From contig NC_059426.1 in assembly GCF_021028975.2 (NCBI RefSeq), positions 30,752,001-30,816,000 on the forward strand: a DNA stretch of 64,000 nucleotides, read 5' to 3'. The notes under the pieces are model-generated. The model was given only the letters and a program-made list of their open reading frames with translations, had not been told where the DNA came from and did not search any database. The stretch comes from Sphaerodactylus townsendi (lineage: Eukaryota). Numbering within the stretch: the first letter of the stretch is position 1; each line of letters begins with the position of its first letter. Both the position numbers and the translations under genes were made by a program. Shown piece after piece: positions 1 to 64,000 of this stretch.

Positions 1-70
1 TTGCTATCCCCCACCCCCGCCAAAAACGGCATGAGGGTGGCATTTTTCAGAGGGAAAACAATCAGCATAG

Positions 71-242
71 TCAAAGACTTTCACGGCCAGATTCAACTGG
101 TTGTTGTGGGTTTTCCGGGCTGAGTGGCCATGGTCTGGTAGATCTTGTTCCTAACGTTTCGCCTGCATCTGTGGCTGACATCTTCAAAGGTGTATCACAG
201 AGAGAAGTGTGTTCGGCTGTGAAAGCCTTCGACAATACATTA
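71..242 (-). mobile_element. Penelope-like terminal fragment with degenerate hammerhead (UUGAAGA...GAAACGUU)
   Basis: Aligns by eye to 44661-44790 and has inverted end segments (ctttcacggcc / ggctgtgaaag). Confidence 0.7.
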
Positions 243-257
243 ATAGCTCTCCACATT

Positions 258-520
258 AGAGCCAGCATAGTATGATGTTTTAAGGTGTGGGACTAAGACC
301 TGGGAAACCCAGGTTCAAATCCCCACTCTGCCATGGAAACCTACTGGGTGACCTTGGGCCAGCCATATACTCTCTGCCTTGACCCTGGCAGCAATTTGGA
401 TAAATCTCCAAGGATTACCTGAAGCATGATGTGGAGGCAGGCAATGGCAAACCAACTCTGAATGTCTCTTGCCTTGACAATCCCACCAGGGCCCCCCATA
501 AGACAGCTGTGGCTTGACAG
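258..520 (+). mobile_element. tRNA-headed SINE with LINE-derived (RTE-like) tail
   Basis: B box ggttcaaatcc, gggtgaccttgggc core and tail ggcaatggcaaacc...ccataag. A similar copy lies at 1485-1708. Confidence 0.7.
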
Positions 521-1380
521 CAAAAAATAAATATCCTCCACATTAGTCTCAACATTGAAACCACATATTCAGCTTTATTAAGATTCAGAATTATTGCTGT
601 CCATGTTCCTCAAGCAGTACTGCTTAAGGCAGTAGCTGCCAACGAGATCACGACACACCTGTTTACCAGGTTCACCACCTCACAGTACATCAGCCATTTT
701 CTGCCAGATGGCGCCACAGACCACAGCCTGTTAACTTGCTTGGAATATTAAGAGAATCCTCCTTGAAGCCTTACTTTATAATTGATGTCTAAGGTTCACT
801 AGCAAACCAAACCAGACCAGTATTACTAGCAGCAGACCATGGGCTTTTGAATGAAACCCTGTGGGCACAAATTATATTAAGCAAGGGTGGTGGTGGTTTC
901 TTTTGGAAATAGGCCAATGGCATTTCCTGTCTTGGTTCCCAACTGCAATTCTGCATGCTTTTCAGATATCAGAGAGTGATATATTAGTGGGAGAATCAGG
1001 AGCTAAGGTGTTGTCCCTCTGGATTACCACGAGGGTAATAACAATCAGGATGAGAGGTTTCGTTGTCTTCAGCAGTCCTTCCTTCTCTCTCTGTAGGTGT
1101 TCTAAAGTGGAGACTTAGCTATCTCTCCTCCTTGGGCACAGCAGGCAACTGTGAACATGTTTACTACACTCATGCTTGTGCCCAAACAATCAGCTCTTGG
1201 GATAATTTGTAGAAAGTTTAGATGGGAGTAAATCCAGTGGATATAGAACACTTCTCAATAAAGTCCCGCCCCCCACTTTGCCTGGATGCTGACTCTATTC
1301 GTTTCCTTTTAAGCATGTTGTTGTGAGTCTACCATGCTTTATTGCTGTGCCAATTATTTCTGCTATATAAGGGCTGAGAG

Positions 1381-1481
1381 CAGTGGTGGGATTCAAATAA
1401 TTTAACAACTGGTTGTTTACAAGCACCATTTTAACAACCAGTTCTCCCAAAGTGGTGCGAACCTGCTGAATCCCACCGCTG
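1381..1481. mobile_element. hAT-type MITE
   Basis: TIRs cagtggtgggattca / tgaatcccaccgctg. 8-bp TSD gctgagag at 1373-1380 and 1482-1489. Confidence 0.85.
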
Positions 1482-1774
1482 GCTGAGAGCCAATGTGGTT
1501 TAGTGGTTATGAGCAGCAGACTCTAACCTGGAGAACTGAGTCCAATTCCCCACTCTTCCACATGAAGCCTCCTGGGTGACCTTGGGCCAGTCACAGTTCT
1601 CTCAGCCCACATGGAGGCAGGTAATGGCAAACTACCTCAAAATATCTCTTTCCTTGAAAACTCTAAGAGGTTGCCATAAGTCAACTGTGACTTGTTGGCA
1701 CTTTCCACCATAGAGGGTATAGCAGGTTACGTAAATTCCACATTTTCCTCATGCCAATCAGGAGTAAAATTTAC

Positions 1775-1927
1775 CTGGATTTGGGGCAGTGGTTACTATG
1801 CTCCATTCATTAATGTCCGAACAATACCTCTGGACTTTGTCATAAGTGCAGCTTCCCCGGTAACCATAGTGACCTCCGATTACATAGATTACTTCATTCA
1901 GGACACAAGCAGTGGCATTTCCAACCC
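1775..1927 (-). CDS. KLHL23: Kelch-like protein 23, second coding exon (153 nt, kelch repeats)
   Basis: Minus strand reads aaacag|GG GTT GGA AAT GCC ACT GCT TGT... = (G)VGNATACVLNEVIYVIGGHYGYRGSCTYDKVQRYCSDINEWSIVTTAPNP, ending CCA G|gtaaat. Phase 1 matches the upstream exon. The terminal exon was not found and lies left of the window. Confidence 0.95.
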
Positions 1928-2889
1928 CTGTTTGAATTTGTAAAAGGCCTTTAAATCATGTTTGATGCTATTCAGTATTATTTTCATAAATAAATGCTAG
2001 TCACAAGCACAAGTAATAGCACAGGTATGAAATTACACCTGAAGATTTTTAAACAATGGCATACTAAAATGTGTACTGAAGACAGCCTGTTACGGTAACA
2101 ATATAAGTCTAAGGACAGTGATGCAATAAACTTATGTTTCTATGATATGTCAGAACTTTTTGACTATGTTTATTTTCAGGACATTTGTGCAGCACTTTGT
2201 ATGAAATCAGAGCACAGAAAAACCATGTGGGTACAACTGTGTAATTTATTGATGAGTTATTGGTGAGCATAAGCCAGTATGCAGTCCTTAACTTTTGTCA
2301 AGGCATAAGTCAAAGATAATCACTTAATTATTAATGTAATATTAATTTATTCTCAATAGTAGGAGCCTTTCTTGTTCCCAAATATGCTATTACGAAGGTA
2401 CATTTCATTGAACTATAGTTTAAACAACAGAAACTATAGACAGAGTTAAACAGGAAAACTGGTGTTTATACTGGAAAGGTTTTTTAAAATTCCCCTTCGG
2501 GGAAGAGGCGGCCTATAAATCTAAAATAATAAAATAAATAAATAAATAAATAAATGTTCATATTAATTCCAAGTATAAAAATCAGTTGACAATAATTCAT
2601 ATCATGGCTTCTCATGTATTCTTAATCAAAAGGTTATTTATATTGTGCTTAGAGGCTATTTGCAGCTGCCTTGGCCAGAAAACAAAATCTAAAACCAAGA
2701 ACACGGTCATGTAATACCTTTTATAAGAACCAACCAGAATGACCCAAACCAGTATCCAAGAAAACAATATTGTACTTTAGACTTTTCCCCCCAAAAAATC
2801 AATTGCATGCAGTAGTAGAAAAATAACTGTGTAATTAAATTATTTCTTAACCTTTTTTTAAGATAAGTGAAAAGAATTCAAGCACATAC

Positions 2890-4102
2890 CTTTGATCATG
2901 TCTGCAATGGGGACCCATTTCATTTTTAAAGGATCATAAAATTCTGCTTCTTCAGTTGGAGCTCCTTTTCTGTAACCCCCTAAAGCATAGATGCAGCCAT
3001 TCAAGGTAACTGCACAGTGGTAGTATCTTGCATTAAGCATAGGACAGCCTTCACTCCACTCGTCGGCTTCACAGTTGTATATCCACACTATATCAAGGGC
3101 TTCTATATTGTCTGTTCTATAACCCCCCGTTACATAAATGTTGGGTCCCAAACCAGTGACTGCATAGCTTTCCCTTGCGTGGTCCGGCATATCTGCACCT
3201 TGGATCCACGTGTTGGTGATAGGATCCCATATATGCACTTCAGATAAAGGATGCCAGTAATATCCTCCAATCACATACAGAACAGCTGTCGACCTTACAG
3301 AGGGTGTTTTGGGGTTATAGCTTAGTGCATTGTCTATTAGAGACCTGATCTTGTTTTCATTTAACTGGCATTTCTTGTGCAAGCTTAAGGCTGACATCAA
3401 ATACATTTTGTCTAAAGCCATTTCAAGACAGCTCAGCAAATCATAAATGTACTCAGTTCTTTTGTCCATATCATAAGATATCCACTTAACAACTGGCTCT
3501 ATCGCTGCATCTTTTTTCCAAATGCTGAGATTCTTTCTGGAGAGAATGAACTGAAGTTTCTCGCCGCTGATTTCCAGAAACTCTTCCTGCCTGCACACTT
3601 CTTCAAACCGAGATAGTAATATTCTTCTAGACTCCTTCTCTAGCTCTGAGCAGACATGGTACTCTGCAAAGGAGTGCATCCCTAGGCAGTTGACAACATC
3701 TAAGTGCCTTATCAGAAACCGTTCACAGGCTTTCTTTACTGAGGTAAACTGAAGGAGATCTGCAGCTTGAAGGAGGCTCTGAACATTTGTTTTTGTTATC
3801 TGAATCTCCGACGTGTATATATAGACCACCAGGGATTCAAGAATGGTGGGACTGAGCCCAGAAAGCTTGATCTGGTTCTTAGACTTTTCTTTCATGTCAG
3901 AAGTGAACATAGCCTTAAAGTAGTTACTACAAGCAGCCAGCACAGCCTTATGGCAATGGAAAATCACACCCGAAGTGCACTGAAGAGTAATATCTGTGAA
4001 TAAACCATCCCGGTAGAATGTTCTGAAGGCTTCTAAGAACTCCACAGGATGAGAGAGGTCCTTATATAGATAGGTATATTCCTCCTGTCCAGTCAATGCC
4101 AT
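2890..4102 (-). CDS. KLHL23: Kelch-like protein 23, first coding exon (BTB, BACK, first kelch repeats; 1213 nt CDS)
   Basis: ORF 2858..4150 from Met17 (MALTGQEEYTYLYKDLSHPVEFLEAFRTFYRDGLFTDITLQC...GGYYWHPLSEVHIWDP...). Acceptor ttgcag|TG ATG at 4104 and donor AAA G|gtatgt at 2890. Confidence 0.96.
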
Positions 4103-5899
4103 CACTGCAATAGAAATACTAAGGTGGTGAAATTCATGCAGCATATGCATGTTTAATCACATGTAAATCCCCACTGTTTACCATGGGGCTTCCTCCAAAA
4201 TTGCTGCATATAGGATTGAAGTATCTTTTTGAAGCGTTTATTTCTATTTGGGGGGGGGAACCCCACAACATTCCACAGCAATAAACAGGCACAAAGCCAC
4301 AACGAAAAGCTGTTTACTCTTAAACTAAGGAATCCAACAAGTTCAAAAAGGACCCCAAGAACTGCCTTATAATCCCTCACTCATTTGTGAGATCAAATCA
4401 CAAAGGATTTCATATACAAGGAATAAAGAACAATATTATATTGCATCAAAAGTGGCCATACCAACCCAATAAATTTAAACGTAAGAATGTTTGCTGAGTT
4501 TAGAAAGGATAACCCATATAAGGAATCTCAGAAGGATCTATGTAAGGCAGCCAAAACAATAGTAAGTCAGGCAAAGTGGCTTGTTCAGTGTTAAAAGATT
4601 CAAAATAGGTCTGAGCGGTGATACTGTGCCATTTTATAAGTTTTAAGCAAACACAACTTGGAGTTCTTAGGAAATTGGAGGACAGGCTTTCCACTATCAT
4701 CTCAGAAGTCTGAGGTTTTTTTTGCAACTTCACCACACATAGAGTTGAACCACAAACCCTCCACCAGTGTCCTGTTCTTGTTTCTATATTGTATCAGGAA
4801 GTTTGCCAAAAGTTTGAAAAGTTAAACGTAAATTAATGGAAGGCTAGTAGCACAACCTCAATAATATTTTTACATAATAAATCCTCAACTGGTCTATCTA
4901 GAACCCTGATCCAGGTTTTGCTTTGCCACAGAGAAAAATATGTTCCTGTCTGAAGAGTGGAATAGGACACATATTTCAGGCCCTTTTTCACTCAGTCAAA
5001 TTTGTTTCTGGTACTTGATGCACATATTGTACAGGAACATCTTTTAATAATGTATAATTGTAATCTTGCCATCTGAGTCGAAGTATGTATGTTTACTCAG
5101 AAGCAAGTCCAGTGAGTTCAGCAAGGCTTTCTTCCAGGTAAGTATGCACAAGATTGTAGCATTAACATGTTTGTCTATCTGCAAAGTAAAATGCATAAGC
5201 AATTTGTATAAACACATTTTTAATTGCATGGTCAGAAATATAGGGATACTTTCTAGGGGAGAAATATATATGCTAGTAATACATATATTATTATGCAATA
5301 TATGTAAGTATTTAAGTATTTTTTCCACTGGTTTTTTCCCTGCAGTTGCCTGCTCTTTTATTCCATAGTTAATTCTGAAATTTCAAAATCGTATACACCA
5401 GGCTCTGAGCATCATGTCCAGGCAAGCTGATGTTTGCTTAGTGTCTTAGTATAACAGCACTGTATGCCACAGACCTTTGTTTGAAAAACAATTTATCTTT
5501 CTTAAATGGAAGACAAAAACAACATATTTTTGAATTTGCATTGTTTCACTTTTAATTTTTACAGTAAAACACTGGTGGGTGAAAAAATAAGTTGCATTGG
5601 GAAAAAATATTCAGTCACTAACAGAAGTACTACACCACCAGTGTAAGTGCTCTAGGTGAAGGAGCCAATTTTATTTTTGGCCATTTTACCGTTTACAAAA
5701 TTCACTCAGTAGTATCCCAGTTGGGTTAGCCTGTTAACAAAGGACCCAAACCCGCTTCAGCTGTGGTGGGTGGCATTTACTCTGCGTATTTCTACGGAGA
5801 AGCAGATGAATAAATGAAAAGCCGTTGGCCCTACAAACTATGGAGCAGCCTTTGCAATATACATGTTAAGAAGAGCTGCATGCATGCTAAGCCAGTTCT

Positions 5900-6980
5900 T
5901 CCTAACAGCCCGCCCGGATTGCAAACAAAGAGTGAATAACCGAGTGACACACTCCAAATCCGTGCTGACCACACGACTACCGCCAGTGGTCACCAACCCC
6001 CGCCCAGTCTGGGTCCCTTGACAGACACGCTCGCAATTTGCTCAAGAAGACCCACCTGCTTTCCAAAGCAATTGCCAGGTGGCGCAGCCGAGGAGCGCTT
6101 TGGAAGCCGAAAACAAAGGCAAGCAGGTAGGAGGAGTAGGAGGTCCCCGGCTGTCAAGAAGCAGCGGTGGCAAGAAAAGCCCCCAACCCACATTTATGGC
6201 AACTGTCTAGGATTGGTCGTGGGGCATTGTGGGAACGCCTTCCCCGCTGTCCCATGTGGAGACTGTCAGCTCCAAGGGACCCCTCCCACCCACCACCCAC
6301 CGTAGAGAGTTAATAAATAAGGCTTGGCTAAGGCGCTGCGCCCTCAAGTCCTGCCTCTGGCCAGCCTCGCCTGCTTGCTTCGCTGGGGTCGCCGCCAACT
6401 ATCCGTGTGGGGAGGTCCCGCTGCCCAGCTTGGGGGTTGTTTACGGCAGGTGGTCAACTTTTGCTGGACCTGCTGCTGCTGCTGCCGCCGCCCCGGCTTT
6501 GCTTGGTCGCCGCGGGTCGAGGGCGAGCTCCGGCGCGCTCAGCAGAAGGGAGAAAAGAGGCGCCAAACGGAGGCACCCAGGGCGCGCGTTTGTTTTCTGG
6601 GGAAAGGAATGGAAGGGAGGCTTGTTTGCCTTCCCTCCGGTTCCCGGCGGCCCCTATGACCATATTTGAAAGAGACGCTGCTTTTCTTTGCTGCCGGCCA
6701 GCTGGAAAAGCAGATGGGACCGGGCTGGGAGGCATCTCCTATTTTGGTGTCCCAGCTGGCTCCTTCCACTCCTCGTTCTGCGCACCCTCCCCACAAGGTC
6801 GTAGGCAGCAGCTCAGCCTCTCTTCTCTACCACTGGTAGCAGCTCAGCATCTCCCCCAAACGAAACTCAAGCCAAGTAAACCAGCAGTTCCTGGAGCAGC
6901 TTTTGTTCCGCGCTCTCGCTGCTTTCTGGGTTGGTGCCGGAGTTTAATACCGGGTACGGGTAGGATGCCTGCAAGATTCC
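5900..6980. promoter_or_regulatory. CpG/GC-rich island, probable KLHL23 own promoter and non-coding exon 1
   Basis: Dense CpG and GC content about 2 kb upstream of the KLHL23 first coding exon. Exon boundaries were not resolved. Confidence 0.7.
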
Positions 6981-9900
6981 AACTCACCAGCGAAGTACTT
7001 AAGTTACTCCCCAAACTCCTGGTTTCCCAAAATGATGCAAAAACAGGGATATACCGAATACAGATGCTTAGGAGCCAGCGTGGTGTTGGAATGAAAGAGT
7101 ATTGGACTAGTATCTGGGAAACACAGGTCCAGATCTTCACTCTCATGGAAGCTTGCCAAGCGACCTTGGGCCAGTGCACTCTCTCAGTCTAACCTACCAC
7201 GTCTGCGGGCTGTTGACCTCTTTCAAAAAACATTTTACTAGGCATACCTGATCCACCAGACACTTATTTTAAGTGTGCATACTCAGGACAGTGGAGCACA
7301 AATTACTTATGCCTCACCTGTTGACAGATCCTGGGAATGCCCATTTGTTTTGCAAATATGAAACACAATAGTGGACCATGAGAATCTCAGTTAAAATATA
7401 GGTGTAAGATTTTAGAGACCATTATCATAAAGTTTGTTCCTCATTCCAGCACTTTACCTTAGGACACTGGCCCTAAATATACATTACAACGAGAAACCGG
7501 TTTGTCAGAGTCCTACAACTGACACAGCAAAGACAGACATTTGAGCCAAGACCAAACCCTGAAACAAATATTGAAAAGCAACTGAAGAAAGGGCCTTCTT
7601 AGTTCAATCTCAGAACTTAGTCCCAGCTAGCAAGTTTTTGCTATGCCAACCTTGTTATGATTTTTAGGAAACTGGTAAATTTTTAGAAAAAGATCTTCAA
7701 CTGTCTGACAATCATACAGGGTGATCCTAAACAAAGACACACAGTTATCTTAAGTGGGTTTAGAAGAATACAACTGTTTCAGATTGCCTCTTCTGCACAT
7801 GCAGAATAATATACTTTCAATCCACTTTCAATGCACTTTGCAGCTCAATTTTACTGTGCGAAATAGAAAAATCCACTTGCAAACAATTGTGAAAGTGAAT
7901 TATTCGGCAAGTGTGGAAAGGGCCAAAGAGTCTATGAATAATGGACGTATCTTAAAATCTTATCCACTAGTATGTTTTTCTGTTTGGCTATCCAAAAAGA
8001 CATTCTTAAACATTGGAGGAATAGATATGGTTCTTGCATGTACCACATAGGGTACCGTCACACTTGCAGAATAATGCACTTTCAATCCACTTTCACAATT
8101 GTTTGCAAGTGGATTTTGCTATTTTGCACAGTAAAATCCAGTTGAAAGTGCATTATTCTGCATGTGCAAAAGTGCCCATAGTTTCATTATTCCACAAAAA
8201 ATGAACACACCCAAGTCTCCTTGCAACATTCTCTCTTAGTGTCAGAAATATGTATACACATTTGTTGCTTTCTGTTGACTGTATACTGCAGTTTACAACT
8301 CTAATAAATTCAATTAAAATGGTTATTTAATAAAATATGTAAATACTTTATATAAACATGGATCCTTAAATATAAAACTACAAACGTGATAAATTAAAAT
8401 TATATCTTTGTTATATTAAACAGTGTACAGTTGCAGTAGGCACATTGTATTCAGACAAAGTAACAACTAAACTATAAGTAGATCTCTAAGTAAATTCATT
8501 GCTGTCCTTTAGTTTCAAATAAACTCTTCAAATGGCAGATTGCCATGAAATTATTAGGATTTGGAAGCCAGCTAGGAACTATCAAGTTTTTCCTCCTTTG
8601 TCCTTCCTTACCCACCAATTTCAAATATTACATATGCTTTCAAAAACTTAAGAAAAACCCAGTACACTTTACTTAAATATACATCGCCATACATTCAGCA
8701 AAACGTTTTAACACAAGCACCTTTCACGATAAGGTAAAAAGGTCAACACAACACGGTTTATAAATATGTCATATTTTAAAATCTCCATTGCAGACACCAC
8801 CATGTTGACCTTAATAAGATGGATTACATACTGCTGGGCAATATTCTCACAGTCCTAAAGATGCACAAAACTGGTGTCTCAGTAACACAGAAGACTGCAG
8901 CAGAATTGGGTCTGTGGCAGTGAAACATTCTTCATTCCAACACTGTATAATACACAGAACTGTCATTGTACTGATTTTGTTACTTCTAAGTTGCCGATCC
9001 TATACACGTTTACATGGGAGAAAATCCCACTGAGTTTAGTAGGGCTTGCTTCCAAGTAAACATTTGTACAGAAAATGGAAATGGCACTAGCTGCTAAAAG
9101 TCTGGTAGCTGCAAAGAAAGAATACATCCACTCTCACTGCATTGTTCATTACGATTTCTAAACAGTACATTTGCAGGTAAAACAAACACAAAGCTGAACT
9201 AGCAAAGTCAAGAGTGTAAAAACCATCAAGTGTTGTCTGTGTTTATACTTTCTGTATATTGCTTCTGTACTATATCTTCTTTTCGTTTTGTGTAATCTAT
9301 GACAGAATTGAATTATACAGGTTATTTACTGAAGGATGCATCAGAATGTACCTGTTAAATACGTAGATGAATGGCTGCTGCGTTGTGTGGAGAAATCTGT
9401 GGCTTTGTTACAAAGTCAGTCCCAAATTTAAACTCATTTTGTGATGGATGGAAGCAGCTACCCTTTGGGTAAACTTACATGACATGGTCAGGACCTACAG
9501 AAATGAATCTGCCATCCACCTAAGGTTTAGGTAAAGGGATTACATATCTCACTAGTAGCAGCTGAAGCTTGAAGGTGCAAGGGACTTTGAGTGAGAAGAG
9601 GCTAACAGATGGTTACAACAGTAATAAATTAATGCTGGGCTAAGGATCTGAGAGACCTGGATTCAAATCCACTCTGCCATGGAAGCTGTTGGTGACCTCA
9701 TGCCTGTCACACACACTCACTCTAATCTACCTTGAAGAATTGTTGTGAGGATAAAATGCAGAATGTTGTAAGCCGCTTTGGGTCTCCATTGGGAAGAAAA
9801 GTGGGGTTTAAATGAAACAAAAACACACTTCTCCAAAGTGATATGTGGCTACTACCTTCAGCAATGACACTGGCATTTGTTCCTTCGCTTATGCATCCCT

Positions 9901-10091
9901 CCTTTTTATCTCAAGCATATTTCTTTTGCATCCTCTCCTCCAACACAACTGCACAATGGAAGACAAGGAATAAAAATGGCATAATAAACTGTTCTTCTCT
10001 AACATTCATGAATAAATGACAGTGACAGGGGAAGACTGAGATGCCAGCACCAATTCATTATTATTCATTGGTAATAATTAGAACTATATTT

Positions 10092-10817
10092 TTATTGTTT
10101 TATAAGCAATTCTAAATAGGTCAGTATCTCAAGCCCAGATGACCAAGTGACCACCGATGCTTTCAAAGGAAAAACATCCTGAGACAACCGAGAAACCAGT
10201 TTCTGTAACCTATATCCCTGCCTTGGCAGAACAACATCATCCTTTTTTAAGCACATTACTGGGCATAGGTCATTTCCACCGTCGCCTATATATAAAATCT
10301 GGGAGTATTTCATCCTCTGTTTTGAAGAGTTTTCTAAGAATTCTTCTAAGACTTTCCTCTTGCAGAGGTTTACGGGGCACTGGGCACAATCATGAGCATG
10401 AAAATTCTCCACAGTGAGATAGCCACAACCATTGAAACTTGCAGGATTTGTAAACACTTCATTAAATACTTGATGGAGATCAGCAGCTTTTATAATCCAG
10501 TCAATAAATATTGCATTGGAATCTGATATAATTATGCAATCGAAAGAGTCTTTGTGTTTGCCGACAAACTCTAGGAGATCTTTCATTCCTTCTGTGAAAG
10601 GTATTGTTGTCATAGTCCTTTTCATCTCCTCTTCCTTTATTCCATTGTCTCCCAGGAATCTGAAAACTCTGCCCATATATTCTGTCCAATGTCCGTTCTG
10701 ATAGGAGTTGCTTATTTCATCAGGAACTTTTGCATTAGGTGCACATTTCACAATCCAGGTGTCACTGTTTTCATCTACAATTGTGTGGTCAAAATCAAAA
10801 ACCAGTAGAAACTTCAT
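10092..10817 (-). CDS. PHOSPHO2: Pyridoxal phosphate phosphatase PHOSPHO2 (HAD superfamily), single coding exon, 241 aa
   Basis: MKFLLVFDFDHTIVDENSD (HAD motif I DxDxT), IISDSN (motif II), YIGDGGNDLCP (motif IV). Acceptor tcttatttccag| at 10838. Synteny between KLHL23 and CCDC173. Confidence 0.95.
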   Translation of the reverse strand: MKFLLVFDFDHTIVDENSDTWIVKCAPNAKVPDEISNSYQNGHWTEYMGRVFRFLGDNGIKEEEMKRTMTTIPFTEGMKDLLEFVGKHKDSFDCIIISDSNAIFIDWIIKAADLHQVFNEVFTNPASFNGCGYLTVENFHAHDCAQCPVNLCKRKVLEEFLENSSKQRMKYSQILYIGDGGNDLCPVMCLKKDDVVLPRQGYRLQKLVSRLSQDVFPLKASVVTWSSGLEILTYLELLIKQ

Positions 10818-10948
10818 TGTTGTCAGACAAATGTCACCCTGGAAATAAGATTGAAAAAATGTTTTGCTAAAGTGACCTATATAAACAAGTATACTTGATT
10901 GCGACCTTGTAAAGAAATCCATCAGAAAAAGCCAGATGGATCACTTAC

Positions 10949-10983
10949 CATGTTTTCGGAAAGCATACAGGAACCACAAGATT
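10949..10983 (-). other. PHOSPHO2: Candidate 35-nt upstream exon of PHOSPHO2 ending in ATG
   Basis: Minus strand reads aatttcag|AATC...GAAAACATG|gtaagt, a consensus donor 110 nt upstream of the coding-exon acceptor. The acceptor side is less certain. Confidence 0.55.
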
Positions 10984-12067
10984 CTGAAATTTGCAGTAAT
11001 TCACACGTTTACAAATCTATAAAACCTTGTCAACTGAAGTGAGCTTTAAAGTTTCACAAAAAAAGGGACCTTTTTCAGAAAATGAAGACAAACTCCCTCC
11101 CTTCGGCAGTTTACCTCACTTCTCTCTTTTTTTTTTTTGATGACACAAGGCAGTTCTTTTCTGCAGAAGTGTTTGGAATACTGCAGTGGTGTACCGGGCC
11201 TAAATGGTGTCCGGGAGCATGACCTGCGCCCCCCTGCCCCACTTACGGGCGCCAGTAGGGAAGCCGGGGCTTGGGGGGGGGGGGAGGTTTGTGTGGTTAC
11301 TTCCTCAAAAAAAAATTAACATTAACCTAGATTTAACTCATCAGAGCTAAGTTCTACAATCCACTTCAAAGCCAGAGCTGACCCCAGTGTAAATTTATCA
11401 TATCATTCATTATGGTCAGTTCTGAGCATAAAGAAAGGTTGTAGAATGCACTGATAAATGTGAAGGTCAGGCTTTGTTTTCCACTAACCATCAAAGCCTG
11501 TAGCTTGTGGGGTGGGGGTGGAGACAAGCCTCCCAGTCAAGCTTGAGCCTCCTTTTTTAATTAACATAAATTACCATATTTAATATATTTTTACTTTTGA
11601 AGAATGGTTGAAGAATCTTATGGTTGGGAAAAAAGGAAATTGCACTATAAAGTAATAGCCCCATTTATAAGTTACAGTGACTACCGTGGATGATCAGTGT
11701 ACAGCATATATTGGATTTTTTTGTATGTGTGTTGAATAATTCTCATCTTATAATCAATATATACAATTCAAACCCCACGTGTACTCACAAACCAGCCCCC
11801 AATTTAAAAAGAATGTGTGTTGGGTCTTACTTACAAACAGCTGTACATTCATATAGGCAAAATATACATGTGTTCATTATAACATGAACAGGGCTACTAT
11901 GTAACTGAACAAGCATAAGGCCACTTCGCTGCATAAAAAGAACTCTGGTGTAAACTCACAAGCATTTCACAAACAACTGCACCCTGTCTTAAGGAAAGAT
12001 AAAAGTGGAGTCGGAGGTTCTTTGGCAGAAGCAGCATGCTTGTGTTGAAGAAAGACAACCAAACTAA

Positions 12068-12360
12068 AAGAAGAAGAGTGGATTTATATCCCGCCTTCCT
12101 CTCCTGTAAGGAGACTCAAAGGGGCTTACAAACTCCTTTCCCTTCCCTTCTCACAACAAACACCCTGTGAGGTGGGTAGGGCTGAGAGCTCCAAAGAACT
12201 GTGACTAGCCCAAGGTCACCCAGCAGGAATGTAGGAGTGCGGAAACACATCTGGTTCACCAGATAAGCCTCTGCCACTCAGGTGGAGGAGTGGGGAATCA
12301 AACCTGGTTCTCCAGATTAGAGTCCACCTGCTCTTAACCACTACACCATGCTGGTTCTCT
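12068..12360 (-). mobile_element. tRNA-derived SINE (Squam3/CORE-like), near full length
   Basis: Minus strand has A box TGGTGTAGTGG, B box GGTTTGATTCC, gggtgaccttgggc core and a (CTT)n tail. At least 7 similar copies occur in the window. Confidence 0.85.
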
Positions 12361-13837
12361 GTTGTCAGAATGGATATCTTTGCTCCCGAAGGTATCTTAA
12401 ATCTCTAAAACCAATGCCATTTATGTTTTGGAATAAAATTGCCCAGTGAAGCCAGGCTGAGATTGACTTGTGTCACACAAGGCTCCAAGGGCAGTTGGCA
12501 GCTCTGCCTTTCCCAAGCAGCAGGCAGTGTGGTATGTACTTAGCACCACAACATAAATGATCTTGCCTTGAGGAGAGGAAGAAGGCAGCCTCGCCTGGCG
12601 AAAGCTGCCAATGGAGTCCAGGCTGAGGTGTGGTCCATATCACTAAAACCTATATCCACCTACACTACAGGGCAGTTTAAGAAACTATATTTTGCACTGT
12701 ATGGGGTAGAAAAGACAGAAACACCTTGGTGTGTTACTCACCATCCAGCATTTCCAATCAAGAGCTCTTCTCTGAACAGAGCACAGTGAAGACCCTGCCA
12801 AGCAAACTGAAAAGAACAGGTAAGAGCGTATATTTAGGTAGAGGCTTAGCTTGTGAGGAAGCACCTAGTGTAGCTACTACACACAAATATTTCTGTCAGT
12901 ACGAATTGCATATGAATAGTATGCTAGAGTAGGACAGGATTCAACCCCTCACTCATATATAACAGCTCCATGTAATTATATACAGATAACTAGACATCAT
13001 TTCAGAATTTTTCCAGGGCATAAACTTTTGTTCTAGATCAAATCAAGCCTGAACTGTTCCTAGAAGCTAAAACTACTAAACGGAAGCTAATCACACTTTG
13101 GTCACATTATGAGAAGAAAAGAGTCATTGGAAAAGACAATACTGCTAGGAAAAATTGACAGCAGCAGAAAATGAGGAAGATCCAACATGAGATGAATGAC
13201 TGTATAATGGGAGCCATGGGCCTCAGTTTGCAAGACCTGGGAGAGGCTGTTACCGACAGGCCGTTTTGGAATTCATTAATGAACTGAAGAGAATTAATGA
13301 ACTGGACGGAAGAGACTGGACGGCACTTAGCGCACACGTAAGCTTTCGTCAGTCAAAGATCACTTCTCCAGAGAAGCCATAATAAGGACCAGTGGGCAAG
13401 CCACGGCGGCTCTCTATAGACCAAGGTCGATATCAGGAGCACGCGACCTCACAGGGCAAGGCCCAAACCCCGAGAACCGCGCGCAACTGCACGCCTCGCG
13501 GAAGGAGACCGCTAGGCAGGGCAGGCCAAAGCCCGAGCGCAAGCCGAACAGAGAGGGGAGGGGCTACTTCTCGGCATAGGCCTCGCGCTGAACTCGGCAC
13601 CAGCGCAGGCCGAGAGAGAGGGGAAGAAAGTGGGCGGTGCTTAATATCCCGCGGAGGGGCAAGGAGGGAGAGAGTGGAGTGCCGCGGCCGGCTGCGCTGA
13701 CCTGCTGCAAGGGGCTTCTTTTCCTCCTTCCTCTTCAAGCCGGCTGGTCACGTGGCTAGCTCCCCAAGCCTCTCTCTCGCACCGCCCCGGCCGCAGAGCG
13801 TCGCGCGACTTCCCGTCCCCATCAGCGCTTCCCCGCC

Positions 13838-13850
13838 GTTGCCTGGCAAC
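13838..13850. promoter_or_regulatory. RFX X-box motif GTTGCCTGGCAAC
   Basis: Fits the GTNRCC-N(0-3)-RGYAAC consensus, about 50 bp upstream of the ATG of a ciliary gene. Confidence 0.75.
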
Positions 13851-13902
13851 CTCCGCGGCACTACAAGCGACGCTGAAATAAGGCCTCTGGTCCGCCGGGG
13901 CG

Positions 13903-14026
13903 ATGGCGGAGGCGGCCGGCCCCGTGATACGGTTTGGGAGGCGCCGAGGGCAAAACCGGGCGTCCGCGCCGGAGTGTCTCCCGGGCCGGGGAAGGCGAAG
14001 AGGGGGCGTCGCTGAACGAGGCGAAG
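13903..14026 (+). CDS. CFAP210: CFAP210/CCDC173 exon 1
   Basis: ATG GCG GAG... = MAEAAGPVIRFGRRRG, resembling the human N-terminus (MLVRFGRRCG). Phase-1 donor GAAG|gtagag is compatible with exon 2, but the 3' boundary is less sure. Confidence 0.7.
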
Positions 14027-14514
14027 GTAGAGTTGCCAGATTCCTGGAGTAGGGTTGCCACTCCTCAGGTTGTCACTTTAATTTACTTTAATTCCATCTT
14101 TATCCCACCCTGCCCCAGCCAAAGGCCAGGCTCAGGGTGGTTCACACCACAAATACAATTTTCACAATTCAATAGACAAACACAATATAATATTATAAAA
14201 CGATTTAAAAAAACTCACTCCCCTCAATAGACAAATTAAAAATATTGACGTCTGTGCCATATCATTCCTTATCCTACTTTTCAATGGGGATTTCATAACT
14301 CCAGCTACATTCCTGTAGTAGCTCCTCTACCCATTTTCATTTTACTCAGTAAAATGAGGATGGGGATGGTCGAAGGAGAAAAGAAGAATGATGGGAAGGA
14401 GAAAGGTGGGAAGGAAATAGAATGAGAAAAGTGTGGAAGAAGGGACAAAAGAATGGGGAAAGGGGGAGGCCAGGCAGTTGGTGAGACTGTACTGCCTCAG
14501 CCTTAAGCCTGGTG

Positions 14515-14662
14515 CAGGGGTAGGGAACCTGCGGCTCTCCAGATGTTCAGGAACTACAATTCCCATCAGCCCCTACCAGCATGGCCAATTGGCCGTGCTG
14601 ACAGAGGCTGATGGGAATTGTAGTTCCTGAACATCTGGAGAGCCGCAGGTTCCCTACCCCTG
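14515..14662. mobile_element. Near-perfect palindromic hAT-type MITE
   Basis: caggggtagggaacctgcggctctccagatgttcagg... / ...ctggagagccgcaggttccctacccctg. No clear TSD. Related to 44924-45046. Confidence 0.8.
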
Positions 14663-15047
14663 GTGGAACATCTCTGCCTTGCAGGCCCTGCACAACTGAT
14701 CTCCACACTAACATACATTGGTTTCCCTGGAAAATATGTTAGCTTTGGAGGATGGACTCAGTAGCATCACCTTCCTCCTGAGATCTCTCCCCTCATAATG
14801 TCCCGTGTCCCTTTAATAGAGGCTTGGTAGGGTGTTATTTACAAAACAGTATTGTTGTTGTGTAAACCCCATCAGTACCCATTTCCAAATATAATAATAT
14901 AATGGTGTCCTGTCAAGTTGTAATCTACTCGTGGTGGTCCAAGGACCACAGGGTTTTCAATTCAGGGCATAAGCCGCAGTGGTTTGCCATTCTCCAACGC
15001 TGTGGAGCAACCCCAGACTTCCTCAGTGGTCGGTCATCCATGTAGAA

Positions 15048-15266
15048 AAAAAGTTTGAGTCCAGTGGCACTATTAAGACGTGCAAAGTTGTATTCTTGGT
15101 ATAAGCTTCTGTGTACATTCACACTTCTTCAGGTACCTGAATCTGAAGAAGTGTGCATGCACATCAAAGCTTATACCAAGATTAAGACTTTGTTATTCTT
15201 AATGGTGTCACTAGACTCAAACTTTTTCCTGATGTTTCAGACCAACATGGCTACCCACCTGAATCT
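15048..15266. mobile_element. Second Penelope-like family: palindromic element with two decayed hammerhead-like cores
   Basis: Imperfect inverted repeat about 15048-15227 centred near 15135, with ctgaagaagtgtg...aagcttatacc on both strands and tail cagaccaacatggctacc. Related relics at about 20560-20690 and 28280-28462. Confidence 0.6.
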
Positions 15267-16029
15267 GTCATTCATGTACTAACTGTGGTCAGCCCTGCTT
15301 CACTTCCAAGCTCTTATGGAAGTTAGTTAAGGTAAGCTATGAGGCCACTACTTCCCCACATTCTGTTTCTATTAAAGCAGAGGAGGAGGAGGATTTTTTC
15401 TCTAGGAAAGGTTGCCAAGCTCCACGTAGGGCCTAAAGTTGTCCTGGAGTTACAGAAGATCTACAGACTTCAGTTCCCTGGAAGAAAATTATACAATGAG
15501 AGGGTGTACTGTATGGCATCACCTCTGTACTGGGGTCTCCAAGCTTGACTTGCCCTGGGCCCCCCTCCTAGTTCTCCAAGAATTTCCCAGGACAGAGTTG
15601 GCAACCCTATGTGCATGCCTGTCAACAATCCTAGATGAAAGGGGGCATGGAGGAGTGGGGGAAATTCATCGCTGTCCAAATATGAGCCCCCTTTGGCCAT
15701 GGATGCCAAACGGTGGAGGGGGTAGCCTTAGAGGGCCTTCTTTGTGAAATGGCAAGGCAGGCAAGGACATCTTCAAAACACCTGGTCATGGGCCAGCTGC
15801 AATCGCTCATCTTCTCAGTCTCTTCTACTGATGCAGCAAGTGCATCCACAGGCAACGGCAACCCATCTCTGAACACCATAAGCCATCTTTGACTTGACAA
15901 TACGCACACTGTTGAATGAGAGAAAGCTTTTTTTCTCTTATAGCACCACAGTTCAGGGGTGTTCACTTTTGTATTGGGCTGCTAGTCAATTCACACAATG
16001 GGGAACAAGATCAGGTCAGAAAAAAGGGA

Positions 16030-16330
16030 ACATTCATTTGCTCAATGAGTAATTGAGTTGTGGATTTCACTGACAGGGGATGTAGAGATGGCTGTGTAAG
16101 TCCAGATGGCTTTCAAAGGGGGCTGGACAGTTTGAGGAAGGAGAGGCCCATCAATGGCTACTACCTGTGGTTAGTAAAGCAAACCTCCTTATTCAGAGTC
16201 AGAAATCCTTTGAAACTTTACTGTCAGAAGGCAACATCAGGAGAAGACCTTGACCTTTCTGCCCTGTTGGTTGGCCCTCCAGTGGAACTGGTTAGCTGCT
16301 AAGTGAAACAGTGTGCTAGACAAGATGGCT
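16030..16330 (+). mobile_element. Degraded CR1-like 3' end
   Basis: gatggctttcaaagggggctggacag...gagaggcccatcaatggctac. A related piece lies at about 36630-36790. Confidence 0.55.
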
Positions 16331-16672
16331 GCCCTAAGCCCAGCTGAGGTCGAGAAAGGGCAGGGTAAAACTATAATAAATAACAAGTTAAACCACTGGC
16401 CTGATCCAGCACTCTTAATGCCTAATTATTTTCTCATGCCTACGATGGGCCTAATTCCTTTCTCAAAGTTTGAGCTTCATTTCAGCTCTTATTATCCTTC
16501 AGATGTCAATGAACTTCCAGGAAATATCCTTGACACAATGATTATTGATTTTTGTAGTATAAAACTGAACGCATATACAATTTGCCATCTCAACTGGGTT
16601 TTTTAATTCTGGTTTTGTGGTCCAAAGGAGAGTTACACATAGAGAGAAATAACGTTTTTGTTTGTTACGTAG

Positions 16673-16899
16673 AAAAAAATGACTTCATTGAAGATGAAGT
16701 TATGGAGGGAATATTTCTTCCGGCGGGAGTAGATCTTCACCAGATAACTATACTTCCTAAGGTGGAATGGGAAAGGATTCAAGACAGCCTCAATGCTTCA
16801 GCGAAAGAAGCCGCACGTATTCGTGCAGAAAGGAAAGAACGGAAGGATTTGCACTTAAAATCTCAAGCCCTCATGAAAAATTGGACCAATACTATTGCA
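16673..16899 (+). CDS. CFAP210: CFAP210 exon 2
   Basis: tacgtag|AA AAA AAT...LPAGVDLHQITILPKVEWERIQDSL...WTNTIA|gtaaga. Confidence 0.92.
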
Positions 16900-18536
16900 G
16901 TAAGAGCAATTTGTCAATACCTAAGGGTTATTTCTCTTCCAGTTCAACAGACTGAAAGAGAACTGCAAAGGGAAGAAAGATCTGTCAATCAAAAAGCCGG
17001 TTTCACTGTAGCCAGAATCAGTTGCATCCACACATCCCTGGATGTTACATTCTTATTATGCAGTAGCATAATGTTCTTATTATGCAGTGCATAATGTTTG
17101 CAACTGCACTGCCTTGGATTGCCACAGTTCAACGAGAATGTATTTTCCACTGTATATGTATGTGGATGCCCTCGTTAGCTGATACAGGGTAGCATTGTAG
17201 CTGACAAGTCTAAGGTTAAGATCTCACTTTGTTAACTGACTAGATGACCTTGGGGCTGCCTCTCTACATCAACTTCTGCCCAACCTCCCTTCTGCCCAAC
17301 CTCCCCTTTTGCAGAATAGGAATGATAATACTGCTTGGCCCTTTCCTAACTTCTGTGCAATTGTCATGTATTTCAAAGTCTGCTTTCGTTTGTACTCGGA
17401 TCCTTCAAGTGAGGTCGGAATGTTAATTGCTCCAGAATCCAAACAAAACAATGCAACTGATAGCTGATTTCTAAAAACACTGTAGAAATGAGAAGCTTCC
17501 TTTGCAGAGTTTTTGTCATTACAGTCTTTAACAATACTTGTAGTGCAGTCATAATTTTGTTTTGTACAAGCTGTTCAGCAGTTTTAGCCAATGTAATTCA
17601 AAACAATTCACATTCCCAAACAGGCTGCCGGTTCTATCCTATTTTGGTAGCCTTCATCAGTGTACAGTGTTCACACTGGACTATGTAAACTTCTCAGAGA
17701 TCTTAAGATCTGCTACAAGAGCTCCCAGTCTCTTTTAAACAATCAATATGGCACTGGTTACTCAACCAGTGTTTTAAGCAATATGGTGCTGGTTGCTCAG
17801 CCAAGTTTTGCTTATATTATATTGTGCTCCAGAATCCAAAGCATGCAAAATTTGTAACTTAATGAATGAATGTTTACCACTGTAGACCAAATGTTGTAGT
17901 AGAGTACTACAATGAGTAATGCCAGAAAGTTACTAGAAAAAGTAAGTCACTGAAAAAACCCCTCTGCGGTTTGTTGTCTTCATGTCCACCTGAAAAGCAA
18001 CTATATGAAATGCAGTTGTAGAAATCTGCAGTTGTTGGTAGCATGAAAAATTATTGGAAGAAAAGCAAATGGATTGTTTTGTTATACCTTTAGCAGCTTT
18101 GAACCTGCAAATAATGAATGATTGAAAAATGTTTCCCCAATCCAATTCTTCCCCTGTAGTATACTGTGCTGTTGTGTGTTTGAGCAGGCCATGTCCCCTC
18201 CCTGCCAATTCTTCATGAACAAGACTGAACCATCAAACTTGCTGTTAGCAGTATTAAAACAGTAACTTGTGAGGAACTGCTAAGGGAAGAATAAACAACT
18301 TAGGAATTCCCAATATCCACGACTGAAAGAAAGAAATAGGTTGAGTTTGATTGATCACTGAAATCTATTATAAGACTTCAGTCAATGTATCTGTGTAGTA
18401 TGGAAACACTTCAATGGACTTCAAAGAGAAGTTTATCCTACCTACTTATTGTTGGCATAGGCCTTTTAAAAAACCATTGTAACCATTTCAGTTCCAATAC
18501 TATTCATAATAGGGATGAGGTTTCTTTAAATTGCAG

Positions 18537-18710
18537 GGTTTGGCTCAGGCAAAGCTGAAAGCCAAAAAAGACCACGAGGAGAAGGTGGAGCAAGAAAAAA
18601 GAAATGCTGATCTCGAAGAAGCAAAATACCAGGCAGAGAAGCGAAAAGAAGCCATTGAAAAAGCCAAAATCGATCATTATTACCAAAGTGACAGAGTGAA
18701 AAGATTCCAT
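18537..18710 (+). CDS. CFAP210: CFAP210 exon 3
   Basis: ttgcag|GLAQAKLKAKK...YYQSDRVKRFH|gtaatg. Confidence 0.93.
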
Positions 18711-18807
18711 GTAATGTAGATGATTCTTTTCTTTTTCCCCTTTTTTAGGGGGGGTGGGCTATTAAAGCAAAGAAGGAAAAGTTACATGTTACAACTTTAC
18801 TTTGCAG

Positions 18808-19001
18808 AATGCGCTCTTACTTACTGAAGTCTTGAAAGAAAGGGAAGTTCAGATTGAATTTCAGAAGAAAAAACAAAAGTTGTATCAGAGTAAGGATGAA
18901 GAAATAGAACGTGAACGTCAAAAAGCTATACTGAAAGAGGAGGAAAAAGTGAAAGAAAGCCGGAGGAAGCGAATGCAGATTTGCAAGGATCAACTGGAAC
19001 A
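18808..19001 (+). CDS. CFAP210: CFAP210 exon 4
   Basis: tttgcag|NALLLTEVLKEREVQIEFQ...DQLE CA|gtaatt (phase 2). Confidence 0.93.
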
Positions 19002-19139
19002 GTAATTAATACATCTCTTTTAAAATTACACTTAGAGAGCAATCTTAGGCACATGTACTCAGATCTTTTTAATGGAGCTTACTCACAGAAAAGTGTTCTT
19101 AGAATGGCATTTTTAGACTGCAGTCCTATTGCACACCTA

Positions 19140-19430
19140 GATTTTGGATTTATAGCCCACCTTTCTCTCCTGCAAGGAGATTCAAGGTGGCCTACAAGCA
19201 TTTTTCCCTTCCTCTCCCCACAACAGACACCTTGTGAGGCAGGTGGGGCTGAGAGAGTTCTGAAAAACTGTGACTAGCCCAGGGTCACCCAGCAGGAAGG
19301 TAGGCATGGGGAAACACATCTGGTTCACCAGATAAGCTTCTTCCACTCAGGTGGAGGAGTGAGGAATCAAACCCGGGTTCTCCAGATTAGAATCCACCTG
19401 CTCTTAACCACTACACCATGCTGGCTCTCT
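19140..19430 (-). mobile_element. Squam3-like tRNA SINE copy
   Basis: High similarity to 12068-12360. Confidence 0.85.
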
Positions 19431-19683
19431 TATTTGAGAGAAGGCCTTGCTTCTAAAGGCCAGATGTAACAAGAGATCTATCAGTGGACCTTCTTCTGTT
19501 CTGTATAAGCATTAATTGCAAATGATTGGGCTAATTGATGCAGGGTATTTAGACAGTTTTCTCTTTGCACAATTTTTACAATGTTATTTTCCCTAGAAGG
19601 GGGAAAACGCAGATACTATATTATAGACAGACATCTGCATTTCCAACACTTACGGAAAATAGCAGTCTAAGAGGGATTTGCCC

Positions 19684-19842
19684 TGACCTGCGTAGCCCAT
19701 GTCAGCTCTATCTCATAAGCTAAACAGGGTTGGTCCTGGTAAATATCTGGATGGGAGACCTCCAAGGAATGCCATGGGGGTGATGTGAATGCAGACAATG
19801 GCAAACCACCTCTGCCTTGAAAACCCCGCTAGAGGTTGCCAA
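19684..19842 (+). mobile_element. 5S rRNA-headed SINE copy
   Basis: aagctaaacagggttggtcctggtaaatatctggatgggagacc plus the shared tail. Confidence 0.75.
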
Positions 19843-20896
19843 AATTCATTTCATTTCACATTTAATTTATATCCCGGCCTTCCCTGGAGGGCTCAGGGCA
19901 GCAAACAACAGTAGTGAACAAACAATAAAGCATAGCATAAACAGCAACAACAGTAAATCATAATACAACAATATCTACAGCATAATAATGCATCACAATG
20001 ATATACTACATATTATAATTCCAATGTAATTTGACAGCAAGAAAAAACAGGGCGGGATTCAGATTAGTAAAATTACATGGAAGGGAAAGGTTACGTTCCT
20101 CCTCCATCCTGTATCCCCAAACCAAATGAGGGCTCCAAAGGCTACAATTTTGCTGTTTACTGGGTGTGCATTTCCTCCTGTCTCCTTCCTTTGCCCCTGT
20201 CACACAGATCTGGCTCTAATTCTAGTATAATTGTTTTCCAAAATCTGATACGTTGCAGTTGGGCTGTTGACTTTGTAAAGCTTCTGTTCTGTACCACTGG
20301 CGTCTCCTGGAAACAGGAAGGAGCTGGGTTCAGTGGCTCAACTTCCTTTGGAAATATGCTCATCTCTTCTAAAAGGGGTAATTGTGAATCCACAGTGGGC
20401 CCACTGCTCAGGATATGTTCAGCTACCTCAGCCCAAATTTTGAAGAGGAAAGGTGATTTTTTAAAATTGAGCCACGATCAATTGAGGTGTCACTAACATG
20501 CTGACAAAGATCTGAACCATTCTTGTCCACTTAAGTTCTTATCTGATGATACTTCCAGATAGGGATCTGTGTTAATCTGTAGCAGCAAAATAAAACAGGA
20601 GTCTAGTGACATCCTCAAAATGTGTTCCAATTTAAGCTGAGCTACCTTTTGTTAGTCTTTAAGGTGCTGCTGTATTCCTGTTTTATTTTAGATTCTTTGT
20701 TAGAACATAAGTGCTGGATCACACCAAGGCCTATCCAGCCCAGCAGTCTGTTCACACAGTGGCGAAACCAGGTGTCTCTAGGAAGTCCACAAGAAAGGCA
20801 GTTACTCCTTGTCTTTAATTCAAAACTTTAATTGAAGAGGAGCATTACAACTTGCTAATGTATACTCCCGTCCTCATATTTGTCTTCTTGTTTCAG

Positions 20897-21053
20897 GATA
20901 AAAGAGCATGAGCATTTAGCAGATGTGAGCAGACTAGAAAGCATAAAAGAAGGGGAAGAGATCCAGGCATTGACCAAGTTATATCTCCAGGAAGAGCAGG
21001 AAAAAGAGCAGAAGAAGCTGAAAGAGAAGCTGGAGCGCAAACAGGCTCATCAG
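20897..21053 (+). CDS. CFAP210: CFAP210 exon 5
   Basis: tttcag|G IKEHEHL...KQAHQ|gtatgt. Confidence 0.92.
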
Positions 21054-21156
21054 GTATGTGACAGAAAGCCGCCAGCCCAATTTGGGAGGTACTAAATGAG
21101 ACCGTTCTCATACCAGTTTATGAGAAATTTGTTCATTAGTGGGTGGGGGCAACTCT

Positions 21157-21367
21157 GACCTGGATCACCCAGGCTAACCTGATCTTGTCAGATCTCAGAA
21201 GCGAAGCAGGGTCAGCCCTGGTTAACAGTTGGACAGGAGACGATCAAGGAAGTCCACGCTCACAGTGCAGAGGCAGGCAGTGACAAACCCATCTCTGAAT
21301 TTCTCTTGCCTTGAAAACCCTACAGGGTTGCCATAAGTCAGCTGTGACTCAATGGCACCTTCCACCA
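21157..21367 (+). mobile_element. 5S rRNA-headed SINE
   Basis: gatcttgtcagatctcagaagcgaagcagggtcagccctggttaacagttggacaggagac resembles the 5S internal control region. It has the same 3' tail as the 258-520 family. Confidence 0.8.
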
Positions 21368-22465
21368 GTATAGGAGTTCTCCCAATGTGATTTCTTGTGC
21401 TTATGAAAGAAATAACACAGTATATTCTGTGCCTGAGTAGTGTTCAAGGGGGGCTTGCAGGGGAAGGGAGATCCCATTCCTCTCCCTTCAAATTCCTACT
21501 GTCTCTGTTTGGCCTCCCTCCCATAGCCATTGGCTTCATTTCCCCACTCTCTGATGCCTTGTGTCCTTCCCTTCTCACCGAATCCACCCCACGGCCCCCT
21601 TCCCCATCTCCCATAACTCTGCTTACCCTCACACCCTTCTGCTGGCTTTTGCTCTGCTTCCCTCTTCTTGTTCTTCTTCCAGGCAGAATACTGACTTGCC
21701 ATCCTGTGAATTTGTTATTAGCACTGGACCATTCCTTGGCTGTTAGTTATAAGGATTTGCTAGTGACAAAGAGAGAGAAGGCTGCCTCCAGATATGGCGT
21801 GTGTGTGTGTGTATGGGGAGGGAGCATTACATGTGATGATCCTTACTACTCCAAACATTAGAGTGAGTATTGGAAGAATCAACACATGCAGCACAGTGTC
21901 AAATGGGCCACTGCTGAAGGTGCTGTCTGATCTGAGCAACTCTAAACGTCTGTGCCCCATTTGTGGTTTCTGTAAGATCCTCCCCCACACACATTGATTT
22001 ATACATGTTAGGATTGTGTGTGGACACGAAGGATTGTGTGAGCACTATTTTCTCTTGCTTCCAGGGAAAAACTCTGGCAGCAGGGAACAACACACAACCA
22101 GGTCTGGAAGCTCAACACTTGCTTCCCTTCTCCCCAGCCAAAGCCTCCCTTCAGCACCGAATCCATTCTAGGATCTGGAGATGCTGGGATTAGAGGAATT
22201 AACATTGCTTGCTCCATTCATCCCTGGGGCTCAAAGAAGGCACTTCCCACCCAGGCCCCTCAAGAACTGAGTGAGGATGTTGTCAAATGTGAAGGGAGTT
22301 TCCATCCCCACTTTGTCCCACCACCTTCCTCCTCAGGTTATTCAACAGCTCCCATTTGACTGAGTGTTAGCTCTCACTCCTTTACACTGAGTCAGAATAA
22401 ATGCTCTGAGACTTTATGTGCTCATATGGGTAAGTAAGATACGTTTTCTGTGTGTTTTTTTAAAG

Positions 22466-22605
22466 GCGTATGTTGCTGACGAAGTTATTCTAAAGGCTAT
22501 AGAAAAGCAAAAACAAGAAGAAGATGATGATAAAATTCGAGAACATGTTAACGCAAAGCGAGCTATGGTTAAGCTGAGGAAACAAAAAGAAGAAGAAATG
22601 CTCAG
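22466..22605 (+). CDS. CFAP210: CFAP210 exon 6
   Basis: ttttaaag|AYVADEVILKAIEKQKQEEDD...EML AG|gtaagc. Confidence 0.92.
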
Positions 22606-25125
22606 GTAAGCACAATATTTGATAAATAAAAGCCAGCACTCTCATTTTCCAGAAGTCTAAGTTCTTATACGTACACTCAAAAACATATTATTTACAACTA
22701 ACAATATAATTAAGAGTAACAATGTAATTTTTAAAAACAAAGAAAGAAACTGGCTCGGAGAAGGTTTGACTCCTTCCCCCGGGCATGTGAAGTCCAAGCT
22801 GCATCTTTGAGGGGACAGGATTTTCTTGCTTAAAAACTTGCTCTAGAAGTTTCTGTATCGATGCTCAGTGCAGGCATAAAGCCCGACAGCATGGATCACT
22901 GAGATCGCAAAGAAGTTATGCACTCAATGCTTTAGAGAATTAAGGACTATAGAATTTTTGCTGATTTAAACCTCAGTCTATCCAAACTCAACGTCGCCAG
23001 TACGTTCTGCTTGTCAAAGGCCGAAGTGTGTGCGAGTGTGTGATTTTCAGTTATTCCCTCTTCAGTGTAATCCCCCACACCCATAGTTCTGGAAGGTCTA
23101 CTGAGCCCAGGGAGATTATTTCAGGGAACACAGCAGGCTGCAAGAGCTTGCAGTAGATAGGAGTCACACCAGTAGCTTTAAGGGTTTGGTTTTAAATATA
23201 TTCAGTTGAAGATAGTGCGGAGTATTTGCTTAATGTCAGGCTGTAATCTGAGAGGTCTCTGTTCAGATCCTCACTGTGGAGTGAAATACACAGAGTGCGT
23301 TTAGGCCATTCTCAGTCCAACCTGCCTTACAGAGCTTTTGTGAGGATAAAAAAGGAGAAAAGCAATGTGTATGCTCGCCCTAAGCTTCTTGAAGGAAGGT
23401 AGGGTAAAATGTGCTAGATTGATAGTTCTGCTCAAATAAAATGTGCGTGTGTAAAGTACTGTCACGCTGCAGCTCACTAACAGCAACTCCATATAGTTTT
23501 CAAGGTAAGTAATTAAGCAGAGGGGTTTTGTCATTGCGTTCCTTGGTGGTCTACCATCCAAGAACTCACCCTTCTTAGCTTCTGAGATCTTGGGCTGTAC
23601 TATCCCATTCCACATCCTGAATAAAATACACTATCAATAAAAACGGTTAAAGCTGGAGTGTTAGTCATTGTCAGCTATATCAAACAATTAGCACTTTTTT
23701 GCCTGGTGTACGAGCTGTCCAAACAATGTCCCATGTATGTGCACTTTATGCAGGAGGGAAAGAGAGTGGCTTTTTTCTCCCTAGACCTGCCTTCTTCAGC
23801 TGCAGATACTCAAAGGAACCTGAGTGCAGAGGCATCCTTAGATATTTTTGCCCTTGAAAGAAAACATCAACGTAATGATCCTATGGTATAAATGAGGAGT
23901 TTGTTAAAAATGTATATAAAGAGGGAAATTGGAGCTAGGAAAGCCTGTGCACGCTGCTGCCCAGTGTAAGTCCTGTAGGGATGTAAATTGTCAGTCATTT
24001 AATCAATAAGGATTTTTCTACCATTTATGTACAGTATTTGTGTTAATGTTTAAACAGTTAGGCCAACTGGGGTCACTGTGAGTCAAGAAAGAAACAAAAG
24101 GATTCCCTCTCCTTATATCTGAGGTGGCTTTTGTTTAAAATAATAACATTTTAAATAGTTTAAACAGTTGCTTTTTGAAACAAAATGTCCATCCCTAATA
24201 GGAATCCCCGCCCATGCTGCAGACTGAGAAATTTGAGGACAAATTCAGGTGCTGAGGTGCTTAGTGTTTACCCTCTTGTTAGTTCTCAAAATAATGGAGA
24301 GCTAGTTCAAACAGCTAGGGGGTCAGCAAGGATCTTTGCATAGTGGATGAATAGACCTCTTCCTCCCTACTGCAAAACAAATAGTCTCAGATGTATCATG
24401 GGCATTCAATTCATGCAGCTGTATAGTGTGCTCATGTGATGTCTACACAGTTGGGTACTCTTGTGGAGCTCCTCTATCATGATTGACATTACTTACATTC
24501 AGGAAGGAGAGAGAAAAGCACTCCTCCATTGTGAGCTCTTCCATTGTGTGAGTCTCTTGATGGCTTACCATCAGTCTACATAACGAAGAATGAATTATTT
24601 TGAGCAAATGTCTTGAGTTCCAAACCTACCCAGCTGAGTTTCAGTCGAGTCTCTTCCTGTGTTATCTATATATCGCACCATTCAGAAACTCTTGGTATTT
24701 GGTACTCGTTAAAACTGGAACCACGCTTTGTTCTTATGTTGAGAGAGACACCCTTTCTTGATCAGAATAACAGGATGGCATTTTCCTTGTTGTTGCAAGA
24801 TAACTTAGATAATAACATGGCCTTCCACCTTGCACAGTTGCTTAGATCTCAAGGATGAGTCTGTGCTTCCAAGAATTGCCCTGCAGATGTAGGGTGGACT
24901 TTGTCAGAGAGTCCTAGGGCACCCTGATTCCCTCCTCCAGTAAAATGTTAGTGCCCATATATTGGCAAAGATAGGGGAGAGGGGTCACTGTTGAATAAAG
25001 CACCCTTCTTTTGATGGACATTGTGCAGCGGTTGTAACCTGTGGGGTGGTTTAATTTTCCAAGGCTTGCTTCAGACTTTCTTAAACCTCACAGAGGAATC
25101 ACTATACTATTGGTACTTTTTTCAG

Positions 25126-25318
25126 GGAAGTAGAGGAAAACAGAGAAAATATTGCCAAGTACCTGGCGGCACAGATGAAAAAGAAAATTGATGACGAAGA
25201 TGAGCGTATTGCTAGGAAAATTGCAGAGACCGAAGAGGAGCGTCAGAAAGAACTCTCAGAAAAAGAAGAAAAGAAAAAAACGGATTTGAGATTAATTGCA
25301 GAACACAGAATCGGTGTG
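25126..25318 (+). CDS. CFAP210: CFAP210 exon 7
   Basis: ttttcag|G EVEENRENIAKYL...IAEHRIGV|gtaaga. Confidence 0.92.
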
Positions 25319-25606
25319 GTAAGAAAGAATGCAAACACTTCTTTCTACCTTCTTTCATCTGTAGCTTTCTTACCAAATGATCATTCATAAACGGCTTCAA
25401 TTACAGTAAAATAATACTGTCATTCATAAGCAATTTGCTTGAAAGGCAGTTCCGTCAAACTCAGTAATCAGGACGGGAATGCTGAAGATATGTAAATAGT
25501 ATGGTTTAAAAAAAAAAGGTTCCCCTGTTCATTTTTACACAGGCATAGTATATTAATATTAAGGTTTCACAGCCTTATGATTTAAATTGGAGTGTGTTAT
25601 TTACAG

Positions 25607-25771
25607 ATGAAAGTGAAAGCGGAAAAAGAAAAACAGGAGAAACAAGAAGCTAAAGAGATGCTTCGTAAAATGATTGAAGCGGATCGGGTCTACCAGGAAT
25701 TGGAGAAAGACAAGAAACACAGAAATCATTGCGCAAACTTAAAACTGCAAGAAACCCATGTCATGCAAATT
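25607..25771 (+). CDS. CFAP210: CFAP210 exon 8
   Basis: ttacag|MKVKAEKEKQEK...ETHVMQI|gtaagt. Confidence 0.92.
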
Positions 25772-26752
25772 GTAAGTATTTATTTGTAAAATTTATATTC
25801 TGTTTCTCAAGATCTGCTTGAAGTGACCTTACGAAACAAAGCAGAGTCCAGAAAGCAGTCGTGCTAACCAAAATCAATAAAACAATCCAAATCAATCAAA
25901 CCCATGAAAATAAAAGCTCATAAGACGGGGCTGTCTAAAATGATATTGATACAACAGGCTGTAGGCTAGGGGCAGACCATGAAACATCTTAAAAAAATAG
26001 AACCTCTTAATTAGAAGCCTGGGCAAAGAGAAATGTTTTGGCTTGGAGCCTAGAGGAAAGCAGATGCAAAGCAAGCCATATGGGGGAGGGAATTCCAAAG
26101 GCAAGACACCACCATGGGGAAAAAAAACGCTGTCTCTGATCACCACCTCTCAAGTGGGGACAAAGAAAGAAGGGCTTGAGAAGAAGATGTGAGCTAACAG
26201 GCTGGACAATGGGAGGATGGCAAAACATGGCCATGATGGAGGTTGTTAAGTGTTTCACAAGAAGGGGACATAACCTGTACATTTCTTTTCAGGTCAGGGA
26301 AGGCATTCTGCAAGTCAGAAAACCATACATCTTTTGTCATTGCTTCTATGCCTATACATTTAGTATAGGTATACATTTAGCCTTCATTCATTCATAACAT
26401 CTTTATGGAGAATTAACATGATGGCTTTATCAAAAAATCCCAGTGTCTTCTGTCCTGTTCCTCCCCACCCCCACCCCCCACCCAATTTAACAGACATGAT
26501 TTGTAATTTCATTTTAAATTCAAATACAATTGCAGTGTCGGCCTTCTGTTATGGTCTGGCAAAGTGCTATTAAGATGTGCCAGGACTGGCAGTCTTTTAA
26601 ATGTGGTTCTGTCTGCTTTTCTGTCCGGTGGAAGCTACAACATGCCTGGGAATCTTTAATCTGTTGTTCAGTGGTCGAGCATCTGCTGGGCAAGCAGAAG
26701 GTTTAATCCCAGGTTCAATCCCTGGTGTCTCCAGGGGGCAGGGGATGTAATA

Positions 26753-26988
26753 ATAAGAGTTTGGATTTATATCCCTTTTTCTCCTGCAAGGAGATTCAAA
26801 GGGGCTCACAATCCCCTTTCCCTCCCCCCCCCCCACAACAAACACCCTGCGAGGTGGGTGGGGCTGAGAGGGTTCCAAAGAACTATGACTAGCCCAAAGT
26901 CTCTCAACTGGCATGTGTTGAGTGCACAAGCTAATCTGGTTCTCCAGATAAGCCTCCACAACTCCAGTGGCAGAGCGGGGAATCAAAC
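26753..26988 (-). mobile_element. Squam3-like SINE copy (5' truncated)
   Basis: Similar to 12068-12360. Confidence 0.8.
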
Positions 26989-28561
26989 CTGTCAATAAAA
27001 TCCTTGAAAACTTGCAAGTGGTTTGTTGTCTGATCGGTGAACTGACAGATTCAGTGCGAGGCAACATCACGTTCGTTTGGGGGCAGGAGTGGAGTTGGTG
27101 TGGAAATACTGCTTTTTTCTTTGCAGCTGAAACAATTTTTTTCCCCTAAAGGAGCAATAGTTTTTGATGCAAAGAGAAATGCTACCCTATACAGGAACTG
27201 ATATTGACTGTCACAAACCCCAGATTATGAAAAGGGATCTTAAGTAACTGCTTGCCTCTCTCCTGGTCTTCTTCCCATCCTGGGTACTTTTCATGTCAAG
27301 AATCTGGGGGATGGGGGTCCCCTAATGTCCTGTTGCTTGCCCCAGGTTTCTTAATGGGTAAATAACTGACATCCATGATGTAATCCTTTCTAACCGTGTT
27401 GATCTGGCGTGTGGATCGATGGGACCCACTAGGCTGTAAAAGGCAGGGTGGGTCCACCAGGGATCTCAGTGCAGTTGAGACAAAACCTGGTGGACAAGGA
27501 ATTGGGGTTGCCATTTCCTTATTGAGCTACTATATCACTTACTCTTGAGTAGCAACTGTGGCTCAATGGGACAGGCCATGTTTTGCATGTAAGAGATGGC
27601 AGGTTCAATCCCCAATGGCTCCAGTTTATCTCTGTCAGCATGATTGGGCAAGGTCTTCCTCTGCTTCAGACCTTGAAAGGTGCTGTTGCTCAGAACAAAC
27701 AACACTGAGCTCAGGTAGTTTCCTGTGTCTTCTCTGCCAGTCTTCCAGTGATGGACATGTGTACCTTCCATTGGCCTTATCATACACAAGTTAGGTATTC
27801 TGCTAGTGTACTGCCCCTCTTCCCACTGCCCTTTAGACTCTCAACCTGAGCTGGCCAAATCAATCTCAGTGATGGATGTAGGTTTTTTGGGGGGAATCTT
27901 CACCAGCCTTTGGGACTATTCAAGGATTTCATGGCTGTCTTCACAATTGTGGGCTTGCCCCATGTGACCATTCTTCTTTCTTCTGCCACTGTGCACACAT
28001 GGTGCAGGACCTCAGGGAAAGATCTGAGGCCACGGTACATAAGGAGAGAGGTGATCAGTCTGAAACCTTGATCCTAATGGGCTTTAGAGTTCATCACCAG
28101 CAGCATTTTGCATTGTGACTGGAAACAAACTACTAGCCAGTGGCTCTGACTGACTACTGAATTCATTGTTTTCCACAGCAGATCCGTGTTAGAACTCCAT
28201 TGGCCACATTTTGGCCCTGTTGTAGTCCCTAGTCACCTTCTGAATTAATTAATCCGGTAAAGCAGGTCTTTTATCTTTGTAGATTCAAGTCCAGTAGAAT
28301 TGTAGAGACCAACAAGATTTTCAGAGTATGAGCTTTTGACAGTCAAAGCTCCCTTCATTTTGACTCTTGAAACTTCCCATCCCAAAAATCTGGTCGGTCT
28401 CTAATTACTAGGCTCAAATCTAACTGTTCAGCAGCAAGCCAACACGGCTGCCCCCTGAAACTAACAACTTCATCGTTTCAGTTCAGGTACATGATAAAAT
28501 GATCTCTGTCTACAATTAAGAGTCTCTCCCCCCCACCCCCATCCCCTTTCTTTCAATGCAG

Positions 28562-28897
28562 GCTGGAAGACTAGCAAAAGAAAAGCGTGAGAAGCAAGAA
28601 GAAACAGACTATGCTAAACAGAGAGAATATCTTGCACAATATAAGGAACAGGAATTCCAGGTGTATGCAAAGAAAGTGATTGATGAAGAATCTAAAACAG
28701 CCCGGAATCTTTACCCTCTTTTGAAAGTAGTGCAGGAAGGCAGTGGTTATGGGACACTTTATAGGGAAAGGGAAGAAGTAAAATCTCGTGATCAGAATAC
28801 TCAACTACCTTATATTGGTAACACAGCCCAAGAAATGAAGCTTCTAAATGAACAACACTTCGAGGCTTCTAAGGGACGGCTAGGTTTTACATGGTAA
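28562..28897 (+). CDS. CFAP210: CFAP210 exon 9 (terminal); whole protein is a 569-aa coiled-coil axonemal protein
   Basis: caatgcag|AGRLAKEK...YPLLKVVQEG...SKGRLGFTW*. The C-terminal RLGFTW matches CCDC173. Exon lengths sum to 1710 nt. Confidence 0.94.
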   Translation, partial: AGRLAKEKREKQEETDYAKQREYLAQYKEQEFQVYAKKVIDEESKTARNLYPLLKVVQEGSGYGTLYREREEVKSRDQNTQLPYIGNTAQEMKLLNEQHFEASKGRLGFTW

Positions 28898-28991
28898 TTT
28901 AAACAATCCTTAAGAATGTATTGCAGTTTAAAATGGCCAGAATTGCAAAACATGCTGTATAAAAAATTGCAGATTTAAAATTAATATCTTG

Positions 28992-28997
28992 AATAAA
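28992..28997 (+). terminator. AATAAA polyadenylation signal of CFAP210
   Basis: About 95 nt after the stop codon. Confidence 0.65.
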
Positions 28998-29349
28998 CTG
29001 TGCACCTCTCAAAATATATATGTGTAGAATCTGTAGACAGTCAATCGTACTAGTTCAGACTAATAATTAGATTCATTGAATAATGTGTAGCGTTTATGAA
29101 ATAGGTAAAAATATTGCCTTATTTGTCAGAAGATTTGAAAAACAGAAGCTCAGCTCTGATCTTTCTTCAAAAAAGCCACACATGAAACACAAGACTGTAG
29201 AACTCCCCAGTGCAGCTTCAAATTCCTCGGGATCCGTGACCCCTTTACAGACGGGGGCGGGGGGGGGGGGGGGGCAGAAGTCTGAAGTGGAAGTAGGGCA
29301 TTTGTGAAAATTGTTCCAGCACCTTTGCAACTCAAGCGCTGTTCTAGGG

Positions 29350-29807
29350 CAGTGATGGCGAACCTTTTTGAGACCCAAATTGCAACCCAAACCCCACTTA
29401 TTTATCGCAAAGTGCCAACCCAGCAATTTAACCTGAATGCTGAGGTTTTAGTTTAGAGAAAACTGGTTGGCTCCCTCTTCCTCCACCCCACCCGCTTGAG
29501 CAGGGGCCAGCCTGCTCTAGCCATCAAGTCCTGCGTGCACCGCTGTGCCTCTCTAGCATCTCTGCCTCCTCTGTGCCCCCCCCCCTCAGGCAGCAGCCAC
29601 CCGGAGCACAGGCATCAGGCCTCCAAGCCAAGTCCTCCCTCCTTACCGCGGTGCACGCACGTCATGCTCAGTGGCCCAGGCCAGCCTAGATGTGTGTGTG
29701 GGGGGGTGAGTTTTCACCCCCCACATGACAAACTTTGTGTGTGCGTGCCCACAGAGAGGGCTCTGAGTGCCACCTCTGGCACCCGTGCCATAGGTTCTCC
29801 ATCACTG
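29350..29807. mobile_element. Non-autonomous hAT (Charlie-like) element
   Basis: TIRs cagtgatggcgaacct / aggttctccatcactg. 8-bp TSD ttctaggg on both sides. Confidence 0.88.
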
Positions 29808-31157
29808 TTCTAGGGGCTTACAACAGCATTGTGTGGGAGTTAAAAGTACTGGATAAAGTCCTAGGAGACCCAGCTTTTATTCTCTTTTCTACATGGAAGC
29901 TTACTGGGTGACTTGGGGCCAGTTACTTCTACTGTCTAACCGCTCGTACAGGGTTGTTGTGAGGCTGAACTAAGTCAAGTAGTATTTATTGTTTGAGCCA
30001 TTGGCTATAACATCCAAAAATACAGTTAAATTGAGGCTGAAGTAGAGGAAAGGGAGGACAGGCATATTCATTTTTTGCTACAGTCCTCCCTCCTTTTGCT
30101 ACAGGCATATTCATTTTTTAAAACAGATTGTGGGGAAGGTAACAATGTTTTCCTCCTACTTTGACAAAGTGTAACATGAAGGCCGATTATAGTTTTCTTT
30201 GTATGTCATTTAAATATACTTTAGTGGCTCTTGCTGGTCTCAGCTCTCTGAAAGCAAGTACAGTCCTTGTCAGAATCAAAGTTGCCTTCATTCAGAAAGT
30301 TTAGTCAGAACGATCAGGCCCCCTAAAGTATGAGCTTTAGGGAAAGCATAGACTTAAGTAAACTCTGAACAACCATGGGTGTGGGATCTTCCTAACAGAC
30401 TGTTCACCAGTGCTTTACATTCAACCAACTTTCGTACTGAAATCAAGCAGTACACCTTGGACTCCTGAAAGGAAATGTGTTATAAAAATCTAGAGAGAAG
30501 CTTCCTAATGAACCAGATTTCAAAAAGACCATACCGTGCATGCACTAACTTTGTCTCCTCTTAAAGCAAGTTTCATGACAACTTCCTCAAATGCTTCTTA
30601 AAACCTCACATTTTTAAACAGCAATAGTACCGGGGTAGAAGTGCTAATATGGAAGACTTCAGAAAAATGGAACATGCTTGGCTGTTACAAATACTCCTCT
30701 AGATCATGTCTTCTATTTTCTCCTTATAATAGCAATCATTAATTTTAAACAGACACAGTGTGATACGTTATGGATTTATCACAAACCTGCAACAAGCTCT
30801 TTTTGCAAAAAGTCTCCTTTAAACACATTGAGAAGATACTTTTTAATTTCTTTGAACTAATTCTCATCATTGAATTTTCTGATCTGACTGGAAACTCCTG
30901 AAAATTGACCCTTATTTTTCTGTGACTGTTGGAACTTAAGACAGCTTTGTGAAACTCAAATGTGTTTATTTTTGCCTCACTACTAATAAAAACCCTAATA
31001 AAAGATAACAACAAAGCTCCACTGATTGAGAATACCACAACAAATAAACTGCTGTTGTGGTACCCTAATCCAAAAGTCAACAAACGCAGGAAACCTTTAG
31101 AGTCCTGTTAGAAGAATTGGAGAGTACATTGGTAATCTTCTAGGTGGCGTTCAGTGA

Positions 31158-31347
31158 TGAAAAGTGCCATCGAGTTGTAGCCAGCTTATGGTAACCCAGT
31201 AGTTTTTTCAAGGCAAAAGACAGGTGGGGTTTGCATAGAAACCCTGGAGTTCCTTGGTGGTCACCCATCCAAGTATTAACCAAGGCTGACTTGAATTGGC
31301 TTCTAAGACTTGACAAGATTAGGCTAGTCTGGGCATCTAAATCAGGG
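31158..31347 (-). mobile_element. 5S rRNA-headed SINE copy
   Basis: Reverse-complement similarity to 21157-21367. Confidence 0.7.
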
Positions 31348-34300
31348 TAAGTGGTATTTACCCAGTAATAATATATGCAGCAGTCTTAAGGACTGATTCC
31401 AATACTTAGCCTAGAAGTTGGTTGCAGAAGAGAAGTATCTGACATTGACCATAAGTAATGTCTGAGCCATCCTTCTGTAGAAGAGATGAAAGGGTCTAAG
31501 AAATTCCACCCCTGTTGAGCAGCAGGTGGCACGTGTCAAGTTTAAAAGGTTAATCGAACTGCACACGTTTCAGGCCTGCCCCCGCACCTCAGCACTAAGC
31601 AAAAACCTTTGAACCACCTCTAAAATGTTCGCCTTAGCTTTAAAAATATCAGCAAGAAACATGCAGACGTAACAGAATAGGAACACACCACTTAGCATCT
31701 CAAAATACTTTTAATAAGTTGCAAATTTAATACCAAGCACTCAACATTTACCTGTGTCCTTTTCCCAGCTGAACATTACAGACTACAAAAACATTTAAAA
31801 CAGTGAGTTTCCAACGCCCTTCAGACAATGTCTAGAGAGCTTTACTGTGACCCAGAAAACTCCCATTATAACCGATTAGTAACCATCCCAAGCAAGGTTG
31901 CTTATCACCACAGAGCTGACAAGGCATTACTTGCAATCGTTCAGCTACTACAGATTAATTACAGTTTTAAAAAAATACATAAGAACACATCAAAATTAGC
32001 ACATTTACTTTTCTATACAACTTTACAGAAGAATATGCAAAAGGTGGGGATATATGCTAGCAGAAAATCATCGCAAGGTCTTCTACAAACATGCTCTGCA
32101 TGTTGCAAGATTTTAAACCAAGTAATCTGTCAACTATTGCATTGTACTGGTGCAAAAACTTTTAGGCTGGTATGTTCTGTATCTCAGGATATAGACACTC
32201 AGACCCCATGTCTAAAGGTCCAATTCTGCAATCTCCATTTGGGTCAATACCTCTTCCCTTTCGGTGTAGAAATAAATGGTTTGGAAGAGAAGATGCAATG
32301 ACTTGATCAATTTAACAGTTGCTGGAAGTCTGCTTTTAATATCTCAAAAGGAACAAAACCAGAACAGATTAATCTGGATATAGTTTGACTTTCAACTAAT
32401 GAGAAGAATTATTCTTTGTTGTTGAAGAGACACTCAAAGGTTACTTTGTTTTCGCTGTGATTTCTTAATTGGGAGAGGATCGGGGAATAAGACACTGAAT
32501 CATATATCAAATTCTCTTTCCTCCACCTCCCCGCCCCAGTTCAGGCTAGCAGTAATACTGACATAGAACATACTAATTTTTTAGTTTTATGCACAACACT
32601 AGATGACCTAAATTATTTTAGAGAAGTACAATCTCAATTATGTAAAATGCAGTGTGTAAAGTTTCTACAATAACTGTGGACAAATGAAATATTGTACTGA
32701 ATCCAGAGAGTGAACCAACATGAACCACTACTGTTTCAACCCATATGAACAGGGTTGTGCCAGCTGACCCTATCTGGCACTTGCCAGATGTTTGAATAAG
32801 GAGACTACATCCACAGAGCTCAAAAGCAGACATCAACATACACCTCACTTGTGTGAACAGATTGTATGGCTTGAGCCTGTACACTAAACTACGCGTGCAG
32901 ACCCCCACGAGCGTGTGAAGCTCAATGCACAGCTATTGGGGCAGCCCGACCCCAGAAACTAAATTAAGCCACAACCCCCATCCATCATCACAAGTACAAA
33001 CTGAATATGTACACAGGTAGTGTGAACGTTTAAATATCTGCATCATAATGTTTTTGGAAATTGGGGAAGAATGTCCTGAAAAAAACAAATTTTCACATGC
33101 AAAGAACAAGAACAAACCTTCCTGTACATTTCAAAAGAATGCTGCATGGAATAATATAGATATTGGATCAAAATATAGTACATTTGTTAAAAGTTCTACA
33201 TCACAGGTACTTCAGTTATTTGTAACAAGCGTACTTTTTCTATCAAAAATAATGGCACTTCAGCAGTATACACTTCTATTAGTTTAGGGATTAATTAGTG
33301 AAAAGTGCGAACACACTTTAATTTCTGTGTTAAGAATCTTTTTTGAAGCATTCTTTAATATTGTCCTTTATGACAATTGTACCCAAGGCCTAATGGATCA
33401 ACACTGCAAGAGACTGAAAATATAGTAGCTCCCTACTCCCGGAATTAGGTTGTTTGGGTCTCAGCATCAATGCCACAACTTCCAATGCTATTTACTGTAA
33501 AGATGAACACTTGGGTTCCATGTGACACAGCTAAAACTCCAAGCAGCACAGGCACATCAACAAACATGCATGTGTGGCCAGGGATTGCAAGGACTGGTGA
33601 AGTCATCTCAGATCCCTTGTACTTGTGCGGTAAAGGTCTTTTTACCCAAGGTAAATAATGTGGAACAATGTGGCTCTCCCCCATCTGCTATCACCTTCAG
33701 TCCACAGCAACACAATCTTCTTTTCTGAACCAGTACAGCTAAAATTGTCCGTCAAGATCAAACGAAGACTCTGCTGGTATCCAATCATTCGTTTGCATAG
33801 TGTCAACTAGAAAACATTTACAGGATTATGGTCTGGATCCAGAGAGCTATGCATAGAGCAAAGTTGGCAGAATATATCCTTAACATTTGCTGTTTCTAAG
33901 GGACATCGGTGGCTTTTCCAGATACATGTTTCATCCTTTACGTTCTGTCCTTTATGTCATTTATCTTATGCTGGTCTAGAACCATAACAAAGATTTGATT
34001 GATGGTGCTGCAGAGGAAAGGGGGAAAATCAGCAGAAACACGTTTATCAAATGGCATTTTGTTTGTGGTTCTCCGGATCCAAGCCAATATATTGATGGGC
34101 ATTTGCACAAAAAGCCAAAGAATAAGTATGCAGTATGTACCAACAGAAAGTACAAATCAGTCTTCTAAGGATGGATTTCAATTTTAACATGGGCATCAAT
34201 ATTATCAAAGATCCAATTTAATATCACAGCACATAATACAAAAAAGACCACTGTAGTCAGCCTTCAGCCAGACTTAAACAACATACAATCCCAGTAGTTA

Positions 34301-36357
34301 ATGTGCTGGGAACTATAAAGGTATAGAGTTAGAATGGAGAAGTTCTCCATCCACTTGAGTCTGGGTACATCAGTTTGGTTAGGTATAAAATTTGATGTAA
34401 CAACATGGGAAAAACTGTAGTTGCTCTTGACATATCATAACGATCTGTACGGATTAGGTCAGAGTTATTTATAATATCTGTATATACATTTTAAAACAAT
34501 TTCCCAGGTGGAAATACATCATGTACTCTGGTTCCTTATTTCCTTTAGTAGATAAAAATGGCCCAGTGTAAATAAGAGTTACACCACTTTAACTCCATTG
34601 AAGTCAATGGGATTAAAAGGCTGCCACTGTTCAGGTTTTCACAACACCATCTCCTTTAGTGACATTTTGGTGGTGAGGTCACCAGATATTAGCCCAATTC
34701 CAAATGCTTCTCAAAATGTCACTGTGGACTGGCTGGATAGAATCATCTCAGCCTCGGTATACCTTAAAATGATTGTGTGGCACAAACACCGCAGGCAACA
34801 TAATATGGGGATCATGAAAATTAACAATAGAAATTTTGTACCACAGCAAAGAAAAAGCAATGCTGCACATGTAAATCCTGGGTAGCCTAAATTTTTAATT
34901 TCTCACATACTAAACAAGATGATGGAATAATAGTTTCTTTTCAAAGTCTAACAGCAGATGGGAATATTTTAGTTTACAGATTCTATATTTGTATATTTGA
35001 TGAGAAATCAAATATACACTTCCATAATCTTACTGCACGGTATTTAAATTGTATTACGTGATTGTCTCTTATCCACAGTTTCCCTGTACTGGAAAAGTAA
35101 TCTCAAAGTCCTTACACCTTTGAGCTCAATTACACGGCATTAAAGTAACTTCCAGTTAAATGGCACAAGTTAATAAGTCATGAGACTACAACTAGAGCCA
35201 GGCATGGGGTCACCTGGCCCCACCTTCTAGGAGCACTCCCGCCCCCCGCCAGCCTGCATATCCTGCTGCTTCTCTGAGTGGTGGCAATAGAAAAAAATTT
35301 TAAATTCCTGAAGAGGCCTGACATCACTTCTGGATTCACACCACTGGCCAAACGCCCCCCTTATGTCTCCCCCACTCCAGTCTCCCAATGGTTACCAGAC
35401 CAGGCAGCCCAAGTCAGGCTGCAAATGGCCATCAACTACAATTAAACATCAAGTTCGTACATTTCTTAAGACTATGGTTATGCCTGGTTCTAGCAACACC
35501 CCTGAACAATGCCTTCTTTTTGCCGTTTTAATTTGGTCAGATTACAAAGGGAGTACAATCTCAATCCTACCCATATTTATTTCAAAGTAACTCCTACAGA
35601 GTTCAGTGCAGTTTTTCCTCCCAAATAACTGAATAGGACTGGATCCGATACCACAGGTTATAACATCTAGAAAGCTAAGGTGATTCTCATCAATAGGAAG
35701 AGCCCATTTTATGAGACTATTATCTCCCCAGATGAGAAATACCAGTAGAATCTTTACTCCACATAAGAATACTAAAATATAAGTTCTACAGTAACAGTTT
35801 TGTTGGAAAACAGTTACTGAAAATACTTAGCAAATGAAGGTACCAAATGTTACTATTTTTCTGACACAGAATCACTTGGCAGGCTTTAGTTTTGTACGTG
35901 CGAGAAGGGTGGGGGATGATGTCATATAAAACTATACAGAACTGTAAGCAGACAGCCAAAATGACTTCATACAAGTTTTCCTTAAAATAAGCCTGAAAAC
36001 AAAGCAGATTCAATCCAAGTTTTGTCTACTGATTTGCAAAAGAAGTTTTTTCCCAAAAGACCCCCCTTACAACAACTCTTCCATTGTTCATCAGACAGTG
36101 TTCATTTTATGATCACAGAAACACTGGGTTTCATCCAAAGTTATTGCCCCATGAAGAGCTCCAATCCCTCCTTTCCACTACAGACCTCCCAACACCACCA
36201 TTCCCAGGGTCCCTCAACTCTCAGGATGAGCTTTGTGGATAACCCTGGAGGAAGAAGCAAGTTCACTTCCACTGCTAGAAATCCACTCATTCTTTGGAAC
36301 CAAGATCAGGCATATTTACAAGTAACATTCATGACAATTCCATTTCAGATTTTCTTT

Positions 36358-36620
36358 AAGAAGAAGATTTATATCCCCCCTTTCTCTCCTGCAAGGAGAC
36401 TCAAAGGGGCTTACAAGTTCCTTTCCCTTCCTCTCCCCACAACAAACACCCTGTGAGGTAGGTGGGGCTGAGAGAGCTCAGAAGAACTGTGACTAGCCCA
36501 AGGTCACCCAGCTGGCGTGTGTTGGAGTGCACAGGCTAATCTGAATTCCCCAGGTAAGCCTCCATAGCTCAGGCAGCAGAGCAGGGAATCAAACCCAGTT
36601 CTTCCAGATTAGACTACACC
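36358..36620 (-). mobile_element. Squam3-like SINE copy
   Basis: Similar to 12068-12360. Confidence 0.82.
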
Positions 36621-37048
36621 TAATTAGACACATTGATGGAGAATTGGTCCCTTGGTAGCTAGCCACAGTGACTAAAAGAAACCTCTGAATATCAGTGCCA
36701 GGAGGCAACATCTGGAAAAGGTCTTAGTCTGTATGCCATGTTGTTGGCCTCCCAGTGTAGCTGGCTGGCCACTGTGTGAGAAAGGACATTGGGTTATCTA
36801 GCTGTAGTGAGATCCAAATGGGAAAGACAAAAGCTTTGTCTATTAGCAACCTTTACTTTCCTTGCTTCCCAGACTCATCTTCTAGACGCAGGCAGGATGC
36901 CAATATCGGAAAGCAGGCCGGGCAGACCATGGGACACCACTGGGCCATCCTCATCTGCATAAATGTGAAATATATAAGGACATTAAATGTTTATGTTCCC
37001 ATCTTGCTTGTCTGTGGGATCAAAGACATGTAATGGATAAAACGGCAG

Positions 37049-37354
37049 TAAGAAGAAGAGTTGGATTTATATTCCCCCTTTCTCTCCTGTAAGGAGACTC
37101 AAAGGGGCTTACAATATCTTTGCCCTTCCCCCCTCACAACAAACACCCTGTGAGGTGGGTGAGGCTGAGAGAGCTCAGAAGAACTGTGACTAGCCCAAGG
37201 TCACCCAGCTGGCATGTGTGGGAGTGCACAGGCTAATCTGAATTCCCCAGATTCAGGTGGCAGAGCAGGGAATTCCACAGCTCAGATGGCAGAGCAGGGA
37301 ATCAAACCCGGTTCCTCCAAATTAGAGTGCACCTGCTCTTAACCACTACGCCAC
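37049..37354 (-). mobile_element. Squam3-like SINE copy with internal duplication
   Basis: Similar to 36358-36620, with ggcagagcagggaat present twice. Confidence 0.82.
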
Positions 37355-38290
37355 TAATAGTCCATTTTAATCTTTCCCCCACTCTTCTACGTGAACAGAA
37401 TGGAATAGAACTACCTGCTTTCTTGTGTGATATATTTCCTTTCCCACTGTAAGCTAAGCAAAGGACATACAGAGCTTTGTTCCCATGGGCGCTCTGAAGG
37501 GCTGACAAGTGTCCTGCCCTGTAAGATCCAACATTACGCACTTTTAAAAACATCATCCTTCCAGGCAGGGCAGACCACTGCATCCCCTACTTTTCCCACC
37601 CCCTTTCCTCTCCCCTCTTTGTAGCACTTTCCTGATTTGCTAGAAAAACAGAAAACGAACACCAATGGAAGCACAGGACAGAGCGTCTTAGAATTAGCCT
37701 CCTTGTTTCTAGCAAAATAAGATGGGATATAACAAGATTAAACATATTCAATCGAAGGAAGACATACTTAGGTCACTTGTCATGAACAGAGGTTGGATTC
37801 AGTCTATTGAGGACAAGAGGTAATGGCTACCAGGCAGAATCAAAAATGGGACTTCCTAGTTACCAATTCAGTCACTCTGGCCCATGGGAAAAATAAATTT
37901 CCCTTTAGGCCAAACACCCAAAGATGAATCTTCTATAGAAGGCAAGACGATTTAACGTTAGACAAAACGCAATGCTATAAAGTAGCATGAACTGAGATTC
38001 AAATGGATGTTACCTAGGAACTTACAGTGGCCACTATCCAGACAGAGTTGCTCCTAGTATTACCGTAACAGCAATTGTTTGACACATGAGGAGGCAGAGT
38101 TCTACGGCTTCAAAGAAATTTATTTTCAGGCTAACCGGCTCGCTTGCAGCAAGCTGCCTAAGTCCATAAATTAAAACGTAAACGCAATACAGTATTTCCT
38201 TCTGATAACACAGAAGCAGGATACATAAACCGTGGGAATACTAACACACAGCACACCATTTTACACGTAATGTTTTTTTTCCATTTCAAG

Positions 38291-38296
38291 TTTATT
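38291..38296 (-). terminator. Proximal AATAAA polyadenylation signal of PPIG
   Basis: tttatt on the plus strand, about 140 nt past the stop. A second copy lies at 38119-38124. Confidence 0.55.
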
Positions 38297-38433
38297 AAAA
38301 CTTTAGCAGTACAAATGATCCAGGTTGCAGGTTTATCAAAAGACCAAACTGAAGTCCACATTTTTTTTTAAAAAAAGAAGTGTTCCCCAATATGTCTCTA
38401 GAACCTGGAAGCAGAAATAATAAGTTCATAAAC

Positions 38434-39559
38434 TCATCCACGTCTGTCTTCATCAGTTCCAGGACTTGATTCATGATCAGATTTTTTATCTTTCCCATGG
38501 GCACGGTCCCTCTCCTGATCCTTTGATTTTTGGTTGACCTCTTTTTCTCTTGAGGAACGGGACCTGTCCTTTTCTCTTTCCTTACTCCTGCGCGAAGATG
38601 ATCTTTTCAATTCTCTGTCTTTGCTGCTTCGCCTTTTCTTTGAATCAGGGCTTCTATCTTTATCTCTACTGGACTTTTTATGTTTGTTGGTCTCGGGGCT
38701 ACTAGTGTCACGGGTTTTTGAATGCTTTCTTTTTTCAGAATCATCCTTTTTGTGAGAACTTTTGCGTTCCTGACTCCGATGCCTGTCTTTACTTCGACTT
38801 TCATCCCTCTCGGAGCTCTGAGATTCTTTCCTTCTCTTGCTCTCTTTATTTTTAGATTTTTCCGGTGTCTCTTTTCTGTCTCTGCTTCTTGATCGTCCAC
38901 TTCTTTTATATTCCTTATCTTTGTATTTGGAATAATCTTTACTTCTGCTGCGTTCTCGTTCTTTGCTTCGGGTCCTGGCTCGCTTCCCTCTCTCCCCGCT
39001 TTTGCTCCGCTCTCTGGTCTTACTATTGGAGCCGTGTTTACTTTTTGATGGTTCACGTTCTTTGCTCTTGGACTTGGCGTGTTTTTCTCTGTCTTTACTT
39101 TTAACGTGATTCTGACCGTTACTTTTAGATTCCCCTCTTTTGTTCTTTTCCTTACTTCTGCTTCTCTCTCTTCCACGGGAATCGCCGTATTTTTCTTTGT
39201 CCCTCTCTTTCTCGTGGTCCCTCTCCCTGCTTCCCAGTCTACTTTTCTTTTCTTCATGTTTGCTATGTCGGGAGTCCTTCTCCTTACTTTTTGATACTTC
39301 TTTGCTTTTGCTCTGGCTTTTGGATCGAGCCCTTTTTTTGGCCTTACTTCTGTTATGCTTCTCCTTATCCTCCTTCTCTGAATTTCTCCTTGTCTCCCTG
39401 TCTCTACTGCTGGATTTGTGATCTTTTGTTTTCTTTTCCTTCTCCCCTCTCCTGCTGGGGCTCTCAGAAGTTTGTCTATGGTCAGATGCTTTTCTTTCCC
39501 TTCCTCGCCCAGGGCTTTTCTGATTTGCAGCATCCTTCTTGTTCTCGTTAACTTCACTC
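38434..39559 (-). CDS. PPIG: PPIG terminal coding exon (Arg/Ser-rich domain)
   Basis: ttttaaag|G SEVNENKKDAANQKSPGRGRERKASDHRQTSESPSR...GTDEDRRG*. 1126 nt, with both ends checked in frame. The ORF track missed this frame. Confidence 0.93.
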
Positions 39560-39646
39560 CTTTAAAAAAAAGAGAGAAGAAAATTTGGTCATTAATAAAT
39601 GAAGCTGTGTTTACATTACAAATAATATATTATTTTGCTGTATATA

Positions 39647-40135
39647 CAGTGGAACCTCAGTTTTCATTGCCTTCGGTTTTCATCGATTTTTTCAGTGAAA
39701 AATTTGTCTCGGTTTTCATCGATTTGCCTCGGTTTTCATCAATTTGCAGTAAGGTGCAGGGGCTTGTAAAGAAAAATCACCTGGACAAAGCTGTTGCAGG
39801 CCATGTCTGCAACTTGTTTAATGACAATGTCTTGCCCCATTTCAGACAAATCTTAAAGAGGCATCAGAAACAGACCTCTTTGGACAGCTTTCTGGTGCGA
39901 CATTGGTCCACTGGCTCTGAAGCTGGTCCTAATGTTATTGTTTGTTACTGTTTTCAGCATTAAACACTATGTTTATTCACCAAAAATGTGTTTTTGATAT
40001 GTTTTTTGGAGTGCCTAGAACGGATTAATTGGATTTACATTGATTCCTATGGAAAAGTTTGCCTCAGTTTTCATCGGTTTCGGTTTTCATCGATTCTTTT
40101 CGGATGGATTACCAACAAAAATCGAGGTTCCACTG
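39647..40135 (+). mobile_element. Tigger/pogo (Tc1-mariner) internally deleted element
   Basis: TA|cagtggaacctc ... gaggttccactg TIRs, with a transposase C-terminal remnant CNLFNDNVLPHFRQILKRHQKQTSLDSFL. Confidence 0.82.
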
Positions 40136-40267
40136 CAGTTTGAAGATGACTACAAACGTTCTAGCAAACAGCCAGAGAGGGAAAGAGTATTGAATAGAAG
40201 GTTAAAAAAAAGCCAGTGCTACTGAAGTTGAGAAATTCCCAGAGGGAGAACTCTGTTCACATCTTAC

Positions 40268-40404
40268 TTATCCCCCTTGATCCATCTTTCTCCACTTGAC
40301 ACTCTCATTCTCTGAGCTCTCTGCATTTCTTGTCTCCAGTGCGGAGGAGTCTCACTGCGTCTAAAGCGATCTCTTGACCTGGATCGTGAAGGTGTCCGAT
40401 AGCG
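40268..40404 (-). CDS. PPIG: PPIG coding exon 11
   Basis: caacag|RYRTPSRSRSRDRFRRSETPPHWRQEMQRAQRMRVSSGERWIKGD AA|gtaag. Confidence 0.96.
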
Positions 40405-41087
40405 CTGTTGAAAAGGAAAGGAAAACGTTCGATTAAAATATAGTGCGCTAACAGCAGATGCAATGCACATGATTGTGAGTTCCCTCGCCAGAAACAGAAA
40501 GGGAAGTTTCTGTATTTGAGGGCAAAACAATCACATTTTTATGGAGCAGTAGAAGGTTAATGTTTCCACACATGGCGAAACCACAGAACAAGTCTTCAAC
40601 CCCACCAGAAAAGAATGGAATTTTTGGGAAAACTCAAAATATATAATCCCTTTTACTTACCGATCTCACCTAAAATTAGTTTACCCTTTTGACTTCAAAA
40701 AAATGCTTAATTTATAACACAGCATATCAAATCGTACTATTTGACATGTTTATAGAATTAGAAATACAAATGCCTACAAGCAAAATTGTCAATATAAACT
40801 ACTAGCAATAAAGCCTGTTGTGCGAAAAAATACAACGGGCTCTAGAAAACTAATCCTCCCAGAGCAAGAGATGTGGCATATTTACTGGAAATGGCGCCCA
40901 GTGGAAACACTGAAATTGAGCCCCCTCCCCCGAAAACCCCAGCTTTGTCAAGGAGGGGCAGCAGGGTGCCTGTGAAGATGGGGAGAGTTCTCTTCATCTT
41001 CATAGGCAATCCCCCGTTTGCAAAGCTGAATACCAGCTTTGCAAAGGGGAGGGGGAGCCAGCAGGGTGCCTGTGAAGATGGGCAGAC

Positions 41088-41310
41088 ATGCTTCAATTTG
41101 TCAACATCCCTCTTGAATTGTGATTCCCAGAACTGGACACAATATTCCAGGTGAGGTCTGACCAACGCAGAACAGAGTGGTACTATTACTTCCCTTTATC
41201 TAGACACTACACTCCTGTTGATGCAGCACAGAATCGCATTGGCTTTCTTAGCTGCCACCTCAGGCTGTTGGTTCATATTCAGCTTGTGGTCTCCTAAGAC
41301 TCCAAGCATT
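41088..41310 (-). mobile_element. CR1 LINE reverse-transcriptase 3' fragment
   Basis: [23 protein letters not shown] is a typical CR1 ORF2 C-terminal motif. Confidence 0.85.
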
Positions 41311-41503
41311 TTTTCTCAATCTCACCAAATTTTCCTCCTTTACTACAGCCCCCCACTCCATATTGCTTTTGTCCCTGTAGATACCATTATCCCCAGGATA
41401 GTCTTTTTTGTGATCAAGGGGGACCCACTGGTTAGATAAAAATCAAGGTCGTTTACATAAAATAACTGCATCATTACATGGTAAAACAAGAAACCAAACC
41501 TAC

Positions 41504-41588
41504 TCTTGGTCCTCTTCCTTTTATCTTCCGCCCAGATCTCGTTACCAACAACCTTCTCTGATATGAGGATTGACAGTTTGATGGGTTA
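41504..41588 (-). CDS. PPIG: PPIG coding exon 10
   Basis: cctag|T NPSNCQSSYQRRLLVTRSGRKIKGRGPR|gtaggt. Confidence 0.95.
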
Positions 41589-42125
41589 CTAGGAATCAAG
41601 AAGAGAGAATTCAGTGCAATACTAGAAAGGCTGTGAATTTTTTTCCACCTCTTCCTATAGCTAAATTTATATTGCTGAAGATCTATCAAATCACAGAGCA
41701 CTCACAAACAGTTGGCTGAATGTTTTCTGTACAGCAAGGCACTCAATCGTACCATTGTAAGACCCATGAAGCCATAGTGAAAAAAATATAACCTGTCAAA
41801 ATGGTAACCTTAAATATATGGGGAAGTCTAACTTAGCCCCCTTCTGCACATGCAGAACAATGACCTTTCAAACAACTTTCAATGCACTTTGCAGCTGGAA
41901 TTGCCAAATCCACTTGCAAACCATTGTGAAAGTGAATTGAAAGTGCATTATTCTGCATGTGTGGAAGGGATCTAAGATTAGAAGGAAGCTGTTATTTTTC
42001 CTTTCCTTCAACACAGTCTTTCATTTACAAAAAGGCTTTCTAAAGGGTCAGCAAGCAGCAAATGACCCAAGGCAACCCAAATGTGGTTCAACAGAGCTCA
42101 TTTCAGATCAAACACAGTGCTTTAC

Positions 42126-42293
42126 CTCTCCCTTTCCTTTTCCCTGGTTTTTGCCTCTTTCTCTTTTTCATCCACTTTAGGAGGACTTTTCCTCATCAGG
42201 AACCTGTTTTCTGGTACAGGAGGAATCTCTTCTGGACGGACAGTAGAAAGCGGCTGTGATTCAGGATTTTCTGCTTCATTTTCACTGGCTGAG
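42126..42293 (-). CDS. PPIG: PPIG coding exon 9
   Basis: ataaag|C SASENEAENPESQPLSTVRPEEIPPVPENRFLMRKSPPK...AG|gtaaag. Confidence 0.94.
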
Positions 42294-42756
42294 CTTTATT
42301 CATAAAAAGAACAACATTTATTTGTATCTATTGGAAACAAATAATTAATTTTTCTTTAATTTGAATCTGCCAATTTCAAATCAATCAAGACCACAAAAAC
42401 ATGGAAGATACAAATTAAAAATGACTAAGTTTTGTACTTATTTACTGTAAGTGAACCAAGCATATGCAGTAAGCCCTCTGGAATATTCTATATATATATA
42501 AAAAAATAACTAAATAGCTCCAGTTTTGTTCTGAAATTGCATTTTTAGTCACTATGATTACACAGATATGCAGAAAATGCTGTGGTGATAAAAGAGTTTG
42601 AAAATGTCATAAAATACACATACGGTGTATTCTATAAAAATGACATTGTTACAATACTATAAGAAAATTACAAGATACAGTGTCAATTACTCTTTCCAGC
42701 AATAGTTCATGTTGCTGTTATCTAGTTAGCTTTTCTAATATTTTCCTCAGTTTTAC

Positions 42757-42961
42757 CTCTTCTTGCTTTTCTTTCTCTTTTTCTTTTCTTTCTTGTGTTT
42801 CTTGGAATTTTTCTTGTGCTTCTTTTTCTTTTTCTTTGTTTTTTCTTCAGAAACACTTTCAGACTCCGAGGATGAATCGGAAGATGACTTTGAATCGCTG
42901 GAGCTTTCAGAATCACTAGATGAGGACGATGACTTATGTCTTTTCTTCTCTTCCTTCTTGG
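42757..42961 (-). CDS. PPIG: PPIG coding exon 8 (Ser- and Lys-rich linker)
   Basis: tttaaag|CC KKEEKKRHKSSSSSSDSESSS...KKRKKSKK AG|gtaaaa. Confidence 0.94.
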
Positions 42962-44660
42962 CTTTAAATTAAAAGCACAGACATACAATCATCGAAGCAA
43001 AAAACCCAAATAAGTCTTTTTCATCTTTTTAAAATGATCACAGAAGTATGAAACAATGTCTGGCTACTTTCTATAAACTAATACTGATTCCCCAATTTTT
43101 TCCTCTGATCAACTAGTAAAGAAATCTTCGTGTCATATTAGAGATGTTTTTACACTTAGCTGGCCACTGAGTCCTCATATCAGATTGACAGAAAACCCGC
43201 TGTGCCTGTAGAGACAGTTCTAGACACCTCTGCTATTTTGTGGAAGGCAACTAAAATCAGTCTGCTGTCATGGAAATCTTGGAACTTAATTACATATAGA
43301 GAGAGGTGGGGAGAGAGGGAAAGGAAGCGCTAGGTAGACAGAATGGTAGGTAGGTAGATAGGGTCTTAAATGATAGTCATACCTTAATTTAACACATAAT
43401 TCTTTCCCCACATTATATCAAACTGAGTCATATCAAACTGAACAGCAGCCCTGGTATCCTTGGCAGTCTTGCATCCAAGAACTACTAAGGACCCACCCTG
43501 CTTAACTTCTGAGATTCTTTAGGCCACAATGGATCACAAACAGAATCATAATGATCCAGATGTTCCTCCTGAATTACACACAGAATAAACTGCCATAAAA
43601 TACAGAAATGTACAATCTCTATTCAGATGGTGCATAGGAGAAATCAAGGCAGAAAACATCCTATGTGGAAACTTACGATATGTAAAACCACACTGTTAAT
43701 CCACTACATTTTGGAGTTGACCACCAGGCATCTATTTTTAATGAAATGATTAATATCTGTGCACCATCTGTTATCTAACCTTCTCCAGTACCTCAAGCAT
43801 ATAATCCCAATACATTTTATCCCTTCACTTGGAGCACAAGCTTGAACATCTGACCAGTCGAACGTTATCAAAACAATTGTCAAGTATTTATAACAAATTA
43901 ACTTCTTTAAAACATACAGTACTTTACAGTGCAATCCTAAGAAGAAGTACATTATTTTAAGTCCACTGAAGTCAATAGCCTTAGAAGGGTGTAACTCTGC
44001 TCGGAAATGCACTATTAAACATCTGATTTTGTAATCAGCGTGACAGTTATAAAACAATGAATTTTAAAAAATGAATTGTTTCTGGTAAGTAGGCACTTCA
44101 CTGAAAATTTCTCTTTGCTTCTTTTCCTGGGACACCAGAGTCAGCCACATTTATAGAAGTTTGAAAAAAGAAATTGAAAACAAAAATAAAGCAACAGCAA
44201 CTATGAACAAACCGAAGCAAGTTTTGAAAGTTGCCGATAATAACTGTCAACAGACTTAACTTTTAAAAACTGTGACTTACACTGTAGCATTTACTTAGTT
44301 GAAAAGCTGACAATATCAGACAGACATCAAATGAAAGAGACTGACATTATTTGACCTAATTCAGATATCTGAAGCTTTAGCAGATACAGAATGAAAGGGC
44401 AAAGTGGGACACGGTTAAAGAAAACCCATTACACCAACATCATAAAAACTATGTTAGGGAGATTATAATTGACTTCTGGATACTGGTTGTGGTGGGTTTT
44501 CCAGGTTGTGTGGCCATGGTCTGGTAGATGTGGTGTACTTCTGGATATGCTGGCAGATATGCCACAGAAGACCACCACACCACGATGCCCACAGAGCAGA
44601 GATCTCCCAATAAATTACACCTGTAATCCAAACAATGTATGTTACAAACAAAACCAAAGC

Positions 44661-44834
44661 AATGTATTGTCGAAGGCTTTCACGGCCGGAATCACTTGGG
44701 TGCTGTGTGGTTTCCGGGCTGTATGGCCGTGTTCTGGCAGCATTCTCTCCTGACGTTTCGCCTGCGTCTGTGGCTGGCATCTTCAGAGGATCTGCTAGAA
44801 CACGGCCATACAGCCCGGAAACCACACAGCACCC
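44661..44834. mobile_element. Penelope-like element terminal fragment with 43-bp inverted repeat
   Basis: Same family as 71-242 and 49800-49930. Arms 44698-44740 and 44792-44834 are reverse complements with 1 mismatch. Confidence 0.75.
44748..44790 (-). ncRNA. Minimal type-I hammerhead ribozyme motif (Penelope-like-element type)
   Basis: Minus RNA reads UCCU CUGAAGA U GCC-(13 nt)-GGC GAAA C G UC^AGGA. It has the full core, stem I UCCU/AGGA, stem II GCC/GGC, palindromic ACGU stem III and a GUC cleavage triplet. Confidence 0.75.
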
Positions 44835-44923
44835 AAAACCAAAGCAGCCAGCATCAGCAGTCAATTCGCCCAGGTTCAATTGCAATAACAGTTTTCTCCA
44901 TGGTTTATTTTGTTCACCTAGAC

Positions 44924-45046
44924 CAGGAGTCTGCAACCTGCGGCTCCCCAGATGTCCGTGGACTAAAAATCCCATCAGCCCCTGGCAGAGGCTGATGGGA
45001 ATTGTAGTCTATGAACATCTGGAGAGCCGCAGGTTGCAGACCCCTG
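44924..45046. mobile_element. Palindromic hAT (Charlie-like) MITE
   Basis: 8-bp TSD acctagac at 44916-44923 and 45047-45054, with long TIRs. Confidence 0.87.
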
Positions 45047-46416
45047 ACCTAGACGTTTCCCCACCTGCCTTTAAGAACCACACTTATAACATGTATTCCC
45101 TGGTATCACTTGCTCATCCTGATGTCTTCCACCATTCTACTGAGCTCTCATCACCATTCTACTGTGCTCTCCTCCTTTCGTGGATTCTCAGAACCCATCC
45201 ATGTTATTAAGGCCTTTCTCGTCCCACTGCCTAAACATCTAAACAGTGCTGCTGCTCTGATGTGTGCCTGTCGCTTCATTCTGCCTTTCCAGTCACTTCA
45301 GTCTCCAGATTTTAAGATCATCATGGCTGATTGACAGCTGCACAAGATGATCCTGATGGACAAACTAATTGCATACAACTCCCCAATCGGAAAAGGCTTT
45401 TTACTACCAGTTTCCTTCACTTACCATAACATCCTTATCAGGGCAGATAAGGATTAGTTCCCTCGCCTGCACTCCTCAGCGCTCTTCACTCCTTCCTTTA
45501 ACATTCTGCACAGAAAGTCTATTAGTCTTTATATTCTCTTGCCATCCTCCAAAGACTTTACTACTGTGCCTCCTGCCTGGTTGGAATGGCTATTCCCATG
45601 GGTTCTAATAGCTGTCTCCTCTGTTGTTAACAGAGGAACTGCTCCATGAAACACCTAGGATTTCAGCAGTATCCCAGGGTATCTCAAAGGCTGTACCTTC
45701 AAGCATCAGTAGCACTATGACATTTACCACATTCATAGCTAAAAGCAGATAAGTTGCAGGAAGAAGTGAGAAAGAAAAACCACAGCAGTGGTTTGTCACT
45801 TTGAAGTATGGGCTAAAAGCATCAGAGCTTTGCTAGGAATAGATCATCTATACTTGCTCATCCCATCACAAGCCCGAGGAAAGAAATCACTACATGGGGA
45901 ACTGTGCGCCATGCGAGAACACATAACATTTCAAGTATGAGAGTCGCACATTCCAGAGTTCACCTAATATCTCCTTCAGGTTCGCATCAAAACATAAACA
46001 AGCAGCAACATTTGGGGCATTTTCACAAACAATTTTCAAAAAGTGGTCTAACTGCCTCTAATCCATGTTGCCTGACCCTGCTCAATTACCAGAAAGCAAT
46101 CAGGCGACCACACACATGAAAGAAAGAATAGCTTCTCAAAATAGAAACCCAAAATCAGAAATTTAACTAACTACAAACACAGTGATCCACATTTAGGATT
46201 TCCACATTTCGCTATTGGCTTACATCAGCTATTGCTCGGTAGGCAGCACATGTTCCTCCAAACAATGTCGGACACAACAGATCTACGTAGATCAGGATCA
46301 GGTCCCAGAACTAGAGACATAGTACGCTTATTAATTCATACACAGAGGCACAAATATTACCAGATTGTTTAATAAGTGCATATGTTCTTCTGGCACAAGG
46401 TGCCTTCTGCTGACAT

Positions 46417-46701
46417 AAGAAGAAGAGTTTGGACTGATACCCCGCTTTTCTCAGCCATAAGGAGACTCAGAGCAGCTTACTGACTCCTTCCCTTCCTCTC
46501 CCCACAACAGACACCTTGCGAGACAGGTGGGGCTGAGAGTGTTCTGAGAGAACAGTGACTAGCCCAAGGTCACCCAGCAAGCTCCATGTGGAGGAGCAGG
46601 GAAACAAACCCAGTTTACCAGATAAGAGTCTGCCAGTCACGTGGAAGAGTGGGGGAATCAAATCTAGTTCTCCAGATTCAAGTCCACCACTCTCAACTAC
46701 T
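46417..46701 (-). mobile_element. Squam3-like SINE copy
   Basis: Similar to 12068-12360. Confidence 0.8.
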
Positions 46702-46867
46702 ATGCAAGAGAAAAGTAAAAGCCTCACCAGAATGAAATGACAGGATCCAAACTAGTGATTGCACTGAAGTGTGTTGTTTGAAAAGTACCAAATCCAGCCT
46801 TCAAAACAAATTCTGCTGCAGAACAGCAGAATTAGGCAGACTTAAGTAGCAAATCTATTTGCTACTT

Positions 46868-47050
46868 GATGGAAAGTGCCATCAAGGTGACCCCATAGGA
46901 CTCTGGAGGTAAAAGATGTACAGAGGTGGTTTGCCATTGCCTGTGCAGCAATCCTGGATTTCCTTGGGGGTGTCCTATCCAAGAACCAACCAGAACCAAT
47001 CTTGCTTAGCTTCTGAGTTCCGACAAGATCAGGCTAGCCTCGGCTATACC
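46868..47050 (-). mobile_element. 5S rRNA-headed SINE copy
   Basis: tgcttagcttctgagttccgacaagatcaggctagcc is the reverse complement of the 5S head. Confidence 0.7.
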
Positions 47051-47614
47051 TGGGAGTTAATTCCATTACATGAAATAGTATTTACTTCTAACCAAACATG
47101 GTCTAACTGTCGATTGTACAAAGGATATAGCAGTAGAAAAAATTGCAGAACCTCTTAATCCATACCACTCCTTGCAAAACTGCATTTAGCAGACAAGAGC
47201 AGAAGTTACAGGTGTAACACGTTGTCAGAAATGTCATTAGTTCATGCTAGGCTATAGTTTGTAACATGTGCCTCACAGTAACAAGTGAATACTTGTTCAT
47301 TTAAAAAAAGCGTTAACCGTTGCAAATCACGAATCTGTTTTTCTAGGTAATGAGGGTGAACACAAGGAGGACCAAAATTCACATTCCATCTGCAAAGGGT
47401 CACAAGGAAAGACACCACAAAGAAGTCAAATTTCACAATGTTCTAATCTAACTGAATGCACTCTTGTTACTATTCCTATGACAGCAGTTATGCGGAATTA
47501 ACTGGAGTTCTCTGTTGCTAAGCCACCCAGCCAGATCCACCACACCTCTGATACGAACAAAATCATGAAAACCATCTGTGCTTAGAAACATTTGAATAGG
47601 TATTTAGACCTTAC

Positions 47615-47754
47615 CTTTGGATTTTGGAATTAGTTCTCCGCAACTCATTATTCGCACTTCAGCATAAGGTTTACTAGATGCATCTGTTTTCTGGTTTTCT
47701 ATTTCTCTTACAACTTCTTGACCCGAGATTACTTGTCCAAACACAACATGAAGC
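47615..47754 (-). CDS. PPIG: PPIG coding exon 7 (end of cyclophilin domain)
   Basis: atttag|[48 protein letters not shown]|gtaagg. Confidence 0.96.
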
Positions 47755-47871
47755 CTAAATGATTAAAGCTAAATTTTAAAAGCTGACTGAAATTTCTAGC
47801 ACGATGAACATTTCAAGAAGTTACCCAATTATTAACCTTTCCAAGCACATATAAGACACCACAACACTTAC

Positions 47872-47901
47872 CCATCTAGGTGAGGTGTAGGTTTGGTTGT
47901 T
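47872..47901 (-). CDS. PPIG: PPIG coding exon 6 (30 nt)
   Basis: aaaag|A TTKPTPHLD GG|gtaagt. Confidence 0.94.
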
Positions 47902-48370
47902 CTTTTAAAGACATCGGGGCAAAAATTTAATGACAAAAAGAAAGAAAGAAAGAATGTTAACTTGGTACATTATGTTACAAATGATCAATATTTAAAAGAC
48001 ATTACAAGCTGTAGTTCAGATTCAACACATTTAAAAACTCGTTAAAAGCCTCAAATTAAAGAATCTTGAATGTGAAGCATTTTAATGATAAATATTGGGT
48101 TGGCTCCAAACTAACACTGGAATGTCTGCTGATACCCCTTTTCACTGCAGATCCCCACCCCTCTGTGTACTTCCTTGGGGTCTCCTGTCCTCCATTTTGT
48201 GGAGATCAATGGGCTGAGTGGGGGGTGGGGGAGGCAGGAAAGTGCCACTCTGCCACTGGTAAATTTAATTTGGATCCAACTCATTAAATGAGTTTAGTTG
48301 TCAATGAATATATCCGCGTCTAAATTTTCACTTTTGACTGTAGGTGGCGCTCACATCACTGATTGCTTCA

Positions 48371-48761
48371 CAGTGGCGAAGCCACCAGGGGATGGGGTGT
48401 GTGCAACGCACCGGGCGCATTATTTCTAGTCACGTGGGGGCGAAAAAATCCCCCTCCCCCGCACTTCCCCGCGGCGCCCCCCCCCCCTTGCGGCAACCAC
48501 CCCAGTTACTTTTAGGAATGGAGAAGGTCCGGAAGCCTGCCTGCATTGCCTGGGCCTGGTGGGAACTACATTTCCCAGAGTCTCCTGGGAAATGTAGTTC
48601 CCACCAGGCCCAGGCAACGCAGGCAGGCTTCCGGCCTTCTTCTCCGGCCTGCTCCTTTCCTACAAGTAATTGGGGTGGGGTGTGCGAAGGGGGGCTCCGT
48701 GGGGGGGGGGCGCAAAAGCCAGAGTGTGCACCAGGCACACTCTGGTCTAGCTACGTCTCTG
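48371..48761. mobile_element. Non-autonomous hAT-like element with internal palindrome
   Basis: 8-bp TSD ttgcttca at 48363-48370 and 48762-48769. Internal inverted repeat about 48523-48640. Confidence 0.82.
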
Positions 48762-49799
48762 TTGCTTCACCATCAGAAATCATTCTCTGAATGACTAGAC
48801 TACAGCACTTGTGGCTGTCATTCTGAATTTCTACGTACAACAGAGAAGCATTCAGTCTTGTCAGCCTCCACCTGCAGTATGGAGTGCTACACACCAGATG
48901 CCAATTGACCATCTTGAGAGAAACAGCAATACTCTCTCAACAGAGGGGAGAATTTGCTGCCCACCTACAGAAGCCTAATTCACCTGACGTTGGTTGGAAT
49001 GTAACCGTAAATAAAACATGCTCACAATATCTTGAATGTGGCTTATAATTAAGCAAAGACGTATTTCAATTGAATGTTTACTTCAGAAGAGGGAGCTGAT
49101 ATACTTCAGAAAAAACAAGTTCAGAAAAAAAAGTCACTCCTCCCAAACTGAGGAACTCAGGCCAGGAACAACAATAACCAACCCAGCACAAAAAGAGAAG
49201 CAACAGAGGTGATAAGAGAAACAGAATATTTGTGAAGGCAAGCAGTCCTCAACATTGTACTGGCTGATAGCTACAACTAGTTGCAGGCAGCAAACTTAGT
49301 GGTATTTTGTGTTCTCACAGTATTTTCAATCTTTTCATGACAATAAAGAAGAACATGTCTTAGGGCCTTTTCAAAGAACCCTCTCATACCTGAGATGAAG
49401 AGGAAATAGGACTCAAGAGTTCCAGACATTCCTACCATCACCACGGACAGTTGTCAATGAGTTCAGAAGATCTGGTTAACCCACTGTGAGAGTTCAGCAA
49501 AGCCTACAAAATCTAGGATGTCTGATCTCATCAATGCATGTATCCTGAGGTCAAAGGCTTCCGGGAGGGGGATAAAGTAAGTGAAAGTCGCCATCTGTTT
49601 TTGAGCTCTTATACTGTTTTAAAATTTTATACTGTTTCAAATTATTTATTAAAACTGTTTCTGTTTTATTATAATAGTTTTTATTTTTGTTGCTGCCCTG
49701 AGCCCTTCGGGGGTAGGGCGGGGTAAAAATCTAAGTAATAAATAAATCAAAGTAGTATCTGAACAAACTCCTGGTAACTGTGGGCATTCAGCAAGGGCT

Positions 49800-49930
49800 G
49801 TTGTTTGGCTGGTTGTGGTGCCACAGATGCAGATGAAACGTTAGGAACAAGACCTACCAGACCACGGTCACACAGCCCAGAAAACCCACCACAACCAGTT
49901 GAATCCAGCCATGAAAGCCTTTGACAGTGT
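49800..49930 (+). mobile_element. Penelope-like terminal fragment, 5'-truncated hammerhead half
   Basis: gccacagatgcagatgaaacgttaggaacaagacctaccagaccacgg... is the reverse complement of the 71-190 family. Confidence 0.65.
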
Positions 49931-50429
49931 TGTTTGGTTTTTTTTATAAGTTAAGGTGACTTGTTCTACCACAACTGTTCTCAAATGTCGTCAGAACAAG
50001 CATGATATCTGGCCTTTCCCATCTGTTATACCTGCATCCAGACTGTCCTTCAAAAAACAGAATGGTTTACATAGGACTAACAGCCTCCCAATCAGGTATT
50101 GGTCAAATCAGCCCCAATAACGTTATGACATCAGGTGCTACCAGATAATAGTTGCAAAGCCAGTAACATAGCAGATGCTTACCCTAACACACAGTCACAA
50201 CTACTAAAATATTCAAACTTGTTCCACATTATACTTAGAATCCTGTTTACTACTTCCAAAATAAACATATAAGAAAGCAGTTACACTTCAAATAGTTAAA
50301 AGGTACTCATATTTCGAACATGGAAAAGGAGTTAGTCATTTCAACAATTCAAAGTCACAGTTTTGGAATTTAAATTGCAACGACTACCATCCAAATGGTG
50401 AAGAAACACAGTAGCTGCATGATACTCAC

Positions 50430-50517
50430 ATAAAAAACTGTGAACCATTTGTATCTTTCCCTCTGTTGGCCATTGAAAGGAGAAATTCTTTGTTGTGCTT
50501 TACTGCAAAGCTTTCAT
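50430..50517 (-). CDS. PPIG: PPIG coding exon 5
   Basis: ctctag|(D)[30 protein letters not shown]|gtgagt. Confidence 0.96.
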
Positions 50518-51669
50518 CTAGAGAAAGCATTTTGAATTACTTCAGAAATTCATTACCTAGTACGGGTATGTCTTTAGAATTTCAAATCAGGATTGTCAAA
50601 CTGCATAGATGCATGACTGAAGTGCCAAACAGCATTAAAATAAAAACAGTGAGACACACACTATGAATTCTTGGACTAAACGCATGGAAACATCAATAAC
50701 ACATTCGGGGCCTACAAGAAATCACCAAGGGAGGATAAACAATTAGACATCCTCCCACTCAACACTGCAGAGCTAGAAAAACAGTTTCCTGCTCACCTAG
50801 TCCTGAAACTCAGCAATAGAAACTCAGCAACTCAGCAACAGGGCTTACTGCTGAGATTTTAGGTTAAGTGAGTAGGAATCCATCTATCCCTAAACCTGGT
50901 TAGTTCAATGTAGTGACAGGGTCTTTTATGTGCCCCTCCCTATATCATAATCGAGTGTTTTAGGGTGAGAAAATTGAGATGGGGAAGGACATGTTTCATA
51001 GTGCCCTTTCTCAAATCCTATTTTCACCTCTCATTCCAAGCTACTTTAAGATGTCAGGTCAATTTCCCACTGCCACCACCCTTGTCCCTCCCACCGCCCT
51101 TCCCAAGCATTCAGTTGCCCCCAACATCTCACACTTCCTCAAGGGCAGTGAGCATTAAGAGTCCTCATATGAGAACATTTTGGAAGGAGGCTGGTGAATT
51201 TCTTGGTTCTCCCCCCTACCCCCACCCCGAGAATCTCATCATTATGGAGAATATCTCCCCTGTCTGAAGGTAGCTTGCTTTGCTACTCTGCTGACCTTCA
51301 AACTCCCTATTAGATATAGTGATTATTTTCTTACAAACTTTTTTGTTGAATCAAGGTTATCATATGGTGCATGGATGCTTAAGGGGACATTTCTTGGAAT
51401 GCAATATTTAATGGCATACTTCATATTTGTAATACAAGCAGTCCAGTTTGTTTTTCTAAAAACAAACTCATAATTTTGGCTTGTGTGTTATATACAAAAA
51501 ATGACGATAATTTTAGAAAATGGACTTAGAAAACTGACTATTTAAGCAAAACCTACATAAAAGATGAATAATTCTGAAATTTAAAACTGCACAGATCAGA
51601 AATTCCAAGCATTTGTGCGAGCGTAGTCTTGAGCAATACCCTGGCTTATAAAAAGTTCTAAATCATAAT

Positions 51670-52228
51670 TGGGGTGTGCAAAAAAAAAATCAGTAAAATT
51701 CAGATTTGGGTCTAACGGACCTGAAGTGTTTCAGTATCTGAATTCCTGGGAAAAACAACTCAATTGCACCCAAATCCAACTTTTACTGCCCCTCCATTTT
51801 CCCTACCCCATCTCCCTCGATTTGCCTGGGCCCCAGCACCACTGCAACAGGCACAGAGCTACCACCAAACCCCATGTGGAGACTGAAAGCAGTGGCAGCC
51901 TGCACTATCTACTACCTCTGAGCCACAAGTGGAGCGGGCAACTTATAGCTCTGCCACCAACCAGCTCCTAGCCCCACATGGACTTGGCAGCAGCAGGGGA
52001 GTTCTGCACCAGCCTTGGCCAGCCATAAATAAGGGATGGGGAAGGACTGAGAGAATTCCCCCACAGTATTCTTTACTAAAATGGCAGCAAGCCAAAGCAG
52101 CCCGAATAATGCCCAAACATTCTATGTGATTCCGGGACCTGTTGTTTGTCTCTCTTTAAATTGCCACCGGGGGGGGGGGGGGGGATTTTTTCGGAGTGGG
52201 TGCAGGTTTGCTCAACCGCACAACCCTA
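51670..52228. mobile_element. Non-autonomous hAT-like element
   Basis: Ends tggggtgtgc / gcacaacccta, with flanks atcataat / gtcataat (8-bp TSD, 1 mismatch). Confidence 0.65.
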
Positions 52229-52879
52229 GTCATAATGGCTCGCTCCTCATGTAGCTTTAATAAAAACCTAAACGCAACCACAAAAACCAAGTTTTCAAAA
52301 AGCACCAAGTTCAGTTCTGTCTAAACAGTAAGTATCAGCAGCCAGCCACTTACAGCTCACCAAGAGAAATATTAAGAAACTGTAAGGTCCAATTCTCTGC
52401 CTTGCTTGGAACAACTTCCACTGACTGATGCTTTTTGCCTGCTCATTTTGAGGGCTTTGAAGATTGGAATGATGTTCTATGTTTTCTCTTAAGATGCCCA
52501 AGTATATGGAGTGTTTCCACTGGGCAAAAAAGTAAGCAACTTTAGATAGGTAAGGAATAAAATGGTGCAATGCCCTTAAAAGGGGAAATACATTCTCTAG
52601 AGAGAAAAAAGAAGTTTTACTGAGCAGGAACTATGGTGCAAAGCAAGTCAATGTATTATGAATTGTACCTATGCAGAGAAAGCTTAAAAGGTATAGAGAG
52701 GCTTCTAAACAACCCAAAATGCTGAAAGTTCGACACACCCCTTCTAAGTCCCAATGATATGGCAAGCTATGACCCACAACTTTACCTGGAGATATGAACC
52801 CACAGAATACAATTCACCCAGTATAATTTTTAAACCAATAGTTATGATAGGATAATGCAGGCTGATAGATTATTCTTAC

Positions 52880-52924
52880 CTTCAAAAAAGCCACCATAAA
52901 TGGATTCTCCTCCTCTCCCATTTC
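52880..52924 (-). CDS. PPIG: PPIG coding exon 4 (45 nt)
   Basis: aaaag|(G)NGRGGESIYGGFFE G|gtaaga. Confidence 0.95.
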
Positions 52925-53212
52925 CTTTTATTAAGAAATAAATCATATTATAAATAAAATTAATGACTGCACGTCATGTAAATTACAACATGTATCTATT
53001 CATTTTAAAATATTATTTTATTATAGGTAAAATATCTGTGAACTAAGCAAATCTCAAGAGATGGTTGAATAGAAGACAATTGTTCTATATTTCTCAGAAT
53101 TTTAGAAAGATCTGAAACAAGCCAACCAGCATTATTTAAGTGATGTTCTATAAAGTAAATTTAAACACATTTGTACACTTGAAGAAAATTAATTCTAGCA
53201 GTTATGTCTTAC

Positions 53213-53320
53213 CTTCACTGAAGTCACCTCCCTGGACCATGAAATCTTTCACAACTCTGTGAAACAAACAACTTTTGTAATGCAATGGCTTCTGGGTTGA
53301 TTTCCCTGTACCCTTTTCTC
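53213..53320 (-). CDS. PPIG: PPIG coding exon 3
   Basis: ctacag|(G)[36 protein letters not shown]|gtaaga. Confidence 0.96.
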
Positions 53321-54649
53321 CTGTAGTTGGGAAAATAAACAAGTTTAATTTCCTTCTAGCATTAATGGCAGACTGTCAAAGAGTACACTAGCATCAAACT
53401 GGAAATCAGGTTTTGAAAGAGGGGTGTAAAGTAGTAATCACCACCAAAAAAATGGTCCTATAGAAAGGAACTATCTACCCAAATCATGAGAACAGGACTG
53501 GAAATAAATGTTATTTGTTTCAAAGAAGTTTCAATATAATTGCCAGAGGCCAGATAACCAATTACCTACTGACTTCTAATGCCATGTCATACACCGCTTT
53601 CAAATGAACTGGACTTCAACATGAGGAGCTGCTGCTCAAGAAACTCAAGGGCTAAGTCCTGACTCCTTCCACATATGCAGAATAATGCACTTTCAGTTCA
53701 CTTTGCAGCTGGATTTTACTGTGTGGAATAGCAAGATCCACTTGCAAACAATTGTGAAAGTGGATTGAAGGTGCATTATTCTGCATGTGCGGAAGACATG
53801 TAGATGCAGTTGCATGGTTGTCTGGAATGCGGTCCATGTTTTCAGATGCAGGATTTTAAACTGTTAGGTAATAGAGAAAGTAAGCATCGCTTTTAAATAG
53901 GTGAAAGCTTTGTCTTACAGATTAATCCCAAAATTGAGAAGAATACTAATTCCGGATGCTTTGAACATGCATCTTTTTTGCAAGTGCAGTTTATCACAAC
54001 AGAGCCCAACAAAAAATAAGCAGTTTATTTATTCATCCTGTCTTAAGATCTGGAAACAAAATGAAGCAACAACTAGTTCTTCTCAGTCTACTCACAACAA
54101 ACTTACTCAAGACTGCATACTCGGGGTTCTTGTCTTACCTTTTCATTCTCAGCATCTTGTTCTACCTAAAACAGTATTCTTCATGGTCACTATGGAGTCC
54201 CACAACTGGGCAACCCATGACTTTAATACAGGCACAATTCACTTGTGAGACTGCACAGATGTCATCTGAAAGGCATAAGTTACAGCAACCTGCCTTTCCC
54301 AATGAGACCCATGTCTAGCAGAGCCTTTGAGTACCACTGAAACTCAGCGCAATACTACTATTGCCCACCAAAGTCTGTGAAATCCCCCCTCCCACGTCCT
54401 GAAGGCAGACAAAAGGATATTTAAATACGCACACATTTTGCTACATTTCTCATAGTAATATAAAATAGCATGCAGAAATTTATTTTCATTTTTAACAGGC
54501 AAAAAGATCAACAAAGGGATTCATAAAACTAAATTCACTGCATATTTATATTTTTGCTGTAAAATGTACGAAATACGACAGGGAAAAAATAAATTGAGGC
54601 TGATTTCACATTGCAAATTACACATTGGAAGGAAAATGTGTCTACGAAC

Positions 54650-54724
54650 CAGTACAGAGGCAGCGGAAGTTCTCACAAGTCTTTGGGCAAACATCTGAGA
54701 ACAACTCAAAGACTACTCTTCCAG
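54650..54724 (-). CDS. PPIG: PPIG coding exon 2
   Basis: tttag|(A)[25 protein letters not shown]|gttcgt. Confidence 0.96.
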
Positions 54725-54899
54725 CTAAAATAAAAAATAAAAATAAATCAGTAAGGCAATCATGGACGTTTACTAAACATTAAGGAGTTTTACCTAGAGT
54801 TTACTCATAAATAAGATCCATTCACTTGAATTAAACTGAATGGTTTTGAATTTGAGCCACACTGTAACTTAACATGAATATCAACAGAATTTCTCTTAC

Positions 54900-54960
54900 C
54901 AAGTACACTGTTGATGGCTATGTCAAAAAAGCAACGAGGTCTCTGGGTTTTCACTCCCAT
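54900..54960 (-). CDS. PPIG: Peptidyl-prolyl cis-trans isomerase G (SR-cyclophilin), coding exon 1; whole protein 755 aa
   Basis: ttgcag| at 54978, then gaagccATG G = MGVKTQRPRCFFDIAINSVL G|gtaaga. The 12 coding exons sum to 2268 nt. Confidence 0.96.
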
Positions 54961-55671
54961 GGCTTCAAAATTTTATAACTGCAACAGAATTACAAACGAT
55001 AAGTTCTCCATCTCCAATTAGTGAAGAAGTACAGTTCTACTAACTTTGAAGCGTTTGAAAAATAAAAAGGATAACTAAGTTACGCAGCGCTAAGAAATGA
55101 GGAAAACAAAGGTTAAAAAATGGATAGCTTTGCTTTCTTTTGCAGAGATGAGGATATAAGAAACAGTGGCGCAGGTGAACAAAAATATTTGTGTTATAAC
55201 TGTTCCTTTGCTGGCAGGTATGAATACTTGAGGCATCAAAGAATACTTGAGGCTTCCATTCACATGTATTCCTGTTCCTCCTCCAACTTGTGCAGATCAT
55301 TCTTAGAGTAGCTGATTCCACCAGGAATATATGCCTATACAACAAGTACTGGTTAGAGTGCCGGACCTAGTGTCCTGGAGACCCACATTCAAATCTCCAC
55401 TGTGCCACAGAAGTTTCCTGGATGACCTTGAGCCAGTCACATATTTTTACTCTAGCCTACCTTGCAGGGTTGTTGTGAGAACAAAACACAGAAGAGTACA
55501 ATGTATGCCACTTTAGGTTTCCATAGCGGAGATAACCAGGGTATGACTGAAGTAAATATAAAACAAACAAAATATATTCCCATGTAACTGCACTAATCAG
55601 TACTGGACAGCACTACAAGATGAGGATTGTGTGTGCACCAAGAAGTAGGCCATTATATGAAAGTCCTATGG

Positions 55672-56082
55672 CAGTGATGGTGAACCTTTTCAGGATTGAG
55701 TGCCCAAATTGCAACCCAAAAACCACTTATTTATCGCAAAGTGTCAACATGGCAATTTAACCTGAATACTGAGGTTTCAGTTTAGAAAAAACAGTTGGTT
55801 TCGAGGCACATGTTACTTGGAAGTAAGCTTGGTGAAGCAACCGTGCAACGCTTCGAATGGGTGAATCACGACCCTAGGAGGTTTTACTCAGAAGCAAAGC
55901 CCATTGCCAGCAACCGAGCTTACTCCCAGGTAAAGGATCATGCCCAGGCCAGCCTAGGTGTGTGTGTTTGGGGGGGGGGGGTAATTTTCCAAATACCCCA
56001 TGATGAACTCTGTGCACGTGTGCCCACAGAAAGGGCTCTGAGTGCCACCTCTGGCACCTGTGCCATAGGTTCGCCACCACTG
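55672..56082. mobile_element. Non-autonomous hAT element, same family as 29350-29807
   Basis: Same termini. 8-bp TSD tcctatgg on both sides. Confidence 0.88.
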
Positions 56083-56232
56083 TCCTATGGTTTAAACCTT
56101 GAATAAACAGTAGCAACTGTACAGATTAACTTGGATTGTGGACTTGCTGCTTACTACTATTTAGGCCTCATATACAATACAGCTACAACACACAGCACAA
56201 GATGTGCACATAACTGTGTGGAACAGACGTTT

Positions 56233-56521
56233 GAAGAAGAAGAGTTTGGATTTATATCCCACCTTTCTCTCCTGTACGGAGACTCAAAGTGGCTTACAAG
56301 CTCCTTTCCCTTCCTCTCCCCACAACAGACACCTTGTGAGGTAGGTGGAGCTGAGAGACTTCCGAAGAACTGTGACTAGCCCAAGGTCTCCCAGCAGGAA
56401 TGTAGAGTGTGGAAAAACATCTGGTTCACCAGATAAGCCTCTGCCACTCAGGTGGAGGAGTGGAGAATCAAACCCGGTTCTCCAGGTTAGAATCCACCTG
56501 CTCTTAACCACTACACCATGC
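56233..56521 (-). mobile_element. Squam3-like SINE copy
   Basis: Similar to 12068-12360. Confidence 0.85.
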
Positions 56522-57134
56522 AGGATGTTTGCAACCAGAACTCAGTGGACAGAACAAATGATGAGGCTACCATATTTCTTTGGTAGCTTGGCTTCTTCCT
56601 CTCCTACTCCCTGTAAATGCTGATCCCACTGTAGGACCGTATTCTCGTTTAGAAGGAACTTTACCCCCAAACCCAACAATTATAACCTAGAAGGCAGTAA
56701 TAATCACAGAACCATAAAGCATCAACAGTATTATGTACAGCAATGGTGCCAATAATCTATAGCCTGTGAGACATCCTGGCCTTCTCTCAAGGCACAAAAA
56801 TCTATTAGGCTTTAACTCTCCAAAGCTATATTTAAGGGTTGAAAACAAGAATGTTCTGCTGCAAAAATTTCCCGTACGCACGAACCTCACAAAATCCACG
56901 TGCTGAAGTAAGCGACTGAAACATTCTTTAAAAGTTGGGCACAATGGTATTAATACAGTATCATTCCCAAATATGTAGCACAGATTTTTTAACAAAAAGC
57001 TGAGTGATTTTCCAAAGAAGATAGTCTATTTTTGAAGATTCATTAAAGTAACAATAAATAGATGCCACTGCCAATACAATATCAGGCAAATGTGGCAGTT
57101 TCAAAGTTATAACAAGTGTCCTTCACGTGATTAC

Positions 57135-57167
57135 CCTTGAGAATTGTGTGAGGACAAGTATGCTCTC
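57135..57167 (-). other. PPIG: Candidate PPIG 5'UTR exon 2 (33 nt)
   Basis: ttttttccccccttccttgtttacaaatcag|GAGAGC...CAAGG|gtaatc, lying between exon 1 and the ATG exon. Confidence 0.6.
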
Positions 57168-58857
57168 CTGATTTGTAAACAAGGAAGGGGGGAAAAAATT
57201 GACAATTCAAATAAAAATCAAATTATAAAGTGTGCAATACAAATAAAAACCAAAGCCAAAATTCTAATTTATATGCCTCCTTGCATATAGTGGAAGGACT
57301 CTAATCACTAATATGATACAGCGGTAAGGACAAGTCATGCAAGTGGATCCATGCAGTTCTGCTGAATTCGATGAATGGACAAATACATCCGAGACAGATT
57401 CTACATTATTCTTTGAGTAAGCTAAAATTAGTGTCTTAACAATACTCACAGCCCCATCCAGAGCGGGGAAGGCCAAATCCATCAGTGGGAACAGCACATG
57501 GCAGATTTGCCTTTCCCAGGGAGCTTGCCCCAGCAGAGGGGCACACTCACTAGTGTCTGGCTGCCGCTGCCCGCCCTGGTGGTGGGATGCCATGCGGCAT
57601 ACCACGCCAGCATCCCTGCGCCCCTGCCATCAGCACAGCAGGGGCAGTCCCAAAAGGGGCAGCGGAGAAGGAGCCCAATAGGGGCTTCCCAGCAGTAGTG
57701 AGGCTTTTCAGAATTTTAAGTCTTTCCACGCTTTTGGGGGCAGGGAGCCCCTTGGATAGAGTCTGCCGGAGTATTAATTTTTACTTAAATTTATACAGTG
57801 CAAGTGCATACTATAGTGTCTTTAAATATTTACATTATTCTAATATAATAATGTCTACATAAAGTTTTGCATTTGTTTGAACATTTAAATCACACAATTT
57901 TTTACTACTCAAATGCTGCAACTCAAGCATTTGTTGCTATTAGGATATTAATACGGAGATACGATTTCGTTTACTAAGCATAAATATATTACAACACACT
58001 CTATTTAGGGCATCAGATTTCTCTTCTGATTCCTATTTTTCTACAAAACCCACATCAATATAAGGGTATTGATTAGCTCACTTAGTGTATTACTTTGTTA
58101 CATGACTATTTTTGTGAGGGCACAGGACACCAACACAAAAACATTTCTTTGGATAAGCATGTTCTTTTGAGAAAGAAAGAAAATGGAAGTGTGTGGGTCA
58201 ATTATAAAAAGGATGCAACGTATAACTGCTGCCTAGCTAGGTCACTTCTTGGTAACCACAGCTGGGGCTTCAACTGTGGACAAGGGACAGGATTCTTACT
58301 GGCTGAAAACCAATGTTAACTTGTCCTTTCCAACATAAAATGTAGTGTTTTATTGTTAACAAAGTTTTGCTCAGCATACACAAATTATCCTAATTCAAAC
58401 TGTGAACGAGCTTTGGACCTTGAACCAGGATGGATTTGATTTAAATCAGTAACTCAAAATCCCTAAAGGTTTCAGTTTCATTTATATTGCTTGCCCCACC
58501 CTCCTCACATTCAGCTCCTTGTGCAGATCTATTTAACTCCAAACAATCTTCTATTCATTCTTGAAACTTAGCACTTAAGAGGTAAGGGTTGAGTCCGTGT
58601 ACACAGACTTCCAAAGGAACAATGGAATTAAGATCTTTTTCTCAACTATGTATTTTATAACATTTTTACTGTGAAGAGGCATACTATCTCTGCAGACACA
58701 AATTCAGTTTTGAGGACTCAAAGCCAAGCATCTCTGATAATATCTTCTAGTAGGAGATACTGCCCAAAATAATCTAGAAGTGAATGATATTGTAAATGGA
58801 TTAATGGGTCTTATTTACCCAAAATGTAAACATTTCATGAATATACAGTCTCATAAA

Positions 58858-59122
58858 GATAAAGTCCTCTGTTTAAGCACTGGGTCGCCATCACATCATG
58901 ACATTTACTATGCAGACTTTGTTTTTATGGGGTGGTTTGCCATTGCCTCCCCAAGTCATCCACACTTTACCTCCAGCAAGCTGGGTATTCATTTTACCGC
59001 TCTTGGAAGGATGGAAGGCTGAGTCAACTTGAGCTAGTGATGTCAAACTGACTTCTGTAAGGATTGAACTCAGGTCGTGAGCTAAGCTTTGACTGCAGTA
59101 TTACAGCTTACCACTCTGTGCA
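58858..59122 (-). mobile_element. Sauria SINE-like element
   Basis: Contains the diagnostic ctgggtattcattttaccg...ggaaggatggaaggctgagtcaac block. Confidence 0.75.
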
Positions 59123-62100
59123 ATGAGACAGCTCTATAATCTCACACTACATAATTAAAAACTAATTCTTATTTAATGACGAATAATCTTTGGACTACAA
59201 TTTATCTAAATAGCTATTTAAGCTATTGTAGACGGATGTGTCTCCAAAAAAGCATTTTATTTAAAAATCCTATTTAAATTGTTTGAAATCTGACTTTTAA
59301 TTTTTTTAAAAGTCACTGAGTTTTATCCACCCTGCCTTGAACGCATGCGTGAACTCACACAGCAACTTCACCTGAGTAATGTGGCCAGATAGCCTCTCCG
59401 TAAGGTTCATTAGATGTGCCTTTGCCTGATCATCGCGCTTCCAGCTGTGGCCCCAGTAATTAGGAACCACCTTTTTTTGCAGAAAAAATCACAGCTGACT
59501 TATAGCAGGCCCAGAAGGAGGAGGAAGAGTAATTTGGATTTATATACCCCCTTTCTCTCCTAGAAAATCCATCCCGCCCCAACACATGCAACATATAAAA
59601 TATTCAGTCACACACTAAAAATCAATTGCATACACAATCATAGACTTCACAATGTTGGCTTCAACTGATTCCCTTACCAGAAATCCCAATCCTGCAAATA
59701 GTTGCGGATGGTAACTAGGCAACTCACCACAGTGTAATTAGACAAAATTAATAAATTTGAACAATTACACAACTACCTGATGAAAGCTTCCATCTTCCCC
59801 CTCAATGTTTTGATTAACTAAAACCGTTTTAAACTATGCATGGGCAAAGGGAGGAAATTAGTCCTTTAATAGTCAATTTATTCGCTTCGGGGGGGGGGGG
59901 GGACTAGAACACTCGACAGAATACAAATAATTAATGACCACTATCAGATAAATTATTGTGAGAAGGTTCAAGATGCTTAAGAAACCAAAGAATCCTCTGG
60001 ATTCCAGATTCTTGTACTGCATGGTACATAAATAACATGCAAGTCATCATAACTACCGGTATGAGTTCTTCCTACCTATTAGAATAACAGTGTCAAGTTT
60101 GGGTCTAAATGCTTTGTGAAGAGGTAGTTCGTGCAAAGCATAACTTATTTGATTCTAAGATACAGACCTACACCATCAATACCTTAATTTGCCATACACA
60201 AATTACAAGCTGTCAGGAATCTCTGATAATACTGCAGCACAGCTAGCCACCAAATCATAAACCACTTTATGCTCGACCACAATTACCGGTACTTCAGATT
60301 TTGGAGAACACTGGAAATAACTAATAGCACTGTTATTGATACATGGCACCATAGCAGACCAACGTTGCTAACTTAGAGATGCCCTTTCTTAGCTCTTATC
60401 CCCCAAATCCTCTCTTCAACTATCTTTCCTGAGTTCAGTTGAGGAAAATGATACAATGATGACATTTTCATTGTCTGGACTCAGAGGAAGGATACCTTTG
60501 AAAGAATCCATCAGGTTTCACCAATATTCACCCCTACAATCCACCTAAACCTCAGTCAGTTCAAGATAATTTTCTAGACACCACCCCATACATTGAACAT
60601 ATCAGCACCATTTTACCAGAAAACATCCACAATGTGTGATATAATCCACTCACTACAGCCAAGCCCTATATTACAAGTGCATTTTCCTAATTTCTTGGAG
60701 AGAGAGACACCACTGAAGAATTTATAACAGACATTCTGAAGATTATAACAGAAAGTGAAGAAACAGACTGAGGAAGCCAAACTGAACCAAGAATCTCTTT
60801 CTACAAAAGAGGGTCAAAGAGAAAACAAAAACAAAAACAGAACGCTACAGGTTGTCACCCAGAGCTCCATGAATAATCTGTGATCAGTGATATGGAGAAT
60901 CACACTCCTTTCTTGTTGGCCTGGGTGGTAGACCTTTCCTTGCTTGCATCTCCTCAACCTAAAAAAGTGTTATTGTGTATTAATTTAATTCTTTAAATAT
61001 TTTATATACACACTATTTTACATGCTGTTTTAATTTCTTTTAATGTGTTGACTTTGAAATGTTCTGATATTTACCACCTCGGGGACCCTATTTGAGTGAA
61101 TAGGCGGCATTTATTTATCCTCCCAAAAAACACTGTCACAGGATTCAGCAACATCAGCCGACACCAAAAGGGATTCACTCGCTTTTTCATCATCCAATGT
61201 GACATATTACAACACCTGTCAACAACGGTCTTCTCTCTACATAACCCTGACAAACAGGTCAATCTCTATATAAAGTGACATAGGTAAGATTTTTTTAAAA
61301 AGAACGATGTTCAGAAACTACTGGAAGAACATTCCAGCCTCTCAAAAGACAAACAGGCGCAGACCCAAAAGTTGGCATTCTTCAACCAAAGAACTTCAAA
61401 AGGGAGACTCCCAACATGAAACTGGAGAATTAAATTTCATTAAGAAATCTGACTGCATTTAGACATCCCTAAATTGGAATTAGTCAGCTTAGTAAAACTA
61501 GAGAGATAATATTCACACCAATTACTGCTATCATGAGCAGTCACTTTACATGGAGCCCAGCTGCATTTTACATAATAATGTCAAACCCTAGACTTGAGAC
61601 TTTTCGATCCTGCTTGCAATTCCCCCACTCCATGCCAAATTATGTCAGCCAACTGGATCCATCTCAGGCATAGATATTACTGCGTCCTAAGGAGCTGCAG
61701 TTTTGCTTTTGTCTTTTTCATGGCCTCCATACCCCGAGCCAGCACTGCCCCTTTAGTGTCCACCCTCAGACCTATCTGCAAGTCAGTCAATTTGAAGCCC
61801 CATCAATGTATAAGCAAGGTTAAATATTTTTTGCCTCAACATACATCACTTTACATTCACTTGGCCAAACTACATGAGAAACTGGAGATCCATGCTACGT
61901 TCTCTCATCTCCCTAATTTTTAATCACTACCTTCAGCAAGAAAGAAGGACTGAATAGGGACTGTGGTATGATGCTCATGGGAGGATTTCACACCTGGTTC
62001 TCAATAAACCAAGCTCCAATTTGCCTGGAGTCGCTTGAGGGGGAAAGGGAAGAGATAATTTTGCTCTGGAAACAGTGTGTGTGGGGTGGGTGGAGATAAA

Positions 62101-62822
62101 ACCCTAACCCAATCCCTGCCCTTCACTACTATTTAAAAATTTTGCAGAGAGGAACTCCAGTTAAGATCTCCAACATGCCATCTTATGGCATCCATAAACT
62201 GTTGAACCTATTCTACTATACTGTTGCCTATTTACCCACTTTGGAAAGATCAAGTTATTCAGTCTGTTCTGGATGTCATCACCCCAACTACATTTGGGCC
62301 ATCCTCAAATTCTGCTACTCCAGCATTCATTCCAGATCATTTCCAAAACAGATCCCACTCTTCCCTTCCACCCACTGTTAGAATGGATATAAGTAGAAAA
62401 AGACGGCTTTAGATTTTTTAACACCTTCAATTTAGTGTTAGTTTCTTACATTTCAGAATGCATATTTTCATACGCATATGATTTGCACGGTCCTCACTGC
62501 ACATTCCCCTTCCCCCATAGTTAACTTTTTTCAGGAGTTCAGAATCCAGTACACCAGCAAAGCCCATTTCATAAAGGAACTCACATTGAGCCAAAGAGAA
62601 ACAGAGAATAAGAAAACTCCAATGTCAGGTACAAATCTAGTGGATGTTACAAATTGTCTGAAGAGGTGAGACAATACCTGCACCTAGAGCAACCCCCCTC
62701 TGCCTTCCCACAGCACTCCATAGCTCTGAAAGCAATAAGTTGCGTTTACTCTTCCCTCCCTCAAAACGAGTCTGTTATTCCAACCACTTCTTAGCATTGG
62801 CATCTCCTTTGCAACTCTCTGC

Positions 62823-62976
62823 GGCCCCTTCCGCACATGCAGAATCACGCACTTTCTCAATCCACTTTCACAATTGTTTGAAAGTGGGTTTTTGCTGTTC
62901 CGCACAGTAAAATCCCGCTTCAAAGTGCACCGAAAGCGGATTGAAAATGAATTGTGCTGCATGCGCGGAAGGGGCC
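62823..62976. mobile_element. Palindromic MITE (PIF/Harbinger-like), best-preserved copy
   Basis: TIR ggccccttccgcacatgcag / ctgcatgcgcggaaggggcc with 3-bp TSD tgc. Other copies at about 7786-7925, 8050-8180, 41836-41970 and 53662-53795. Confidence 0.8.
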
Positions 62977-63129
62977 TGCTACGCTGCTATTAAAGCCACA
63001 TTCCTCCTTCTCCCCCCCCCCCGCTTCCCAGTTGCAGAGATGCCCCTTCCCACCCTAAAAACAAGACAAGCCTTGCAAAGCACGCAGACAGACGACAGCG
63101 AAATTAAAAGCACCATTTAAACAAAGGAG

Positions 63130-63800
63130 GGTCCCTCCTCGCCCGCCCGATGCCTCCTGCAAAAATACTGCAAAAAAAATCAGAACAGACCTCCTCCACC
63201 CCCCGCGTTCAGGGCCTGATATTTCTCATCTCCTCCAGCCCCTCTCGGCCAAGAAGCCGCTGCTCTCCCCCCTCTCTTCCCCCCCTAGACTTGTTGGGAG
63301 AGGGCGACGTGCCCTTCAGAGGAGCCCTCGCCTCCTTTTGGGGAGCCCGACCACGGGACCAGGCCGCCGCCTCCCCCCAAGTCAGCGTGAGGCAGATTCA
63401 AACTGAAAGGGAGCAAACTGCTAAAACCCTTCCCGCCTCACCACAGCCCGAGAGAGGGTCCCTCCCCCCACGTCCCCCCCCCCTTAAATGTGTGGGGCCA
63501 GCAACCCCCGGGACCCCCTCACGGAGCGGCCAGGCTCGGCACTCACCCGCCGGGCCCGAACTCTCCCTGCCTCCCTCCCGCCGCGCTCTTCACCACCTCG
63601 CCGCCGCCGCCATGTTAGGATCTGGTGCAGGAGGGACTGCGTCAGTGGAGGAGGGGAGGAAGCGGGAAACCCGAAGCGGGGAGAGGCTGGCGAAGCGGGG
63701 ATGGATGGAGTAGACCAGGGCTCGGCTGAGGGACAGCCGGAGGGGTCCTGAGGCTGCAAATGTGAAGGGAAGGGGCTCGATCTCGTGTCACCACCGGGCC
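63130..63800 (-). promoter_or_regulatory. PPIG: PPIG CpG-island promoter and non-coding exon 1 (donor CGG|gtgagt at 63547)
   Basis: GC/CpG-rich, consensus donor, and a YY1-type motif AACATGGCGGC at about 63606-63616 on the minus strand. Confidence 0.8.
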
Positions 63801-64000
63801 GCTTCTCATAAGCCTCAGTCTTGCAAATGATGCAAGAATCAGAGGATGGTGCAAAAATCCAAAGTCCAAAGGGATGCACTCATTCCCCACAATATATGCA
63901 GGTTAGTTCTGTATGGGGGATTTTTTGGGGGGTGGGGGGGAGCAAAATTTGCTTGCTCTGCCCATGAAACCTGTGATCCAGGGGCAGAGCAAGCTTGATG

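Follow-up and report, generated by a model that had tools for sequence, protein, structure and literature searches.

A young Penelope-like stub with a lone minimal hammerhead in a gecko PPIG intron, and what its family suggests about two-sided priming

Introduction

Does an intact hammerhead ribozyme, clamped in a long hairpin and lying in sense inside an intron of PPIG, serve its host gene, or is it the trace of a mobile element, and how did the hairpin around it arise? We addressed these questions in a 64,000-nt stretch of the Sphaerodactylus townsendi genome (the window, to which all coordinates refer). In the reading that we hold with a probability of roughly 85%, an abundant Penelope-like element (PLE) recently left this lineage-specific stub of 172 nt, flanked by a 13-bp target-site duplication (TSD); its hairpin likely derives from two cDNAs primed at two target nicks, and the single hammerhead that it carries is predicted to lack activity and to be without effect on PPIG.

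Published systems, cited throughout from the accessible parts of the papers, set the frame. In the anole element both target strands are nicked and then extended, and the tail is bounded by two RT start sites; the hammerhead of this element showed no cleavage without the protein and cleaved with it, and no RNA-seq reads end at the cut site (PMC11167929). A monomeric minimal hammerhead did not cleave (PMC4209133). The formation of inverted pLTRs and tails has been described as unresolved (PMC8557442). The anatomy of such insertions is already in print; new here are the one-of-each count and the non-nested arms. Twin priming in PLEs was not found stated in the literature searched by title and abstract, and the figures of PMC11167929 and the bioRxiv supplements, which lie outside that search, may bear on its novelty. 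Three supplementary text files of PMC11167929, searched by term, had no mention of it either, and the title and abstract search likewise returned nothing on gecko PLE hammerheads.

Results

The minus strand at 44748-44790 carries a complete minimal type I hammerhead, read from the sequence as a 4-bp stem I, the core, stem II and a loop-less palindromic ACGU. On that strand UCCU (44790-44787) forms the 5' side of stem I, followed by CUGAAGA (44786-44780), a bulged U (44779) and stem II, in which GCC (44778-44776) and GGC (44762-44760) enclose a 13-nt loop; GAAA (44759-44756), C-G-U-C (44755-44752) and AGGA (44751-44748) follow. The predicted cut falls between 44752 and 44751. With all core nucleotides located on this strand, the intact core and the cut site named in the original prediction stand. 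Judged by the features given in PMC4209133, the motif resembles the minimal hammerheads of metazoan PLEs in having all core bases, an unpaired base between 9 and 10.1, G10.1-C11.1, a palindromic 15.2-16.2, no loop 3 and a 4-bp helix I, and in occurring mostly in single copies. It differs in its helix II of 3 bp (5 with the bulge), compared with 7-8 in schistosomes, and in lying inside a 43-bp hairpin.

The arms of this hairpin, 44698-44740 and 44792-44834, are complementary at 42/43 positions, just as first described, and at 44/45 when extended out to 44696/44836. The stability of the fold is far above chance (z = -14.3, with 0/200 shuffles equally stable). A search with Rfam hammerhead models had been proposed as a check of the motif; when run on the window, the scan gave no hammerhead family among 21 matches at E ≤ 1. 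The loop-less form may lie outside the Rfam models.

PPIG lies on the minus strand: the exon at 47754-47615 has its best matches in PDB chains of PPIG (E 2e-22; NKTR, E 4e-13), and the exons flanking the 4,653-nt intron at 42962-47614 join in frame. Since this intron, read from 47614 to 42962, and the ribozyme are both on the minus strand, the ribozyme is sense to the PPIG pre-mRNA, and the exon match together with the in-frame joining bears out the orientation originally assigned. Approximately 2.8 kb of intron separate the insertion from the donor, and 1.7 kb lie between it and the acceptor. Among the neighbours, a BTB-BACK-kelch protein and a PHOSPHO-type phosphatase are encoded on the minus strand at 2861-4156 and 10095-10940, a gene order that we take to fit the KLHL23-PHOSPHO2-PPIG block. 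A plus-strand frame at 39382-39960 runs antisense to the last PPIG intron and exon, and its second half presumably resembles the end of a Tigger/pogo-type transposase.

The whole insertion occupies 44662-44833 on the minus strand (172 nt) and is bounded by a perfect 13-bp duplication at 44649-44661 and 44834-44846. Both this duplication and a 35-nt tail at 44661-44695 had been left out of the earlier reading. Counted from the start of the PLE ORF, the ribozyme-bearing arm (44661-44794, minus strand) extends from pLTR -14 to ORF +120; it includes the hairpin 3' arm (44696-44740, minus strand; +41..+85) and, on this arm only, the minus-strand PLE tail (+86..+120). The inverted second arm (44792-44836, plus strand) covers ORF +41..+85 without a tail and is joined to the first via a common CAG at 44792-44794, so that the ATG-to-end distances of the two arms are 85 and 120 nt. 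The ATG itself (44778-44780, minus strand) falls inside the ribozyme, where it comprises A9, the bulged U and G10.1, and it opens the RT-coding frame in the full-length copy L073. Over -13..+120 the insertion is 99.3% identical to the pLTR of L073, and its coding content amounts to the first 40 codons of the PLE ORF. It has one core, a second arm that is inverted and coreless, and no tandem array.

On this anatomy we read the 43-bp helix as the inverted pLTR piece typical of PLE insertions and as no added stabiliser. The suggestion that an added helix stabilises folding thus loses its ground, as the helix is the usual inverted pLTR piece and is predicted by folding models to displace stem I from its register. 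The insertion shares with those of endonuclease-bearing PLEs, such as Pen2a_Av, a head-to-head inverted arm, a one-sided tail (35 nt here, 30-40 nt there) and a TSD, whereas it differs from the Pen2a_Av-type rotifer insertions in being a miniature without a coding body and in its 13-bp duplication, compared with 8-10 bp (PMC3846280, PMC8557442). Like the non-LTR retrozymes it is a short, hammerhead-bearing derivative of a PLE pLTR; however, those are head-to-tail tandem repeats, a feature absent from the window insertion, which is a single head-to-head insertion (bioRxiv 10.64898/2026.07.22.740005).

Across the genome we counted 10,758 identical copies of the core with its stems, 5,369 on the plus and 5,389 on the minus strand, or about 6 per Mb. 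With this many intact cores in the genome, a young copy will have one as a matter of course. The original prediction had itself stated that many similar copies in random orientation would mark the locus as a neutral recent insertion, and the 10,758 identical cores without strand bias speak against a special role in just this way. Its statement that the other copies in the window have broken cores was correct for all three pieces: C3 is changed to U in the core at 55-190, CUGAAGA is missing at 49820-49949, and 44482-44534 has no core. The last of these is an older second PLE stub in the same PPIG intron; it is flanked by 11-nt direct repeats that resemble a target duplication belonging to this stub. 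A two-armed insertion of the family spans 55-241: its older-type arm, with the broken core, occupies 55-190, and a piece of tail lies in inverted orientation at 205-241. The copy at 49820-49949 belongs to an older subfamily, is antisense to PPIG and is approximately 75% identical to the 44662-44833 insertion.

L073, chosen as the full-length reference because L074 is heavily broken, contains identical 135-nt direct repeats (916-1050 and 3621-3755) around a 2.7-kb unit and an inverted pLTR copy at 779-886. It matches RVT_1 at E 6e-11, and its RT frame opens at the ATG inside the ribozyme and is frameshifted further on. No long ORF was found in the upstream frames of L003. In 8 loci the ORF closes with a GVY..YIG motif; a GIY-YIG endonuclease domain was not recognised by sequence searches of Pfam and PDB, and atlas matches at 0.97 had GIY-YIG carried by 12-28% of members. 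No cysteine occurs in the 90 residues before the GIY-YIG motif of L023 and L044, inspected by eye after PMC8557442. The family therefore shows the features of endonuclease-bearing PLEs of the Penelope/Poseidon clade, namely an RT ORF, a C-terminal GIY-YIG, direct and inverted pLTRs, a tail with TSD and the cysteine pattern. By the tested features, the insertion belongs to the endonuclease-bearing PLEs with minimal hammerheads, with its clade placed by architecture.

Two further palindromic insertions, at least one of them from an older PLE subfamily, lie beside the full-length copy (L073 71-225 and 612-732), which may point to clustering. Additionally, L063, L067, L076, L086, L088 and L117 represent at least three subfamilies that differ upstream of -15; ahead of stem I they all retain a TATA-like box, a pyrimidine stretch and TCAGATC. 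The CAG at that place also resembles a splice acceptor, which has been reported for the Drosophila virilis element (PMC4209133).

Absence of the insertion from relatives was the second observation that the original prediction had named as marking it neutral and recent. A contig of data set X6 joins 44661 to 44851 with the insertion absent (6 letters between, 4 expected), and X7, a run of the same coded organism from the same study, has a 2-nt insertion at this junction. In contigs of X7 and X5 the right 13-mer (44834) passes directly into the left flank, leaving a single copy of the 13-mer. The flanks of X6 differ from the window at 12/311 letters, so that these relatives are about 4% divergent. 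For X5 the empty-site contig differs at 8/62 letters, which makes its orthology less sure; over window 44200-45300, X5 gave low-depth pieces identical to the window along with the empty-site contig, 87% identical, and its data may come from a mixture. The insertion junction is present in X2, a further sample from the best-matching organism. Runs X1 and X9 gave no sequence over 44822-44917, which speaks neither for nor against the insertion. The site is thus empty in X6, X7 and, less surely, X5, which indicates that the insertion is young, argues against a special role for the locus, and departs from the conservation at the orthologous site that characterises RECK-type domesticated intronic hammerheads. 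Of the earlier reading, the Penelope-type minimal hammerhead and its sense placement within a PPIG intron remain; the special role does not.

To relate the locus to its family, we took a sample of 90 loci within the initial 6.3 Mb of contig C1, 30 anchored at +17..+43 and 60 from a second list, a few of which look like duplicated segments. The outer ends of 134 arms cluster at ORF +79..+93 and +111..+120. Among 49 head-to-head pairs, 46 combine one short and one long end, two are long/long and one is untyped, so that one of each holds in 46/48 typed pairs (p 4e-12 against 50:50). An exact duplication of 11-15 nt accompanies only 26/49 pairs, and 24/74 typed arms have no partner within approximately 950 nt. 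The inner ends distinguish the pairs further. Among 47 mixed pairs, 21 are non-nested, the tail arm being shorter at its inner end by at least 10 nt so that neither arm covers the whole of the other; 10 of these 21 are compact with a duplication of at least 9 nt. Of the rest, three are nested, 17 have about equal inner ends and six extend past the query. At the window locus itself the tail arm contains the other arm, making it nested.

Inner arm ends also pile up at -16..-10 (43/98), although this is partly forced by the anchor used for 60 loci, which requires arm ends to lie at -12 or further upstream, and the ends that BLAST gives close to junctions can be off by a few bases. Under the same constraint, 61/83 arms in the locus sample do not continue upstream. 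By eye, the 30 loci anchored at +17..+43 comprise 13 that stop at -15..-10, nine that continue, seven that stop at -6..+16 and one that is unclear. Genome counts fall from 19,518 at -12 to 5,014 at -17, a drop that overstates truncation because the subfamilies differ upstream. The pile-up lies just before stem I, at an Inr-like TCAGATC about 27 nt below the TATA-like box, and it likely marks where the RNA begins; the same data would also fit stalling of the RT, annealing at GATC or a 3' splice site at the CAG, and no shared upstream exon was seen in the sampled loci.

These arm ends lead us to regard it as probable that the stubs are a genome-scale record of two-sided priming, in which each insertion receives two cDNAs, started at +85 and about +120 from opposite nicks some 13 bp apart, often run off at the RNA 5' end (-16..-10) and joined head to head. 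The one-of-each outer ends, together with arms of which neither contains the other, argue for two cDNAs from two nicks. Another course would be self-priming, which would give the same neutral stub: one cDNA, or an antisense template (PMC3846280), folds back at the CAG microhomology and copies itself, the tail being left by endonuclease resolution (PMC8557442). The window locus, nested like three sampled pairs, agrees with it, as do 17 more pairs with about equal inner ends, often at a palindromic GATC, so that fold-back also explains 2/48 long/long, 17/47 equal and the three nested pairs. It fails, however, at 21/47 pairs and at 7/12 loci that share the window junction, in which the tail arm lacks the 5' sequence of the other arm and the other arm lacks the tail, and neither can therefore be a copy of the other. 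As each arm has sequence that the other lacks, a single fold-back cDNA cannot yield this class, whereas two readings of the RNA can; we consider self-priming unlikely.

The exact window junction recurs at 12 loci with different flanks, as it might if a hairpin mini-element, MITE- or retrozyme-like, propagated itself with a fixed junction. Exact duplications of at least 10 nt accompany 9/12 of these loci, one of them inside a microsatellite. In 5 of them the ribozyme arm carries the tail, in 7 the other arm does, and the 12 loci include two sequence variants; furthermore, junction positions across the family form a continuum, 12 loci are few compared with 10,758 cores, and the window locus has no tandem array. 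Such an element is therefore very improbable. Given the different flanks and both tail polarities, the junction likely forms anew at the common CAG instead of spreading as a unit.

Discussion

Two-sided priming suggests the following course for the window locus. An endonuclease would make a staggered target cut of about 13 bp. One 3' end would prime RT at +120 and run to the RNA 5' end near -14, copying the whole uncut ribozyme, while the other would prime at +85 and stop at +41; the two cDNAs would then join head to head by CAG/CTG microhomology. That many stubs hold the whole ribozyme would follow from cDNA running to the likely RNA 5' end just before stem I. If true, two-sided priming would account by one mechanism for the inverted pLTR, for a tail on one side only and for solo intact hammerheads in their thousands, and would tie the stubs to the predicted protein dimer.

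The closest comparison is with Poseidon PAc of the green anole (PMC11167929). Both carry a hammerhead in the pLTR with the ORF start inside it and two template sites bounding the tail, the last approximately 111-118 nt into the ORF in PAc and 116-120 in the gecko-genome family, with AT-rich targets and an uncut RNA template. The cut, in contrast, lies 29 nt after the ATG in the window copy and 26 in PAc. Inverted arms are absent from the main text of the PAc paper, whereas insertions of the present family pair the two sites, one of each. The genome thus supplies thousands of natural PLE products that can be compared with the in vitro system of that study; they follow a sharp one-of-each rule, and their arms include non-nested ones.

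As for activity, the absence of loop III means that a solo ribozyme such as that in the window needs a partner copy (PMC4209133). Stem I would then be intermolecular, formed between the two copies of a double hammerhead. No second intact core exists in the PPIG part of the window, and the 43-bp clamp would hold both strands of stem I in cis. In folding models, estimates of secondary structure that leave aside tertiary contacts and Mg2+, the pair probability of stem I was 0.000 with the clamp and about 0.02 without the arm, and the ribozyme-like fold lay 6.3 kcal/mol above the minimum with the clamp and 2.5 without. The natural pLTR context is also unfavourable, at 5.5 kcal/mol above the minimum, and the double hammerhead reached +17.9 kcal/mol clamped and +11.3 unclamped. 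The clamp is thus predicted to hinder the ribozyme, and the lone hammerhead is predicted to be inactive in the PPIG intron.

The genome counts give a similar picture of the template. Around the cut they pass from 20,565 to 19,848 to 19,079: the two bases leading up to it bring a loss of 3.5%, and the step over the cut itself one of 3.9%. No excess of copy ends at the cut site appears in these counts, and in the absence of a step there is no clear footprint of cut RNAs. A footprint of cleaved templates was likewise not found among inner ends, only 2/98 of which lie at +27..+33. This is in line with uncut RNA as the template, as in the anole study (PMC11167929). Because the anole ribozyme cleaves with its protein (PMC11167929), the window ribozyme may also be cut with the help of protein.

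ADAR could edit a duplex of 43 bp. As an ADAR or Drosha substrate, however, the window hairpin would hardly stand out, since many of the sampled copies form hairpins with longer arms (about 85-100 bp). That the host has co-opted the intronic ribozyme for cutting PPIG pre-mRNA or altering splicing, perhaps with an element protein or partner transcript, or the hairpin as a regulatory ADAR/Drosha substrate, is the least probable of the readings and most doubtful: an intact core, sense orientation, a stable 43-bp duplex, protein-assisted cleavage in the anole element (PMC11167929) and the domesticated intronic hammerheads of amniotes (PMC6155905) speak for it, but the site is empty in relatives about 4% divergent in the flanks, an intact core is expected of a young copy, the position is deep in the intron, and the clamp is predicted to disfavour the active fold. 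The amniote hammerheads in RECK, CTCL and DTNB are likewise type I, intronic and sense to the host gene; however, those are kept across amniote lineages, whereas close relatives lack the window copy, which belongs to a set of more than 10,000 (PMC6155905). For PPIG, a young intronic stub is probably without consequence, and an intact intronic hammerhead is no sign of function where genomes have active PLEs.

Other hairpins populate the surroundings. An abundant MITE-like hairpin at 44918-45052, about 70 nt from the PLE insertion, has a relative at 14515-14662, gives weak mir-5408 matches and is also present in contigs of the related organism. The miRNA matches of the Rfam scan in the window correspond to other hairpin repeats, with scores under the gathering scores, and were set aside. 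Near-perfect hairpins at 48529-48634 (50-nt arms, in a PPIG intron) and 15048-15227 (85-nt arms) are probably non-autonomous DNA elements.
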